NCBI GenBank assembly: GCA_049518535.1
Contig: JBEKRS010000019.1
Coordinates: 12,033-76,032, forward strand
From: Terracidiphilus sp.
Lineage (GTDB): Bacteria; Acidobacteriota; Terriglobia; Terriglobales; Acidobacteriaceae
DNA length: 64,000 nucleotides
Direction: 5' to 3'
The notes under the pieces are model-generated. The model did no database searches, was not told the origin of the DNA, and worked only from the letters and a program-made list of their open reading frames with translations. This document shows positions 1 to 64,000 of this stretch, piece by piece. Within the stretch, counting starts at the first letter, position 1; each line of letters begins with the position of its first letter. The position numbers and the translations under genes were made by a program.

Positions 1-295
1 CGATCAACGCATCGATCTTGTTTGCCTTCAGGACCTCCTGGACCTTCTCGATGCCGCCGGGAATCTTCTTCACGTTGGTGCGCGAAGAGTGCAGGATGGT
101 GCCGCCCTTCAGCTGAATGCCGTCAATTGCCTCCAGAGTGAGGGGAATAAAATTGTTGTCCAGCACGCCGCGCCAGCCGTTGAGAAAGCCGATGAACTCA
201 TCGCCATAGTGGTTGATGCCCTTGCGCACAGCCGCGTAGATCACCGCATTCAGTCCGGGGCAGTCGCCGCCTCCGGTCAACAAAGCAACTCGCAT
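1..295 (-). CDS. pfkA: 6-phosphofructokinase, N-terminal part (runs off window edge)
   Basis: Manual translation of reverse strand: MRVALLTGGGDCPGLN...GGTILHSSRTN...KIDALI; start codon at 293-295; not in ORF track. Confidence 0.9.
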   Translation of the reverse strand, partial: MRVALLTGGGDCPGLNAVIYAAVRKGINHYGDEFIGFLNGWRGVLDNNFIPLTLEAIDGIQLKGGTILHSSRTNVKKIPGGIEKVQEVLKANKIDALI

Positions 296-499
296 CGTTA
301 CGTCTCCTGATAGAAGGCGCGGTCGCTTGGACCGAGCCGGAAATGAATCCCTGAGATGTGGGTCCAGAACGGAGAAATTGCCAGTCTCGACACCTCAATC
401 AGTTTACTCCGGCGCGGCAACCACTGAATCGTGACCGCGCTCACGTCCTTTCAAGCCGTAATCCCTTGTTGGGTTGAGGCGGGAATGATTCAATGAGAT

Positions 500-1159
500 A
501 TGCTTGGAACTGGAGCGCTTTTATTGCTGGCCTTCGCCAGCTTGGTCGTTATCGTATTGCTGGTCCTGCTGCAGTTGACACGGCTAGGATACCTGATCCG
601 CTCGACCATCCCCGACCGTCCGCGACGGCGCATGTTTATTGCCTCAGTCTCCTTCCTGTTTACGTTTGTGGGCGTCCGGATTCTGGTCCGGCTAATCATG
701 CACAACGAGGGGCCGTTCCAGTGGGTGATGGTGCATGGACGGCACATTCATCACCTCGTGTGGGGAATTTTGATCCTGTTGCTGGTCGGGTACGGCTGGC
801 TCATGGACCTCGGACGCTCCCACTCTCCGCTTTCCATTTTCCTTAGCCGGCTGATGTCGGTCAGCTACGGGGTGGGCGCAGCACTGACCCTGGACGAGTT
901 TTCGATTTGGCTGGATCTAGAGCCGAATGCGTACTGGTCGAGTAACGGACGGCTTTCGATCGACGCGATCATCTTATTTGGCAGTCTGCTGGCGGTGGGC
1001 GCGTGGGGCGCTCCGTTCTTCCGCGGCTTGGGACGTATGTGGGACAACCGCGCCCTGCTAGGCAAGGAGCTAGGCCGCGGCTTGACCTTTCCTATTCGCC
1101 GTGCGCGGTTGCTTCGTCCTCGTAAAGTGCGTCGATCACCGCCGCGTAGCGGCTTGTAA
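500..1159 (+). CDS. Hypothetical integral membrane protein
   Basis: 219 aa, several hydrophobic segments, HIHHLVWG and LTLDEF motifs; Arg-rich tail overlaps 3' end of the convergent ligase. Confidence 0.7.
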   Translation: MLGTGALLLLAFASLVVIVLLVLLQLTRLGYLIRSTIPDRPRRRMFIASVSFLFTFVGVRILVRLIMHNEGPFQWVMVHGRHIHHLVWGILILLLVGYGWLMDLGRSHSPLSIFLSRLMSVSYGVGAALTLDEFSIWLDLEPNAYWSSNGRLSIDAIILFGSLLAVGAWGAPFFRGLGRMWDNRALLGKELGRGLTFPIRRARLLRPRKVRRSPPRSGL

Positions 1160-2894
1160 TCACGCGCCGCATGAGCTTCATCGAAGGCGTCAGCTCACCG
1201 GACTCCTGCGACCACTCATCCGCCACCACGCGAAAACGCTTGAGGCTCTCAAAGTTGGCCAAGCTGCCGTTCACTTCCCGAACGATCTCTCCATAAAGTG
1301 CAACCACGCGGCTGTCGGCCACCAGTTCGGAGCGGGATTTCGCCTCGATGCTATGATCTCTGGCCCATTGTTCCAGCGCGGCAAAGTTGGGCGAGACTAG
1401 CGCCGAGATGAACTTGTGCTTGTCGCCGACCAGCGCGGCCTGTGCTACCAGGAGATTGTTCTTAAGCTTGTTCTCGATCGGCTGGGGCGCCACCAGCTTG
1501 CCTCCCGAAGTCTTCAGCAGTTCTTTCTTTCGGTCGGTGATGTAGAGAAAGCCGTCTTTGTCTAAGTGGGCGATGTCGCCGGTGCGGAACCAACCTTCCT
1601 GGTCGATACATTCAGCTGTTGCTTGCGGCTTGTGCCAATAGCCGGAAAAGACCGACGCTCCGCGGACCAGCAACTCGCCGTCGGCGGCCAGTTTCAGTTC
1701 GACATTGGGAAGAGGCATGCCCGCGGAACCCATGCGATGAGTGAGAGGAGTGTTCAGAGAGATGACCGGTGAGGTCTCGGTCAGCCCATAACCCTCCCAG
1801 AGCGCGATCCCCGCCGAGGCAAACCATTTTGCAGTATCGATACCCAATGGCGCTCCGCCGGAGACAAATATTCGCACCCGTCCGCCGAACGCTTCGCGCA
1901 CCTTCGAGTAAACCAGCTTGCTGGCCAGCTTCCACAGCACTGAAGAAGGCTGGCGGCCATCATAGACAGTATCGCAGTGTCCGGCGCCCAGACGCACGGC
2001 CCAACCGAGCAGCCGTTTCTTCACTGGCGAGAGTCCGGCGCGGCGCTCCGCTTCCTGGCGAATCTTCTCGTAGACGCGCGGCACAGCCACAAAGACTGTG
2101 GGCCGGATCTCGCGCATGGCCTCGGGCAGTTTGTCGAACTTCGAACAATAGGCTACCTGCACACCGTACGAATACATTACGTAGTCCAGCGCTCGTGCCG
2201 TGACGTGCGAGAGCGGCAAGAAGGAGATCAAAGCATCCGCAGGGCTGAAGTTGAAATCGGCGGCGGCGATGTTTTGGTTCGCGGCAATGTTGCCGTGAGT
2301 GAGCGCCACGCCTTTGGGCTCGCCGGTGGTTCCAGAGGTGTAGATCAGCGTGGCCAGGTCTTTGGGCCCGACGGAGCGCGCAAGGGCGTCGAAGACTGGG
2401 TCTCGTTCGGCGCCGCGATCATCGGCTCCGGCCAGCAACGCGCTGAAGGTGACAGCACCTTCAGGCGGCGCGGCCGAGTCCATGATCAAGATCCGATCGA
2501 GTTGGGTCTGGCCGCGGACGGCATTCAGCTTATCGAATTGCTGGCGCGTGGAAACCACGGCAATCCGGCAGCCTGCGTCCTGAACCAGCACGGCGATCTG
2601 CTCGCCGGTGAGCGTGGGGTAGATGGGCACGTCCACCGCGCCGATGGCCAACGTGGCAAAATCCGCAATGGCCCACTCCCAGCGGTTCTCGGCGATCAGA
2701 GCGATTCGGTCGCCCTTTTTTGCCCCCCAGCCGAGAAATGCCTCGGCAAGCGCTCGGACCCGCTGATATATCTGGTCCGAGGAAACGGGTTGCCATTGGC
2801 CAAACTCATCCTGCCAAAGGATGGCTCGGGGGTTGGCTGCCGCAGCTACGCGGCCAAACAGGTCATTGAGAGTGGTAAGCGATCCGATAGTCAT
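1092..2894 (-). CDS. Long-chain fatty acid-CoA ligase (AMP-binding)
   Basis: YTSGTTGEPKG, EGYGLTETSP, GWFRTGD motifs; 600 aa. Confidence 0.9.
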   Translation of the reverse strand: MTIGSLTTLNDLFGRVAAAANPRAILWQDEFGQWQPVSSDQIYQRVRALAEAFLGWGAKKGDRIALIAENRWEWAIADFATLAIGAVDVPIYPTLTGEQIAVLVQDAGCRIAVVSTRQQFDKLNAVRGQTQLDRILIMDSAAPPEGAVTFSALLAGADDRGAERDPVFDALARSVGPKDLATLIYTSGTTGEPKGVALTHGNIAANQNIAAADFNFSPADALISFLPLSHVTARALDYVMYSYGVQVAYCSKFDKLPEAMREIRPTVFVAVPRVYEKIRQEAERRAGLSPVKKRLLGWAVRLGAGHCDTVYDGRQPSSVLWKLASKLVYSKVREAFGGRVRIFVSGGAPLGIDTAKWFASAGIALWEGYGLTETSPVISLNTPLTHRMGSAGMPLPNVELKLAADGELLVRGASVFSGYWHKPQATAECIDQEGWFRTGDIAHLDKDGFLYITDRKKELLKTSGGKLVAPQPIENKLKNNLLVAQAALVGDKHKFISALVSPNFAALEQWARDHSIEAKSRSELVADSRVVALYGEIVREVNGSLANFESLKRFRVVADEWSQESGELTPSMKLMRRVITSRYAAVIDALYEDEATAHGE

Positions 2895-3107
2895 TTTGAT
2901 TTCAATGGGGACGCGAACAATACTGTGTCGCTATCATTTCGAGAGTGTATCAGCGCGCAGGCACTTCGGCGAAGCAATAAGTCCACAGACTACCGGCCGC
3001 CTGCCCGTCTCCACATGAAGCCGGTCCTCATTCAGCGCCACAATGCCCATGTTAAGATGAGCAGGCGTTGGGGCTTTCCCTCCGATGCGGCACTTATCAA
3101 CGACTAG

Positions 3108-4313
3108 ATGAGCGGAATAGCTTCTATGCAATCCCCAACAAAGGCAGCAGGCCGATTTTATCGTCCAGAACTGGACGTTGTTCGCTTCGTGGCGTTCTTT
3201 TTTGTGTTTCTCCTCCACACCCTGCCTTCGAGTCACGATCCTCGCGTTGCTCGTCTGTTGCGAGGTTTCGGCCCGGCCTTCGACGCCGTCTCCGATGCAT
3301 GCGGATTCGGCCTCTGCCTTTTCTTTGCCCTGAGCGCCTTTCTGATTTGCGAGTTGCTGCTTCGCGAGCGCGAGACCACCGGTACAGTCGCGGTTAAACA
3401 GTTTTATATTCGCCGCATACTCAGAATTTGGCCACTCTATTACCTTGGTATCGCCTTAGGCGTCGCCTACGCCTTGCTACCGAGCGGCGATTCCACACAA
3501 GTTACCAAGATGGGTTGGTTTGCAGTGTTTTTGGGCGCCTGGTATTTAGCAACTCAAGGAGGGTTCAAAAATCCCGCGATTATATTGTGGAGCGTCTCTG
3601 TTGAGGAGCAATTTTACCTGTTCGCGCCTTGGATGATTAAGTACCTGACTCGACGTTCGCTTTACGGTTTCTGTCTGGCGTTGATTTTGTTTGCTAATTT
3701 CTGGCTCTTCTATTTGGGTAGGGTGCGAGCGCCGCATATTGCCGTTTGGTGTAACTCGTTTGCACAGTTTGAGTGCTTTGCTGGCGGCATCCTGTTATGC
3801 CTTCTGCTGCGCGGAAGGTTGCCCACGCTCTCTATCTGGCGACGAGGTGTGCTGCTGACGCTCGGCTTTGCCTGTTGGTTCTACGCCTGCTATGGATTGC
3901 ACGCCTTCTTCCTCAAGGCCGGGACACGCAATCCCGGCAGTTGGTCGCTGATCGGCGGTTGGGCCTTGGCTGTGCTGGGCTGCGTATTGATGCTTCTGGC
4001 TTTCCTGGGCGTGAAAACGACGCTTTTGCCAGGATGGGCGGTTTATCTTGGACGCATTTCATACGGTCTCTACGTCTTTCATGTCTTCGTGATCTTCCTG
4101 ACCGATCACCTGATCATTCAGCCCGTAGCCAGCCTAAACAACCCCGTTGTCAACCGGTTCAAAGGGCTGATTTACATCCTGAATCTGGTCCTTACCCTGG
4201 GACTGACTATTCTCCTTGCGGCGCTCTCTTATCGTTATTTTGAGACACCCTTTCTCAGAATGAAGAAGCGGCATGCGGTGATTGAGAGCCAGCCGATCGA
4301 GGACGCTGGTTGA
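3108..4313 (+). CDS. Membrane acyltransferase, family 3 (OafA-like)
   Basis: PELDVVRF, FYIRRILRIWPLY, WSVSVEEQFY, GRISYGLYVFH, SYRYFETP. Confidence 0.9.
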   Translation: MSGIASMQSPTKAAGRFYRPELDVVRFVAFFFVFLLHTLPSSHDPRVARLLRGFGPAFDAVSDACGFGLCLFFALSAFLICELLLRERETTGTVAVKQFYIRRILRIWPLYYLGIALGVAYALLPSGDSTQVTKMGWFAVFLGAWYLATQGGFKNPAIILWSVSVEEQFYLFAPWMIKYLTRRSLYGFCLALILFANFWLFYLGRVRAPHIAVWCNSFAQFECFAGGILLCLLLRGRLPTLSIWRRGVLLTLGFACWFYACYGLHAFFLKAGTRNPGSWSLIGGWALAVLGCVLMLLAFLGVKTTLLPGWAVYLGRISYGLYVFHVFVIFLTDHLIIQPVASLNNPVVNRFKGLIYILNLVLTLGLTILLAALSYRYFETPFLRMKKRHAVIESQPIEDAG

Positions 4314-4374
4314 TCATTTCTATGGCGAGACGAAGCGAGCTCGCACATTGGACAGGGGCACAGCCAGTTCGACG

Positions 4375-4412
4375 CTTGCATACTTATGCATCTCAATGTA
4401 TATTTATACGGG
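4375..4412 (+). promoter_or_regulatory. Tandem ARG boxes overlapping a putative sigma70 promoter of the arg operon
   Basis: TGCAT-ACTT-ATGCA (4377-4390, perfect palindrome) and TGTAT-ATTT-ATACG (4397-4410); TTGCAT 4376-4381, 17 nt spacer, TATATT 4399-4404. Confidence 0.8.
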
Positions 4413-4463
4413 TGCGCTTGCTCCATTGCGAGCCGCGCAGTTCATCTCTTCAGAGAAGAGCTG

Positions 4464-4913
4464 ATGAAGACATTACGACACAATGCAATTCGCGAACTGG
4501 TGACCGGCTCTCTGGTGAACAACCAGGACGAGTTGCGCCGCAAGCTGCGCCGCCGTGGCTTTGCGGTCACTCAAGCTACGCTCTCGCGCGATATTCACGA
4601 ATTACGCCTCTCGAAGGGCCCTGGTGGCTACACATTGTCGAATGGCACGGGCTCGGAGGCCGAGGACAATAGCCCGCCCTCGCTGGCGGAGATGCTGGAA
4701 GGCTTTGGCCTGCGTGTGCGGCAGGCGATGAACCAGGTGGTGGTGGCCACAGTGACGGGAGGAGCCCAGCCGTTGGCCGCCGCTCTGGATCATGAAGGTT
4801 GGACCGAGGTTGTGGGTACACTGGCTGGCGACGATACGGTACTGGTGATCTGCCCTGACGTTCGCCGGGCAAGCGAAGTGGAATCGCGGTTAAGGACGAT
4901 GTTGGAATCATGA
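4464..4913 (+). CDS. argR: Arginine repressor
   Basis: VTQATLSRDI and GTLAGDDTVLVI motifs; ATG 4464 preferred over the longer track start. Confidence 0.95.
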   Translation: MKTLRHNAIRELVTGSLVNNQDELRRKLRRRGFAVTQATLSRDIHELRLSKGPGGYTLSNGTGSEAEDNSPPSLAEMLEGFGLRVRQAMNQVVVATVTGGAQPLAAALDHEGWTEVVGTLAGDDTVLVICPDVRRASEVESRLRTMLES

Positions 4914-5977
4914 CCGATACGGTGCAAACGGCAGTAGTGGGAGTTACAGGGTACGCGGGTGCCGAATTGGCCAGGCTGCTGTTGCGGCACCCTCGTCTCA
5001 AAGGCAAACCTCCGATCTTCGCGGGGCGCGTGGACTATAGTGACGCGGCACGGGGCGGAGTGCCTCTGAGCGAGATTCACCCGGAACTGGCCGATAGTAG
5101 CGGCCACGGAGCTTTGAGGCAGCAACCATTCTCGTGGGAGTTGCTCAACGATCTTGATGTCGATGTTCTTTTTCTCGCCACGCCGCACGAGCAATCGCAC
5201 GAGTGGGTTCCCAAAGCGCTTGAGCGCGGACTGCGCGTCATCGACCTGAGCGGAGCGTGGCGGCTCACCGATGCGGCCAACCGCGCCGTCTACGCCTTCG
5301 ATGATGACGGCACGGAACTGGCTGCGGCAACGCAGGGGAGGGCTGTTTACGGAATGCCTGAGTTGCATCGCTCCCAGATTGCCGGCGCGCGCCTCATCGC
5401 CAATCCCGGATGCTATGCGACTTCGATCATCCTGGCGCTCAAGCCGCTGGTTGCTGCGGGACTGGTTGATATCGAGCGCGGCATCGTCGCGGACGCCAAG
5501 AGCGGCGTGAGTGGCGCGGGCAAGGCGCCCACTGCGAAGACACATTTCATGTATGCAGCCGACAACCTCTCCGCCTATGGCGCTTTCACCCATCGCCACA
5601 CCGGCGAGTTGTTGGAGCAGATCGGCATCGACGCGAGCGAGATCATTTTTACCCCGCACCTGCTGCCGATTCCGCGTGGAATCCTCTCCACCATTTACGT
5701 GCATTTCCGCGAAGCGCAGACGAGAGAGAGTGTGGCACATGTTTATCGCGAGTTTTTCACAGGCAGTTCAATGGTTCGGCTCTACGATAAGACATTGCCG
5801 CAGATTCAATACTCAGTTCGTACCTGCTATGCGGACATCGGCTTCCAACTCTCGGCTGATGGCCGGCGCGCGGTCGTGGTCAGTTGCCTCGATAACTTGT
5901 TGAAAGGCGCCTCTGGCCAGGCCGTGCAGAATCTCAATGTAATGCTCGGCTGGCCGGAATCGGAAGGTCTCGAATAA
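4910..5977 (+). CDS. argC: N-acetyl-gamma-glutamyl-phosphate reductase
   Basis: GVTGYAG, IANPGCYATS, SGVSGAG, DNLLKGASGQAVQN. Confidence 0.95.
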   Translation: MTDTVQTAVVGVTGYAGAELARLLLRHPRLKGKPPIFAGRVDYSDAARGGVPLSEIHPELADSSGHGALRQQPFSWELLNDLDVDVLFLATPHEQSHEWVPKALERGLRVIDLSGAWRLTDAANRAVYAFDDDGTELAAATQGRAVYGMPELHRSQIAGARLIANPGCYATSIILALKPLVAAGLVDIERGIVADAKSGVSGAGKAPTAKTHFMYAADNLSAYGAFTHRHTGELLEQIGIDASEIIFTPHLLPIPRGILSTIYVHFREAQTRESVAHVYREFFTGSSMVRLYDKTLPQIQYSVRTCYADIGFQLSADGRRAVVVSCLDNLLKGASGQAVQNLNVMLGWPESEGLE

Positions 5978-5999
5978 AACTAGCCACGGAGGGCTCTGA

Positions 6000-6782
6000 A
6001 TGAAGTACGTCGTCAAATTGGGCGGAGCCGGCCTTGAATCTCCGGCGCTGCTGGAAGGATGCACACGAGCCATTGCCGATCTTGTGCGCGATGGTCATCA
6101 AGTGGCCGTGGTTCACGGTGGCGGCGCGCAGTTGACGCGGATGTTGAAGGCTCTGGGCAAGCAAAGCGAGTTTATTGGCGGATTGAGGGTCACTGACGCG
6201 GAAACCCGCGATGTGGCGCTGATGGTACTGGCAGGAAAAGTGAACAAGGGATTGGTAGCCGCTTTGGGAGCGCTCGGCCTTCCCGCGGTCGGCCTCTCAG
6301 GCGGCGACGGGTTGCTCTTCCGCGCGCGCAAGAAACGCACGGAGCCGGATCTGGGTTTCGTGGGCGAGATTGTCTCAAGCGATCCGCGCTGGCTTGACGC
6401 AATTTGGAATTTAAACGGCGTGCCGGTACTCTCGTCGATGGCTCTCGGCTTCGACGGCGAATACTACAACGTAAATGCGGATGAGATGGCCGCATCTTGC
6501 GCAATAGCATGTCGCGCCGATGCGTTGGTCTTTCTCACCGATGTGCCCGGCGTCAAGGGCTCGAACGGCGCGGTGCTGCGATGGCTGTCCATCGATCAAA
6601 TCGCGGAGATGGCCAAGAGCGCCGTCATCTCCGGCGGAATGTTGCCCAAGCTGGGTGCCTGCCGCGAGGCTCTGTTGAACGGCGTCAAGCGCGTTAGAAT
6701 TCTGCCCGCAGAAGCTGCCGGATCGCTTCCCGATCTGTGCAGTTCCCGCGTAGCCCACGGTACCGAAGTGATGGTGGCCTGA
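6000..6782 (+). CDS. argB: Acetylglutamate kinase
   Basis: VVKLGG, VVHGGG, GLRVTD, NVNAD, GGMLPK. Confidence 0.95.
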   Translation: MKYVVKLGGAGLESPALLEGCTRAIADLVRDGHQVAVVHGGGAQLTRMLKALGKQSEFIGGLRVTDAETRDVALMVLAGKVNKGLVAALGALGLPAVGLSGGDGLLFRARKKRTEPDLGFVGEIVSSDPRWLDAIWNLNGVPVLSSMALGFDGEYYNVNADEMAASCAIACRADALVFLTDVPGVKGSNGAVLRWLSIDQIAEMAKSAVISGGMLPKLGACREALLNGVKRVRILPAEAAGSLPDLCSSRVAHGTEVMVA

Positions 6783-6788
6783 GGAGAA

Positions 6789-8039
6789 ATGGACTTGAAG
6801 AAACTCGATCAAATTCGCGCCGCAGAAGACCGACTTTTGCTTTCCACCTACGACCGCAACCCCATCCTCTTTGTGCGCGGCGAGGGCGTTTACATCATCG
6901 ATGAACAGGGGGAGCGCTATCTCGACCTGTTGAGCGGCATCGGCGTCAACGCGCTCGGCTATGGCCATCCGGCAATCGAAGAGGCCATCGCAAAGCAGAG
7001 TCGTGCGCTTATTCACACCTCAAACCTCTACTATCACGAGGGCCAGGCGGAGCTTGCGCTACTCCTCACAGAGCGCACAGGCCTGGACCGCGTCTTCTTC
7101 GCCAACACCGGCACCGAAGCCTGGGAGGGCGCACTCAAACTCGCACGCGCACACGCTGGCTTGTTGCGCAGCGGAGGCAAGCAGATAGGAACAAAATTTC
7201 TTGCGTTGGAGCAGAGCTTTCACGGCCGCACCTACGGCTCAATGTCCACGACACACAAAGCCAAGTACCGCGAGCCCTTCAACCCGGTTGTTCCCGGCGT
7301 CGAGTTTGTCCGCTTCAACGATGTCGCCGACCTGCGCGCCAAGTTTTCCAACGAAGTTTGCGCCATCCTGATCGAGGCCATTCAAGGTGAAGGCGGCGTG
7401 CGTCCTCTCACGCAGGAGTTTCTTGTCGAGGCACGCGCGCTGGCCAACTCGACGGGAGCTTTGTTGATCGCTGATGAGATTCAATGCGGCATGGGCCGCA
7501 CAGGCAAATGGTGCGCCTACCAGCATTACGGCGTTCAACCCGATGTCACCACGCTGGCCAAACCTCTTGCCGGCGGCATTCCCATCGGCGCTGTGCTTTG
7601 CACGGAAGAAGCCGCGCGAGCCATCCATGCTGGCATGCACGGCACCACTTTCGGTGGAGGTCCGCTGGCTTGCGCCGTAGCCATCGCCGTCATCGATACG
7701 ATCGAAAAGAACAATCTGCTGGCTCATGCAGCCGAGGTGGGCAGCTACTTCCTGGCGCAACTCCGCGCGCTCGCCCTGCGCCACTCAGCAATCGTCGACG
7801 TGCGCGGTAAAGGCTTGATGGTTGCAGCCGAACTCGACTCCGCTGATCTGGCAAAGCTCACTGTCGCCGAGATGCTTAAGCAACACATCCTCATCAACTG
7901 CACCAGCGACACGGTCCTGCGCTTTCTGCCACCCTATATTCTGGAACGCGCCCATGTGGACACCGCCATTGCGGCGCTGGACGAAATCCTCACCAACCAT
8001 GCCGTAGCCCACACCGTAGGAGGACAAAGCCGTGGCTAG
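6789..8039 (+). CDS. argD: Acetylornithine aminotransferase
   Basis: FHGRT, IQGEGG, DEIQCGMGRTG, TLAKPLAGG (PLP lysine); operon context. Confidence 0.93.
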   Translation: MDLKKLDQIRAAEDRLLLSTYDRNPILFVRGEGVYIIDEQGERYLDLLSGIGVNALGYGHPAIEEAIAKQSRALIHTSNLYYHEGQAELALLLTERTGLDRVFFANTGTEAWEGALKLARAHAGLLRSGGKQIGTKFLALEQSFHGRTYGSMSTTHKAKYREPFNPVVPGVEFVRFNDVADLRAKFSNEVCAILIEAIQGEGGVRPLTQEFLVEARALANSTGALLIADEIQCGMGRTGKWCAYQHYGVQPDVTTLAKPLAGGIPIGAVLCTEEAARAIHAGMHGTTFGGGPLACAVAIAVIDTIEKNNLLAHAAEVGSYFLAQLRALALRHSAIVDVRGKGLMVAAELDSADLAKLTVAEMLKQHILINCTSDTVLRFLPPYILERAHVDTAIAALDEILTNHAVAHTVGGQSRG

Positions 8040-9075
8040 CAAAGCAACCCTTGAACCGCGGGCGTCCACGATTCCCGTTGAGAAAGACCCCGACATTCTG
8101 GCCGCGGCCACACGCCTGGCCGGTGAGGACATGTGCTCCATCGCCGATCTGTCCAGTGCCGAAGTGCGCGCCATCCTCAAGCTCGGCCACGACGTGAAGC
8201 GCAATCCTCGCGAGTACCGCCATGCGCTCGATGCCAAACAAATGGTACTGATGTTCGAGAAAGCCAGCCTGCGCACGCGTCTCAGCTTCGAGACGGGCAT
8301 CAACACCATGGGCGGCAACGCGATCTTTGTCGATCAGACCAACTCGCCCCTGGGCGAGCGAGAATCCATTGCCGACGTGGCGCGCAACGTCGAGCGTTGG
8401 GTCGACGTGATCGTGCTGCGCACCTATGCGCACGACACTATCACTGAAATGGCCGCTAACTCGCGCGTGCCGGTCATCAACGCGCTCTCCGACTTTGAGC
8501 ATCCCTGTCAGGCTCTGGCCGATTTCATGACTCTTGATGAGCATTTCGGCGCAGCCGCCGGACTCAACTTTACCTATGTCGGCGACGGCAACAATGTCTG
8601 TCACTCGCTGATGCTCACCGGCGCGCAACTGGGCGTCAACGTCACCGTAGCCACACCTCGCGGCTATTCGCCGGACATCGAGATTGTTACCCTTGCGCGC
8701 GAGATAGCCCAGGCCAACAGCTGCGAAATCCGCTTGCTGCAAGACCCGCAAGCCGCTGTCGAGGGTGCGGACGCGGTTTATACGGATGTGTGTGTGAGCA
8801 TGGGCTTCGAGCACGAATCCACCAAACGTGAACCCATCTTCCGGCCCTTCCAGGTGAATGAAGCGCTGATGCAAAAAGCTCCGTCCCATGCGGTTTTCAT
8901 GCACTGCCTGCCCGCACGCCGCAATGCAGAGGTTACCGACGCCGTACTCGACGGCCCACAATCCATCGCCTTCGATCAAGCGGAAAATCGCTTGCATGCG
9001 CAGAAAGCATTGCTGCTGTTGCTGCTGGGCGGCTTGGCAAATACGGCCAGCTTTCAGCTAACAGCAAACAGCTGA
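8032..9075 (+). CDS. argF: Ornithine carbamoyltransferase
   Basis: EKASLRTR, HPCQ, GDGNNV, SMG loop, MHCLP, QAENRLH. Confidence 0.92.
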   Translation: MASKATLEPRASTIPVEKDPDILAAATRLAGEDMCSIADLSSAEVRAILKLGHDVKRNPREYRHALDAKQMVLMFEKASLRTRLSFETGINTMGGNAIFVDQTNSPLGERESIADVARNVERWVDVIVLRTYAHDTITEMAANSRVPVINALSDFEHPCQALADFMTLDEHFGAAAGLNFTYVGDGNNVCHSLMLTGAQLGVNVTVATPRGYSPDIEIVTLAREIAQANSCEIRLLQDPQAAVEGADAVYTDVCVSMGFEHESTKREPIFRPFQVNEALMQKAPSHAVFMHCLPARRNAEVTDAVLDGPQSIAFDQAENRLHAQKALLLLLLGGLANTASFQLTANS

Positions 9076-9125
9076 CAGTCGCCGATCAAAGTTAACGGAA
9101 ATCCAAAATAACTGTTTGCTGTTAG
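9048..9125. repeat. CAGC-N3 heptamer array with 14-bp perfect inverted repeat
   Basis: cagcttt cagctaa cagcaaa cagctga; CTAACAGCAAACAG 9058-9071 is the reverse complement of CTGTTTGCTGTTAG 9112-9125. Confidence 0.75.
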
Positions 9126-9145
9126 TAACAGTTTCAAGAGAAATC

Positions 9146-9208
9146 ATGGCAAAGAAAGTCGCACCGGCAAATTCCAGAGGCCTCGAAACCTCCATCATCA
9201 TTTCGTAG
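9146..9208 (+). pseudogene. Degenerate 20-codon relic of a canonical short-type argG N-terminus
   Basis: Translates MAKKVAPANSRGLETSIIIS*, matching the canonical ArgG start KKVVLAYSGGLDTSII; lies where argG is expected. Confidence 0.7.
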
Positions 9209-9222
9209 CCAATCGTCTCTAG

Positions 9223-10596
<1,374 letters not shown>

Positions 10597-10628
10597 GGCA
10601 AGGAAAAGCATGAGGTACGCTTAAAGTA

Positions 10629-12077
10629 ATGTCCAACGAACAACAATCCGTAAAGATGTGGTCCGGCCGTTTTCGCGAGCCGCTGGATGCGGAGTTTGAA
10701 GCATGGCAGCGTTCCATCGGCTTCGATTGGCGGCTTCTCGACGAAGAAATCGCCGCCAGCAAGGCGCACGCATCGGCTCTCTACGCGGCGAAGATTCTTA
10801 CAAAGGATGAAACCTCAGAGTTGCGCGCGGCGCTCGACGCGATTGCAGCCGAGCACTCATCCGACGTAGGCAAGGCGCAGGTGCGCGATCACGCTACGGC
10901 CGAAGACATTCATCACTTTGTCGAACTATCATTAGTGGATCGCATCGGCCCTCTTGGCCTTAAACTGCACACCGGCCGCAGCCGCAACGAGCAGATCGCT
11001 ACCGATCTGCGCCTCTATGTACGCAAACAGATTGCGCTCACTCTGGAGGCGCTTATCGCGTGGGTCAATGCGCTGGTCGAAAAGGCTGAAGCCGCCGAAG
11101 ATGCAGTGATGCCCAGCTACACGCACATGCAGAGGGCCGAGCCAGTGCTGGTTGCGCACTGGCTGCTGGCGTATGTCGCAATGATCATGCGCGACGTTGG
11201 CCGGCTCATGGATTGCAAGGAGCGGCTCAACTATTGTCCGCTCGGCTCGGGCGCGGTGGCCGGCGCCACGCTCGCTCTCGATCGCACCATTGCCGCAAAA
11301 GAACTTGGCTTTGCAGGCCCAACCAGCAATTCCATAGATGCGACCAGCGATCGAGATTTTATTCTGGAATATCTTCAGGCTCTGACCTTTATTGGTTTGC
11401 ATCTGAGCCGTTTTGCGGAAGAAATCACGCTCTTTGCCACGGCGGAATTCGGCTTTGTTACTCTGCCCGAGGCCTTTTCGACCGGCTCCAGCGCCATGCC
11501 GCAGAAGAAAAATCCCGACCTCACCGAGCTGATTCGCGCCAAAGTCGGCCGCATTCACGGCGCCGCTGAGGCCGTTACGCTACAACTCAAGGGTCTGCCC
11601 TTGGCATACAATAAAGATATGCAGGAGACCCAGGAGCCGGCATTTTCAGTCGAGTTTGTGCCGCCGATGCTCACGCTGGCAGCGCGGTTCACCGCCGCTC
11701 TCCAGTTCAATCGCGAGCGCATGAACGAGGCTGCGAAATCGGGCTACTTGAACGCTATGGCTGCAGCCACCTATCTCGTCCACAAGGGCGTTCCCTTTCG
11801 GACAGCACACGAGAAGATAGGTCACGCCGTGCGCTTCGCCATCGAGAAAGGTGTCGAGTTGAACGCACTCCCTCTCGACGAACTCCGCAAGTTTGGCGAG
11901 GAGTTTGAAGAGGATTTCTTCGCGGCAATCACGCTTGAGGCCACACTCGATTGCCATAACGTGATCGGCGGAACCGCGCGCGAGCGAGTGCGCAAGGACC
12001 TAACTTCCCTGCGGAAGCATCTTGCTACTTTGCCCAATCTAAAGCAGCATGAGGAGGCCGCACATGCTGGTTCGTAA
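10629..12077 (+). CDS. argH: Argininosuccinate lyase
   Basis: MWSGRF, HTGRSRNEQ, PSYTHMQRA, GSSAMPQKKNPD. Confidence 0.96.
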   Translation: MSNEQQSVKMWSGRFREPLDAEFEAWQRSIGFDWRLLDEEIAASKAHASALYAAKILTKDETSELRAALDAIAAEHSSDVGKAQVRDHATAEDIHHFVELSLVDRIGPLGLKLHTGRSRNEQIATDLRLYVRKQIALTLEALIAWVNALVEKAEAAEDAVMPSYTHMQRAEPVLVAHWLLAYVAMIMRDVGRLMDCKERLNYCPLGSGAVAGATLALDRTIAAKELGFAGPTSNSIDATSDRDFILEYLQALTFIGLHLSRFAEEITLFATAEFGFVTLPEAFSTGSSAMPQKKNPDLTELIRAKVGRIHGAAEAVTLQLKGLPLAYNKDMQETQEPAFSVEFVPPMLTLAARFTAALQFNRERMNEAAKSGYLNAMAAATYLVHKGVPFRTAHEKIGHAVRFAIEKGVELNALPLDELRKFGEEFEEDFFAAITLEATLDCHNVIGGTARERVRKDLTSLRKHLATLPNLKQHEEAAHAGS

Positions 12078-12585
12078 GGCCCTGCTCCGCGATGCCTCCA
12101 ACGTCTATGACCTGGTAAACTCGCTCTCGACAGACGGCACGCTGCTCAAGCGCGCTTTCGCCGAGATCTGCGAAAATATTCGCGACTTCACCGTCGCTGA
12201 ATCCGATGGCGGCGTCTTCCTCGGCTGCGGCGCGCTGCATTTCTACGGGCCGCATCTCTGTGAGGTGCGTTCCATCGTGGTCAAGCCGGCTGCTAAAGGC
12301 CAAGGCGCAGGCGGACGTATTCTCGCCGCGCTGATGGAAGAGGCCGAAGAACACGGCATTCAATCCATCTGCTTGTTCACGCGCATCCCGGACTTTTTCT
12401 TTAAATATGGCTTTCGCACCGTCGAAGACAAGGCCGAGTTACCGGACAAAGTCTTCAAGGACTGCCAGAACTGCCCTCGTCTCCATCGCTGCGACGAGGT
12501 TGCGATGGTGCGCGGACGCATTCCCCGCATCTCCGTTCTGGGACCACGCGAAGAAGCTCGGCAGTTAGTCCACATCTCAAGCTAA
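12064..12585 (+). CDS. Single-domain GNAT acetyltransferase, probable N-acetylglutamate synthase
   Basis: CGALH, EVRSIVV, GQGAG GNAT motifs; last gene of arg operon, overlaps argH stop. Confidence 0.75.
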   Translation: MLVRKALLRDASNVYDLVNSLSTDGTLLKRAFAEICENIRDFTVAESDGGVFLGCGALHFYGPHLCEVRSIVVKPAAKGQGAGGRILAALMEEAEEHGIQSICLFTRIPDFFFKYGFRTVEDKAELPDKVFKDCQNCPRLHRCDEVAMVRGRIPRISVLGPREEARQLVHISS

Positions 12586-12918
12586 TGGGATTTTACGGTT
12601 GACGAAATAATTAGTTCGGAAAAGATGATAAATATCTGCAAGTTTTAGGGGTCAAAAATAAATATAAATAGGGGGAGGGGGGTACCCCTGCGGCGTGGAT
12701 GCAGCGACCATGAGAAGGTTCTGGCTCTCATGGGGCTGTCACGCGTACCATTTCAGCGTCGGAGACCCTCGTTTTGGGAGTCTGCGAGGCTTCTTCACAC
12801 TTCGACCCATTGCTATTGTGCATCAGGTGAAGATTATTATCTGCAAGAGATTGAGATGGGATATTTGACTTCGGCAGTGCTCGTCGGGGAGTGCGATGCC
12901 CCCTAAAATTGGTAGCAT

Positions 12919-15297
12919 TCATTTTTTGACGATGCTTTTGTTACCTAGCATCGCGGCGGCAATAGCGGCCTGGCCATAACTCAGGCCTCCATCGCCGGGG
13001 CTGACTTGTACGTGCTGAAAGACCTCGAAGCCCTCTTCCTCCAGCCCTTCACGGAGCAGCCGCGCTAAGCGACGGTTCGCCATGCAGCCGCCGCTTAGTA
13101 CAACCTGACCAATCCCAGTCTCCTGGCGTGCATTCCCCGCCGCCAATATCAAGCCCTCTGCTACTCCAACATGGAACCGTGCCGCGATTTTTTTCTTGTT
13201 TAAACCACGCCGTAGACCGTCGACTAGCGCTTCCCACACGTCACTTGTTTTGATAATCAACGAACCGTCATGATGGGCATCGGCGCAACTCCCATGAGCC
13301 CAAAGCGAAGGCACAAATCCGTTGTCGTTCAAGCGATCCGACTCGTCAATCGCCAGTCCTTCCAACTCAATCGCTGCTTGCGCCTCGTAGTCCACGACGC
13401 GACGGCCCAGAACGACGGCGGCCACAGCGTCGAAGAGCCGTCCCAGACTCGAAGTCATAGGCGTGTTGATTCCTCGCTCGATCATGCGCTCTAACACTCG
13501 CGCTTCTTCGGTCGACGCTCCAGCAAGCGACGCCGCCGACTCTACATCGAAGCCCGCCGCGCGCAACGCCGCAAACGCCATGCGCCATGGCTCCTTGACC
13601 GCTGCCTCGCCACCGGGCATGGGCACATACTCAAGATGCGCGAAGCGCTCGAAGTCCTGCAAGCGCGCTATCAACACTTCCCCGCCCCAAATCTTTCCAT
13701 CGGTTCCGTAGCCGGTGCCGTCGAGCGCGAGGCCGATCACTTGGTCAGTGAGTCCGTGCTCGGCCATGCAGCCTGCCACGTGCGCATGATGATGCTGCAC
13801 GGCGATCAGCGGGAGCCTGCGCTCGGCAGCCCACTCTTTGGCCCAGGACGTGGACAGATACCCCGGATGCATGTCGTGTACAACGGTCTGCGGCTCGATC
13901 TCAAAGGTGTGCATCAGATGGTCGAGCGACTCGCGGAAGAATTCAAGACCAGTCAGGTTTTCCAGATCGCCCAGGTGCTGGCTCTGATAGGCAGAGCGTC
14001 CTTGTGCCAGCGTAAAGACACTCTTCAAATGTCCACCAACAGCCAGAAGCGGCGGTGCGTCAAACGGGAGCGGCACAGCCAGAGGCACAAAGCCGCGCGC
14101 TCTCCTGATCAGTTGCGGCGCAGAATCAGCCTCAGCCATTACGGAGTCGTCGCAGCGTTGCAGGATCTCTCGATCGTGCATCAGGAAAGCATCGGCAATG
14201 GCTCCGAGTCGCGCAAGCGCCTCGTCGTTGTCGATGGCGATCGGCTCTTCGCTGAGGTTGGCAGAGGTCATGACTAGAGCGCGCACGCGAGGATCAGCAA
14301 AGAGCAAGTGTTGTAGCGGAGCATAAGGCAGGAAGATGCCGAGCCAAGGAATCCCCGGCGCGACGCCGTCTGCAATGCCGCAGCCCTCGCGCCGGCGCAC
14401 CAGCACGATAGGCCGCGCAGGGGTCGAGAGCATCGCCTCTTCTTCGGCGGTCAGTGCAGAGAGCGCACACGCCGCATCGAGATTGCGCACCATCACCGCC
14501 AGCGGCTTTCCGTAGCGACGTTTACGCTCGCGCAGACGCATCACCGCTGCCTGGTTGGTGGCATCGACGCTCAGATGAAAGCCGCCGATCCCTTTGATGG
14601 CCATGATGTCGCCCGCTACAAGGCGAGCGATAGACATGGCCACGGCGTCACAAGCAGCCACAGCGTCGTCTGCCGCGATCTTTGCTCCATCGGCTCCTAC
14701 CATCCAGACACGCGGCCCGCAGTCCCAACACGCATTGGGCTGCGCGTGGAAGCGGCGGTTCAAGGGGTCGTCATACTCCTGTTGGCAGGCGGGGCACATG
14801 GGAAACTTGGCCATGGAGGTCTGCGGCCGGTCGTAGGGAATGCGGCGGGTGATAGTGAAGCGCGGGCCGCAATTGGTGCAGTTCAGGAATGGATAACGGT
14901 AGCGGCGGTCTGCCGGATCGAGCAACTCTCGCACGCAATCGATGCAGGTTGCTGCGTCCGCTGGAATTCCGGTGCTCACTCGACCGACGACTTCACTGCT
15001 GACAATTTTGAATCCAGTCTCGCCGGTTGCGGCCATCTCACTTACGGCGATGGAGTCAATTCGAGCTAGGGTTGGGGTCTGCGACTGCAAGCGAGCGAGG
15101 AACGCTTTTACACGCTCCTCGGGGCCTTCGATCTCAATCTTCACTCCATCGGTATCGTTGCCGACAAACCCTGCCAGGCCCTCTTCCAAAGCAAGCCGGT
15201 AAACGAACGGACGAAAGCCCACGCCTTGCACCACGCCGCGGATCAGCACTTCTTGACGTTTTGGTTGGGTTTTGTAAGTCAACAGAAGGCCTCGCAC
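12919..15297 (-). CDS. hypF: [NiFe]-hydrogenase maturation carbamoyltransferase
   Basis: GVVQGVGFRPF acylphosphatase domain, two CxxC-x18-CxxC zinc fingers, QHHHAH, DGTGYG, PGDGGLSYGQ. Confidence 0.96.
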   Translation of the reverse strand: MRGLLLTYKTQPKRQEVLIRGVVQGVGFRPFVYRLALEEGLAGFVGNDTDGVKIEIEGPEERVKAFLARLQSQTPTLARIDSIAVSEMAATGETGFKIVSSEVVGRVSTGIPADAATCIDCVRELLDPADRRYRYPFLNCTNCGPRFTITRRIPYDRPQTSMAKFPMCPACQQEYDDPLNRRFHAQPNACWDCGPRVWMVGADGAKIAADDAVAACDAVAMSIARLVAGDIMAIKGIGGFHLSVDATNQAAVMRLRERKRRYGKPLAVMVRNLDAACALSALTAEEEAMLSTPARPIVLVRRREGCGIADGVAPGIPWLGIFLPYAPLQHLLFADPRVRALVMTSANLSEEPIAIDNDEALARLGAIADAFLMHDREILQRCDDSVMAEADSAPQLIRRARGFVPLAVPLPFDAPPLLAVGGHLKSVFTLAQGRSAYQSQHLGDLENLTGLEFFRESLDHLMHTFEIEPQTVVHDMHPGYLSTSWAKEWAAERRLPLIAVQHHHAHVAGCMAEHGLTDQVIGLALDGTGYGTDGKIWGGEVLIARLQDFERFAHLEYVPMPGGEAAVKEPWRMAFAALRAAGFDVESAASLAGASTEEARVLERMIERGINTPMTSSLGRLFDAVAAVVLGRRVVDYEAQAAIELEGLAIDESDRLNDNGFVPSLWAHGSCADAHHDGSLIIKTSDVWEALVDGLRRGLNKKKIAARFHVGVAEGLILAAGNARQETGIGQVVLSGGCMANRRLARLLREGLEEEGFEVFQHVQVSPGDGGLSYGQAAIAAAMLGNKSIVKK

Positions 15298-15377
15298 CGG
15301 AGACCAGCATAGCGCATTGGTCCCGGCGACCGGTTGACGCGAAAGGCTTAATCTGGAAAGAGTAGTGAAGACAGGGA

Positions 15378-16112
15378 TTGAACAGAATGAATCTCCGGGG
15401 AGTTAGAGCAGAACAAATCATTGCGGCAGCGATTCTTTTTGCAAGCCTGGGGGCGGCCACTGTTCGAGGCCAGCAGCCGGACTCTGCATCGGTTATTGCG
15501 CAAATTGATGCCGCAGTCAAAGCCCGAGTCGACCAGGTTGCGCAATACACTGTTACCGAGCACTACGCCGTGTATCGGGGTAACGATGAAACACATCCGG
15601 CGGCTGAGATGACGGTCAAGACTCTCTATCGGAAGGAATCCGGCAAGAGTTACACCATTCTTTCCGAATCTGGCTCCGGGTTTATTCGGACACATGTGCT
15701 ACGCCCGCTGCTCGACAGTGAGAAGGAAATCAATTTGCCCGGCAACCGGGAGCATTCGTGGTTTACTTCCGCCAACTATGAAATGACGGTCCAGCCCGGT
15801 GGTGTGCAGAGGCAGGATGGACGAGATTGCTGGGCCGTGGCTATCACACCGAAGCGCAAAGCGACGAATATGATCGAAGGAACCATCTGGGTAGACACTA
15901 AGGACGGATCGATTGTGCGCCTGGAAGGAACCGCAACGCAAAGTCCCTCGGTGTTTGTTGGACCCGCACAGGTGATGCGCCAATACGCCAGCATGAGCGG
16001 CTTTGCGATGGCCACCCATGCGCATGCCGTAACAGGTAGCTTTCTTCTTGGCCAGACCGTCGTGACCATCGACTATCGGGATTACCAGATTCAGGTTCAA
16101 CCGGCGAAGTGA
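15378..16112 (+). CDS. Secreted hypothetical protein (possibly LolA/RseB-like fold)
   Basis: Signal-peptide-like N-terminus, beta-rich; overlaps the next gene start. Confidence 0.6.
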   Translation: MNRMNLRGVRAEQIIAAAILFASLGAATVRGQQPDSASVIAQIDAAVKARVDQVAQYTVTEHYAVYRGNDETHPAAEMTVKTLYRKESGKSYTILSESGSGFIRTHVLRPLLDSEKEINLPGNREHSWFTSANYEMTVQPGGVQRQDGRDCWAVAITPKRKATNMIEGTIWVDTKDGSIVRLEGTATQSPSVFVGPAQVMRQYASMSGFAMATHAHAVTGSFLLGQTVVTIDYRDYQIQVQPAK

Positions 16113-16960
16113 GCGAAGGCGGCTGCAATCCTGGCGCGCGGCTGCATTCCCAGAGCCTATTGGGCCGATTCTCGACTATACTGGGCGATGTGAGTCCAAT
16201 TTTCGGCGACTGGAAACTCGATGCCGCGCTCGGCTCCTGCCTGCTGCTGGGGTTGCGCCACGGTTTTGATTACGACCATCTGGCCGCCATCTCGGACATT
16301 ACAGCTGTACAGCGCAATTGGCGAAGCGGATTGCGGCTGGGCATGACGTATGCCCTGGGGCACGCCTTCACGGTGGCCGCGCTGGGGATTGCAGTGCTGG
16401 AGTTGCACATGGGCCTTCCCGAAGGTCTGGACCATTGGACAGAGCGACTGATCGGGCTCACTCTGATCGTGCTGGGTATTGGGGTGGTGGCGGGGATTCT
16501 GCGCAAGGACGCACATGGCCACGCGCATGGCCGCATCGAAAGCCGATTGGCCATCGCCATCAACGGGGTGCTGTGGCTGGCGTGGAAGGTGCGCCGATGT
16601 TGGAACCCTCAAGCCGCACAACCTGAGCGTTTTCAGTGGATGTATAACGGAAAGTCTGTCTTCGTTATTGGAATTTTGCACGGTGTGGGCGCCGAGACTC
16701 CGAGTCAGTTGGCGCTGTTTTTCCTCACCGCCAATCTTGGCGGAACTTCTCGCGGCATGATGGGACTGGCAGCCTTCTCGGTTGGCCTGGTGGCCATGAA
16801 TGCTCTGATGACCGCGACTATGGGCGGAGCCTTCCGCGCCAGCGGCCACCATCATCCACGCCTTTACCACGCCATTGCATGGACCGGCGCCGCGTATAGT
16901 TGCATCATCGGTGTCATCTTTTTGTTCGGGATTTCAGATCATCTGCCACCACTGGGATAG
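16109..16960 (+). CDS. High-affinity nickel/cobalt permease (NiCoT, HoxN/NixA-like)
   Basis: LGLRHGFDYDHLAAI matches the NiCoT RHAxDADH signature; YALGH; His-rich loop; next to hydrogenase genes. Confidence 0.85.
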   Translation: MSEGGCNPGARLHSQSLLGRFSTILGDVSPIFGDWKLDAALGSCLLLGLRHGFDYDHLAAISDITAVQRNWRSGLRLGMTYALGHAFTVAALGIAVLELHMGLPEGLDHWTERLIGLTLIVLGIGVVAGILRKDAHGHAHGRIESRLAIAINGVLWLAWKVRRCWNPQAAQPERFQWMYNGKSVFVIGILHGVGAETPSQLALFFLTANLGGTSRGMMGLAAFSVGLVAMNALMTATMGGAFRASGHHHPRLYHAIAWTGAAYSCIIGVIFLFGISDHLPPLG

Positions 16961-17014
16961 AAAAACAGAAATTGCATTTCCAGTCCGGGACAATTTCCGC
17001 TTGCTCCTCCGGAT

Positions 17015-17050
17015 TGTGTAGGTTATCACTCCTCGTGACCGTGGTCACGA
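17015..17050. promoter_or_regulatory. Two GTGA-N6-TCAC-type palindromes upstream of hoxE
   Basis: TGTGT-N6-TCACT 17015-17030; TCGTGACC-GT-GGTCACGA 17033-17050 (perfect 8-bp arms). Confidence 0.5.
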
Positions 17051-17146
17051 AGAGGTAGAAGCCCCGGATCGTATAAGAAAGATCAGATATGGGAGCGAGC
17101 GCGGCGGCGCAATCGTCATTCGCCTCACTCCTTGTAGGGAGGATTT

Positions 17147-17644
17147 GTGCCTGCATTCACACCACCGCCGCTGCCCAGCGACGATAAACGCTGGAAGATC
17201 GTGAACGGCACCATGCGCAAGAATGGTTTTGCGCGTCACGCGCTGATTGAAACGCTTCATACCGTGCAATCTGCGTTCGGCTATCTGGACGACGATGCGA
17301 TCCGCTTTGTGGCCCAATCCCTGCGTGTGCCCTTGAGCCAGGCCTATGGGGTGGTGACGTTTTATCACTACTTCAGCCTCAAGCCGCCCGGCAAGCACAC
17401 CATGACCATCTGCACCGGAACAGCTTGCTACATCAAAGGCACCGACAAGCTGGTTGCCGCTGCTGAAAAGCACCTCGGTGTTTCCCAGGGCCAGACTACC
17501 AAGGACGGCCAGATCAGCTTGATGACAGCCCGTTGCGTGGGCGCCTGCGGCCGCGCGCCAGTGGTGTTGACCGACGGAGCGATGGTGGGCCAAATAACCA
17601 GCGAGCAGATATTGGAGCAACTGGAAAGGTGGGCAGTGGAATGA
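17147..17644 (+). CDS. hoxE: Bidirectional hydrogenase diaphorase subunit (NuoE-like)
   Basis: ICTGTAC, RCVGACG [2Fe-2S] motifs; SD AGGAGG before GTG. Confidence 0.9.
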
Positions 17645-19281
17645 CCATCGAGGAACTGGATCAAATCGCCGAATCTGTGCGCGTGGAAAACGCGAAATTC
17701 GATTACGAAATCAATGTCTGCATGGGGACTGGATGCCTTAGCCAGCACTCGGACCAGTTGAAGGACGCCCTGACGACCGCGGTCCAGGCACAAGGCAAGA
17801 ATGCTCTGGTGCGCCGCACTGGTTGCATGGGACTGTGCGCCGCTGGACCGCTGGTGCTGGTGGACCCGGAAGAGATTCTTTATCAGCATTTGGATGCAAG
17901 CCATGCGGAAGCCGTAACGGCGAGCCTGGGAGGAAATCCCATCCAGGAGCTGCAATGCGAATTGCGCGAACACTTCGACCAGCAGGTTCATGTGGTTCTG
18001 GAGAACTCAGGCCATATCGACCCGGAAAAGATTGACGACTACATTGCTCGCGACGGCTACCGGGCACTGCTGACGGCGCTGAATGATATGACACCCCACG
18101 GCGTAATCCGGCAGATCACCGAAAGCGGCCTCAGAGGGCGCGGCGGCGGCGGCTATCCCACCGGTTTGAAGTGGAGCACGGTTGCCAAGGCCACCGGAGA
18201 CGTAAAGTACATCATCTGCAACGGCGACGAGGGCGATCCGGGCGCATTCATGGACCGCAGCGTTCTCGAGAGCGATCCGCAGCGGGTGGTCGAGGGCATG
18301 GCTATCGCGGCCTATGCCGTGGGCGCAAGCAAGGGCTATGTCTATGTCCGCGCCGAATATCCTCTGGCGGTAAGCCGTCTGACGGCTTGCCTGCGTGACG
18401 CGCGGCGCCGCGGCCTGCTCGGCAATAACATCGGCAACACGGCTTTCAGCTTTGATGTGGAGATTCGCCTGGGCGCAGGGGCCTTTGTCTGCGGCGAGGA
18501 GACGGCGCTGATCTCCTCAATCGAGGGGCGGCGCGGCACGCCCAAACCACGGCCTCCTTACCCGGCAGTCAGCGGCATCTGGGGCAAGCCAACACTGATC
18601 AATAACGTAGAGACCTTTGCTAATATTGCGCCCATCATTCGCAAGGGCGGCCGTTGGTTTGCCGGCATGGGATCAGACAGAAGCAAGGGCACCAAGGTCT
18701 TTGCACTGACCGGCAAGATAACCAACACTGGCCTGGTAGAAGTGCCGATGGGCATCAAGCTGCGCGAGATTATCGAAGTGATCGGCGGCGGCGTGCCAGA
18801 CGGACACACATTCAAAGCGGTGCAGACCGGCGGTCCTTCTGGCGGCTGCCTGCCGGCGGAGATGCTGGACATCGGGGTCAGCTACGACGCACTCATCCGA
18901 GTCGGCTCGATCATGGGCTCGGGCGGCATGATCGTCATGGACGATACCTCCTGCATGGTCAATGTGGCGAAGTTCTTCATCGAGTTCTGCATGACCGAAT
19001 CCTGCGGCAAATGCATTCCCTGCCGCGCAGGCACGGCGCAGATGTACACCTTGCTGACACGCATTTGTGAAGGCCTGGGTACCATGGACGATCTGAATCT
19101 GCTGATGGAGTTGTGCGACACGGTCAAAAACACCAGCCTTTGCGGCCTGGGCCAAACGGCGCCAAACCCGGTGCTGAGCACGCTGAAGTATTTCCGAAGC
19201 GAGTACATTGAGCACATTGTGCACAAGCGCTGTCCGGCCGGCGTGTGCAACCTGAAAGTTCCCGTGGAGGTTTCGGCATGA
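17641..19281 (+). CDS. hoxF: Bidirectional hydrogenase FMN/NADH subunit (NuoF-like)
   Basis: [38 protein letters not shown]; ATGA overlap with hoxE. Confidence 0.92.
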
Positions 19282-19991
19282 GTGACGCCGTCGAAGTAAA
19301 AACACTAACGATCAATGAGAAGGCAGTCAGCGGCCGCAGAGGCCAGACCATTCTGGAGGTGGCACGGGAGAACGAGATCGAAATTCCCACGCTCTGTCAC
19401 CTGGATGGGCTGAGCGACGTGGGCGCGTGCCGGCTTTGCCTGGTCGAGATCAAGGGCAACAACAAGCTGTTGCCAGCCTGCGTGGCCACCATCTTCGAGG
19501 GCATGGAAGTCTCGACCGACACGGAACGGCTGCGGAAGTATCGCCGCAACATTCTCGAACTGCTGTTTGCTGAGCGCAACCATATCTGCGCGGTTTGCGT
19601 CTCGAATGGCCACTGCGAGTTGCAAACGCTGGCCAAGGATCAGGGCCTGACCCATATCAGCCTGCCCTATCGCAACCCCTCTCTGGCCGTCGATGCCTCG
19701 CACGAACGTTTCACCCTCGATCATAACCGCTGCATTCTTTGCACACGCTGCGTGCGGGTCTGCGCGGAGATTGAAGGCGCGCACATCTGGGATGTGATGG
19801 GCCGCGGCATCGATTCGATTATCATCTCCGATCTCAAAGAACCCTGGGGAAGTTCGGCTTGCACACGCTGCGGCAAGTGCGTGCAGGTCTGCCCCACGGG
19901 AGCCCTGTTCGACAAGAGCAAGATTGGCTCCGATCACCCCAAGTATCCGGATTTTCTGCCTTACCTGAACCTCATGAGGGAAGCGCAATGA
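19278..19991 (+). CDS. hoxU: Bidirectional hydrogenase Fe-S subunit
   Basis: [39 protein letters not shown]. Confidence 0.92.
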
Positions 19992-20521
19992 GCAAACTTA
20001 AACTGGCAACAGTGTGGCTGGACGGATGTTCCGGCTGCCACATGTCGTTTCTCGACATGGACGAGCGGCTGCTCGAGCTGGCAGAGCTGGTCGATGTGGT
20101 CTACAGTCCTCTGGTAGACGCCAAGGTCTTCCCCGATGAAGTGGACATCACCTTGGTCGAGGGAGCCGTAGCTTCGGTAGATGATGAGACGAAGATCAAG
20201 AAGGTTCGCGCCCACTCGAAGATGCTGATCGCCATGGGCGACTGCGCCGTCACCGGCAACGTGCCATCGATGCGCAATCCCATTGGCCCGGAGGCGATTC
20301 TCGACCGGGCGTACATCGAGAACGCCAGCGCGCAGCCTCAGATTCCCTGCGTTGTGGTGCCCAAGCTATTGCGCATCGTCCGCCCCATCCACGAATTCGT
20401 GAAGGTGGATGTCTTTTTGCCCGGCTGTCCGCCCTCGGCTGACACGTTTCACACCGCGCTCACTGCGCTGGTAACCGGTGCGCCTCTGGATATTCCAGCC
20501 CTCACCCGCTTTGGAGCCTAA
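19988..20521 (+). CDS. hoxY: [NiFe]-hydrogenase small subunit
   Basis: [21 protein letters not shown]. Confidence 0.93.
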
Positions 20522-20540
20522 GACTTTTGGAGCCAGCTTT

Positions 20541-21962
20541 ATGAGTCAGACCATCACCATCGATCCCGTAACGCGCCTTGAAGGCCACGGCAAAATCACG
20601 ATCCAACTCGACAGTCAAGGCCAAGTGGAGGACGCGCATTTTCATGTTACGCAGGTGCGCGGCTTTGAGAAGTTCTCCGAAGGCCGGCCGTTTTATGAGA
20701 TGCCCAGCCTGATGGCGCGTATCTGCGGGATCTGCCCGGTCTCGCACCTGGTTGCCTCGGCCAAGGCTTGCGAAGCGATCATGTCGGTGCGCATTCCGCA
20801 TACAGCAGCGCAACTGCGGCGGGTGTTGAACCTGGCGCAGATGGTCCAGTCGCACGCGCTGAGCTTCTTCCATCTCTCGTCGCCGGATCTATTGTTGGGC
20901 ATGGAGTCCGATCCGAAGACGCGCAATATTTTTGGTGTAGTTGCCGCCAAGCCCGAGTTGGGACGCGCCGGCATCGGGCTGCGCCGCTTTGGCCAGCACA
21001 TCATCGAGTTATTGGGCAGCAAGCGCATCCACACCGGCTGGGTCGTTCCGGGCGGCGTCACCGAGCCGCTGACTTCTGCTCACAGAGACGAGATTCTTGC
21101 CACGCTGCCGGAGGCCTATGCAAACCTCAGCCTCGCGTTGACTGCCTACAAGCAGATTGCCTCGAACTTCAAGCCCGAGATCGCGATCTTCGCTAACTTC
21201 CCTTCTAACTACCTGGGACTGATCAATGAAGACGAGTCAATTGAGTTTACGGATGGCGCGCTGCGGCTGATCGACCCCAAGGGGAAGATCATCGAAGATG
21301 GCATCACCGCCAGCAAGTTCACCGAAGTGATCGGCGAGGCCGTCGAACCTTACAGCTTCACCAAGTTCGCCTATTACAAGCCGCTCGGCTATCCCGAAGG
21401 CAGCTACCGCGTAGGCCCTCTGGCACGGCTCAACATCGTGAGGTCCATGGGCACGCCGAAAGCAGAAAAAGAACTGGCGGAGTTCAAGCAGTTGGCGAAG
21501 GGGCCGGTCGAAAGTTCCTTCTACTATCATCACGCGCGGCTGGTCGAGATACTTTACGGCATTGAAAAGATCGAGCAGATTCTCGCCGACCCGCTCATCC
21601 TCGACAAGCACGTGCGCGCTACAGCCGGCGTCAATCGTCTGGAAGGTGCAGGCCAGGCCGAAGCGCCGCGCGGCACGCTCTCGCACCACTACAAGGTGGA
21701 CGAAGACGGCAAGATCACATGGGCCAATCTGGTGATCGCGACGGGCCAGAACAACAACGCCATGAACAAGGGCGTGTTGCAGGCCGCGAAAGCTTATGTG
21801 AAAGACGGCAAGTTCGCCGAAGGGATTCTCAACCGCATCGAGGCCGTGGTGCGTACTTTCGATCCCTGCCTCAGTTGCTCTACGCACGCCTTCGGGCAGA
21901 TGCCGCTCGCGATCTCGCTCGTCTCGGCTGACGGCGAGGTTGTGGACCAAGTCGTCCGCTAA
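20541..21962 (+). CDS. hoxH: [NiFe]-hydrogenase large subunit (group 3d-like)
   Basis: PVTRLEGHG, L1 RICGICPVSH, L2 DPCLSCSTH followed by a C-terminal extension. Confidence 0.95.
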   Translation: MSQTITIDPVTRLEGHGKITIQLDSQGQVEDAHFHVTQVRGFEKFSEGRPFYEMPSLMARICGICPVSHLVASAKACEAIMSVRIPHTAAQLRRVLNLAQMVQSHALSFFHLSSPDLLLGMESDPKTRNIFGVVAAKPELGRAGIGLRRFGQHIIELLGSKRIHTGWVVPGGVTEPLTSAHRDEILATLPEAYANLSLALTAYKQIASNFKPEIAIFANFPSNYLGLINEDESIEFTDGALRLIDPKGKIIEDGITASKFTEVIGEAVEPYSFTKFAYYKPLGYPEGSYRVGPLARLNIVRSMGTPKAEKELAEFKQLAKGPVESSFYYHHARLVEILYGIEKIEQILADPLILDKHVRATAGVNRLEGAGQAEAPRGTLSHHYKVDEDGKITWANLVIATGQNNNAMNKGVLQAAKAYVKDGKFAEGILNRIEAVVRTFDPCLSCSTHAFGQMPLAISLVSADGEVVDQVVR

Positions 21963-21970
21963 CTAAATCC

Positions 21971-22471
21971 ATGAGCCTGACTCCGGCCCCGTGCCTTATT
22001 CTCGCCTGCGGTAACACACTGCGCGGAGACGACGGTGTCGGGCCGTGGCTCGCTGAGTGGGCAGAAAACAGGTTTCGCTCGGAAGCCGACGTTCGTGTGC
22101 TGTCAGCGCAGCAGTGGACTCCCGAACTGGCCGAAGATGTAGCACGCGCCCAGTCCGTTCTCTTTATCGATTGTTCCGTCGATTCCCCGCCAGGATTAGT
22201 CACGCTGACATCCATCGAGCCAGCCGCCGGTGCTCAAGGACTGGCGACCCATCACCAGGGTGCTGCTGAACTGCTCGCTCTGGGCCGCGAACTTTATGCT
22301 TCCCTGCCTCGTACTGCGCAACTGTTGACTATCGGCGCAGGTTCTACGGAGTTAGGAGAAGTCTTCAGCGACGCCGTGACCGTAGGACTTCCGGGTGCTT
22401 GCCTGCTAATCGAAGAAACCGTTCTGAGCTACGTCAGCATTTGCAAGTCGAGCGGATCTTCGAGCAGATAG
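21971..22471 (+). CDS. hoxW: Hydrogenase maturation endopeptidase
   Basis: CGNTLRGDDGVG, THH; follows hoxH. Confidence 0.85.
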   Translation: MSLTPAPCLILACGNTLRGDDGVGPWLAEWAENRFRSEADVRVLSAQQWTPELAEDVARAQSVLFIDCSVDSPPGLVTLTSIEPAAGAQGLATHHQGAAELLALGRELYASLPRTAQLLTIGAGSTELGEVFSDAVTVGLPGACLLIEETVLSYVSICKSSGSSSR

Positions 22472-23724
22472 TCTTTGCCACGGATGTGCTCCAGAGCGCG
22501 TTTGAGCGCCGAGGACTTACACGGCTCGACGGTAACCACGAAGGGCAGCGCATGCTGTGGATAGCCCGGCTTCTGCACGATGGCGCGAATGTTGATACGC
22601 TCTTTGGCCAACGCACCGGTAATCTCGGCAACGATTCCCGGCCGGTCGTCGACCAAAAAGCGGATGTAATGCGGAACCTCGAACTCGGCGCTCACCTGTG
22701 CCGGCTTTGACGGAATCTTCACCCGACGCGATCCGTGCGCCAGAGCCAGCAGGTCGCTGACCACGGCCACTGCCGTCGGATTCCCGCCAGCTCCATGGCC
22801 TGAAAACACGACATCTCCACCATAAAGGCCAGTGAGGATCACCATATTTTCCGTGCTCCGCGACCAAGCGAGCGGCGAACGCAGCGCCACCAACGTCGGT
22901 CCCACTGAAGCCGCAATGTGCCCGTTCGCGCGGTCGGCCCGCGCAATCTGGCGAATTGTGCAGCCCAGGTCACGAGCATAACTGAAGTCCACGGCGGTAA
23001 TCGGCGTAATCGGCTGGGGAACAATCTCCTCCGGGTCAACGGCAACGCGCAGCGCCAGACGCATCAGAATTGCCAGCTTGGCGCGCGCATCAAAGCCGCC
23101 TACATCTTCTGTGGGATCGGCCTCGGCATAGCCCTTGGCTTGCGCCTCGGCCAACACTGAGGCATACTCCGCACCGTCCTCCATCTTGCTCAGGATGAAG
23201 TTACAGGTTCCATTCAAAATGCCTTCAATGCGCTCGATGCGATCCCCAGCCATTCCCTGTTCGATGGCCGGAATCACCGGAATTCCGCCTGCCACGGCAG
23301 CGCCGAACTTCAGGTGCCCGCCATTGGCCGCGGCAAGCTGCTCCAGTTCCGCGCCGTGGATTGAGATCAGCTTCTTGTTGGCCGTCACTACGCTCTTGCC
23401 AGACTCCAGCGCGCGCCGCACCCATCCACCAGCGGGATCGAGTCCGCCAGCCAGTTCCACCACCACGTCCACATCCGAGGCCAGTACCGTGTCGGCATCC
23501 TCGCTCCACACCACGCTCGCGGGAACCCAATCAGCGCGCCGGCGGGCCACGCTGCGCACGTAGACCTGGGTTAATTCGATGCCCGCGGGCTTGGACTCGA
23601 CCAGAATCCGCGCCACCGAACTAGCTACCGTTCCAAAACCAAAAAGAGCGATGCGCAATGGGTGCTGAATGCGGGATTCGCTAGCTGGCAAATCTCGTTG
23701 CTCAGAGAAATTCGGTTTGGACAC
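22429..23724 (-). CDS. hom: Homoserine dehydrogenase with ACT domain
   Basis: GFGTVA, VTANK, GILNGTCNF, GYAEADP, GHGAGG, DDRPG ACT; SD GAGG before GTG. Confidence 0.95.
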   Translation of the reverse strand: MSKPNFSEQRDLPASESRIQHPLRIALFGFGTVASSVARILVESKPAGIELTQVYVRSVARRRADWVPASVVWSEDADTVLASDVDVVVELAGGLDPAGGWVRRALESGKSVVTANKKLISIHGAELEQLAAANGGHLKFGAAVAGGIPVIPAIEQGMAGDRIERIEGILNGTCNFILSKMEDGAEYASVLAEAQAKGYAEADPTEDVGGFDARAKLAILMRLALRVAVDPEEIVPQPITPITAVDFSYARDLGCTIRQIARADRANGHIAASVGPTLVALRSPLAWSRSTENMVILTGLYGGDVVFSGHGAGGNPTAVAVVSDLLALAHGSRRVKIPSKPAQVSAEFEVPHYIRFLVDDRPGIVAEITGALAKERINIRAIVQKPGYPQHALPFVVTVEPCKSSALKRALEHIRGKDYLLEDPLDLQMLT

Positions 23725-24140
23725 AGTTATTTCCTCTTATGAGTCGGGATGAAATCTCAGTAACTCGATGATACCTGATTGCATCCTGTCTGAACTTTGC
23801 AGCGAAGCGCCGGACCAGTAAGACTTGGGCAACTATAAAGATGACTCGGCTGAGAAGAGGAGAAACCGAGCCAAACAGAAACGCGGTTATGGCGCAAGTT
23901 ATCCAGTTACAACTAAATCTTTATATTTCAATAATCTAAGTATTCACGGTTTTTATACTGGACAACTCGAACTTTTTGGCGATAGTATCTCTCGCAATGC
24001 GATAGTCGAGCTATTCCCCCCTTGGGATATGCCTTGACAGTTCGTCAACAACATCCTTCCAACGATGAGACGTTATGAATGATTCTTTCTGGAGTCACAG
24101 ATGACGTCCATGGAAGGCTCACCGCAAAAGAGGAGAACCC

Positions 24141-26009
24141 ATGACCCCCACATTGGTCTCGCGTCTTCGCGGCAAGGCTCTAACAGCCGTTGCCGCGTTC
24201 GCCCTGGTGCAAGTCCACAGCCTTGCCCAGACAACGTTTACACCCCCAGCAGTAGCACCCGTTGCAAATCCTTGCCCTCGATTTGCCGCTGGCAGTCCGG
24301 TGCTGAATCCCGCCGCGCTGTTCAGCTCGAACGGAATTCTCGCCGTCAACTTTTCCTATCAAACAACGACCGACGACGAAGGCCGCACACTGTTTTGCTT
24401 CATGACACCCAGCGGCCTTGAGAATCCGACCTTGCATGTTAATCCCGGCGACCGCCTGGTTATCACGGTGACCAACAACACTCCAGCAGGAACAAACCCC
24501 ATGGAATTGAACGCGCCCAACTGCGGCGCTACAACTATGGACTCTTCCTCTGTCAATATTCACTACCACGGCACCAACACCTCACCCACATGCGGATCAG
24601 ATGAAGTCATCAAGACCGTTATCAACACTGGCCAAACCTTCCAGTACAACGTAGCCTTCCCTTCCAATGAGCCTCCGGGGCTTTACTGGTACCATCCTCA
24701 CATTCACGGCATTGCTGAGGCCGCCGTACTTGGGGGCGCATCCGGAGCCATCGTGGTGGACGGAATTCAGAATGTTCAGACGGCGGTGGCGGGACTTCGC
24801 CAACAGGTTCTGGTCCTTCGCGATCAGCCTCAACTTAATGGCCTGACGGAAGGGCCGGGGGGTTGCGTCAATGGCGTTCCGTTCCAGGACATAACCGTAA
24901 ACAATGTGCCGATCAATTCGTTTCAGGCCTCGAACGGTGTGGTCACCTTCACCCCTGCCGTTCTCAATGTGAAACCAGGGGAAAAGCAGTTCTGGCGCGT
25001 GACCAACTCATCCGCAGATACCATCATGGATCTGCAAGTGCAATACAACGGAGTAGCGCAGACCTTAGAGTTAGTGGGTATTGACGGGGTTCCAGTGAAC
25101 TCTCAGGACGGCACCACGACGCCAAGCCTGATTCCGATAACTCACTTCCGGTTACCGCCGGCAGCGCGCGTGGAGTTCATCGTGACTACGCCCACTGCCA
25201 GCGTCAAGACGGCACAATTCGTTACCACCGCAATCGCCACCGGCGTGAACGGTGATTGCGATCCCACCCGGCCGATCTTCAACATAGCCTTGGGCGGCGA
25301 TAACTCAACCTCCGACCCCACTGCGGATGTTGCCGCTGCTCCCTCCTCGGATGCTACGGTTGCTCCCTCTTCGGTAGTCAGATCGGCTGTGCAACGCTTC
25401 GCGGGCCTGGCAACCGCTCCCATAGCGCAAACACGCTTGTTGTATTTCTCCGAAAACTCGGACCAGACTCAGTTTTTTATGACCGTGTCCCCACAGACAC
25501 CTGCGCCCTTCAACCCCAATGCCCCTCCGGCCATTCAAGCCACCCAGGGAACAGTGGAGCAGTGGACAGTACAGAACCGTGCACAGGAGAACCACGAATT
25601 CCACCTCCACCAGGTTCACTTCCTGGTGCAGTCGCAAAACAACTTCGCAATCAACAACAACGCGCCGCAGTCTCCGGCTGATACCGGCCAGTATCTGGAT
25701 ATGATCGAAGTGCCGGCATGGGACGGTAACCCCGCTCACCCGTATCCCAGCGTCACGCTCCTGGTTGACTTCCGGGGACAGGACATTGGGAGCTTTGTCT
25801 TCCACTGCCACATCCTTGGCCATGAAGACCTGGGCATGATGAACATCATCCAGGTCGTGCCTGCGCCAGCCGCATGGAACAAGAGCCAATCCCCATCTCC
25901 GGCAGTTGCCGCCAACACAGATGCAGCTCCGGCCAAAATGCCCGTTTCAACTATGTCCATGCCGATGCCGGCTGCGGTTTCCACAAAGCTAGGCGGCGGG
26001 GGACAGTAA
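24141..26009 (+). CDS. Secreted multicopper oxidase (laccase-like)
   Basis: All four Cu motifs: HYHG, WYHPH, HEFHLH, HCHILGHEDLGM; SD AGGAG. Confidence 0.93.
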   Translation: MTPTLVSRLRGKALTAVAAFALVQVHSLAQTTFTPPAVAPVANPCPRFAAGSPVLNPAALFSSNGILAVNFSYQTTTDDEGRTLFCFMTPSGLENPTLHVNPGDRLVITVTNNTPAGTNPMELNAPNCGATTMDSSSVNIHYHGTNTSPTCGSDEVIKTVINTGQTFQYNVAFPSNEPPGLYWYHPHIHGIAEAAVLGGASGAIVVDGIQNVQTAVAGLRQQVLVLRDQPQLNGLTEGPGGCVNGVPFQDITVNNVPINSFQASNGVVTFTPAVLNVKPGEKQFWRVTNSSADTIMDLQVQYNGVAQTLELVGIDGVPVNSQDGTTTPSLIPITHFRLPPAARVEFIVTTPTASVKTAQFVTTAIATGVNGDCDPTRPIFNIALGGDNSTSDPTADVAAAPSSDATVAPSSVVRSAVQRFAGLATAPIAQTRLLYFSENSDQTQFFMTVSPQTPAPFNPNAPPAIQATQGTVEQWTVQNRAQENHEFHLHQVHFLVQSQNNFAINNNAPQSPADTGQYLDMIEVPAWDGNPAHPYPSVTLLVDFRGQDIGSFVFHCHILGHEDLGMMNIIQVVPAPAAWNKSQSPSPAVAANTDAAPAKMPVSTMSMPMPAAVSTKLGGGGQ

Positions 26010-26199
26010 CAAGCCAAAACCTGACAAGTTGACCTTGAGTTAGATGTGAGTTACCTTCAATCCAAGAGAGGGCAACATCAAGGTCAAGCTTGCCTCTGAA
26101 TGCTACCGTTGAACACGGTTCATTACTGCGGGCGGCAAACACAATCTTGATACATTTGCGGCCCGCACCCTCCTAACTTACGCGTTGGATAAGTTGCAG

Positions 26200-26601
26200 A
26201 TGAAGCGCTGGCTTTCCATCCTGCTGATCCTGCTCTTCTGGCTCGGGCCGCTTGCGGCGAATCTCCCAGCCAGTCAGGAGTCGCGTCTGCCTGCGTGTTG
26301 CCGCCGCAATGGAGCTCACCACTGCACCGGCTCAACGTCGATAGCCTCCGGCATGGCCGTCCCGATGGACGAGGCCGCATCTAACTCAACTCCCGTCATC
26401 GCAGCACCAACGCACTGCCCGCTGTTCCCGGACTACACAGCCATACCCACGAAGGCGGGTCATGCGCTCACCGCCTCTGAGGTCGGTCCCCCGGTCCTGC
26501 TTGAGCAACATCACTCTCCCGCCACTGGCCGCGCCGCTGCCCGCCTCAGCCAAATCCGCGCCCACGCCGGTCGCGCACCTCCTGCCTCATCCCTCGCATA
26601 A
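26200..26601 (+). CDS. DUF2946/CruR-like leader protein with C-terminal RAPP motif
   Basis: N-terminal hydrophobic helix, CCRRNGAHHC, THCP, RAPP at 26572-26583 five codons before stop; directly upstream of a TonB-dependent receptor. Confidence 0.75.
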   Translation: MKRWLSILLILLFWLGPLAANLPASQESRLPACCRRNGAHHCTGSTSIASGMAVPMDEAASNSTPVIAAPTHCPLFPDYTAIPTKAGHALTASEVGPPVLLEQHHSPATGRAAARLSQIRAHAGRAPPASSLA

Positions 26602-26709
26602 AAACTCCGTTCAACCCTTTGCCTTTCTGTCAAAAGGCGAGACATCCGCCCGATTCCCCACCGAGCTGACCGCCCATGGGCCGGATCGCTCCCGGAGGTT
26701 CATACTCTT

Positions 26710-29034
26710 ATGCGCCACCTCTATCCCCCAGCTGCAATGCTTCTGCTCGCCATCGCTTCTATCCCCGCGCTGGCCACCGTCTTTGCCACTGTACGCGGCG
26801 TGGTTCACGATCCCCAACACCGCCCAATCGCTGGCGCAGCCGTCACCCTGCAAGCCGCCGATTCCGATTTCATTCTGCACGCGAAAACAAGCTCTGTGGG
26901 AGAGTTCGAACTGCCGCAAGCTCCCCTCGGCGTCTATCGCCTGACCGTCGCTGCTCCCGGCTTTGAGACCATTGAACAACCGCTCACTCTGGCTTCGGGA
27001 ACCAACGCCGTACTCCACATCGCCCTGCTGGTTGCCCGGCCAACCCAGACCGTCGTCGTCCAGGGGTTGGAGTCTTCCCCCTCCGCCACCGATTCCGTAA
27101 CTCCCACCACTCTGATCACCCGAGACATGATCGACGAAACTCCTGGCGCAGACCGCACCGTCGGCATGGAGATGATCACCGACTACGTCCCTGGCGCTTA
27201 CATGACTCACGACATGCTGCACATGCGCGGCGGCCACCAGACGGGCTGGCTAATTGACGGCATCGCAATTCCCAACACCAAGATTGCCTCGAACGTCGGC
27301 CCGCAGATCGATCCCAAGGACATCGATGCGGTCGAAACCCAGCGCGGCAGCTATGCCTCCGATGTGGGCGACCGCACATACGGCGTCTTCGATGTGCTGC
27401 CCCGCAATGGCTTCGAGCGCAACCGCCAAGGCGAGTTTCTGCTCACCGGCGGCAACCTCGGGACCGGCGAAGCGCAACTCTCTTTTGGCGACCACTCCGA
27501 AAAAACCGCATGGTACGCAAGCCTTGCCGGCAACCGCTCGAATTATGGACTGGCCACGCCGGTCACCACGATTTACCATGACGCAACCAATTCTCAGAGC
27601 GGCTTGGTCAACGTGATTCGCAACCAAACGCCCAGGGACCAATTACGTATGGACGCACAATACCGCGAGGACTATTTCGACGTACCCTACGATCCCAACC
27701 CCAACGACTACGAATGCACCTCTGACTACTACTGTTCCTATGGCCTGCGCGATGCACAAATCGAGCGCGACAGCTTTGTCATTGCCAATTGGGTGCATAC
27801 TATCTCGCCCAAAGCGCTGTTTTCCTTGGCGCCTTTCTATCACTTGAATCAGGCCTATCTGGATTCGCTGCCCAACGACCTTCCTGTCGCCAGCACATGG
27901 CACCAAACCTCGAACTACATTGGTGGGCAGGCCGATGGACATCTGGACGCGGGGCGGAATAACTTCTCAGCTGGCACTTACACCTTTTATCAGTTCGAGA
28001 GCGACCTCTACGGCGTGATCGTCAACGACGGTAGCGCACCATCTGAACCCAATCAGTCGGCCAGCGGCACCGCGGGCCTGGTCGAGTTTTATCTCTCCGA
28101 TCACTTGCGCGTGAACCGTTACATCACCCTGCTCGGAGGCGAGAGGTTCTCGTTCTATCACGGCGGTTATAACGAGAGTGGGATCTATCCACGCATCGGC
28201 GCAACCGTCGAAATTCCCCGCCTGCACTGGGTTCTGCGCGGCTTTTACGGACACTTCTTCCAACCAGCGCCCCTCATCACAGTCTCCAGCTCCGCTCTCA
28301 ACTACGCCAGCACTTTGCCGAATACCTCCGAGAACTCCTTTACCCCCCTACCTTCGGAGCGCGACGAAGAACATCAGTTCGGCATTCAAATTCCGTACAA
28401 GGGATGGTTCCTGGACGTGGACACCGTCAAGAATCGCGTGAACAACTTCCTCGATCACTCCAACCTTGGCGAATCCAGCATGTACTTCCCCATTGCCGTT
28501 AATGGAGCACTGATCCGCGCCTGGGAGATGACCTTGCGCTCGCCGCAACTGGCCCACCTCGGCCAATTTCATCTCACATATTCCAACCAGATCGCTCAGC
28601 AGCGCGGCGATATCATCGGCGGCTTCACCTGCAACAACGGAAATCCCAACAATCCCATAAGCGGCACGGCTTGCGATCTGGGCCCCAACTACATCGCGCT
28701 CGACCACGACCAGCGCGACACGCTGAACACAGGCTTCACGGCAAATCTGCCGCTACGCACGTGGTTCTCGTCTAATGTCTACTACGGCTCCGGTTTTTCG
28801 AATGGACTGGCGGCGCAAAACGAAGGGCCGTACAATGGTCCCTATCTGCCCGTGCATACCACCTTCGACGTTGCGGCAGGCCACCCCATCGGCGAGAACT
28901 GGAAGCTCTCCGGCACAGTCATCAACGTCACCAACCATCGCGTGCTTCAGGACAACTCGGTCACCATCGGCGGCTTCCACTTCAACGATCCGCGTATGTT
29001 CCAAGCTGAGCTGCGCTACCGCTTCCACTTCTGA
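26710..29034 (+). CDS. TonB-dependent receptor with N-terminal carboxypeptidase-regulatory-like domain
   Basis: Signal peptide, VRGVVHDP, plug-like GAYMTHDMLHMRGG/LIDG, C-terminal aromatic beta strand ending ELRYRFHF; SD GGAGG. Confidence 0.93.
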   Translation: MRHLYPPAAMLLLAIASIPALATVFATVRGVVHDPQHRPIAGAAVTLQAADSDFILHAKTSSVGEFELPQAPLGVYRLTVAAPGFETIEQPLTLASGTNAVLHIALLVARPTQTVVVQGLESSPSATDSVTPTTLITRDMIDETPGADRTVGMEMITDYVPGAYMTHDMLHMRGGHQTGWLIDGIAIPNTKIASNVGPQIDPKDIDAVETQRGSYASDVGDRTYGVFDVLPRNGFERNRQGEFLLTGGNLGTGEAQLSFGDHSEKTAWYASLAGNRSNYGLATPVTTIYHDATNSQSGLVNVIRNQTPRDQLRMDAQYREDYFDVPYDPNPNDYECTSDYYCSYGLRDAQIERDSFVIANWVHTISPKALFSLAPFYHLNQAYLDSLPNDLPVASTWHQTSNYIGGQADGHLDAGRNNFSAGTYTFYQFESDLYGVIVNDGSAPSEPNQSASGTAGLVEFYLSDHLRVNRYITLLGGERFSFYHGGYNESGIYPRIGATVEIPRLHWVLRGFYGHFFQPAPLITVSSSALNYASTLPNTSENSFTPLPSERDEEHQFGIQIPYKGWFLDVDTVKNRVNNFLDHSNLGESSMYFPIAVNGALIRAWEMTLRSPQLAHLGQFHLTYSNQIAQQRGDIIGGFTCNNGNPNNPISGTACDLGPNYIALDHDQRDTLNTGFTANLPLRTWFSSNVYYGSGFSNGLAAQNEGPYNGPYLPVHTTFDVAAGHPIGENWKLSGTVINVTNHRVLQDNSVTIGGFHFNDPRMFQAELRYRFHF

Positions 29035-29092
29035 GCAAATTCCGGCCGTGGATTTGCAGATTATTTTCTCTGCTGGGATATTATGAGAATCC

Positions 29093-29494
29093 ATGGCTGG
29101 AATATTCGACAAACTCAACCTCAAAGATCGGCAAGAGATCGTCGTTCTGCACGCGCCCGAGAGCTTTGCGACGGAGCTTGCACATCTTCATGTGCTCACC
29201 ATTCATCACCACATTGAATCGGTTACTCAGATCGGGTTCCTTCTCGCATTTGTTACGCGGAAGAGCGAGGTGGAGGCACTTGCCAGCGCGGTAGCCGCAC
29301 GCGCCAAAGGCGATGCAATCGTGTGGTTCGCCTATCCCAAGGGCATATCGAAGAAGCTCACGTGCGATTTCAATCGCGACACCGGCTGGGATGCCCTCAA
29401 AGCGGCGGGGTTCGACACCGTGCGCGCCGTGGCCATCGACGAGGATTGGACCGCGTTGCGCTTCCGGCGCGTGGAGTACATCAAGTCGCGTTAG
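29093..29494 (+). CDS. Conserved hypothetical protein (DUF3052-like)
   Basis: VWFAYPKG, DFNRD, AIDEDWTALRFR. Confidence 0.7.
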   Translation: MAGIFDKLNLKDRQEIVVLHAPESFATELAHLHVLTIHHHIESVTQIGFLLAFVTRKSEVEALASAVAARAKGDAIVWFAYPKGISKKLTCDFNRDTGWDALKAAGFDTVRAVAIDEDWTALRFRRVEYIKSR

Positions 29495-29567
29495 CAAAGA
29501 TCGCAGAGAGTCGATTGAAGCAACACAACCTGCCCATTGCGGCCGCACATAAAAAGGAGAAATACAA

Positions 29568-29744
29568 ATGCAGACCACCCCCGACACATTACGCCCCGCG
29601 CAGGCCGAAGTTCATCGCACTGCGCATAATCAGGATTTGACCGAAGTTCCCAAGCGCGCCATGCTCGACCGCCGAGCCGAACAACTCAAGGACCAGCAAT
29701 CGGCTTCAGTCCCCGAGCCGGTTTCAGATCCAGTGGAAGAATAG
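29568..29744 (+). CDS. Small 58-aa protein not in the ORF track
   Basis: AAAAAGGAG SD before ATG; MQTTPDTLRPAQAEV...DPVEE*. Confidence 0.55.
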   Translation: MQTTPDTLRPAQAEVHRTAHNQDLTEVPKRAMLDRRAEQLKDQQSASVPEPVSDPVEE

Positions 29745-29803
29745 ACTTGCGCTGAGCGGGGTGGCGCACCGAGTTACCAGGTGCGTCAACCGCGCTCAAT
29801 GCA

Positions 29804-30532
29804 CTAACTCCGCTCCATTTGAAACAAACCCGGCAACACTTCCCCTGCCTTGCCCTCGACCACATGCGTAAAGGCCACGGCGTTCAGCGGTGGCTCTGGT
29901 CCCACGTAGACCGTGCGCGCACCGCCCTGGCGCGCCCAATGGACGAAGTTAGCTGCCGGATAGACCGAGCCCGAAGTGCCGACGACCAGCATCAGCGTTG
30001 CTTTTTCGATCTCTTGCTGAATACGTTCCATCTCCAGCGGAATCTCACCGAAGAAAACAATGTGCGGGCGAAGAAGCCCACCGCAGGCACAGCGGCCCAC
30101 TTCCGCCAGGCTGCCATAGATGGCGCGATCCTCCACCGGCGCGTGGCCGCATTCATTCTCGCAGTGAGCCTTGGCCAGTTCGCCGTGCATGTGGACCAGC
30201 CTGATGGAGCCAGCCCGCTCATGCAGGTCGTCCACATTCTGCGTGCAGAGAAAGAAGCGGGAACCGAGCTGCTGCTCCAGTTCGGCGAGTGCAACGTGTG
30301 CCGGATTCGGCTTGGCCTTAGCGCCTGCCGCACGCCTAGCTGAGTAAAACTCCCACACCAGCGCTGGATTTCTTTGCCACGCTTCCGGCGTACATACATC
30401 CTCGACCCGATGGCCAGCCCACAGTCCGTCCTCGGCGCGGAAGGTGGGCAAGCCGCTCTCCGCGCTGATGCCCGCTCCAGTCAGTACGAAGACCCGGTCA
30501 TCGGGTTTGATGAGAATCTTACTCATGATCAT
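29804..30532 (-). CDS. cobB: NAD-dependent protein deacylase (sirtuin)
   Basis: GAGISAESG, TQNVDDLH, HMHG, Zn cysteines, GTSG. Confidence 0.93.
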   Translation of the reverse strand: MIMSKILIKPDDRVFVLTGAGISAESGLPTFRAEDGLWAGHRVEDVCTPEAWQRNPALVWEFYSARRAAGAKAKPNPAHVALAELEQQLGSRFFLCTQNVDDLHERAGSIRLVHMHGELAKAHCENECGHAPVEDRAIYGSLAEVGRCACGGLLRPHIVFFGEIPLEMERIQQEIEKATLMLVVGTSGSVYPAANFVHWARQGGARTVYVGPEPPLNAVAFTHVVEGKAGEVLPGLFQMERS

Positions 30533-30550
30533 CTTCCGAGAGCCACTGAT

Positions 30551-31519
30551 TCACGGCTCCAGCAGAATCTTCCCGGTAGTCTTGCGCTCTTCGATGTCGG
30601 TATGGGCCTGTGCGGCTTCGGCCAACGGATACAGGTGCTCGGTGCGCAGCTTGAGTTCGCCCTTGGCGGCCCAGCCCAGCACATCGCCGGCGCGCCACTC
30701 CAGTTCTGCCCTGGTGGCCACGTAATGCCACATCGTCGGACGAGTGATGAACAGCGAACCCTTGCCGCTGAGCTGAATCAGGTCGAAGGGCGGCACAGGA
30801 CCGCTGGATGCGCCAAACAGGGCCAGCAGCCCGCGCGGCCGCAGGCAGTTCAGGCTGCTCTCAAACGTGGTTTTGCCCACCGAATCGTAGACCACGTCCA
30901 CGCCCTTGCCTCCGGTGATCCGCTTGGTCTCCGCCTCGAAGTCCTGCTTGGTGTAGAGAATCACGTCCGACGCGCCCGCCTCGCGTGACAACTCCGCCTT
31001 GGCCTCAGTGGAGACCGTCGTGATGACCCGCGCTCCCATCCGCACGGCCATCTGCGTCAGCAAGAGGCCCACACCGCCAGCTCCGGCGTGAACCAGCGCT
31101 GTGTCACCGGGCTTCAGCGGAAAGGTGGAATGGCTCAGGTAATGCGCGGTCATTCCTTGCAGCATGGCGGCCGCGGCCTTCTCCGGAGTTAGCCCGTCGG
31201 GCACCTTGATCAATTTCTCTGCTGGAGCCAGCGCATACTCGGCATAACTGCCCAGTACGCTTACCGAGGCCACCAATTCGCCGGTAGCAAAACCCGTCAC
31301 GCCCGGACCCAGCTCCTCGACTGTACCCGCTGCCTCGCTGCCGGGCACCAGTGGGAGAGCCGCCTTGTAGACGCCCTTGCGAAAGTAGATTTCGATGAAG
31401 TTGACCCCCACGGCTTCCACGCGGATCAACACTTGCCCTGGTCCAGGCTGAGGGATGGGCAACTCGGCGAGCTTCAGTACCTCCGGCCCGCCTATCTCGT
31501 GAATTTGAATGGCTTTCAT
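30551..31519 (-). CDS. qor: NADPH:quinone oxidoreductase (zeta-crystallin family)
   Basis: GGPEVL, GVNFIE, HAGAGGVG, VVYDSVG. Confidence 0.9.
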   Translation of the reverse strand: MKAIQIHEIGGPEVLKLAELPIPQPGPGQVLIRVEAVGVNFIEIYFRKGVYKAALPLVPGSEAAGTVEELGPGVTGFATGELVASVSVLGSYAEYALAPAEKLIKVPDGLTPEKAAAAMLQGMTAHYLSHSTFPLKPGDTALVHAGAGGVGLLLTQMAVRMGARVITTVSTEAKAELSREAGASDVILYTKQDFEAETKRITGGKGVDVVYDSVGKTTFESSLNCLRPRGLLALFGASSGPVPPFDLIQLSGKGSLFITRPTMWHYVATRAELEWRAGDVLGWAAKGELKLRTEHLYPLAEAAQAHTDIEERKTTGKILLEP

Positions 31520-31676
31520 CTCACGGCAAGAATGCACCATCGAGCCGGGCTACCGCAAGGGGCTGCGCAATAACTGAGATGAATATTGCGTGCAACACGT
31601 GACTCCAAAAAGAATCAAGCCCCGCCGAGGAATATCCCGGCGAGGCCTGATTCTCTTCTGACCCTGTTCCCTGCGC

Positions 31677-32666
31677 TTACACTTCCGGCAGCATACTGGG
31701 CTCTTCCGGCGCGTGCAACCGAACCATGCGCTCGATGGTATACGGCGCGCGATGCTGGCTGGTGTGGTAGTGGCGAACCTGTAACTCTCCCAGCAGTCCA
31801 ATGGCCAGCAGTTGGATGCCGGAGACGATCAGCACGCCGGCAATCACGAAAAGCGGCCCGTGCTGGTCCATCACATTCTGATGCGGGTGCATGATCTTCA
31901 TCACCATCAGTACAGCCGAGATGAAGCTGCCCGCCATGATGCCCAGCGCGCCCAAGCCCCCAAAGAAATGCAGCGGACGGCTCATGTATTTCAGCAGGAA
32001 GCGAATGGTCAGCAGGTCGAAAAAGACGCGAAAGGTGCGTCCGATACCGTAATGGCTCTTGCCCCGTTCGCGATGCACGTTGCTAATGGGAATCTCGCAG
32101 ATTGAAGCGCCATACCAGGCGGCCAGTGCGGGAATGAAACGGTGCATCTCGCCGTAGAGCGGAATATTCTGGATGACCTCGCGACGATAAGCCTTGAAGG
32201 TGGTGCCGAAGTCGTGAATGTCTACGCCGGAGAGCTTGGCCATCAGCCAGTTTGCGCAGCGCGATGGGATACGGCGCATGACAAAATTATCGATGCGCTC
32301 TTTGCGCCAGCCGGAAACCACGTCGTAGCCCTCGGCGAGCTTCTCGAGAAATTGAGGAATCTCGTTTGGGTCGTGTTGCAGATCGCCGTCCATGGCCAGA
32401 ATAAACTCGCCCGAAGCGTGGTCGAAACCGGCTGCCAAGGCCGACGTCTGCCCGAAATTGCGACGCAACTTGATGACCAGTATTCGGCTGTCTACCGCGG
32501 CAATTTCTTCGAGCAATCTGTAGGTGCGGTCGTTCGAGCCATCGTCAACCAGCACCAGCTCAAAACTATCGCCCACCTGTTCCATCACCTGCTTTAGGCG
32601 CGCGTATAAGACGGTCACGTTTTCCTCTTCATTGTGAAAAGGAACAACGATTGAATATTTAGGCAT
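31677..32666 (-). CDS. Glycosyltransferase family 2 (polyprenol-phosphate sugar transferase-like)
   Basis: VDDGSND, RNFGQTSAL, MDGDLQHDP, GEMHRFIP, two C-terminal TM helices. Confidence 0.9.
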   Translation of the reverse strand: MPKYSIVVPFHNEEENVTVLYARLKQVMEQVGDSFELVLVDDGSNDRTYRLLEEIAAVDSRILVIKLRRNFGQTSALAAGFDHASGEFILAMDGDLQHDPNEIPQFLEKLAEGYDVVSGWRKERIDNFVMRRIPSRCANWLMAKLSGVDIHDFGTTFKAYRREVIQNIPLYGEMHRFIPALAAWYGASICEIPISNVHRERGKSHYGIGRTFRVFFDLLTIRFLLKYMSRPLHFFGGLGALGIMAGSFISAVLMVMKIMHPHQNVMDQHGPLFVIAGVLIVSGIQLLAIGLLGELQVRHYHTSQHRAPYTIERMVRLHAPEEPSMLPEV

Positions 32667-32776
32667 AGCAGTAGTATAGACGCGATTGAGATGAAACGGG
32701 ACAAAACTTGGTGCCGGAATAGGTTCCTCTGCATGCCTGAAGATCACATTCAAAGGCCTCAGCCAGCCCGAGCCTC

Positions 32777-33088
32777 TCACCGGTCGAGTTCGTCGAGCAT
32801 AGCCTGCATCTCACTGAGGGCATGATGGTTGCCGCTGCGCGCCGCAGAGCTGATGCCGGCTTTCAGGCGTCCTATAGCCTCCGGCGTACGCCCAGCCGCG
32901 GCCAGAGTCTGCGCGGCCATGAAGTAGCCAGCCGTGTAGTCTGGATCGTTGGCCAACAGCGTGTCGAACTCATCGAGCGCCTCCGCCGTCTGGCCGCGAC
33001 CTACCAGTTCCATGGCAATGCCATAGCGGGCAAAGCTGTTCTTCGGATCCAATTTCAGAATCTCTTTTAACCCTTCAATCTTTTCCAT
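32777..33088 (-). CDS. Small TPR protein
   Basis: DPKNSFARYGIA, PDYTAGY TPR-like repeats. Confidence 0.8.
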   Translation of the reverse strand: MEKIEGLKEILKLDPKNSFARYGIAMELVGRGQTAEALDEFDTLLANDPDYTAGYFMAAQTLAAAGRTPEAIGRLKAGISSAARSGNHHALSEMQAMLDELDR

Positions 33089-33260
33089 ATCGCTCGAATG
33101 CGGCCAGCCTTGTTCAGCTCCGGCCCAGGTGGATTTGCGTAATTGGCGGCGATTGCCGAAACTGGAACTGCACGCTCGTTAAGACTTGCCGCTGCCAGCT
33201 TCATTGTATCTGGCGGAGGGTGCAATTGAGCAGCGCGCCATTGAACGGAGAAATCGAACT

Positions 33261-33791
33261 ATGAGCCCCAACGAAACCCACCCGGCAGCTCGCACGGTCG
33301 CCAGCACGCAGTCGGAGATGACCGAACTGATACTGCCCAACGACACCAACGTTTTGGGAAATCTACTGGGCGGCCGCCTTATGCACTTCATCGATCTGAC
33401 CGCCGCCATGGCCGCCTACCGGCACGCGCGCACTTATATCGTGACCGCGGCCATGGACCACATCGACTTCATTCAGCCGGTGAATCTGGGCAACCTGCTC
33501 ACTCTCCGGTCAAGTGTCAACCGCGCCTTCACTACATCGATGGAGGTGGGCGTAAAGGTATGGGCGGAGAATACGCAAACCGGCTCTCAAGCACACGTAG
33601 CCAGCGCCTACCTGGTCTTTGTGGCCATCGAAAAGAACGGCCAGCGTGTGCGCGTGCCGGAAGCGCTGCCGGAGACGCCCAACGAAATGCGCCGCTATGC
33701 GGATGCTTTGCTGCGCCGCGAGCATCGCGAGGCCGAGCAGGCGCGCCGCAAGCAGGAGAGGCTTGCACACACGGGATTGGAAAACGAGTAA
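33261..33791 (+). CDS. Acyl-CoA thioesterase (hotdog fold)
   Basis: PNDTNVLGNLLGG, IDFIQPV, TSMEVGV. Confidence 0.9.
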   Translation: MSPNETHPAARTVASTQSEMTELILPNDTNVLGNLLGGRLMHFIDLTAAMAAYRHARTYIVTAAMDHIDFIQPVNLGNLLTLRSSVNRAFTTSMEVGVKVWAENTQTGSQAHVASAYLVFVAIEKNGQRVRVPEALPETPNEMRRYADALLRREHREAEQARRKQERLAHTGLENE

Positions 33792-33864
33792 ACCAGTAGG
33801 CAGTGAGGCTGAAGGGTACAGGCTCTACCACGTGCTTGCTGCCCTTTGAGCGACGGAGAACTCG

Positions 33865-34776
33865 ATGCGACTTTTTTCGGCGCACGGTGTTTATTCCAAT
33901 CATAGGAGACAATTCGTGCTCGTCATAAAACGCATTCTCAGAGATTCGTTCGTACTTCTCTGCCTGGTTATCCTCGGCGCGCAACTCTCACTCGCTGGGT
34001 CATTGAAACCTCCAACAACCTGGTGGCCCGATCCATCGACCGGACTGATGTGGACCGGACAGGCATCATCGAATGGCCATCCAGCGTTCATGAACTGGAA
34101 TGAGGCGAACGAATATTGCACATCTCTTAGGCTTGGCGGATATTCGGGCTGGAGGCTTCCTTCGTCCGCTGAGTTAGATGCGATCATTTATATTCAGCAC
34201 GTGGTTCCTAAGACTTCATTCTTTAACCCATCGTACAGTAATCCGCCATATGACATACAAGTAGTCAGAGGCGGAATAACAACAGTCAAGATAGAGTATC
34301 GTGAAGGTGGAGTTAAAGAGATTGTGGGACCTCTTTATACGTCAATTCCACCGAAATCTTATTGGGGTTTGGGTGCTCCACAGGCGCTCTGCACGCGCCC
34401 AATGGAAGCCGACATTTTTCAGATAGCCAAGGACGCTCAACCGCACCAGCCAGTTCCGGACGTTCTGACGCTGAAGGCTTATATTCCGCTTAACAAAGCC
34501 CAACTGGCCTATCACGCGGGGCAGTACCATGAGAGCATCAATCAGGCGAAGAATGCCATCCTGCTCAAATCAGACTTCGCGCCTGCTTATTGGGCCATTG
34601 GCATCTCTTACGGCAGATTGGGCCAGTGGGATTTAGCCATCACCAATCTGAAAACGGCTCTCAAGATCGACAAAGACTACGGCGATGCGAAGGATGGCCT
34701 GAAATGGGCGAAGGAAGGCCAGAAGGCCGCGAAACCAGGAAGCAGTCCCAAGGCGGCAACTCCCGAGTGGAATTGA
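33865..34776 (+). CDS. DUF1566/Lcl-like domain protein with C-terminal TPR
   Basis: DPSTGLMW, WNEANEYC, GWRLPS; C-terminal AYWAIG/YGRLGQW TPR; true start uncertain. Confidence 0.7.
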   Translation: MRLFSAHGVYSNHRRQFVLVIKRILRDSFVLLCLVILGAQLSLAGSLKPPTTWWPDPSTGLMWTGQASSNGHPAFMNWNEANEYCTSLRLGGYSGWRLPSSAELDAIIYIQHVVPKTSFFNPSYSNPPYDIQVVRGGITTVKIEYREGGVKEIVGPLYTSIPPKSYWGLGAPQALCTRPMEADIFQIAKDAQPHQPVPDVLTLKAYIPLNKAQLAYHAGQYHESINQAKNAILLKSDFAPAYWAIGISYGRLGQWDLAITNLKTALKIDKDYGDAKDGLKWAKEGQKAAKPGSSPKAATPEWN

Positions 34777-34848
34777 TACTCTAAAAACAATTGCGTTTTT
34801 CATCCGATCTTGAACATCTAAAGTTTCATAAGGAGCAATCAAACCACA

Positions 34849-35679
34849 ATGGCTCATTCACCTGCCATGCCTTCACCCGTAGCTTTGCCAGGCGTATCGA
34901 AAATCGTAGCTATCGGTTCCGGCAAGGGCGGCGTCGGTAAAACCACGGTCGCCGTCAACCTGGCTATTGCGCTTTCGCGACTGGGCCAACGCGTAGGCCT
35001 GATCGACGCCGACATCTACGGCCCGAACGTGCCGCTGATGATGGGCTCGGTCCAACAGCCGCGTGTTGGCGAAGACAACCGCATTCAGCCTAACGTGACC
35101 CACGGCATCAAAACCATCTCCATCGGCTACATCTCGCCCGGCGATAAGCCACTGGTAATGCGCGGACCGATGCTGCACCAGATCATTCGCCAGTTCCTTC
35201 AACAAGTGGAATGGGGCGAGTTGGACTACCTCGTTGTTGACCTGCCACCCGGTACGGGCGATGTGGTTATTTCATTAGTCCAGACCGTACCGCTGACCGG
35301 CGCGGTGGTAGTCTCGACACCGAGCGACGTAGCCCTGCAAGATGCGCGCAAGGCTCTCGAGATGTTCGGCCAGGTCAACGTCGAAGTATTGGGCATTGTG
35401 GAGAACATGAGCCACTTCACTTGCCCGCACTGCCAAAAGGAGATCGACATTTTCTCTAAAGGCGGCGCCGAACGAACCGCGCACCAGTTCAAGGTGCCAT
35501 TCTTGGGATCAATCGAGTTAGTCCCCGCTATTCGCGAGGGCGGCGACCGTGGCCTGCCCGTTGCGCTGGCCGGCCCCAAGAGCCCGCAGGCGGCCGAGTT
35601 CTATGCCGTGGCAGAGAAACTGATGGAGCGCGCCGAAGCCGCTGCGGCTACGGCCACCGACGTGATTGAAATCAGCTAA
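34849..35679 (+). CDS. mrp: Mrp/ApbC (NBP35 family) Fe-S cluster carrier ATPase
   Basis: GKGGVGKTT, DADIYGP, MRGPM, DLPPGTGD, ENMS..CPHC. Confidence 0.93.
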   Translation: MAHSPAMPSPVALPGVSKIVAIGSGKGGVGKTTVAVNLAIALSRLGQRVGLIDADIYGPNVPLMMGSVQQPRVGEDNRIQPNVTHGIKTISIGYISPGDKPLVMRGPMLHQIIRQFLQQVEWGELDYLVVDLPPGTGDVVISLVQTVPLTGAVVVSTPSDVALQDARKALEMFGQVNVEVLGIVENMSHFTCPHCQKEIDIFSKGGAERTAHQFKVPFLGSIELVPAIREGGDRGLPVALAGPKSPQAAEFYAVAEKLMERAEAAAATATDVIEIS

Positions 35680-35755
35680 CCACCTGCGGCAGGGCTAACT
35701 ACCTTCGGCTCGATCCCGCCAGAAAAGAGCGCGGCTTTTTCAGGCAACCTGACAA

Positions 35756-35778
35756 GAAAAGCGGGGCATGTGCCCCGC
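35756..35778 (-). terminator. Intrinsic terminator of the YXWGXW-repeat gene
   Basis: GCGGGGC-ACAT-GCCCCGC followed by TTTTCT on the minus strand. Confidence 0.7.
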
Positions 35779-35800
35779 CCTCTCATCTCGATTTTCCAGT

Positions 35801-36091
35801 TTAGCGCCAGTGCCCTTCAACCAGAACCCATTGGCCGTGACGATGAACCCACTTGTGCGCAACCCAATGCGCGCCAGGATGCGGCGGACGTTCCCAACGC
35901 CCAGGAGTCCATACATAATGATCGCCCTCCCAGCGGTGGTAGCCATCAATCCACACGAATCCGGCCTCTGGAGGCCTACCGCGTTCCTCTACGACCGGGG
36001 GCGGCGGCCCGATGCGGATCACAACCTGCGCAAACGACGCCGCAGGGAATAGTGTGAGAGCAAGCAATATTGCCAGTGCAAACTTCTTCAC
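35801..36091 (-). CDS. Small secreted YXWGXW-repeat protein
   Basis: Signal peptide, PPPP, VWIDGYH/VWTPGRW/HWVAHKW/VLVEGHW repeats; SD AAGGAG. Confidence 0.85.
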   Translation of the reverse strand: MKKFALAILLALTLFPAASFAQVVIRIGPPPPVVEERGRPPEAGFVWIDGYHRWEGDHYVWTPGRWERPPHPGAHWVAHKWVHRHGQWVLVEGHWR

Positions 36092-36414
36092 GATGAATCG
36101 CTCCTTGTTTGAGATTCCGGAATCGTGCAGTGTCTCCGGCCCAATGATAACTTCAACGTTCTACCACAGGAATAGTTGCGCGTCTAGCCAATTTAAGACG
36201 TTAGATGCGGGAGACGAGGTCCCCGCACAGGGCTTTAGCTTGAGGAAAAGCCATTTGAGTTTATCAATTTTTATTACAGTAACCCTGAAATCCCTATAGT
36301 CAACATCTTCTGCCGCAAGCTGCGAAAATCGTGTGCCTGAGAGCCATGCTGAACCTGCCAAATTCCTGTTCTGCATGAAGTCCAAAAGTAGCAGCTCTTG
36401 CGATCTCAAACTCT

Positions 36415-37464
36415 TCAGGCCACCTTCACCGCTGCCTCAATCTCCTCGGTCAGCGCCTCGGCAGCCTTCACGCAGGCCGCGCGATCCACATCGAGGTGAG
36501 TCACCAGCCGAAGCGCATCCGGCCCGAAGGCGCTGGCCAGAATGCCGCGTGCCCTCAGCCGCGCCACCACATCCGCCGCGTTCACACCTCCAGTCAACCG
36601 GAAGACGATAATATTCGTCTCGACCGAATCGAGGTCAATAGCCACGTTTTCGATATTAGAAAGCGCTTCCGCCAGCAGTCGGGCGTTGGCGTGGTCCTCG
36701 TGCAGCCGCGCCGCGCCGTGCTCCAATGCAATCAATCCCGCCGCCGCCAGAATGCCCGCCTGCCGCATTCCGCCGCCTAATGCTTTGCGGAAAATACGCG
36801 CCCGCTCCATCAGCTCCGCCGAGCCAACCAACATCGACCCCACTGGAGCGCCCAGCCCCTTCGACAAACAGAACATCACCGTATCAAATCCGCTGGTCAG
36901 CTTCTTCACATCCACGCCCAGTGCAACAGCCGCGTTGAAGATACGCGCTCCATCAAGATGCACCGGGAGCCTGTGCGCCTTTGCTCCGGCCCAAATCTCT
37001 TCTAAGACTTCCAATCGCGTGCAACGCCCACCCGCAAGGTTGGCCGTGTTCTCAATCTCAATCAATCCTGTAGCCGCGCGAAATGCGCCGCGCGCGTAGA
37101 TCGCCGGCTCGATCTGCTTCCAGGTCAAGATGCCGCCCTCAGCAGGAACCGCACGCACCAGGCAGCCGGAAAACACTGCGGTCGTGGCCATTTCCCAGTC
37201 CAGAATGTGCGCCCGCGATTCGGCGATCACCTCCTGACCTGGCTGCGTGTGCAGGCGAATGCCGATCTGGTTGCCCATGGTGCCGGTGGGTACAAACAGC
37301 GCCGCCTCGCGGCCAAAGATTTCCGCCGCCCGCCGCTCCAAAAGATTCACGGTTGGATCTTCGCCGTAAACATCGTCGCCCACCTCAGCCGCAGCCATCG
37401 CTGCACGCATCTCCATAGAAGGTCGTGTAACCGTATCCGAACGCAAATCAATGATGGCTGGCAA
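36415..37464 (-). CDS. ltaE: Low-specificity L-threonine aldolase
   Basis: [43 protein letters not shown]. Confidence 0.93.
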
Positions 37465-37553
37465 TGCTTTCTACCTTTCCTTTCTATGGATTCTCTCCGA
37501 ACGAGCGAGACCCTCTCCTGAGAACTGTCCGCTGTTAGCTGACAACTGCTTTT

Positions 37554-38561
37554 TCATGGAATCTGCGCCATGGGCAGTTCCATCACCGGAGTCCGCTTAC
37601 TATCCTTCACGGCGTAAGCCCACAGGCCATGAAAGTTCTCCCTCAGCCCAGGTTGCGCTTTGAGCACTGCACTCAGCACCGCTATCGCTTCAGTCCGCTG
37701 CGCCGCTGGATCGGTAACTCCGGTCGATTCGTAGACCACGCCCAAGTCCGCGTGAAGCAGCGTCGGGTCAAGCCGCACCGTGTCGATCTTCCAGGTGCGC
37801 GGACCATCCGGGATCGTCAATGGGAAGACATCCTGCGGAGAATTCTTGATCGCCGCCTGTTCCGTTCCGAGTTTCTCCAGGTTTGGCGAGGAGAGAAAAT
37901 CCACCGGCAGCAGCAGCATCCGCGCGGTCTCGTAGGCGTACCACGCGCTCCATACCTCGCCGGCTTTGGTGAGATCGCGAGCGTGCGTCCAGTACCACAA
38001 GCCGTCGTGCCCATCGAGGACTCCCGGCCGCACTGTCAAGCCGCCCAGCTTCCAGCCGGTAGCGGGACCGTCCCAGACCAGAATGAGCCCCAACTGGCCT
38101 GCGTAAGGCGCACCAACTGCATCCCCCAGCACCACGGCGTAGCGCCCCGGCGGCAGCGCCTGCATGGTCAAGACCACGGTCATCGAGCCTGTACTGTTAG
38201 AGCAAAAGAATTGTGTGTCGGCGGGCGCGGTCAAGCTGGTCGCGTCCAGCAGGTAAAGGTTGCGCAGTTGCACTTGCCCGCCCTTCATCAGTGACGCAGA
38301 ACTTTCGACCACCTGGCGAATTCCATCCCAGTCCTTGGCCACGGCGGGCGCCAGAGCGGCCTGAAGCGCAGAATAATCCTGCGCGGCGACAGCGACAGCC
38401 AGACGTCCTCCGGCTGCTGCCAGCGCATCGCGATCTTGCGGCAACAACTCGGCTTGGGTGGTGCAACTTGTGGCGCGAACGGCCGTCGGCGCCGCCAATA
38501 ATACACTCAGCACCGCCATCGCGGAAAACCTTTTGAAACAGAGGCGCATCTCCTGGGACAT
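37554..38561 (-). CDS. Secreted hypothetical protein
   Basis: 335 aa, signal-peptide-like N-terminus, no recognised motif. Confidence 0.7.
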   Translation of the reverse strand: MSQEMRLCFKRFSAMAVLSVLLAAPTAVRATSCTTQAELLPQDRDALAAAGGRLAVAVAAQDYSALQAALAPAVAKDWDGIRQVVESSASLMKGGQVQLRNLYLLDATSLTAPADTQFFCSNSTGSMTVVLTMQALPPGRYAVVLGDAVGAPYAGQLGLILVWDGPATGWKLGGLTVRPGVLDGHDGLWYWTHARDLTKAGEVWSAWYAYETARMLLLPVDFLSSPNLEKLGTEQAAIKNSPQDVFPLTIPDGPRTWKIDTVRLDPTLLHADLGVVYESTGVTDPAAQRTEAIAVLSAVLKAQPGLRENFHGLWAYAVKDSKRTPVMELPMAQIP

Positions 38562-38717
38562 CCTCTCCGCCCGCGGAAACTGTTGGTGAGCGTTCGCGGG
38601 CCACTGCTAGTCTAGTACAGTAGAGCATCAGCGGAATATCGCGTCCGTACGGTGCTTCCGCGCTTTTGACGGAAGGCGACCCCGGAGCCCAGAAGCCGGG
38701 ACTAAGGACCGGTTCTC

Positions 38718-40262
38718 ATGCGTAGCACCATCTTGTTGAAATTGCAGTTTTCGCCAAGGTTCTTCGACGTGCTTGCTCCTTTGGCGGTCCTCGCCACGGT
38801 TGCCAGCGCAGCGCCGGTGCTGGCCGCACAACCACCGGCAACAGTTCTTGCGTCCAATGTGATTGTGGCGCACCCGCCGGCTCATCCCTTAAAACTTAGC
38901 ACCCCGTCTCTTCCGCCAACGCCGCCAACGTTCATGCTGCGGACGCAAGTTTCGGTCACTATCAAGGACCCCGCAGAGTTCCATGTCTATCAAACGGCCT
39001 CTTCGCAACGCGATCCGAAGGCCAAGGCTAGAGCCCTCGAGGGTTATTTGCAAGCTTATCCGCAGAGCGTCGCCAAGAATGCAGTTCTCGATGAATTGAC
39101 CGACGTCTACGTGGATTCGCATGACAGCTACCATGCACTTAGCGCGGCAAGTCGCCAACTCCAGTTGGACCCGGTCAATCTGAAGGCGATCTTTATTTCG
39201 GTCTACATCAAGAAGCGCCAGTGCGCTGAAACCAGCAATGCAAAGATCTGCGACGAAGCCGCGGCGTTGGCCCAGAGAGGCCTCAAGGTTGCCAAAACTG
39301 CCGACACTTCTGACGAAGACTGGAAGAAGCGGACCGCCGAGGTCTATCCGATCCTGCATTCAGCCATTGCCCTGGACGACATCTCCTTCAGAAAAGATGT
39401 GAAGACCGGAATCAGTGAATATCGCACTGAGCTAATGCTTTACCCGCCTGATCAGACCAAGGACAATCCTGGACTGTGGGATACGCTGCAACTGGCGGAC
39501 GCCTACACCAGGCCGGATGCCAAGGATCTGGTTCAGGCGGTATGGTTTTACGCTCGCGCCTGGAACTTCGCCCCTGCGATTCTCAAGACTCCGATCGAAA
39601 AAAAGATGGAGTATTACTACACCCAGTATCACGGCAAGCTGGACGGACTGAACGAGATTAAGACTCAAACCAAAGCATCTCTCTTTCCACCTGGAACTGT
39701 CCTGAGTACATCTGCCGACGCACCTCCCGAGCCTGAACTGCCGCAGTGGCCGGCCAACGAGAAAGCCGCCCAGGCCACAGTCACCTGGGACAGCGAGGGC
39801 TTACGCATCGAAGCCGCCAACTCCAGCCTTGGACAGATTCTGAATGATGTGGCCACCGAGACGGGTGCAAAGGTCGAGGGATTGCAGGCCGACCAGCGAG
39901 TCTTTGGCGTCTACGGGCCTGGCCCTGCGCGCGATGTGCTCTCTGAGCTTCTGCAAGGCTCCGGTTACAACGTCATAATGGTCGGGGACCAAGGCCAGGG
40001 AACGCCGCGCCAAATCGTCCTCACCGCCCGCAGCGGCGCAACCACGTCACCAGCCGCCAACCCTACTGCATCCGCCGCCAATGATGAGGACGCCGACGTG
40101 CTTGAAGAACAACCGCAGCCAATGCCCATGCCCCCCAGCCGCGCTGGCTTCGGACCCGGCGGGCAGATGCGTACGCCGCAGCAGCTCTCAGAGGAGATGC
40201 AGCGCCAGCAGGAAATGCGGCGCCAGCAACAGATGCAGCAGCCCCCCAACTCGCCAAACTAG
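38718..40262 (+). CDS. Secreted protein: helical TPR-like region plus secretin-N/STN-like domain and Gln-rich tail
   Basis: Signal peptide; AKARALEGYLQAYPQS helical region; LRIEAANSSLGQILNDVA STN-like segment. Confidence 0.65.
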   Translation: MRSTILLKLQFSPRFFDVLAPLAVLATVASAAPVLAAQPPATVLASNVIVAHPPAHPLKLSTPSLPPTPPTFMLRTQVSVTIKDPAEFHVYQTASSQRDPKAKARALEGYLQAYPQSVAKNAVLDELTDVYVDSHDSYHALSAASRQLQLDPVNLKAIFISVYIKKRQCAETSNAKICDEAAALAQRGLKVAKTADTSDEDWKKRTAEVYPILHSAIALDDISFRKDVKTGISEYRTELMLYPPDQTKDNPGLWDTLQLADAYTRPDAKDLVQAVWFYARAWNFAPAILKTPIEKKMEYYYTQYHGKLDGLNEIKTQTKASLFPPGTVLSTSADAPPEPELPQWPANEKAAQATVTWDSEGLRIEAANSSLGQILNDVATETGAKVEGLQADQRVFGVYGPGPARDVLSELLQGSGYNVIMVGDQGQGTPRQIVLTARSGATTSPAANPTASAANDEDADVLEEQPQPMPMPPSRAGFGPGGQMRTPQQLSEEMQRQQEMRRQQQMQQPPNSPN

Positions 40263-40600
40263 GACGGCAGTTTGAACGTTGCGCGTCCGGGACGAGCGTA
40301 ATCAACTTCCGAATCGCGAATTCCACGGAATGAAATTACGGCTGAGATTGTGGAGCGATCTTGGAACAATATCTATCGGAAACGATGAATTTTCGTTAAT
40401 CAACGGCAGAAAGCTGCCCCTGATCCCGGCTTTAAAGCACCTGCGCCACTTCGGACTGGGCCTTCCCCATAATCTGGCGCTGCTGCGGGCGCATTATCGC
40501 AAAAGTGATTCGGAGGATTCCATAAGCCGCCAGAATGCCGAAAACCAGCGAGCCAATTGCCGCGCAGATCAACATAGCAAAGTTCAAAAAATCCGTCATC

Positions 40601-40615
40601 GTTCACTTCCTATTC
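40601..40615 (+). promoter_or_regulatory. Putative LexA box upstream of uvrA
   Basis: GTTC-ACTTCCT-ATTC, one mismatch to GTTC-N7-GTTC. Confidence 0.55.
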
Positions 40616-40812
40616 GGTCTCTAACGCACCGCGTACCGGTTCTCAGGCCTCCCAAAAACTTGCTCGGACTGGCCCTCAGACCTATCTCTAATTGTCGCAG
40701 AATTATGCGTTGCGTTGACCCTGATTTCTATTGACTAATAGAATACCTGAAGGGTGTCCCAATCCGGTAATTGACCGGCTGAGATTCCCAGAGCCACCCA
40801 CCACCCCAAACC

Positions 40813-43800
40813 ATGCCCATCACTCACATTTCGGTGCGCGGGGCGCGCCAGCACAACTTGCGCGACATCAGCGTGCGCATCCCCCGCAATACTCTCACGG
40901 TGGTCACCGGCCTCTCCGGCTCGGGCAAGAGCTCGCTGGCCTTCGATACGATCTATGCCGAGGGTCAGCGCCGTTACGTCGAGACGCTCTCGGCCTACGC
41001 GCGCCAGTTTCTCGACCAGATCGAGCGGCCCGACGTGGACTCGATCGAGGGCCTGAGCCCAGCCATCTCCATCGAGCAGAAGACCACCAGCCGCAGCCCG
41101 CGCTCGACCGTGGGCACCATCACCGAGATCTACGACTATCTTCGCCTGCTCTACGCCTCGGTTGGCACGCCCCACTGCCCCAACTGCGGAAGGCCCATTG
41201 CCCGCCAGACCGCCGACCAGATCGTCCAACGCATTCTCGAACTCGGCTTCGGCGAGCGCGTCACCGTGATGGCGCCCATCGTCCGCGGGCGCAAGGGTGA
41301 GTTCAAAGAGCTGCTCGACCAGCTCGACCGGCAAGGCTTCCGCGCCCGCGTGGACGGCGAACTGATGGACCTCTCCGAGCCGGTTCCACTCGATCGACGC
41401 AAGAATCACACCATCGAAGCGGTAATCGACCGCATCCTGCTCAAGAATCCGCCCGCCGACACGCCACCTGCAGCGGCCGGTAAGCAGTCCAAGCCTCCAG
41501 TAGAAAAGCGCCTTGATTTGGCTGTGGCCAAGGCCTTGCAACTAGCCAACGGACTGGTGCTGGTGGCCGTTACAGGTGGCCAGGAGCAGTTGTTCTCCTC
41601 CTCGATGGCCTGCCCTGACTGCGGCCTCGACGTGCCCAAGCTGGAGCCACGCAGCTTCTCGTTCAACTCCACCTTCGGTGCCTGCCCGGAGTGCCACGGT
41701 TTGGGATCGCTTTACGATTTCGATCCCGCCAAAGTGATCACCGACTGGTCGAAACCATTGCTGGATGGCGGCCTTGGTCCCGGCTCCTCCTCGCAATATC
41801 TGCTCAAGCTCATCAATCTCGCCGCCGACCGATACAAGATCGACCTTAAAACCCCGTTCGAGGAGTTGCCCCCACGCCAGCAGCACATCCTGGTCTACGG
41901 TCCGCCCAAGAACGAGGCCCCTCGCACTGGCTTCCACGGCGTTCTCACCTTCCTTCGCGACAGCATCGAAGAGGCGCGCAGCGACGGCTACCGCGAGTAC
42001 ATGATGAGCTTCATGTCCGCAACGCCCTGCCCCACCTGCCGCGGAAAGCGCCTGCGCCCCGAGTCGCTGGCAGTCAAAATCGGCGGCCTTTCCATCGCCG
42101 ACTTCACCGCTCTGCCGCTCAACCGCGCGCTCTCGGCAGCCATCAATCTAAGCTTCACGGCGCGCGAGTCGCTGGTGGCCGAGCGCATCCGCCACGAGAT
42201 TACTGAACGGCTGGAATTTCTCTGTGCCGTCGGCCTCACTTACCTTTCGCTCGACCGCAACGCCGCCACGCTATCCGGCGGCGAAGGCCAGCGCATTCGT
42301 CTGGCCACGCAGATCGGCTCGCGATTGCGCGGTGTGCTCTACGTCCTGGATGAGCCTTCAATCGGCCTGCACCAGCGCGACAATAACCGGCTCATTGAAG
42401 CACTCGAAAAACTCCGCGACCTGGGCAACACCGTCCTTGTTGTCGAACACGACGAAGACACCATCCGTCACGCCGATTACGTTCTCGATCTTGGCCCCGG
42501 TGCAGGCCGTCTCGGCGGCCAGGTGGTCGCCCAGGGCACACCCGCCGAGATCATGGCCTGCCCCGCGTCGCTCACCGGGCGCTATCTCTCCGGCGCAGCC
42601 ACCATGCTCCAACGCGCCCATCCGCGACCCCTCACTGCCAAGTGGCTCACCGTCACCGGCGCGCGCGAGCACAACCTGCAAGACGTGACGATTCGTATTC
42701 CTCTAGGCGTGATGACCGTAGTCACCGGAGTAAGCGGCAGCGGCAAAAGCACGCTGATCAATGACATTCTTTACCGCTCGCTCGCTCAAACCATCTACGG
42801 ATCGCGTGAGGAACCTGGCGCGCACGAGTCACTCACCGGCGCCGAGCAACTCGATAAGGTTGTCCGCATCGACCAGTCTCCCATTGGCCGCACACCGCGC
42901 TCGAACCCCGCCACCTATACCCAGGTCTTCGCGCCCATCCGCGACCTTTTCGCCATGTTGCCTGAAGCACGCGAGCGCGGCTACAAGGCAGGACGCTTCA
43001 GCTTCAACGTAACTGGCGGAAGATGTGAAGCCTGCCAGGGCGACGGGCAACGTCGCATCGAGATGAACTTCATGCCCGATGTCTACGTGCAGTGCGAGGT
43101 CTGCAACGGACGCCGCTACAATCAGGAGACGCTCGCTGTAAAATTCCACGGCCACTCCATCGCCGACATCCTCGACCTGACCATCGAAGACGCGCTTCCC
43201 GTTCTGACCGATGTGCCGCAGGTGCGCCAGAAGCTGCAAACTCTGGTCGATGTGGGCCTCGGCTACGTGCATCTGGGTCAGAGCGCAACCACGCTCTCCG
43301 GCGGCGAGGCGCAGCGCATGAAGCTGGCGCGTGAGTTGAGCAAACGCCAGACAGGCCGCACGCTTTATCTACTCGACGAGCCCACAACCGGCCTGCACTT
43401 CGACGATGTCCGCAAGCTGCTCGAAGTGCTGCACCGGCTCGCCGACCTCGGCAACACAGTCATTATCATCGAGCACAACCTCGACGTGATTCGCAATGCC
43501 GATTGGATTCTCGATCTCGGCCCCGAAGGCGGCGAAGATGGCGGCCGCATCGTTGGCCAGGGCCGCCCCGCGAAGATTGCTGCCACTCCAGGTTCCTACA
43601 CCGGAGAATTTCTCAAGCGGTATTACACCTCAGCCAACGGCCGATTGGCCGAGATCGAACTCGATGAAGAACCCGCCGTCTCTGACCCACCCATCGACTC
43701 GCCTGCGCCAGCTCTCGCCTCCGAGACCAGAGATTCGGCAACTCATCTCAACGGCTCCGGTTCAAAATCGGACGAGCCCGCAAGCCGCAAACCCAAAGCC

Positions 43801-43860
43801 CAAAAGAAGACTGCTCCTAAAAAATCCCCGACCCGCAGAAAGAAAACGGTGCTGCCTTGA
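40813..43860 (+). CDS. uvrA: Excinuclease ABC subunit A
   Basis: [41 protein letters not shown], zinc fingers. Confidence 0.97.
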
Positions 43861-44807
43861 ACGACCTCAAAGATACGTCGCAGGAACCGGAGCAAAACTC
43901 GTTTCCGGCGTCGGATCAGTCCTTGCCGCAAGTTGCTCAGCTCTCCAATGAGCCAGCCGATCTCTTTCAGGCCTGGTTGCAGCCAGAAATCGTACCACCC
44001 AAGCGCATTCCGCATCTCGGCCATCTCGGCCTGCTGGCAGCATTCGCAACCCTTGGGTTAGTGTGTGTGGAAGTGCTGATGCTGGTTGCCCTGCATAAGC
44101 ATCTATTTGGCGTTAGCACCATGGAAGCGGCCACGACCGATATTCATTACATTCTGGGCAGTGAAGCGGTCATCTATCTTGTCGCTCTTTTCCTCAGCCT
44201 TATTCTCTTTCCGCTGTTCTGGAACAAAAGCTTTTTTGCCGGCATCCAATGGCGCGGCGCAACGGCTCTCAGGTTGTTTTGGCCATTAGTCGCGACGGCC
44301 CTGGGTTGCTTCGCGCTAGCCACGCTCGACGAATTCTTGCTGCCCGGACCATCGAACGCACCGATCGAAGATATGTTTCGCTCGCCGGGCGCCGCGTGGC
44401 TGATGTTCGGCTTTGGCGTTACCGTTGCGCCTTTTTTTGAGGAGATCGCCTTCCGCGGCTTCCTGCTGCCATCCCTCTGCACGGCCTTCGATTGGGCTGT
44501 CGAACAGAATACCGGCAAGCATCCTCGTCCGCTCGATGCCAACGGCCATCCCCAGTGGTCCATCCCCGCCATGGTGACGGCATCCATAGCCACCAGCCTG
44601 CCCTTTGCCCTGGTGCACGCCGATCAGCAAGGTCACGCGCTGGGCCCATTTGTACTGTTGTTTGCCGTCAGCCTGATCTTATGCGCGGTGCGCCTCATCA
44701 CCCGCTCGCTCGCTGCCAGCACGCTGGTCCATGCCTGTTACAACTTCACCATCTTCTTCCTAATGCTGGTAGGCACCGGCGGATTTCGGCACCTGGACAA
44801 GATGTGA
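43857..44807 (+). CDS. CPBP (CAAX/Abi) intramembrane metalloprotease
   Basis: [17 protein letters not shown]; multiple TM helices. Confidence 0.9.
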
Positions 44808-44972
44808 AGATTGACAACTATTTTTTCCTTCTTTGCAAAGAATTACTGTCCACTAACGCACAATATGAAGTGAATCTCCGAGAGGGCAAAAATGGCGAAA
44901 AGAGAGCGAGTACCGAAAGTGATCAAGAGCAAGCTCTGACTCGGCTCCCAGGCCCCCCTCCCCCCCATATTT

Positions 44973-44996
44973 ACTGTGAAACTGTGAGACTGTGAA
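44973..44996. repeat. 8-bp tandem repeat, 3 copies
   Basis: ACTGTGAA ACTGTGAG ACTGTGAA. Confidence 0.8.
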
Positions 44997-45099
44997 CCTC
45001 CTCGAATCTCCCGATTGATATCTATCTCGCTCCGCGTTTGCCAATTCTGAAATTGCCGAAGTTCCTGGCTCCTCTCTAGCGCTCCCTTTACAATCGACA

Positions 45100-45714
45100 T
45101 TGATGACCGTCCAAAACCACACCCAACAGCTTCTCTCGTTGCTCGCCCGATTGAGCTTCCGTCTCGGCCTGTTCAAGCTCTCCTCCGGCGGCACAAGCGA
45201 TTACTACATCGACTGCCGCACCACGACCCTCCACGCCGAGGGCGGACGTCTCACCGGCCATGCAATTCTTGAACTGCTCGAAAAACACGGCATCGACGCC
45301 GAAGCCGTCGGCGGACTCACCATGGGCGCTGATCCCATCGTCTCGAACGTCGCCACGGCCAGCGCATGGCGCGCGCTTTCGCACCACGGTGCGCCCCTGC
45401 TGCACGGTTTTTTAGTTCGCAAGGCCGAGAAGGCTCACGGCACCGGCCGTCGCATCGAAGGCTTCTGCCGCGAAGGCGCGCGGGTGGTTATCGTGGACGA
45501 CGTCTGCACCACCGGAGCCTCCACCATCAATGCGATTGAGGCCGCCCGCGAGGCCCACATGATCGTCGCCGCAGTCGTCTGCCTCGTCGAACGCGAAGAA
45601 GCCAACGGTCGCCCCGCCGTTGAAGCCGCCGCTGCCCGCGCGCCCTTTCTCAGCCTGTTCACCGCAACGCAAGTCCGCACCGAGCACGTAAAACAACTCG
45701 AGGCCGGCGTATAG
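45100..45714 (+). CDS. pyrE: Orotate phosphoribosyltransferase
   Basis: LSSGGTSDYYID, VRKAEKAHG, VVIVDDVCTTG. Confidence 0.93.
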   Translation: MMTVQNHTQQLLSLLARLSFRLGLFKLSSGGTSDYYIDCRTTTLHAEGGRLTGHAILELLEKHGIDAEAVGGLTMGADPIVSNVATASAWRALSHHGAPLLHGFLVRKAEKAHGTGRRIEGFCREGARVVIVDDVCTTGASTINAIEAAREAHMIVAAVVCLVEREEANGRPAVEAAAARAPFLSLFTATQVRTEHVKQLEAGV

Positions 45715-45751
45715 TCTGCGAGAAAGAGCGGAGAAGAAATCTAAAAAATTA

Positions 45752-45797
45752 AAGCGTTGCGAAGCAAGTCAAAGACCCGCTCCGCAACGCTCTTTTT
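45752..45797. terminator. Probable bidirectional terminator between pyrE and the xylanase
   Basis: AGCGTTGCG...CGCAACGCT stem flanked by A-run and T-run. Confidence 0.65.
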
Positions 45798-45821
45798 GTG
45801 CTAACTACATGTTACTGTCAG

Positions 45822-48011
45822 CTAGTTGACCGTGCACGCCGTTCCGTTGAGCGAAAACGCCGTGGGTATTGCGTTGGTAACGCCGTTCCAGGTACCGTTG
45901 AAGCCGAATCCGGAGTAGCTTCCGCCGGCAGGAATGTTCTCCCATGTTTGGCCGGCTTGTTCGCTCACCGTAACATTCGCGCCGCTCTGTGACACGGCTC
46001 CATTCCAGGAACTGGCGATGGTCTGTCCGTTGGCGAAGCTCCACGTCAGCGACCAGTTGCTTAGAGTGCTTGATCCGCCGTTCTTGATCGTGACCATCGC
46101 TCCGAAGGCGCTCGTGTTTTGCGGTGAGATCGTATAGTCGACGGTGCAGGCTCCACCGCCAACCGAACCGATAGTGAGTGCGATAGTGGTGGTAGCTGTC
46201 GTGGTTCCGGAGGTCCCGGTGATGGTCACTGTGGAGGATCCCGCAGTCGCCGTGCTGCTGGCCGTCAGCGTCAGCACGCCGGAGCTCGTGGATGATGTCG
46301 GGCTAAACGAAGCTGTCACGCCGCTTGGTAGTCCGGTTGCGACAAACGATACGGCCCCGGTGAATCCGCCCGTGTCCGTCACCGTGATAGTGTCAGTGGC
46401 GCTGCTGCCTTGGGCAACCGACAATGTCGACGCCGAAGAACTGAGACTAAAGCCCGCCACCGGCTTGGCACTAACAGAGAGCGCAATGGTGGTGCTTGCC
46501 GTCGTGCTCCCGGAGGTTCCGTTGATAGTCACCGTGGACGTGCCGGCGGTGGCCGTGCTGCTGGCCGTAAAGGTAACCACGCTGCTCCCAGTTGCGGGAT
46601 TAGTGCCGAACGCGGCAGTTACTCCACTGGGCAAGCCAGAGGCGGTAAGAGTTACGCTGCCGCTAAATCCGCCCACGTCCGTCACCGTGACGGTGTCGGT
46701 CGCGCTGCTTCCCTGAGTTACAGACAGAGTAGACGCGGAAGGCGACAGCGTGAAGCTGGGCGAGACAGCGCCCGACGATACGAAAGTAGTGATGCTTTGC
46801 GCTGGCAGCGTGTAAGTGAATGAGCCGCCCGATACGCTCACTGCAGCCTGTTGCGCCAGCTGTACGCTCGCTGAAGTCTCGAACGGCGTAAACGAGCTGA
46901 TCGACGCGCCTGTGGTGGCGAAGGTAACAGTGCTGGGGGAGCCGTTTGCGTTGATCGCCACAATCTCAGATTGTCCGTTGCCCGTGTAAGCCGAAACATC
47001 CACGCCCGAAGTCGGGTTCGCCGTGGCGCTCACGCGAACGGAGCCCGGCCTCACAAACTTCGAAAACTGAGCCAAAGCAAGACCATAGTATGTTGGATTG
47101 TTATTGGGATCAATCAGACCGTAGTTAATAACTCCGCTGCCTGGGTTCCAATCCCAAAGCCACCACCATACATAGGCGTTATACTCAGCCGTCACCATCG
47201 AGGCATGAATCTCCTCGGCCGCAGCGAGCGCGTCTGCAATGGCTGGCTGCGCTCCTGATGGCGTCAGATAGTGTTCGGTCATCCACACTTCTTTACCCTT
47301 GTTCTCCGCATTGGTGTAGAAACTCGGAGATACACCATAGATATGCCCGGCAATGATACCGATCTTGCCCACCGCATTCGCGTCATCCAGCGCTGGATCG
47401 GAAAGACTGGTGACAAAGCTCTCCGACTCCGGCATGATCAGTTTGGTCGTCAACACCGATGCATTGTTGGCCACCCACGTATCCATCGTTGCCCCGGTCC
47501 ACACACACGATTCGTAAGTGACGTTCGCATCCGGCTCGTTCTGCATGGAGATTGCATACAGCGGAACACCACCAGCCGCCAGGTAAGAAGTGAAAAGGTT
47601 CAGATAGTTGGCGTAAGCGGCGTATTCGGAGGTGTTCAGCACACCCTCAACAGTGCTGTTGCTGCTCTTCCAGGCTGCCGGTGGAGTCCAGGGCGTCGCA
47701 ATGACAGTTGCGCCCAATGTGTGCGCCGCCTGCGCATTAGCCAACTCGACGGCCCAATTGCTGCCACCCGTGGTCGATGTGGGATCGATGCGCACCCGCA
47801 AGATGCTGAGGCCCAAGTCGCCGCTGCCCGTGCCGAACAGAGCACTTGCTTGTGCGGTGGTAAGCTGCGGCATCCAGGACTCCGCGCCGCCGAATCCTCG
47901 AATCGTCTGCTCCGAGGTGCCGAAGCTAATATCGGCAGTACTTTGCGCGCTGCCAATGGCAGCAGTGAGTAGACATGTCGTCGCTGCTAGAAAAACCGTT
48001 CGGAATCTCAT
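45822..48011 (-). CDS. GH30 glucuronoxylanase with two Ig-like repeats and C-terminal CBM2
   Basis: IRGFGG, ILRVRID, QNEPD (acid/base), WMTEHY (nucleophile); duplicated STLSVxQGSSATDT units; CBM2-like CTVDY...WNG...FGFNG...C. Confidence 0.88.
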   Translation of the reverse strand: MRFRTVFLAATTCLLTAAIGSAQSTADISFGTSEQTIRGFGGAESWMPQLTTAQASALFGTGSGDLGLSILRVRIDPTSTTGGSNWAVELANAQAAHTLGATVIATPWTPPAAWKSSNSTVEGVLNTSEYAAYANYLNLFTSYLAAGGVPLYAISMQNEPDANVTYESCVWTGATMDTWVANNASVLTTKLIMPESESFVTSLSDPALDDANAVGKIGIIAGHIYGVSPSFYTNAENKGKEVWMTEHYLTPSGAQPAIADALAAAEEIHASMVTAEYNAYVWWWLWDWNPGSGVINYGLIDPNNNPTYYGLALAQFSKFVRPGSVRVSATANPTSGVDVSAYTGNGQSEIVAINANGSPSTVTFATTGASISSFTPFETSASVQLAQQAAVSVSGGSFTYTLPAQSITTFVSSGAVSPSFTLSPSASTLSVTQGSSATDTVTVTDVGGFSGSVTLTASGLPSGVTAAFGTNPATGSSVVTFTASSTATAGTSTVTINGTSGSTTASTTIALSVSAKPVAGFSLSSSASTLSVAQGSSATDTITVTDTGGFTGAVSFVATGLPSGVTASFSPTSSTSSGVLTLTASSTATAGSSTVTITGTSGTTTATTTIALTIGSVGGGACTVDYTISPQNTSAFGAMVTIKNGGSSTLSNWSLTWSFANGQTIASSWNGAVSQSGANVTVSEQAGQTWENIPAGGSYSGFGFNGTWNGVTNAIPTAFSLNGTACTVN

Positions 48012-48365
48012 GATGTTCTCCTCGATTGACTTCCGTTGGTTGGCTTTAAGTAGTGGTGACGAAGCCAAATCGCACACGCGCACCCTCTCCGACGCCTTGC
48101 CAGCGCCTGAAGCGTCATCATGTTTTCGATCTGGTCTTCCTTCGTTTGAGTAGGTGGCCGAGCTTCGCTTTATTTTTAGGCGGGGGAGGACTGCCACCCT
48201 TTGCCGATTGTTGTCGACGGCGAGAATAGTAACTCAATTTAACAGTCGTGCACAACTATCTTTTTGACCAACTCTTTTTATTGACTTCGCGACAACTAAT
48301 AACATATTTATTTTCAATAGAATGACTCGACTTAAACTTCGACCTCAACAATAATTTTCTCAACA

Positions 48366-48403
48366 AACAAAAGACCCCAGGCCTATGCCTGGAGTCTTTT
48401 GTT
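48366..48403. terminator. Intrinsic terminator downstream of ompA
   Basis: AACAAAAGAC-CCCAGGC-CTAT-GCCTGG-AGTCTTTTGTT hairpin, T-run on both strands. Confidence 0.8.
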
Positions 48404-48432
48404 CTCACATCAACCTACGTTCGGAGCTTCTT

Positions 48433-49155
48433 TTACTGCTGGCCCTGATTGGACGCCGCCTGCTGCTGCTCGCCACTCATGTTCGTAAGCAACCGCACCT
48501 CTACGCGTCGATTCTGTTTGCGCCCTTCCGCGGTCGTGTTCGGAGCCACTTCCTTGTCCTTGCCAATTCCGATCAGATAGAACCGGTGCGCTGGAATCGC
48601 ATACTTCGATGCTAAGTACTGCACCACTGCATCGGCCCGCCGCTGGCTTAACTCGTAGTTATACTGTGCCGAGCCAATCGAATCCGTTCCGCCCGTCACT
48701 TCCAGAATGAAACCTTTCGCCGAGCTTATCTGCGCGGCAAAGCTGTCCAGTTGATCGCGGTCATCCTTGGTCAGCATTGCTTTATCGAAACCAAAGGTTA
48801 CCGCTACGTTGGCCATCGGCTTATAGTCGTCCAGCCCCTTCACCACGCTCTCGAGCGAGTCCGCACGATTCACCGCATTATTAGCAGCGGATTCAGCATC
48901 GCCGGCGGCCTTGCTTGCGCCCTGGGCATTCTGATTGGCTGTGTCGGCCGAGCCTTGCGCCTGCTTGATGCCTGCCTGCGCGCGGTCGTCCACGTCGTGA
49001 ATCTTCCGGTTATTATTCGCTGTCTTGTCTTCCAGTTGATTGGTTTGGTCAACCAATGGTGCGGTCTGGTTGCGCACGTAATTCTTTGTCGCGCAACCCG
49101 TCACACCCGCCACTGCCAAACCTGCTACTAAACTCAGCACTCCGACCTTAATCAT
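48433..49155 (-). CDS. OmpA/Pal-family lipoprotein
   Basis: Lipobox VTGC, FGFDKA, GGTDSIGS..YN..LSQRRA, NRRVE. Confidence 0.92.
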   Translation of the reverse strand: MIKVGVLSLVAGLAVAGVTGCATKNYVRNQTAPLVDQTNQLEDKTANNNRKIHDVDDRAQAGIKQAQGSADTANQNAQGASKAAGDAESAANNAVNRADSLESVVKGLDDYKPMANVAVTFGFDKAMLTKDDRDQLDSFAAQISSAKGFILEVTGGTDSIGSAQYNYELSQRRADAVVQYLASKYAIPAHRFYLIGIGKDKEVAPNTTAEGRKQNRRVEVRLLTNMSGEQQQAASNQGQQ

Positions 49156-49403
49156 TCTATGGTTCCTCTCCCCGCCGCGCTTGTTTCCGTGCAGCGCATT
49201 GCTGGCGGAACTGGCGTAAATCTCTGCAACTTTGGATGCATCCAAGGGACCAAACGCCAAACATCTCCAATATCCTGAAAATAAATACCTTGCTTCCATA
49301 TCTATGCGCAGTCCTGCCTCAAAAACCGTGTAATTTTTACTCGAATCGGTAACTATTGCTTCTTGCGCCACTCCCGCTATCCTATGAACTGGCGCATTCC
49401 CTC

Positions 49404-51335
49404 ATGGACTTCTACGAAAAAATCCGCACCTTGCCTACGCAGCCGGGCGTGTACCTCTATAAGAACGCAGAGGGCGAGGTCATCTACGTAGGCAAGGCCA
49501 AGAACCTGAGAGCGCGTGTCCGTTCTTATCTTCTGGAAGCCTCGCAGGCCAACGCCAAGACCGGCTCACTGATGCGCGAGGCCGTCGATCTCGACTACAT
49601 TTTGGTGGGCAACGAGCCCGAGGCTCTGGCCCTTGAAAACAATCTCATCAAGCAGCGCAAGCCGCGCTTCAACATCCTGCTGCGCGACGACAAGACCTAC
49701 CCCTACGTCAAGCTCACCCTCGCCGACCGCTTCCCCAAAGTCTTCGTCACCCGCCGCCTGCGCAAGGATGGCGCAGCTTACTATGGCCCTTACTTTCCTG
49801 GCAGCCTGGCCTGGCGCGTCGTCGAGCTGATTCATCGCAGCTTTTTAATTCCCAGTTGCAAGGTCGACCTCTCCCGCTACCATCCCCGCGCCTGCCTGCA
49901 GTACTACATTCACCGCTGCCTCGGCCCCTGTGTCGAAAGCCTCACCACGCCTGAGATTTACAAAAGCGCCGTCCGCGACGCGCAACTTCTGCTCGAAGGC
50001 CGCCATTCGGAGCTCGAACGCACCCTCACCGCACGCATGATGGAAGCCGCCCAAGCCGAGCAATTCGAAACCGCCGCCCGCCTGCGCGACCAGCTTTCCA
50101 CCGTCCATCAGTTGCAGGAAAAACAGCGCGCCGCTACCGCCGAGCAAGGCGACGACACCGACGTCTTCGGCTATCATTTCGAAGCTGGCTCGCTAGCCGT
50201 CAACCTCTTTCATGTTCGCGCAGGAAAGATCGTCGACCGCCGCGAGTTTTTCTGGGAAGACTTACCCGACTTCCTCGAATCGCCGGCTTCCGAGAACGCT
50301 GAACCTGGGACCGTTGCAATGGAAGGATCGAAAGCACCCGATCAAGGCTCGACTTCAGCACCTGGGGAAAGTAGCCACGAGACACCCTTTCACGCCGGCC
50401 CCGTCTTCAGTGCCCTGCTCAAGCAGCTTTATATCGATCAGCAATACGTTCCGCGCTCCATCCTCGTCCCGGTGGACTTCGACGACCGCGAAGCTCTCTC
50501 CACCCTGCTCACCGAGCGCACCGGTCATCGCATCGAGTTAGCCATTCCGCAGCGCGGCGAAAAACGCTCCCTCGTCGATCTAGCCAGCCAAAATGCCAAG
50601 CAGTCCTACACGCAGCGCTTCCGCGTCCTTGAGCCATCTCGCAAAGCCATTCAAGAGGCTCTTGCCGACATTCTCATGCTGCCAGAATTGCCCAAACGCA
50701 TCGAGTGTTTCGACATCTCGCACATTCAAGGCGCGGAAACCGTAGCCTCGTTGGTCGTTTGGGAAGACGGCAAAATGAATAAGCAGGCCTACCGCAAATT
50801 TAAGGTGATGACCGTCCTGGGCGTGGACGACTTCGCCTCCATGCGCGAGGTCGTCACCCGCCGCTATCGGCGTTTGCAGGACGAAAATCAGCCTATGCCC
50901 TCGCTGGTGCTTGTCGATGGCGGACTCGGCCAACTTCACGCCGCCGCCGAAGCTCTCGAATCTCTCGGCCTCACGACGCAGCCGCTGGCGTCGATTGCAA
51001 AGCGCGAGGAGGTCATCTACCTTTACGGCAACGAGGAGGAGCCGGTGGTGCTCGACCGCCGCTCGCCCGTCCTTCATCTTGTCCAGCTCATCCGCGACGA
51101 AAGCCATCGCTTCGCCGTCGGCTACCATCGCCAGCGCCGCGCCATGCGCGACCGCGACTCGGAGCTGCTGAATATCCCCGGCGTCGGCGCGCAAACAAGA
51201 CAGCGGCTTCTCACTCACTTCGGCAGTCTGCGCGAGGTGCAGCAAGCCACCGCTGAGTCGCTCGCTGCTGTAGTTCCCCGCAAGACCGCCGAAACCATCT
51301 GGCGGCATTTTCATGAATCCCAACCGGTGACCTGA
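49404..51335 (+). CDS. uvrC: Excinuclease ABC subunit C
   Basis: PGVYLY..YVGKAKNLR GIY-YIG, IECFDISH, LVDGGLGQ, RDESHRFA, HhH. Confidence 0.96.
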   Translation: MDFYEKIRTLPTQPGVYLYKNAEGEVIYVGKAKNLRARVRSYLLEASQANAKTGSLMREAVDLDYILVGNEPEALALENNLIKQRKPRFNILLRDDKTYPYVKLTLADRFPKVFVTRRLRKDGAAYYGPYFPGSLAWRVVELIHRSFLIPSCKVDLSRYHPRACLQYYIHRCLGPCVESLTTPEIYKSAVRDAQLLLEGRHSELERTLTARMMEAAQAEQFETAARLRDQLSTVHQLQEKQRAATAEQGDDTDVFGYHFEAGSLAVNLFHVRAGKIVDRREFFWEDLPDFLESPASENAEPGTVAMEGSKAPDQGSTSAPGESSHETPFHAGPVFSALLKQLYIDQQYVPRSILVPVDFDDREALSTLLTERTGHRIELAIPQRGEKRSLVDLASQNAKQSYTQRFRVLEPSRKAIQEALADILMLPELPKRIECFDISHIQGAETVASLVVWEDGKMNKQAYRKFKVMTVLGVDDFASMREVVTRRYRRLQDENQPMPSLVLVDGGLGQLHAAAEALESLGLTTQPLASIAKREEVIYLYGNEEEPVVLDRRSPVLHLVQLIRDESHRFAVGYHRQRRAMRDRDSELLNIPGVGAQTRQRLLTHFGSLREVQQATAESLAAVVPRKTAETIWRHFHESQPVT

Positions 51336-51459
51336 CTTGGTACTACAGTTCTAAACCAAAGATTCCGGACGGAGCAGGGAGCTGAGAGTGCCTGGGTATC
51401 CTTTACGTTTTAGACCTGATATGGTTTCAAGCCTCACGTTCATGAAACCCTGAGAAAGC

Positions 51460-51864
51460 TTGGGATTTTCGTGCTCCTTCGTGCTTTTCAAGCTGTATGC
51501 TACAAAGAACGGTTTGCCTATGTTCATGACCAATGGCATTGTCGCAGTCATTATCGCCGGAAAAATCTTGATGGGGTCCTTAGTGGGACTTCTCATAGCT
51601 GCGCTTATTTACCGATCGAAGTTCAGGATCAGACTCGGAGTGAGAAGTGCGCTATTCGCTGGCATCGCCTACTTGCTTGCTTCAGGGATGGCAGGTTGGG
51701 CAGACGCTCACGCCGCATTTCAGGATGAACACAGACTGGCAGTTGCACCTTGGGGTGAAGATATCCGACTGCGGAATTTTATCGCCGAGAATGAACTCGT
51801 GATCTGTTTAGCAGCCAGTGCCGTTGCTGCGACCTTTGCCAGCGTAGGTTCTGTCTTTAAGTGA
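51460..51864 (+). CDS. Hypothetical membrane protein, AT-richer than flanks
   Basis: Three hydrophobic segments; start uncertain (ATG at 51520 or 51526 possible). Confidence 0.5.
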   Translation: MGFSCSFVLFKLYATKNGLPMFMTNGIVAVIIAGKILMGSLVGLLIAALIYRSKFRIRLGVRSALFAGIAYLLASGMAGWADAHAAFQDEHRLAVAPWGEDIRLRNFIAENELVICLAASAVAATFASVGSVFK

Positions 51865-51919
51865 CGCTCTCTCGTCTTCGCGCTTTTTAAACACAAATGT
51901 TCCGCGTAGAATCGGCTTC

Positions 51920-53665
51920 CTACTGCTTGTTCACGTCGACATAGTACAGATCCGTCGCTACCTCGAACTCATCCTTCGTCAGCGGCGTCTGCATCCACTG
52001 CCACTTGGTCGTCGGATGAATAATTTTCCAGTGTCCCGGCGTGCCCACCCGCACTGGCATCGCAAAGTTATTCTCGTCGGCTCGCCACTTATACATCACC
52101 ATGCCCGGAGTCTCGCCGAATAGTAGCTCCAGCCGCGGAATCTGTGCGTGTCGCAGATATTGGTCGAAGATCGGCGTTAGGTTCATGCCGGTGTGCTGAT
52201 TAAAGTACGTTACCACGTCCTCGGTCATAATGTTTCGATACTTGAAATGCTGATAGAATCCGTGCAGCAGCGCCCACCACTTCCCATCGTCGTTGACCAC
52301 GCTGCGAAGGGTGTTCAGCATGAGAGATCCCTTGAAGTACTGGTCCTGGTCAGGTTCCGCATTCACGCCGCGTTCGGCGATAATCGGTCGCAGATTTTTC
52401 GCCTTCGCTTTATCGCCGTTCAGATACTTGATCGCATCGTCCTTGCCCCAGCGATACTCCACATAAAGGCCTTCCAGATAAGTCGTCCAGCCCTCATGAA
52501 TCCACATGTCGGACGGATCCGCAGCTGTAATGCTGTTCCCGAACCACTCATGCCCGCTCTCGTGAATAATGATGAAATCGAAGCGCAAGCTGATTCCCGT
52601 GCCGGTCCAGTCGCGGCCCATATACCCGTTCGTGAACCCGTTGCCATAGGCCACTGCGCTCTGATGTTCCATACCTAAGTAGGGCACCTCGACCAATTTA
52701 TATCCATCCTTCGCAAAAGGATAAGGCCCAAAGTAATGCTGATAAGCCTCGAGCATCCCCTTGGCCTGCGCAAACTGGTTCTTCGCTTTCTCCAAATCCT
52801 CGGGTAACACATAAAAATCAAGCGGTAACTCACCGAGTTGGTCAGAAAAGTGAACATAACTCCCGATATTCAGCGCGACATCGTAGTTGTTGATCGGGTA
52901 ATGCACATGCCAGTCCCAGCGCGTATAGCCGTCGCCCAGGTCGGTCTTGCCCATGAATTTGCCATTCGACACATCCACAAGCCCATTGGGTATGGCCACG
53001 CTGATGTCCATGCTCTCGACCTCATCGCGCCACTGATCCTTGTTTGGCCACCACACGCTGGCGCCATCGCCCTCGCATGCCGTATTAATCCAGACTCGAC
53101 CGACAGGGTCTTTCTTGAAAGTCATGCCTCCAAAGCGCCCGATCTCCTCCGGATGCCCAGAGTAATAAAAGTCGATTGAATAGACCTGGCCAGCGCGCAG
53201 CATCTTGGGAAAATCCACGAAGACTGCGCCCGAGTCGCGTTCGTATTTGAGCGGCGTCTCGCCCATGAGAATCTTGTCTATCGCCAGCGTCTCACGCAAA
53301 TCGAGTTGGATGCGCGTGCCATCGGCAAGCATCCGAAAGCGGATCGTGTTCCTGCCGCTGATAAATTGCTTCTCCGGATCGACGTGAATATCCAGGTGGT
53401 AATAGAGCAGATCATTGTTGGCGCGATAAGGCCCGTAAGCGCCACGCAGCATCTCTGCCCGCGTAGGCGCCGGAACCTCCGCATCACGTGGCTTTGCAGG
53501 AGTCTTGGGCGCAGCAGCAGAGGCGGCTGGTGCGACAGCGGCAGTACCCGCAGGCGTGGCTGTCTGGCTAGGCGATTGCTGTGCAGCCTGGGCAGAAATT
53601 AAGGCCGCGCCCACGGCAAGAACCGCCATCATCCATGCAAAAAATCGAAGGCCAAAGAATCGCAT
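51920..53665 (-). CDS. M1-family zinc aminopeptidase, secreted
   Basis: GMEHQ, HESGHEW-x-E (HExxH-x18-E), YFKG; signal peptide. Confidence 0.92.
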   Translation of the reverse strand: MRFFGLRFFAWMMAVLAVGAALISAQAAQQSPSQTATPAGTAAVAPAASAAAPKTPAKPRDAEVPAPTRAEMLRGAYGPYRANNDLLYYHLDIHVDPEKQFISGRNTIRFRMLADGTRIQLDLRETLAIDKILMGETPLKYERDSGAVFVDFPKMLRAGQVYSIDFYYSGHPEEIGRFGGMTFKKDPVGRVWINTACEGDGASVWWPNKDQWRDEVESMDISVAIPNGLVDVSNGKFMGKTDLGDGYTRWDWHVHYPINNYDVALNIGSYVHFSDQLGELPLDFYVLPEDLEKAKNQFAQAKGMLEAYQHYFGPYPFAKDGYKLVEVPYLGMEHQSAVAYGNGFTNGYMGRDWTGTGISLRFDFIIIHESGHEWFGNSITAADPSDMWIHEGWTTYLEGLYVEYRWGKDDAIKYLNGDKAKAKNLRPIIAERGVNAEPDQDQYFKGSLMLNTLRSVVNDDGKWWALLHGFYQHFKYRNIMTEDVVTYFNQHTGMNLTPIFDQYLRHAQIPRLELLFGETPGMVMYKWRADENNFAMPVRVGTPGHWKIIHPTTKWQWMQTPLTKDEFEVATDLYYVDVNKQ

Positions 53666-53698
53666 GGAGTTATCCTAACTGGTTTTCTCTCCCCTGCC

Positions 53699-54721
53699 CT
53701 AAATAAGCTCCACGCCCCACAGATCATGCAAATGCAGCAACCCTTCGACAGTCCCCGCATCGTCCACGACCACCAGTGAAGTTATCTTCCGCTCTTCGAG
53801 AATTGCCAGCGCCGTGGCTGCGAGTTCGTCCGCAGCAATCGTGCGAGGGTGAGCATTCATGGCCTCACCAGCTGTGCGGCTCAGCGCTGCGCCGCCCTCG
53901 CGCTCCAACAATCTCCGCAAGTCGCCATCGCTGATAACGCCACGCAGTTGACCCTGCTCCTGCACGGTTGTAACGCCCAACTTTTTTGAAGACATCTCGT
54001 AAATCACATCGGTCATAGGCGTCGCAGCCGCAACCACCGGCACCTCGTCTCCAGCATGCATCAGGTCACGAACCTTGGCCAGCCTCTTGCCCAGTTTGCC
54101 GCCAGGATGCAACTCCGCGAAATCCTCAACCCGAAAGCCCTTGCGCAGGCTCACCGCAATGGCCAGCGCGTCGCCCAGCGCCAGCATCGCCGTAGTCGAA
54201 GCCGTCGGCGCAAGGTTTAACCCGCAAGCCTCCCGCTCCACGCAGCAGTCCAAAGCCACGTCGCTCGCTTCGGCCAAAGTCGAACTCAGATTACAAGTGA
54301 AGCTGATCAGCGCGTCGCCCTTGCGTTTAAGAGTGGCCATCAGGCGAAGAATCTCTTCGGTCTCGCCGCTGGCCGAAAGCGCTATCACCACGTCGCCCGT
54401 CATCAACACGCCAAGGTCGCCATGCAGCGCCTCGGCCGGGTGCAGAAACAAGGCCGGTGAGCCGGTAGAACTGAGCGTCGCTGCTATCTTTTGCGCAATA
54501 ATTCCGCTCTTGCCCATGCCGGTAACAACCACGCGGCCTCGCTCTTCGCCGCAACGCAAAATCAGCTCGACAGCCCGATCAAACGCCGCAGCCATCGGCC
54601 CTTCCAGACGCGTGGCCAAGGCTTCAAGGGCCGCAACCTCGGTGCGGACCAACGCCGCTGGCCCCGGCGCACGACTATCTTCGTGATCTTTTGCGCGGGG
54701 TAGATTTCCTTGCTCGCTCAT
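53699..54721 (-). CDS. kdsD: KpsF/GutQ arabinose-5-phosphate isomerase
   Basis: GMGKSG, HPAEALHGDLG, APTASTT, HPGGKLG, CBS pair. Confidence 0.92.
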   Translation of the reverse strand: MSEQGNLPRAKDHEDSRAPGPAALVRTEVAALEALATRLEGPMAAAFDRAVELILRCGEERGRVVVTGMGKSGIIAQKIAATLSSTGSPALFLHPAEALHGDLGVLMTGDVVIALSASGETEEILRLMATLKRKGDALISFTCNLSSTLAEASDVALDCCVEREACGLNLAPTASTTAMLALGDALAIAVSLRKGFRVEDFAELHPGGKLGKRLAKVRDLMHAGDEVPVVAAATPMTDVIYEMSSKKLGVTTVQEQGQLRGVISDGDLRRLLEREGGAALSRTAGEAMNAHPRTIAADELAATALAILEERKITSLVVVDDAGTVEGLLHLHDLWGVELI

Positions 54722-54874
54722 CGGTTATTGATGGTAACAGTTTCGCCCCCCATGCTGTGGTCAAAGGAGTTCGTCCCACATAAGACCAAGGTCGCGCGAG
54801 CGATGGCTAGCCCACGGCGGGTGGTTGGCCACACCGCGGGCGGCTCGTACAATTAAATCGAGAGGTTAGTTCCC

Positions 54875-55507
54875 GTGAAGCGCAACTCACTGGTGATCAC
54901 CGCCGTACTGTCTATCCTGGCCGCCTTCGGTTGGGCGGGCTGGGCCAACTGGGAGTACCGCAAGCAAGCCGCTGAGCAGATGAGTACCCAAACCACGCAG
55001 GGCAAACTGGTTCTCGATGCGTCCGGAGCACCGCAGTTTGTCTCCCCCCTCCAAGGCAAACCCGCCCCCGCCTTCACGCTCGAAGACCTCAGCGGAAATA
55101 AGGTTTCGCTGGCCAGCTACAAGGGCAAGGCGTTACTCATCAACTTCTGGGCTACCTGGTGCGCTCCATGCAAGATCGAAACTCCTTGGCTGATCGACCT
55201 GCGCAACCAGTACGCGGCGCAGGGCTTTGAGATTCTCGGCATCTCCGCTGACGACATCAATCGTGGCGACGCACAGAAGCTGAGCGAAGAAAAGCAAGAG
55301 ATTGCTCACTTCGTCCAACAAATGCACATGCCCTATCCCGTGCTGATCGACGGTGATTCGGTGAGCCAGCCATATGGCGGCTTAGACGCGCTGCCAACCT
55401 CCTACTTTGTCGACCGCAACGGAACCGTCATAGCCGCGCAACTGGGACTAACTTCAAAGAACGAGATTGAAGCTAACATCAAAAAGGCTCTGGGGGTAAA
55501 AAATTGA
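54875..55507 (+). CDS. TlpA-family thiol-disulfide oxidoreductase
   Basis: N-terminal TM, NFWATWCAPC. Confidence 0.9.
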   Translation: MKRNSLVITAVLSILAAFGWAGWANWEYRKQAAEQMSTQTTQGKLVLDASGAPQFVSPLQGKPAPAFTLEDLSGNKVSLASYKGKALLINFWATWCAPCKIETPWLIDLRNQYAAQGFEILGISADDINRGDAQKLSEEKQEIAHFVQQMHMPYPVLIDGDSVSQPYGGLDALPTSYFVDRNGTVIAAQLGLTSKNEIEANIKKALGVKN

Positions 55508-56028
55508 GTAAGTCAGTTAGTCGACGAGTTAGCGCGTCAGCGATACGAGTTACTGTTGTCTTGGTCCTGGGTTTGGCTGGCTTACTGGCTCAGGCCCAGA
55601 TGCATGACGCTCCAAGCCAATCCGTCGTAAAGCCTGCGGCCGTCGAATACCTTTATCCCGAGCAGGTCACTATCCCTGCAGGCAAAGCAACGACAGTTGC
55701 GCTGCACTTCCGCATCGCGCCGGGTCTGCATATCAACTCCCACACCCCCGCCGAAGACGAACTTATCCCAACAACGTTATCGATTCCTGATGGCGCAGGC
55801 GTGCGGTTGGAGCGAGCCAGTTACCCGGCAGGCACAGAGTTCGCGCTACCTCTCGACCCCAGTATGAAGCTCAATGTGTATACCGGCGAGTTCACCATTC
55901 AGGCACGCATTGTGGCCTCACCCGGCGATCACCTGGTCGAGGCCAAGCTACGCTACCAAGCCTGCGACAACAGCGCTTGCATGCCGCCCAAGACGGTTAC
56001 TGCGGCGATCGATGTGCTCGGGAAGTGA
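55504..56028 (+). CDS. Stand-alone DsbD N-terminal-domain protein
   Basis: Signal peptide, GLHINSH, YQACDNSACMPP. Confidence 0.8.
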   Translation: MSKSVSRRVSASAIRVTVVLVLGLAGLLAQAQMHDAPSQSVVKPAAVEYLYPEQVTIPAGKATTVALHFRIAPGLHINSHTPAEDELIPTTLSIPDGAGVRLERASYPAGTEFALPLDPSMKLNVYTGEFTIQARIVASPGDHLVEAKLRYQACDNSACMPPKTVTAAIDVLGK

Positions 56029-56074
56029 AAGCAGTTGTATTCCTACCTGTTATGTTGTTGCGTGGAGGATTTCC

Positions 56075-57646
56075 GTGATCCAAATTGGAATGAAAGTTGC
56101 GTTTGCGTTGACAATCGCAGGACTGGCGGTGGCGCTGGCAAGTCCGCTTCATGCCGATTCGCTGACGGTCAAGACAATGCAAGGCAAGGCACACGGCAAG
56201 ACCATCAACAGCGGCAAGGTGAATGCATTTCTCGGCCTGCCGTATGCGACTCCTCCTGTAGGTAACCTGCGCTGGAAGGCGCCTCAGCCGCCGGCGAAGT
56301 GGAAGGGCATCCGCGACGCGACGAATTTCGGCGCGCGTTGCGCCCAGGGACACGTCTACGACGATATGGTCTTTGAGGACAGCGGGGAGAGCGAGGACTG
56401 CCTCTTCTTGAACGTCTATGTGCCCGCTGAGATCAAAGCCAAAAATAAACTGCCAGTTATGTTCTGGATTCACGGCGGAGGCTACACGGCCGGCACCAGT
56501 TCGGAACCGCGGCACGACGGCGGCTTTCTACCTCTCAAAGGCGTGGTGCTCGTTACCATCAATTACCGGCTGGGCGTCTTCGGTTTTTTGGCCACGACTG
56601 ACCTGGCCAAGGAAGCCAACGGCGCGGCGGGTAACTACGGTCTGCTCGACATGGTGGCCGCGCTTGAGTGGGTCAAAGCTAACATCGGGAATTTTGGCGG
56701 CGATCCAGACAATGTAACCATCTTCGGCGAGAGCGCCGGCTCTTTCGCGGTGAGCACGCTGATGGCTTCGCCAGTGGCCAAGGGATTGTTTCAAAAAGCT
56801 ATCGGCGAGAGCGGCTCGGGCTTTGCCCTCAGATCAGATGCCAGATCGCTGGAGGAAGTCGAGAAGAAAGACGATGAGTGGGTAGCTTCGCTGGGCGTAA
56901 AATCGCTCGAAGAGTTGCGCGCTTTGCCCACGGAAAAGCTTCTCGATGCTGCCAAGGGCAAAAAACTGCCGAATGGCTATCCGCCCTATGTTGACGGCAA
57001 GTTTCTCACCGAGACCGTGGAAGCAGTCTATGCCGCAGGAAAGCAGGCGCACGTGCCACTGCTGGCCGGATGGAACCTCGACGAGGGCGCGTTTGTGGCC
57101 ACGCACAACGTAACCGTGGAGAGTTGGAAGAGTTATGTATCCGATCACTTCAAGGATCGAGCAGAAGAGTTTCTCAAGCTCTATCCGGGCGACAGCGATG
57201 CACAAGCACTGCGCTCGGCCATCGACTATGGCGGTGACGACTTCATCGCCTTCGGCACCTGGAAATGGATTGAGGCGCAAAGGAAAACGGGAGAGTCGCC
57301 GGTCTACCGCTATCGCTTCGAGTTAGCTGCTCCGCCTAACAAAGACTATCCCGGCGGCTTGTTTGCCTTCCACTCAGACGATATTGTGTACGTCTTCGGC
57401 ACTCTGAATTCGCGACCCGGAGCAGAATGGCGGCCCGAGGATCGCGAGTTGAGCGACCACATGATGAGTTACTGGACTAACTTCGCCAAGACCGGCGATC
57501 CCAATGGACCGGGGTTGTCCAAGTGGCCCACGTATGACAAGGATGACTCGCTCATTCACCTCGATAGCATCATCACCGCAGGTCCGGACACCCAGCGCCC
57601 GCGCTACGAGTTTCTGCTGAATGGAATGCCGGAGTTTCATTTCTGA
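56075..57646 (+). CDS. Carboxylesterase type B, secreted
   Basis: FLGLPYA, SEDCLFLNV, WIHGGG, FGESAG; SD GGAGG before GTG 56075. Confidence 0.92.
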   Translation: MIQIGMKVAFALTIAGLAVALASPLHADSLTVKTMQGKAHGKTINSGKVNAFLGLPYATPPVGNLRWKAPQPPAKWKGIRDATNFGARCAQGHVYDDMVFEDSGESEDCLFLNVYVPAEIKAKNKLPVMFWIHGGGYTAGTSSEPRHDGGFLPLKGVVLVTINYRLGVFGFLATTDLAKEANGAAGNYGLLDMVAALEWVKANIGNFGGDPDNVTIFGESAGSFAVSTLMASPVAKGLFQKAIGESGSGFALRSDARSLEEVEKKDDEWVASLGVKSLEELRALPTEKLLDAAKGKKLPNGYPPYVDGKFLTETVEAVYAAGKQAHVPLLAGWNLDEGAFVATHNVTVESWKSYVSDHFKDRAEEFLKLYPGDSDAQALRSAIDYGGDDFIAFGTWKWIEAQRKTGESPVYRYRFELAAPPNKDYPGGLFAFHSDDIVYVFGTLNSRPGAEWRPEDRELSDHMMSYWTNFAKTGDPNGPGLSKWPTYDKDDSLIHLDSIITAGPDTQRPRYEFLLNGMPEFHF

Positions 57647-57669
57647 GCTGCAATCGAGCAAGAATGTGA

Positions 57670-57701
57670 CAAGGATGGCCGCCCGTTGGCGGCCATCCTT
57701 G
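57670..57701. terminator. Perfect 14-bp hairpin between convergent genes
   Basis: CAAGGATGGCCGCC-CGTT-GGCGGCCATCCTTG; no clear U-tract. Confidence 0.6.
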
Positions 57702-57739
57702 CGTGGAATGAAATGAACTCGTAGAGATGTAAAGCAGGC

Positions 57740-58204
57740 TTACTTGACGCCCGCAGCTGCCGCAAAACCGTTCGACTGTTCTGGAGGAATCGTGCTTGCC
57801 GGCGGAGGCGGAGCGAATGAAGAGGCTTTGGCATTGATCGCATTGGAGTAATCAGGGCCGAGTCCAAGCTTCTTCAGAGCGCGTGAGTCGGGCGCCAACG
57901 TTGTCTGCCATCCTTGGTCGGCTTGGTACTTGATCATGGCAGCCTTGGTGGCCGCGTCCCAGTTACCGTTCGCCTCGCCATTAAGATAGTGTTCTCGGAT
58001 GAGGGCCTGCTGGATCTCGGTAACCCGGCTCGGCTCGATGGCCTGCTGGCCATGCAGACGGCTTGATTTGGATACGCCTTTTCTATGGGTGGCATGCTTG
58101 GCGTGGCTACGGGACGAAGCACGATGAACGGTGCTTCCGAAAGCCGCTGATGCGACCATAGCCACACTCAATACGAATGCCATGCTTGCTCGAAAATGAA
58201 GCAT
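57740..58204 (-). CDS. Peptidoglycan-binding-domain protein
   Basis: Signal peptide, basic His-rich linker, EIQQAL...YQADQGW...ALKKLGL. Confidence 0.8.
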   Translation of the reverse strand: MLHFRASMAFVLSVAMVASAAFGSTVHRASSRSHAKHATHRKGVSKSSRLHGQQAIEPSRVTEIQQALIREHYLNGEANGNWDAATKAAMIKYQADQGWQTTLAPDSRALKKLGLGPDYSNAINAKASSFAPPPPASTIPPEQSNGFAAAAGVK

Positions 58205-58366
58205 GCTGGTTCCCCTCTGGAAAGGCAGTCTCGACCGGATCTAGTGTCGAGAGTTTAGCGAATTGTCCCGCATTCCCGCAATAAAAAAGCGAGTAATCGG
58301 GGAATCTAAACAGTTACGGGAAAGGGCGCCCGAAGCGGGAATCCGCCGCTGACGCCCTTCCGAACA

Positions 58367-60019
58367 CTATTGAAGCGTTCCACCCACCAGGTTAATGCCA
58401 TCGTTAGGACGGCGAGGATCCATAATTTCGAAGACCACGTCGTCGCCCGTCTTGAGTTTGCTTACAACAGCATCGAATTGGTCCTTCGTGCCCGTAGGCT
58501 GCTTGTTGACGCGGACAATGACCACTCCGGGCTGAAGTCCCTGCAGGTCGGCGAACGAGCCCGAGCGCACCGATTGGATCAGCACTCCGGGTGTGTGCAG
58601 CTTGGCGGTGGTCGCCGCTGAAGCCTCTCGGACCACAATACCCAGCTTGGTCTCGCCTGGGTCGCCTCTTTCGTCCGGGCTTGCCTCCGCCTGCTGTTCG
58701 CCCGACTCCGCAAAAACCTTGTCGCGATCGCCGATGGTGACCGTGGCGTCGGCCTGCTTGCCGTCCCTCAAGTAGCCCAGGCGGACGCTGCTTCCCGGCC
58801 TGCGGCTGGCGATCTCATTTACTAGGTCGTCGCCGTCCTTGATGTTACGTCCATCGATGCTGAGAATGATATCGCCGGACTTGAGGCCCGCTTTTTCCGC
58901 CGGTCCGCCCGGCTGGATCTGCTGCACCAGCACGCCGTTCTTGAAGCCGTAAACGCGATTCACCGCGCCCGAGAGACCCTGGTTGAAGCGAATGCCGATC
59001 GAGCCGCGAGTTACCTTGTGGCTAGCGCCGATCAGATCGTTGTATATATCAACCACAGTATTGGATGGCATCGCGAAGCCTATGCCCTGGTAGCCTGCCG
59101 ACTGGGTATAGATGGCCGTGTTCACCCCGATAACTTCGCCATTCATGTTCAGCAGCGGTCCGCCGGAGTTGCCCGGATTGATCGCGGCGTCAGTCTGGAT
59201 GAAGTGCTGAAACTGACCGCCTGCGCCCGGCTCGATGGTTCGATTCTTAGCCGAAATAATTCCCGCCGTGACCGTCTGCGAAAGCGCAAAGGGGCTACCA
59301 ATAGCTTCCACCCAATCGCCCACCTCTGTCGTGTCGGAGTTACCCAGCTTGACGGTCGGCAGCGGTGTGCTTGTGTCGATCTTGATCACTGCCAGATCGG
59401 TAGCCTTGTCCGAGCCGATCACCCGCGCCGGACGGCCCAGGTCCTGGTTGTCAGGGTCGGTCGAAAGCTTGACGTAAATCTTATCGGCCTTCTCGATCAC
59501 GTGATTATTAGTGATGATGTAGCCCTTGGGATCGACGATGAATCCCGAACCCAGCGACTCACGCACTTGGCCGTCGTCCCCGCCGCCTTCCTGGTCCGGA
59601 ATCTGCCCGCCGAAGAAGCGGTTGAAAAAGTCCTGGAAGTTGTTCTGCCCTTGCCCTTGTCCCTGCGGCTGATCCTCATCCTGATCGTCATCGCCGCCAC
59701 CGGGCTGCTGCGGCATAGGCATAACGCGGCCGTGAAAATTGCGGCGTCCCTTGTTCAAAGACTGCTTGGGCAGTGTCTGGGTGTTGATGTTTACCACCGC
59801 CGGCGCAACCCTTTGCGCAATCTTCACAAATTCGTTGGGAGGCACTGCGGAATTGACTACCTTAAGTGGCGTGGCGTCGGTGCTCGAGTTCTGATTCTCC
59901 TGTCCGCGGACCCCGTGCGCGGCAAAGGAACCTATCACAATGGCGGCCGAGAGCGTGCCAAGCACGACAAAAACTGAAGCGAGACGGCGCGTGCGCAACC
60001 GTTCGAAGATCGATTTCAT
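58367..60019 (-). CDS. Do/DegP-family serine protease with two PDZ domains
   Basis: TNNHV, DLAVIK, GNSGGPL triad; two PDZ domains. Confidence 0.95.
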   Translation of the reverse strand: MKSIFERLRTRRLASVFVVLGTLSAAIVIGSFAAHGVRGQENQNSSTDATPLKVVNSAVPPNEFVKIAQRVAPAVVNINTQTLPKQSLNKGRRNFHGRVMPMPQQPGGGDDDQDEDQPQGQGQGQNNFQDFFNRFFGGQIPDQEGGGDDGQVRESLGSGFIVDPKGYIITNNHVIEKADKIYVKLSTDPDNQDLGRPARVIGSDKATDLAVIKIDTSTPLPTVKLGNSDTTEVGDWVEAIGSPFALSQTVTAGIISAKNRTIEPGAGGQFQHFIQTDAAINPGNSGGPLLNMNGEVIGVNTAIYTQSAGYQGIGFAMPSNTVVDIYNDLIGASHKVTRGSIGIRFNQGLSGAVNRVYGFKNGVLVQQIQPGGPAEKAGLKSGDIILSIDGRNIKDGDDLVNEIASRRPGSSVRLGYLRDGKQADATVTIGDRDKVFAESGEQQAEASPDERGDPGETKLGIVVREASAATTAKLHTPGVLIQSVRSGSFADLQGLQPGVVIVRVNKQPTGTKDQFDAVVSKLKTGDDVVFEIMDPRRPNDGINLVGGTLQ

Positions 60020-60420
60020 GGGTTCGTTGACCTCATTGGGTAGCCAGCCTAATGGCCGGGCTGTTCAGTTAGATGCTCAGATTGTCCAATGCAACAACCT
60101 TCAAACAGTATAGCCAGTAGCGGGCATTCCCGTCTGGCCGGCGGTCTCCGCGCGCCTGGCACCCTCAAACATTGCTTGCGGCCGGGTTGGCCCCGGTCCG
60201 CAAATGCTTTCGGGTATGGCGAGATAAGAACCTTCCCATCGTATAGACGTGACGTGGCCAAAAGAGTCGCGCAAAAGCTGCCAACCGCGCACTTATGAGA
60301 AACTGGAAGAGCATCAATCCTCTGGGCTGCCCGTGTGCGCCCCAAAATCTGATTCAACCCAGCGTCACCCGGCCCGCGCGGCTGTTGCCTTGCCACGCTC
60401 CATACAGGAACTCAAACAGA

Positions 60421-62019
60421 ATGATCAGTGTAAGCAATGTAACCATGCGCTACGGCTCGAAGGTGCTCTTCGAAGATGTGAGCGTGAGCTTTGTACCCGG
60501 CCGTCGCTACGGTCTCACCGGCCCCAACGGCTCCGGCAAGTCTACCTTTATGAAGATCCTCACCGGCGAGCTGGATGCGCAGAAAGGCACGGTCGTCCGC
60601 CCGCGCAAGATGGGCGTTCTGCGTCAGGACCAATTTGCCTTCGATGCCTATCGCGTCATCGACACCGTCATCATGGGCAACAAGCCGCTCTGGGCGGCTC
60701 TCGAAGAGCGCGACCGCATCTATGAGAAGCCGGAGTTATCTGACGCCGACGGCATGCGTCTCGGTGAGCTCGAAGGCGTCATCGGCGACGAGGACGGCTA
60801 TACCGCTGAATCCGACGCCGCCATCCTTCTCGACGGTCTTGATATTCCAGAAGATATCCACGAGCGAAAGATGGGCGAAATTCAGGGCGGACAAAAGATC
60901 CGCGTCCTTCTCGCGCAAGCTCTCTTCGGCAAGCCCCAGGCCCTGATGCTCGACGAGCCCACTAACTATCTCGATCTCGAATCCATCCACTGGCTGCAGG
61001 ACTTCCTCAATAACTACGACGGCACGCTGATCGCCATCTCCCACGACCGGCACTTCCTCAACTCGGTCACCACCCACACCGCCGACATCGACTACCAAAC
61101 CATCATCACTTATACCGGCGGCTATGACGAAATGGTGATGGCCAAAACGCAAATTCGTTCCACGCTTGAATCGCAAAACGCCCAGCGCGAAAAGAAAATT
61201 GCGCAGCTCAATGACTTCATCGCCCGCTTCGCCGCCGGAACCCGTTCCTCGCAAGTCACCAGCCGCCGCAAAGAGGTCGAGCGCCTGCAAACCAACGATC
61301 TCGCCCGCTCCAACATTGCCCGCCCATACATTCGGTTCGATCAGATCCGCCCCAGCGGCAAGCATGTCCTTGAGTTCAAACACATCACCAAAATCTACGG
61401 CGAGCAAACGGTTATCGACGGCTTCAGCGCCAACCTCATCCGCGGCGAAAGAATCTGTCTCATGGGCCGCAACGGCGCAGGCAAAACCACTCTGCTCAAG
61501 AGCCTTCTGAATAACTATCCCGGCCTCGCCGACAAAGATTTTACCCTCGACTCAGGCACCGTCTTCTGGGGCCACGAAGCGCAAATCGGCTACTTCCCGC
61601 AAGACGTTGGCGCGACCATTGAACACGGTCTCAGCGTAGCCGAGTGGCTCCATCGCTGGAACCCCGCTGCCCACGTCGAAGAGATTCGCGGCATCTTAGG
61701 TCAGATGTTATTCAGCGGTGAAGAAGGCGAGAAGCAAACCAAAGCTCTAAGTGGCGGCGAGCAAGCAAGGCTAGCTTTTTGTAAGTTAATCCTGACCAAG
61801 CCCAACATACTGATCTTCGACGAGCCCACTAACCATTTGGACTTAGAAGCTATCAACGCTTTGAACATAGCTCTCCAACGCTACGAAGGCACGGTCTTGT
61901 TAGTAACTCACGACCACGACTTAATAGACGAAGTAGCCACAAGGTTATGGGTCTTCAAAGAAGAAGGCATAGAAGACTTCCAAGGCCCCTACGCCGAGTG
62001 GAAAGGTAAACACAACTAA
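60421..62019 (+). CDS. ABC-F family ATPase (YbiT-like)
   Basis: Two Walker A motifs (GPNGSGKST, GRNGAGKTT), LDEPTN twice, no TM segments. Confidence 0.92.
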   Translation: MISVSNVTMRYGSKVLFEDVSVSFVPGRRYGLTGPNGSGKSTFMKILTGELDAQKGTVVRPRKMGVLRQDQFAFDAYRVIDTVIMGNKPLWAALEERDRIYEKPELSDADGMRLGELEGVIGDEDGYTAESDAAILLDGLDIPEDIHERKMGEIQGGQKIRVLLAQALFGKPQALMLDEPTNYLDLESIHWLQDFLNNYDGTLIAISHDRHFLNSVTTHTADIDYQTIITYTGGYDEMVMAKTQIRSTLESQNAQREKKIAQLNDFIARFAAGTRSSQVTSRRKEVERLQTNDLARSNIARPYIRFDQIRPSGKHVLEFKHITKIYGEQTVIDGFSANLIRGERICLMGRNGAGKTTLLKSLLNNYPGLADKDFTLDSGTVFWGHEAQIGYFPQDVGATIEHGLSVAEWLHRWNPAAHVEEIRGILGQMLFSGEEGEKQTKALSGGEQARLAFCKLILTKPNILIFDEPTNHLDLEAINALNIALQRYEGTVLLVTHDHDLIDEVATRLWVFKEEGIEDFQGPYAEWKGKHN

Positions 62020-62211
62020 GCGCAGACCGCGATAGGGTCAGATTCCTGCCAACTCCCGATCAAGGATATCTCAAAATCGGAGAGGCGCGGAAGGAATTCA
62101 GAGAACAGCCACGCTTGGCTCCCTCGATTGTGATAATATTCGATGCCAAGAAGGGCGTCAGAGGGATCCTGGCTTTGTGCTGCGAGGAAACCTCTATGGA
62201 AGTGTGAGAAA

Positions 62212-62715
62212 GTGTCATATCAGAACAAGACTTTCGTTTCATTCGACGGGGATACCGACATCCATTACTACCGCCTTATGACGGCCTGGAAACAGAACGA
62301 CAACCACAACTTCAACTTCTACAACGCACATGACCTCAATACCGCACGAGACTCAAGCGCTGAAGAGTCTATCAAAGCACAACTAGCTGAGCGTCTGAGA
62401 AACACTAAAGTATTCGTGCTCTTGGTGGGGCAAAGTACACGTTATCTCTATAAATTCGTTCTCTGGGAGATCGAACAGGCTCTTAAGAGAAATCTGCCTA
62501 TCGTTGTCGTGAATCTCAACGGAAAAAGATCTATGGACAACGAACGCTGTCCTTCGTTGCTGCACAATACCCTAGCGATCCACATAAGTTTCAACGCAGC
62601 CATAATGCAACGCGCTCTTGAGAGCTGGCCCGTATCAGACGCCTCCCTGAGAGCCCAAGGCAAGGGTGGACCCTACTACTATACGGACGATATTTATAGA
62701 GGGCTTGGCCTATGA
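62212..62715 (+). CDS. TIR-like domain protein (Thoeris ThsB / DUF1863-like)
   Basis: TFVSF, FNFYNAHD, LVGQST, WEIEQA with catalytic-type Glu, PIVVVNL. Confidence 0.8.
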   Translation: MSYQNKTFVSFDGDTDIHYYRLMTAWKQNDNHNFNFYNAHDLNTARDSSAEESIKAQLAERLRNTKVFVLLVGQSTRYLYKFVLWEIEQALKRNLPIVVVNLNGKRSMDNERCPSLLHNTLAIHISFNAAIMQRALESWPVSDASLRAQGKGGPYYYTDDIYRGLGL

Positions 62716-63632
62716 GCGCCGCAAGAGTTAGTTATTACCTTAGGACACTCGGCCGAAATGTTCTTTCTCTTAGGGGAGCCTCTGCGCTGCTGAGTTCACT
62801 CGGTGTCCTTTATACAGTTCTGAAATGAGCGGACTACTTTAAAATCGCGAAACAAGAAGATGTTCAAGCCTACTGGTGGGTGTTCTTCGGCGCGGGGTTG
62901 GTGGGAGCGATCTGGGTATGTCGACCAAAGCTCGCAGTCGAATGCAAACTGAAGGATCGCGACACTGCTATCGAGATCGCAATAGGTAACTTGTTTTCTT
63001 TTGAAGGTGCAATCATTGTGGGCACGAACACAACCTTCGACACCCAAATATCCCAGGAGCAAATCAGCGAAACAAGCATCCAGGGGCAGTTTACAAGAAG
63101 ATTCTACGGTGACCATACGTCGCTAGACCGCGAGTTGGGCCTCGAACTCAACGATATTGAGTTCGAAAAACTCGAAGAAAAGCGAGTAGGAAACACGAAA
63201 CGCTATCCTATTGGCACTGCTGTGAGGCTCAAGCCAAAGGATAGAACGGGATACTTTCTGGCAATCTGCCACGTCAACAAGAATGGGGTTGCATCGGGCA
63301 CGTTTGATGACTTGAAAGAGGCGCTTGGGCAACTTTGGATTTTTATCGGGAACCGAGGACAGAAGGAGCCGTTGGTAATGCCAGTCCTCGGCTCTGGCTT
63401 CACACGGCTTAAGCAATCTAGGCAAGTTATCACTCAAGAGATCATTAAGTCATTTGTCGCTGCATGCTCCGAGAAGACATTTTGTGACAAGTTGACAATC
63501 GTCCTCGACGAGAAAGACGTGCTCAAAAACAAGGTTGATCTCGGAGCGCTTGGGGAATATCTCAAGCACTTTTGCACCTATACTGAATTCACTGCCAAAA
63601 CAACCGAAAGAATAGGAACTGCTGTACCCTAA
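62712..63632 (+). pseudogene. Two-TM plus Macro-domain protein (Thoeris type II ThsA-like), interrupted by in-frame TGA at 62826-62828
   Basis: ATG 62712 overlaps the TIR stop (ATGA) and is in frame with track ORF 62880-63632; Macro-like IGNLF..GTNTTFDT, YPIGT, PVLGSG. Confidence 0.72.
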
Positions 63633-63645
63633 TGCCGTGCCGAGT

Positions 63646-63797
63646 TCCCCATCCTTGACGCAGTTTCATCGCGGCAAGGGTGGGAGACCAATCACCCCAG
63701 CCGTCAATTCTCCCGTAGGGAGAATACGAAAATAGCCCAGGGTAAAGCGCAGCGCAACCCTGGGTAAGCATCCCAAAAATCCCAAGCATCCCGTAGG
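63646..63797. repeat. Cluster of REP-like palindromes
   Basis: CCCATCCTTG/CAAGGGTGGG stem 63648-63684; CCCAGGGT/ACCCTGGG stem 63736-63764; direct repeats CCCGTAGG and AAGCATCCC. Confidence 0.6.
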
Positions 63798-63878
63798 ACC
63801 GCTGCGAAAACCAACTTCAACACCCGATGCCCCAACCCCGAATCTTCTGACCTGGAAACCCTGCATCAAACCCACATC

Positions 63879-64000
63879 TTAGGCGTTCCACTGCAACAAA
63901 AGGTCCGGCTCCTGCTCTTCGTTGCTTTCGCCGTTCGTGCGGTCGATCACGGAAAACCCATGCTTCTCGTAGAACCGACGCGCGAGTTCGTTTCGTTCGA
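63879..64000 (-). CDS. GNAT acetyltransferase, C-terminal part (runs off window edge)
   Basis: Reverse strand reads RNELARRFYEKHGF...EEQEPDLLLQWNA*. Confidence 0.8.
   Translation of the reverse strand, partial: ERNELARRFYEKHGFSVIDRTNGESNEEQEPDLLLQWNA

What the first reader, a model, noticed from the sequence alone, without database searches (positions are those of the whole stretch)
62212..63632. Thoeris type II-like antiphage pair (TIR + TM-Macro) in an AT-richer insert
Seen: two translationally coupled genes (ATGA overlap at 62712-62715), more AT-rich than the surroundings, between an ABC-F gene and REP-like palindromes. The first has TIR-like motifs with a Glu in WEIEQA; the second has two hydrophobic helices then Macro-like motifs. 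Known: Thoeris type II pairs a ThsB TIR with a TM-Macro ThsA effector, signalling through His-ADPR. Inference: a compact defence cassette acquired horizontally, the only defence locus recognised in the window.
Basis: partly seen in the sequence, partly recalled or inferred. Interest (0 to 1): 0.7.

Follow-up and report, generated by a model that had tools for sequence, protein, structure and literature searches.

The report
Type II Thoeris pair, effector truncated
A peat-soil Terracidiphilus (Acidobacteriota) has picked up a two-gene type II Thoeris anti-phage cassette (TIR sensor plus membrane/Macro effector), but the effector gene has a real premature stop codon, so this is an ordinary and probably inactive new member of a known defence family.

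Summary
ORF1 (GTG 62212..62715, 167 aa) is a ThsB TIR protein: PADLOC ThsB E 7.7e-76, and the closest solved structure is EcThsB2 (8v6t). The next frame (62712..63632) is a ThsA with a transmembrane part and a Macro domain: PADLOC ThsA E 1.9e-64, Pfam PF20016 E 8.6e-49, and the AlphaFold model best matches ThsA Macro crystal structures.

Codon 39 (62826-62828) is TGA, between the two membrane helices. The closest intact homologues (306 aa) have Cys (TGC/TGT) there. The stop is identical in six other assemblies, so it is not an assembly error. It is not selenocysteine: the genome has no tRNA-Sec and no SelB. The rest of the gene shows no decay, so the mutation looks recent. In an E. coli type II system, removing helix 1 abolished defence. 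I therefore judge this cassette inactive (about 75%).

Horizontal acquisition is supported:
- GC is 0.48 against a genome value of 0.566.
- The pair is absent from 80 orthologous ABC-F loci.
- Homology with relatives stops at the ABC-F stop codon.

It is a new member of a known kind and of low interest. The ThsB active site and the ThsA pocket differ somewhat from the characterised His-ADPR systems.

The parts
62212..62715 (+). thsB: TIR-like sensor and signal synthase, 167 aa, GTG start, TGA stop inside the ATGA overlap
   Evidence: PADLOC PDLC00429 ThsB E 7.7e-76 over profile 2-167/167. Pfam PF08937 E 6.9e-21. PDB 8v6t EcThsB2 E 2.7e-30, aligned from V24 of the long ORF to the last residue. 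AF2 model matches 8v6t with TMq 0.80. E86 is invariant.
62712..62828 (+). thsA 5' fragment: codons 1-38 (amphipathic transmembrane helix 1) ending in the premature TGA
   Evidence: Translation. The PADLOC ThsA match spans the stop (residues 17-287), and read-through adds about 22 bits over the 250-aa ORF. Against the nearest homologue these 38 codons show 21 synonymous and 9 non-synonymous differences.
62826..62828 (+). In-frame TGA nonsense codon (codon 39) where the closest homologues have Cys (TGC/TGT)
   Evidence: The stop is identical in six other assemblies. There is no tRNA-Sec, no SelB and no Rfam hit.
62829..63632 (+). Rest of thsA: codons 40-306 (loop, transmembrane helix 2, Macro domain residues ~73-295), TAA stop at 63630-63632
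   Evidence: Pfam PF20016 ThsA_Macro E 8.6e-49. PDB 8v6q E 3.5e-12. Fold search best matches are ThsA Macro crystal structures. All 50 invariant columns of the 21-sequence family alignment are kept.
62880..63632 (+). Longest ORF after the stop (GTG start inside helix 2, 250 aa). Public annotations call this ORF, or a 243-aa version that, from the sequence, starts at GTG 62901
   Evidence: The start lies within the YWWVFFGAGLVGAIWVC segment, so any product lacks helix 1 and part of helix 2.
62020..62211 (+). Left junction spacer. Homology with relatives ends at the ABC-F stop codon (62018-62021)
   Evidence: The spacer has no similarity to the flanks of other Thoeris loci. No convincing promoter was found.
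63647..63765 (.). Two short dispersed (REP-like) repeats, 63647-63690 and 63708-63765, in the spacer between thsA and a convergent GNAT gene
   Evidence: blastn against the genome finds 3 and about 5 other copies at 84-97% identity.
60421..62019 (+). Flanking housekeeping ABC-F ATPase gene, the conserved anchor of the variable spot
   Evidence: NCBIfam NF011646 E 1.4e-188, below its curated cut-off. Eighty orthologues at 85-95% aa identity in Terracidiphilus/Acidobacteriaceae.

Best explanation
This is a two-gene type II Thoeris anti-phage cassette: thsB (TIR) overlapping thsA (two transmembrane helices plus a Macro domain) by 4 nt. A Terracidiphilus lineage acquired it horizontally, as a bare 1.4-kb module, in a variable spot between its ABC-F gene and a nuo-like operon.

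In an intact system the mechanism would run as follows. This is inferred from characterised relatives and not shown here. ThsB senses phage infection and uses NAD+ to make an ADP-ribose-derived signal, which is His-ADPR in the Bacillus amyloliquefaciens system. The ThsA Macro domain binds the signal and oligomerises. The clustered N-terminal helices then act on the membrane to stop phage propagation.

In this genome a single-base nonsense mutation (Cys codon TGY to TGA, codon 39) cuts thsA between helix 1 and helix 2. Any product restarted downstream lacks helix 1 and part of helix 2. The effector, and hence the system, is therefore most likely non-functional. The mutation is recent, because nothing else in either gene has decayed.
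For: Identity of the pair:
- PADLOC gives ThsB E 7.7e-76 and ThsA E 1.9e-64, both nearly end to end.
- Pfam gives PF08937 and PF20016.
- PDB sequence hits are EcThsB2 8v6t (E 2.7e-30) and ThsA Macro 8v6q/8r66.
- AF2 models match the same structures best.
- The nearest intact pairs have the same architecture: 167 aa, a 4-nt overlap, then 306 aa. They sit in defence islands with type I R-M, Abi_C, AAA_13, DruA, IS66 and an integrase.

The nonsense codon:
- The TGA is in frame.
- Homologues have Cys, TGC or TGT, at that codon.
- Six other assemblies are 100% identical over 1.7-7.1 kb, including the TGA.
- TGA is an ordinary stop here: it ends 8 of 23 large window ORFs, and thsB itself.
- The genome holds only one ThsA_Macro and one ThsB_TIR, so there is no back-up effector.

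Recency:
- ThsA divergence relative to ThsB lies on the trend of 23 intact pairs (mean residual -0.010, sd 0.042).
- All family-invariant residues are kept.

Loss of function:
- In the E. coli ATCC 25922 type II system, removing the first helix or both helices of ThsA abolished defence (bioRxiv 10.64898/2026.01.22.701046).

Acquisition:
- GC is 0.48 against 0.566, the 0.4th percentile.
- The pair is absent from 80 orthologous loci.
- Homology with relatives breaks at 62018-62021 and resumes at about 64807-64873. The gap in relatives ranges from 241 bp to 5.2 kb and holds unrelated cargo.
- Nucleotide similarity to other Thoeris loci is confined to the two coding regions.
Against: - I could therefore not check for minority intact alleles or for transcription.
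- The 38-codon fragment is as well conserved as the rest of the gene. That also fits a still-functional split or read-through product.
- All assemblies that carry the stop are 100% identical, so they may be one clone sampled repeatedly. They show that the stop is real. They do not show that it is ancient or selected.
- The signal is not established for this clade. ThsB has Phe where EcThsB2 has its active-site Tyr8 (116 of 121 close homologues).
- By alignment, four of the six His-ADPR contact residues of BaThsA differ: D100 to N93, N133 to Q124, S194 to C186, Y277 to D266.
- The locus is flanked by housekeeping genes and is not in a defence island.
Confidence: 0.75

Rival explanations
1. The cassette still works. 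Either low-level UGA read-through gives some full-length ThsA, or the 38-aa helix-1 peptide and a restarted helix-2/Macro protein reassemble in the membrane as a two-piece effector.
For: The 5' fragment shows 21 synonymous and 9 non-synonymous differences from the nearest homologue, so it is no more relaxed than the rest of the gene. There is no other lesion in either gene. A GTG lies 52 nt after the stop. The allele is the only one seen in six other assemblies.
Against: GTG 62880 lies inside helix 2 and has no properly spaced Shine-Dalgarno sequence (sequence). Removing helix 1 alone abolished defence in an E. coli homologue. No recoding signal or RNA family hit lies near the stop. Conservation of the fragment is equally expected from a recent mutation.
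Confidence: 0.12
2. The truncated Macro protein, or ThsB alone, has been kept for another role. One example is a soluble signal-binding decoy that damps a costly suicide response. Another is ThsB acting as a stand-alone NAD+-consuming TIR.
For: The Macro domain and ThsB are fully intact. ThsB has Phe at position 8, as NADase-active TIRs usually do.
Against: There is no evidence that the 250-aa ORF is translated. ThsA or ThsB alone gave no defence in characterised systems. Intactness is explained more simply by recency.
Confidence: 0.06
3. The TGA is an assembly or sequencing artefact, or a minority allele, and the real population carries an intact thsA.
For: The window comes from a draft genome of 190 contigs. 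The reads could not be inspected.
Against: The codon and 1.7-7.1 kb of surrounding DNA are identical in assemblies from three JGI samples, one ENA assembly and two Logan SRA runs.
Confidence: 0.02
4. Codon 39 is read as selenocysteine. A TGA aligned with Cys in homologues is the classic selenoprotein signature.
For: The closest homologues have Cys at exactly this position.
Against: ARAGORN finds 57 tRNAs and none is tRNA-Sec. No SelB reaches the cut-off: the best hit is 192.6 bits against 242 and covers the GTPase part only. There is no Rfam or SECIS hit. The position is not conserved as Cys in the wider family (F, I, L, M occur). It lies at a membrane-helix end and not in a redox site.
Confidence: 0.01

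Closest known systems
Type II Thoeris of Bacillus amyloliquefaciens Y2 (ThsB TIR makes His-ADPR; ThsA = 2 TM helices + Macro; Sabonis et al., bioRxiv 10.1101/2024.01.03.573942; PDB 8r66)
   Same: It is a two-gene system with a TIR-like ThsB and a ThsA made of two N-terminal helices and a C-terminal Macro domain. The Macro fold matches 8r66 (TMt 0.80). By sequence alignment, R232, Q126 and the GSG phosphate loop correspond to R240, Q135 and the same loop of BaThsA.
   Different: Macro identity is only about 20%. By alignment, D100 becomes N93, N133 becomes Q124, S194 becomes C186 and Y277 becomes D266. thsA is interrupted by a stop. The host is an acidobacterium. Signal identity was not tested.
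E. coli TM-macro Thoeris: EcThsB2 (PDB 8v6t, ThsB 'subfamily 9') and EcThsA Macro (8v6q/8v6r), Shi et al. 2024, PMC11204291
   Same: ThsB aligns end to end with EcThsB2 (E 2.7e-30; 38% identity in the Foldseek alignment of the model, TMq 0.80). The alignment includes the catalytic Glu (E86 = E89) and the ~20-residue Tyr-rich C-terminal tail. ThsA Macro is the best structural match (E 1.7e-14).
   Different: The hallmark active-site Tyr8 of subfamily 9 is Phe here, and in 116 of 121 close homologues. The ribose-contacting N114 of EcThsA is Gln here. The E. coli locus has two ThsB genes and this one has a single ThsB.
E. coli ATCC 25922 thsA-thsB2 type II Thoeris (bioRxiv 10.64898/2026.01.22.701046)
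   Same: It has the same domain architecture. It supplies the direct experimental parallel: deleting ThsA helix 1, or both helices, abolishes defence.
   Different: That system is intact. It arrests growth without membrane depolarisation, so the effector mechanism of the family is itself unsettled.
Uncultured-soil thsB-thsA pairs (loci L098, L100), the nearest relatives
   Same: The layout is identical: 167 aa, a 4-nt overlap, then 306 aa. ThsB is about 83-86% identical (86% for L098) and ThsA about 70% identical. GC is similarly low (about 0.50).
   Different: Those pairs have Cys (TGC/TGT) at codon 39. They sit in defence islands with type I R-M, Abi_C, AAA_13, DruA, IS66 and an integrase.

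Membership tests
Type II Thoeris (ThsB TIR + TM-Macro ThsA) | A ThsB TIR-like protein encoded next to the effector | tested here: met
   PADLOC ThsB E 7.7e-76 over the full profile. PF08937 scores 75 bits against a cut-off of 21.2. The fold matches EcThsB2 with TMq 0.80.
Type II Thoeris (ThsB TIR + TM-Macro ThsA) | Catalytic glutamate of the TIR active site | tested here: met
   E86 (WEIEQA) aligns with EcThsB2 E89. It is invariant in 121 homologues.
ThsB 'subfamily 9' (EcThsB2/BaThsB class, proposed His-ADPR producers) | Active-site tyrosine hydrogen-bonded to the catalytic Glu (Y8 in EcThsB2) | tested here: not met
   The aligned residue is Phe8, in an ungapped N-terminal alignment (MSYRNKTY against VSYQNKTF). 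It is Phe in 116 and Tyr in 5 of 121 close homologues.
ThsB 'subfamily 9' (EcThsB2/BaThsB class, proposed His-ADPR producers) | ~20-residue C-terminal tail folding back on the TIR domain | tested here: met
   The alignment to 8v6t runs to the last residue (GGPYYYTDDIYRGLGL against SGSYLYPTSVYTKLGL). Y156, Y157 and Y162 are invariant. The tail is modelled at pLDDT ~90.
Type II Thoeris (ThsB TIR + TM-Macro ThsA) | Effector with a ThsA-type Macro domain | tested here: met
   PF20016 scores 166 bits against a cut-off of 25. The AF2 model has pLDDT 81, and its top eight PDB matches are ThsA Macro chains with TMt 0.78-0.83.
Type II Thoeris (ThsB TIR + TM-Macro ThsA) | Two N-terminal transmembrane helices on the same polypeptide as the Macro domain | tested here: not met
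   Both helices are encoded in frame. A TGA at codon 39 separates helix 1 from helix 2 plus Macro, so the intact architecture exists only if the stop is read through.
Type II Thoeris (ThsB TIR + TM-Macro ThsA) | His-ADPR/ADPR-binding pocket residues of the Macro domain | tested here: inconclusive
   Conserved: the GSG loop (S228-G229), T231, R232 (= BaThsA R240), Q126 (= Q135), and N106/D110 (= EcThsA N96/D100). Different by alignment: N93 for D100, Q124 for N133, C186 for S194, D266 for Y277. Alignment at ~20% identity is uncertain near the C-terminus.
Type II Thoeris (ThsB TIR + TM-Macro ThsA) | Phage-triggered signal production and protection from phage | not testable with these tools
   This needs expression and phage challenge in a laboratory host, with LC-MS for the signal.
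Type II Thoeris (ThsB TIR + TM-Macro ThsA) | Accessory, horizontally mobile distribution (defence-island cargo) | tested here: met
   The pair is absent from 80 orthologous loci. ThsA_Macro is in 3 of 37 same-genus genomes. The nearest relatives lie in defence islands. In this genome the neighbours are housekeeping genes.
Bacterial selenoprotein (TGA = Sec) | tRNA-Sec, SelB and a SECIS hairpin after the TGA | tested here: not met
   No tRNA-Sec among 57 tRNAs. No SelB over the cut-off. No Rfam hit in 61900-64000.

The most novel reading that the evidence does not exclude
The clade this pair belongs to combines a Phe-8 ThsB of exactly 167 aa, more than 70% identical across Acidobacteriota, Desulfobacterota, Negativicutes, Cryosericota and even a Halobacteriota archaeon, with a ThsA pocket that has Gln, Asp and Cys where BaThsA has Asn, Tyr and Ser. 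This clade might signal with an ADPR derivative other than His-ADPR. Separately or in addition, the nonsense-split thsA might persist as a working two-piece or read-through effector that lowers the cost of autoimmunity.
Probability: 0.1. Interest if true: 0.5.

Novelty: new member of a known kind. Interest (0 to 1): 0.22.

Why it matters
- It adds a clean example of a type II Thoeris cassette in Acidobacteriota, a major and poorly studied soil phylum. The cassette was inserted as a bare two-gene module, with no recognisable mobile-element flanks, at a variable spot between housekeeping operons.
- It shows a defence effector knocked out by a single recent nonsense mutation that is fixed across several samplings. 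That fits the idea that costly suicide-type effectors are readily lost.
- Annotation pipelines call the 243-250 aa remnant as an ordinary gene, so defence-system censuses could count this locus as an active Thoeris.
- The differences in the active site and pocket point to a very widespread environmental ThsB/ThsA clade whose signal has not been determined experimentally.
- None of this changes current understanding of Thoeris.

Tried and rejected
- Selenocysteine at codon 39: rejected. There is no tRNA-Sec, no SelB and no SECIS or Rfam hit, and Cys is not conserved family-wide.
- Sequencing error: rejected, because six other assemblies are identical.
- Alternative genetic code: rejected. TGA ends 8 of 23 large window ORFs and thsB itself.
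- Longer ThsB from ATG 62143 (190 aa): rejected. Homologues and the 8v6t alignment start at the GTG 62212 position.
- Terminal direct or inverted repeats, or mobile-element remnants, around the pair: none beyond chance-level 10-16-mers. There is no flank homology to other Thoeris loci.
- Promoter and terminator scan: nothing above the shuffled expectation.
- Signs of pseudogene decay in thsA: none found.
- Other defence genes in the window: the PADLOC mad3/mad8 hit (E 2e-97) is UvrA, which reaches the curated cut-offs of both NCBIfam UvrA models. The remaining hits fit generic ABC-ATPase, protease and MotB-type domains, although I did not map them to individual ORFs.
- A defence hotspot at this site in relatives: not supported. 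The gap cargo there is an IS200-like transposase, DoxX, NuoF-like genes and an AraC/DJ-1 regulator.
- Earlier notes of this scan: none for this genome.
Full report
**What is in the sequence**

Two same-strand reading frames lie between an ABC-F ATPase gene (60421-62019) and a spacer that precedes a convergent GNAT gene just beyond the window end.

The first frame can start at ATG 62143 (190 aa) or at GTG 62212 (167 aa). It ends with the TGA of an ATGA overlap at 62712-62715. All 120 listed homologues are about 167 aa. The alignment to the crystal structure chain of EcThsB2 begins at the GTG-encoded residue.

The second frame starts at ATG 62712 and runs to TAA 63630-63632. It contains an in-frame TGA at 62826-62828, which is codon 39. 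The longest ORF after that stop begins at GTG 62880 and encodes 250 aa.

**Identity of the two proteins**

- ThsB sequence matches:
  - PADLOC PDLC00429 (ThsB) matches at E 7.7e-76 over profile positions 2-167 of 167.
  - Pfam PF08937 ThsB_TIR matches at E 6.9e-21.
  - PDB 8v6t (EcThsB2) matches at E 2.7e-30 over its whole length.
- ThsB structure: an AlphaFold model (pLDDT 74, pTM 0.76) has 8v6t as its best structural match (TMq 0.80). Other ThsB TIRs and the nucleoside 2'-deoxyribosyltransferase/DNPH1 folds follow.
- ThsA sequence matches (frame read through the stop):
  - PADLOC PDLC00414 (ThsA, Macro) matches at E 1.9e-64 over residues 17-287, which spans the stop. This scores about 22 bits more than the 250-aa ORF alone.
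  - Pfam PF20016 ThsA_Macro matches at E 8.6e-49.
  - PDB ThsA Macro domains 8v6q, 9uuz, 8r66 and 8v6s match at E 3.5e-12 to 3.9e-07.
- ThsA structure:
  - The AlphaFold model (pLDDT 81, pTM 0.75) shows N-terminal helices at 3-17, 20-43 and 55-69, followed by an alpha/beta domain.
  - Its eight best PDB matches are ThsA Macro chains (E 1.7e-14 to 7.8e-11, TMt 0.78-0.83), ahead of macroH2A, TARG1, PARP14 and MacroD domains.
  - Hydropathy peaks lie at about residues 17-40 and 51-72.

**The stop codon**

- The closest full-length relatives are 306 aa and 66-72% identical over 100% of the read-through frame.
- They read LYTVLK-C-ADYF where this genome reads LYTVLK-stop-ADYF.
- Their codon is TGC (L098) or TGT (L100), so one third-position change made the TGA.
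- The stop is real. Contigs from three JGI samples, one ENA assembly and two Logan SRA runs are 100% identical to the window over 1.7-7.1 kb, including the TGA.
- A TGA aligned with Cys raises the selenocysteine question, so I tested it:
  - ARAGORN finds 57 tRNAs in the 94%-complete genome and none is tRNA-Sec.
  - The best SelB-model hit is 192.6 bits against a cut-off of 242, and it covers only the GTPase half in a 403-aa frame.
  - Rfam finds nothing in 61900-64000.
  - The position is F, I, L or M in more distant family members.
- TGA is a normal stop here. It ends 8 of 23 large ORFs in the window and thsB itself.

**Consequence of the stop**

The first possible restart, GTG 62880, lies inside the second hydrophobic helix (YWWVFFGAGLVGAIWVC). 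It has no well-spaced ribosome-binding site. NCBI's 243-aa call, read from the sequence, starts even later, at GTG 62901. Any downstream product therefore lacks helix 1 and part of helix 2.

[quoted passage not shown] The genome has no second ThsA_Macro or ThsB_TIR gene. I infer that the system as encoded does not protect.

The mutation looks recent:
- All 50 invariant columns of the 21-sequence family alignment are kept.
- Codons 1-38 differ from the nearest homologue by 21 synonymous and 9 non-synonymous changes.
- For 23 intact thsB-thsA pairs matched by contig, ThsA divergence is a linear function of ThsB divergence. This genome sits on that line (mean residual -0.010, residual sd 0.042).

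**Origin of the cassette**

- ABC-F orthologues at 85-95% amino-acid identity come from Terracidiphilus and other Acidobacteriaceae MAGs. Many of their record titles name bog, fen or SPRUCE samples.
- None of the 80 loci fetched carries thsB, thsA or the GNAT gene.
- DNA homology with relatives stops at the ABC-F stop codon (62018-62021). It resumes at window-equivalent 64807-64873, just before a nuoL-like gene.
- The intervening gap is 241 bp in L027, 1.3 kb in L017 and 3.9-5.2 kb in others.
- Cargo in those gaps is unrelated: an IS200-like transposase, DoxX, NuoF-like genes and an AraC/DJ-1 regulator. The site is a variable spot and not a dedicated defence island.
- The pair has GC 0.48 against 0.566 for the genome, and only 0.4% of 1.4-kb windows are as low. 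The GNAT gene (0.556) and the spacer before it (0.561) look native.
- Nucleotide similarity to other Thoeris loci covers only the two coding regions, 62205-63632. No flanking repeats were found.
- ThsA_Macro occurs in 3 of 37 same-genus genomes. The other two carry distant versions, with about 27% ThsA identity where it could be aligned, at other sites.
- The nearest intact pairs lie in defence islands beside type I restriction-modification, Abi_C, AAA_13, DruA, IS66 and integrase genes.

**How an intact system would work (inferred from the literature)**

In type II Thoeris the TIR protein makes His-ADPR on infection. The ThsA Macro domain binds it (bioRxiv 10.1101/2024.01.03.573942). ThsA Macro dimers form ligand-induced higher-order oligomers, which are proposed to cluster the two-helix membrane domains (PMC11204291).

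The final step is unsettled. One type II system arrests growth without depolarising the membrane.

**Differences from the characterised members**

- ThsB keeps the catalytic Glu (E86 = EcThsB2 E89) and the Tyr-rich C-terminal tail.
- It has Phe at the position of the active-site Tyr8 that defines the EcThsB2/BaThsB class. The same holds for 116 of its 121 closest homologues.
- In ThsA, by alignment to 8r66 and 8v6q, these are conserved: R232 (= BaThsA R240, the contact to the histidine carboxylate), Q126 (= Q135), the GSG loop, and N106/D110.
- These differ: BaThsA D100, N133, S194 and Y277 correspond to N93, Q124, C186 and D266.
- At about 20% identity the C-terminal part of that alignment is uncertain, and I did not inspect the pocket in the model.

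His-ADPR signalling is therefore an inference for this clade.

**The rest of the window**

A PADLOC scan of 49 other ORFs gave one strong hit, mad3/mad8 at E 2.1e-97. This ORF is UvrA (NCBIfam NF001503, 1374.8 bits against a cut-off of 1147). The other hits have names that fit generic ATPase, protease and MotB-type domains. I did not map them to individual ORFs. The Thoeris pair is the only credible defence locus in the window.

**Limits**

- The six assemblies are identical, so they may all sample one clone.
- No earlier notes of this scan exist for this genome.

**Verdict**

The important addition is that the effector gene is cut by a genuine and apparently recent nonsense mutation, so the cassette is probably inactive (about 75%). 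It is a new member of a known kind and of low interest.

Noticed in passing
window 61700-62019: The last ~300 nt of the ABC-F gene, next to the insert, are AT-enriched. GC is 0.47 against 0.55-0.60 in the five orthologues measured, and third-position GC is 0.56-0.62 against 0.75-0.79 in seven. Nucleotide identity to orthologues drops only slightly and the protein is conserved. The cause is unknown. It could be a recombination tract from the acquisition event or a local mutational bias.
   Followed up: partly
window 63647-63690 and 63708-63765: Two short dispersed repeat elements with internal palindromes (for example CTCCCGTAGGGAG and CCCAGGG...CCCTGGG). Each has about 3-5 other copies on other contigs of the genome at 84-97% identity. 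They form a low-copy REP/MITE-like family in this Terracidiphilus.
   Followed up: partly
window 40813-43857 (+): The housekeeping UvrA (NCBIfam NF001503, 1374.8 bits) hits the PADLOC models mad3 (E 2.1e-97) and mad8 (E 4.9e-38). This is a trap for automated defence-system calls based on single-gene hits.
   Followed up: yes
window 62022 to about 64870 (beyond the window end; seen in L002) and loci L016, L017, L027, L047, L048, L054: The interval between the ABC-F gene and the nuoL-like operon varies across Terracidiphilus genomes, from 241 bp to 5.2 kb. The cargo differs between genomes and includes an IS200-like Y1 transposase, DoxX, NuoF-like and 2Fe-2S genes, and an AraC/DJ-1 regulator. 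Here it holds thsBA plus a GNAT acetyltransferase.
   Followed up: partly
ThsB homologues P0126-P0244: This ThsB subfamily is unusually uniform. Nearly all of the top 120 database clusters are exactly 167 aa and at least 69% identical. Their sources are annotated as Acidobacteriota, Smithellaceae, Desulfomonilia, Negativicutes, Cryosericum and a Halobacteriota archaeon. The partner ThsA diverges about 1.5-1.9 times faster.
   Followed up: partly
window 62712-62828: Public JGI, ENA and Logan gene calls list the 38-codon thsA 5' fragment as a separate small gene on some contigs and list the 250-aa remnant as a normal ThsA_Macro gene. NCBI calls a 243-aa version. None of the gene tables I saw marks the locus as disrupted.
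   Followed up: yes

Follow-up and report, generated by a model that had tools for sequence, protein, structure and literature searches.

A probable nonsense pseudogene of the type II Thoeris effector gene thsA beside an intact thsB in Terracidiphilus sp.

Background

The effector of type II Thoeris combines a Macro domain with two membrane helices (bioRxiv 10.1101/2024.01.03.573942; PMC11204291), and the signal in the system of Bacillus amyloliquefaciens Y2 is His-ADPR (bioRxiv 10.1101/2024.01.03.573942). The first ThsA helix is amphipathic and the second hydrophobic. In the model for TM-Macro ThsA proteins (PMC11204291), the Macro domain binds an ADPR derivative made by ThsB, and the open-ended oligomers that form bring the two-helix membrane domains together in clusters. 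ThsA Macro domains retain ligand binding and self-association when isolated (PMC11204291). Deletion of the first or of both ThsA helices abolished phage defence in another type II system, and the importance of the WxxxE motif in type II ThsB has been shown (bioRxiv 10.64898/2026.01.22.701046).

The locus described here is a thsB-thsA pair in a 64,000-nucleotide stretch of DNA from a Terracidiphilus sp., the whole of which is referred to as the window. The parts of this pair are all on the forward (+) strand. Its membership of type II Thoeris is clear by descent, while the present copy is broken, the frame of the effector gene being interrupted by a TGA codon.

The TIR partner, thsB

The gene for the TIR-like sensor of the system, thsB, occupies 62212..62715, with 167 codons from GTG 62212 and a TGA stop at 62713-62715, and it is intact. 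Its product matches Pfam ThsB_TIR (PF08937, 6.9e-21) and the PADLOC ThsB1 model (PDLC00429, 7.7e-76), such that a ThsB TIR-like gene adjoins thsA as in described type II systems. The list of open reading frames begins this gene at ATG 62143, giving a 190-aa form that is probably too long. The homologues are 167 aa in length, the PADLOC match begins at residue 25 of the 190-aa form, and Shine-Dalgarno pairing is -4.0 at GTG 62212 versus +0.3 at ATG 62143, all of which argue that the GTG is the real start. ThsB is 79-86% identical to its nearest 167-aa relatives, and the LWEIEQAL sequence, which contains the WxxxE motif, does not vary between the window and three homologues. The alignment and the retained WEIEQ motif therefore agree with the earlier sequence-only reading of this DNA, in which the TIR partner looked intact.

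At the homologue loci L015, L017, and L019, ThsB shows this 79-86% identity while ThsA is only 69-72% identical to the same-contig partners. In this clade the effector ThsA diverges faster than the sensor ThsB.

The thsA reading frame

In the standard code, the thsA frame opens with ATG 62712-62714 and runs for 38 codons, MSAARVSYYLRTLGRNVLSLRGASALLSSLGVLYTVLK, to a TGA at 62826-62828 (codon 39). It then continues as ADYFKIAKQEDVQAYWWVFFGAG... through 267 open codons in the same frame to TAA 63630-63632, and would encode 306 aa with the TGA read through. The 5' fragment (62712..62828) has the native ATG and encodes an N-terminal helix along with almost the whole of membrane helix 1. Membrane helix 2, the loop before it, and the Macro domain are encoded by the 3' remainder (62829..63632). 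An ATG at 62712, a TGA at 62826-62828, and an open frame of about 306 codons to 63632 were what the sequence-only reading had reported, and re-reading of the sequence bears this out. It had also remarked that the open reading frame track hides the split, which is indeed the case, the sole thsA entry in the list being a 250-aa piece from GTG 62880. The 38-aa 5' piece is annotated as a gene in its own right in contigs L001, L020, and L021.

The start of thsA shares the sequence ATGA (62712-62715) with the TGA stop of thsB, a 4-base overlap that is also present at the homologue loci L015, L017, and L019. There is a Shine-Dalgarno-like AGAGGG (62698..62703) 8 nt 5' of the ATG, for which the duplex with the anti-Shine-Dalgarno sequence is -6.3 kcal/mol, placing it in roughly the top 5% of window positions, and this stretch is conserved in homologue DNA. 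The pairing at GTG 62880 is only -2.1, which is at background level, and ATG 62712 is therefore taken to be the native start. A scan of 61900-64000 for promoters and terminators found numbers of sites that are not above those in shuffled sequence.

Candidate restart codons lie at 62880..62903. These are GTG 62880, which is the start of the gene callers' 250-aa form, TTG 62898, and GTG 62901, which has moderate pairing (-5.6) and is where the 243-aa cluster member P0122 would begin, judging by its length. All three are inside helix 2. A restart at 62880 or 62901 keeps 7-13 hydrophobic residues of this helix, which would be too few for the product to span a membrane.

Domains and the position of the stop

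The Pfam ThsA_Macro profile (PF20016) matches the read-through protein at 8.6e-49 over residues 87-265 (62970..63506), covering profile positions 1-182 of 183, and this region is the predicted signal-binding and oligomerising module. The PADLOC model of the Macro-type ThsA (PDLC00414) matches at 1.9e-64 over residues 17-287 and spans the stop. The ThsA Macro structures 8v6q, 9uuz, 8r66, and 8v6s are also matched, with E values of 3.5e-12 to 3.9e-7. A C-terminal Macro domain of the Thoeris type is thus present, on the evidence of the full PF20016 profile and of the solved ThsA Macro chains (E 3.5e-12), and the earlier description of a "ThsA-like effector" was right for the Macro type of this protein.

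The first 38 codons match homologues, with 30 of the 38 residues identical in homologue P0003, and the PADLOC ThsA alignment passes through the stop, so that the in-frame match across the TGA is not due to chance.

The AlphaFold model of the read-through ThsA, made with 36 sequences, has a mean pLDDT of 82 and a pTM of 0.76, with helices predicted at residues 3-17, 20-42, 48-52, and 55-69, followed by the Macro fold. The hydrophobic cores are at residues 22-38 and 55-71. Taken together, these place the stop at residue 39, just past the hydrophobic core of helix 1 and in the last turn of that helix (20-42), 16 codons before membrane helix 2 (residues 55-69, 62874-62918). The TGA had been described as lying between the two transmembrane helices. 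It does precede helix 2, but according to the model it is within the end of helix 1 rather than in the middle of the loop. Both N-terminal helices are encoded, yet in table 11 they are not on one polypeptide with the Macro domain, the TGA separating helix 1 from the rest.

Homologues and the ancestral codon

Most of the best 120 homologues listed are 305-310 aa long and cover 94-100% of the read-through query, and among the matches listed the only one at 100% is the 250-aa piece itself. Both helices are present in all of the 35 homologues aligned, and in this alignment the N-terminal region is conserved through the position of the stop, where P0003 reads ...LLSSLGVLYTVLKCADYF.... The sequence-only reading had allowed that homologues might naturally start near 62880 and lack the first helix. 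This is not so, since nearly all of them are 305-310 aa and have helix 1. When 35 genome loci were checked by script for N-terminal breaks, an undisrupted N-terminal frame was found in 33, from species of many phyla, most of them with two clear hydrophobic segments. No stop at the site of codon 39 is present in the 120 listed proteins or the 35 genomes.

Opposite the TGA, Cys is found in 11 of the 13 homologues that align most closely and Phe in the other two, and homologues further away have Ile, Leu, Met, or Phe. At the DNA level, the three nearest loci have TGC, TGT, and TGT at this codon. The presence of Cys codons in the nearest homologues makes a third-position change from TGY to TGA the simplest history, and the ancestral codon was probably of this kind. 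The example of TGG to TGA that had been offered is probably wrong, given the aligned Cys.

The remaining two of the 35 genomes have thsA copies that are damaged in other ways. In an uncultured Cytophagia MAG (CAZIKB010000110.1; L057:1440-1600) the break in the thsA-Macro gene falls between helices 1 and 2, and helix 1 (…ILHSMGIMWVVVEIGSFFFE) is read in a different frame from helix 2 and the Macro domain. The shift of frame is at a run of eight Ts (GGGTCATTTTTTTTCGAATGA) and is either a homopolymer sequencing error or a real frameshift. In a Bryobacterales MAG (JAKZVK010000382.1; L043:1348-2196) the ThsA Macro match begins only at query residue 75; the upstream frame is unrelated and non-hydrophobic and the whole two-helix membrane region is missing, which may be an assembly error. 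The finding of two such copies among 35 genomes suggests that N-terminal breakage of thsA is not rare, and together with the copy in the window they hint that the membrane part is a common breaking place of such effectors.

The nearest intact homologue pair, in which ThsA is 71% identical, is on forest soil contig JX_forest_Scaff10833574 and in SRR28401724 (L015/L016:1-8900). This pair sits in a defence island with an IS66-family transposase, a DruA-like gene, an AAA_13/AAA_21 ATPase, and a type I restriction HsdM methylase.

Genomic setting and age of the break

The Thoeris pair is directly 3' of an ABC-F gene, which has its stop at about 62019. G+C is 0.45-0.51 across the pair (~61750 to 63700) and 0.56-0.63 in the flanks. 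In five genomes of the same genus (L074-L078) the similarity ends exactly at the stop of the ABC-F gene, and the site after this gene is thus variable. The GNAT gene and the antiporter that follow in the window are both missing from the 5 kb past ABC-F in these five genomes, and neither an empty site nor a right-hand boundary emerged from the comparison.

PF20016 is rare, being found in 4 of 401 genomes of the phylum, in a search with the Macro model that does not extend to the N-terminus. No orthologue with the same stop is present among 60 relatives, which hold only distant ThsA paralogues of 26-28% identity. There is no backup effector in the window's own genome (94% complete), where the ThsA_Macro match is single and there is no second copy.

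No second stop or frameshift is present in the 267 remaining codons of thsA. A maximum-likelihood tree built from 24 ThsA proteins gives the window's copy a terminal branch of 0.22, with 0.25 and 0.25 for the two nearest relatives. That the branch is no longer than those of its sisters and that there is no second lesion both support a recent break. The recent nonsense inactivation put forward in the sequence-only reading gains support in this way, and from the full-length homologues and the reality of the stop. An undamaged remainder and an unaccelerated branch would also be expected were the gene still working or recoded.

Identical copies in other samples

Six further contigs, from six other samples (JGI metagenomes 3300040759, 3300041417, and 3300041415; ENA ERZ27249988; SRA SRR13201553 and SRR7027735), match the window with 100% identity along 1.7-5.1 kb of DNA, including the TGA. 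The sequences compared are consensus contigs, in which a minority intact allele could go unseen, and the seven assemblies come from different pipelines (JGI, MEGAHIT k141, Logan, the NCBI genome). The change to TGA is a substitution and is not in a homopolymer. All members of the cluster to which the truncated form belongs are 243-250 aa long, and among 5.8 billion clusters there is no intact protein of more than 72% identity. Since the seven copies do not differ, they amount to a single clone, and they say nothing about whether evolution has tolerated the stop or selected it.

Consequences of the stop

The best explanation of these observations is that thsA in the window is most likely a genuine and recent nonsense pseudogene of a type II Thoeris effector, which would leave the operon defence-null and thsB as an orphan sensor. 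A Cys codon (TGC or TGT) at position 39 would have mutated at its third base to TGA. Ribosomes starting at the ATG 62712, with its Shine-Dalgarno-like sequence, would then stop after a 38-residue peptide that contains almost all of membrane helix 1. For the remainder, with helix 2 and the Macro domain, there is no strong separate start, and so it would be made poorly or without a membrane anchor. In a working type II system, infection leads ThsB to make a signal derived from ADP-ribose. This binds the Macro domain of ThsA and causes oligomerisation, the two-helix membrane domains cluster, and the cell is stopped. Where helix 1 is not joined to the Macro domain this final clustering step should fail, and it is on this account that the system is most likely defence-null with an orphan thsB. 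The loss of function is inferred by analogy with the published truncation of another ThsA, and may reflect an effector that is costly or toxic to its own cell, or simply drift.

Alternative explanations

An error of sequencing or assembly had been among the options of the sequence-only reading, and the same TGA in six contigs from six other samples effectively disposes of it. It might still be proposed that the TGA reflects an error in the consensus or the assembly, or that the site is polymorphic and an intact form common, since all of the copies may stem from a single widespread clone and rare variants are lost in assembly. This is very unlikely indeed, given that seven independent assemblies from different pipelines agree base for base, that a substitution outside a homopolymer is involved, and that the truncated cluster holds nothing but 243-250-aa members, the closest intact protein in 5.8 billion clusters being 72% identical. 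The alignment of a UGA with Cys is the classic signature of a selenoprotein, and selenocysteine was tested for this reason. There is no tRNA-Sec and no UCA anticodon among the 57 tRNAs found by ARAGORN, no match to the selA model, and for selB a best match of 192.6 bits that is below the cut-off of 242.25 and covers the GTPase part only, in each case in a genome that is 94% complete. As to a SECIS-type hairpin, the 81-nt segment that spans and follows the UGA is no more stably folded than shuffled sequence (z = +1.07; 172 of 200 shuffles are as good), and Rfam has nothing relevant at the UGA. The site, which is in a membrane helix, is also not a conserved one and may be occupied by Cys, Phe, Ile, Leu, or Met. 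Selenocysteine is accordingly rejected, to the extent that a genome at 94% completeness allows. An altered genetic code, in which the organism reads TGA as an amino acid, is rejected because TGA ends thsB at its conserved C-terminus, GLGL, four bases into thsA, and is the commonest stop of the long frames in this genome (TGA 1200, TAG 877, TAA 862). Recoding of either kind is scarcely credible.

The 57 tRNAs from ARAGORN include none for His or Ile, which fits a draft that is 94% complete and in 190 contigs. The incompleteness of the draft calls for caution over each statement of absence from the genome.

Of what is left, low-level readthrough of the UGA ranks ahead of a function for the pieces, which ranks ahead of polymorphism or error. 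Leaky readthrough was also among the options of the sequence-only reading. UGA is the leakiest of the bacterial stops, and some full-length ThsA may therefore be made, perhaps by near-cognate decoding (e.g. by tRNA-Trp), with the system working at a reduced and less self-toxic dose. The 267 undamaged downstream codons and the unaccelerated branch would fit with this, but a recent break explains an intact remainder equally well. The next base is a G, and weaker termination contexts than this are known in E. coli; the fold z-score and Rfam give no structure or known signal after the UGA. Dose matters for an effector that acts by oligomerising (PMC11204291), yet for the same reason it would probably need more than the 0.1-1% of the normal dose that readthrough would give. 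Together with the absence of any homologue with a stop at this site (120 listed proteins, 35 genomes), this makes a working, leaky thsA unlikely. The pieces might instead be functional in themselves, a restart at GTG 62901 or 62880 giving a Macro protein with little or no anchor that soaks up the ThsB signal, or that forms a two-part effector with the 38-residue peptide. Gene callers list both pieces as genes, GTG 62901 has moderate Shine-Dalgarno-like pairing (-5.6), and Macro domains of ThsA in isolation are able to bind ligand and self-associate (PMC11204291). The pairing at GTG 62880 is at background level, though, restarts within helix 2 leave 7-13 hydrophobic residues, less than a membrane span, and neither a homologue that is split like this nor a family of separate 38-aa partners was seen in the 120 listed proteins and 35 genomes. 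As truncated ThsA also gave no defence (bioRxiv 10.64898/2026.01.22.701046), functional pieces are distinctly improbable. A more general proposal is that the UGA acts as a gate, with rare readthrough limiting a self-toxic effector or an anchorless Macro restart buffering the ThsB signal, in which case this would be a tuned or repurposed Thoeris rather than a pseudogene; nothing positive speaks for this, and the chance of it is slim. If true, a leaky UGA that limits the dose would offer a simple, new means of restraining a toxic immune effector.

Significance

Under the preferred reading, that of a recent nonsense pseudogene, the significance is mostly limited to annotation, the nonsense pseudogene of a known effector being an ordinary event for defence genes. 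The gene callers give a 243-250-aa "ThsA", and defence-system finders would count a complete type II Thoeris, when this is more likely to be a defence-null locus with an orphan TIR sensor.

Comparison with known systems

The pair in the window resembles the type II Thoeris systems of B. amyloliquefaciens Y2 and of E. coli CFT073 and PcThsA (PMC11204291) in being a gene pair, in gene order, and in the combination of ThsB_TIR with ThsA_Macro. It is also like them in having two N-terminal helices encoded before the Macro domain, in the WxxxE of ThsB, and in the match of the Macro domain to 8v6q and 8r66. It differs from them in that the effector frame is cut by a TGA at codon 39. Sequence identity to the studied type II proteins is low (Macro E 1e-12 to 1e-7), and, unlike those, the system in the window is known from sequence alone.

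The CBASS effector Cap15 (cited in PMC11204291) is similar in that a nucleotide-binding domain is combined with a two-helix membrane domain, which clusters and disrupts the membrane on binding of ligand. The ligand-binding domain and the signal of Cap15 are different, so that this is an analogy of mechanism only and not membership of a family. The thsA-Macro copies of L057 and L043 share with that of the window an intact Macro domain and a broken N-terminal membrane part, while the lesions and the lineages differ.

A parallel to the break itself is offered by the engineered ThsA truncations (bioRxiv 10.64898/2026.01.22.701046), since the first membrane helix would likewise be lost after the stop at codon 39 and any restart. 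Those truncations are designed deletions in a different ThsA, made in E. coli, whereas in the window there is a natural nonsense codon and the helix 1 peptide would still be translated separately. The copy in the window may thus be seen as the natural equivalent of the laboratory finding that ThsA requires its helix 1.
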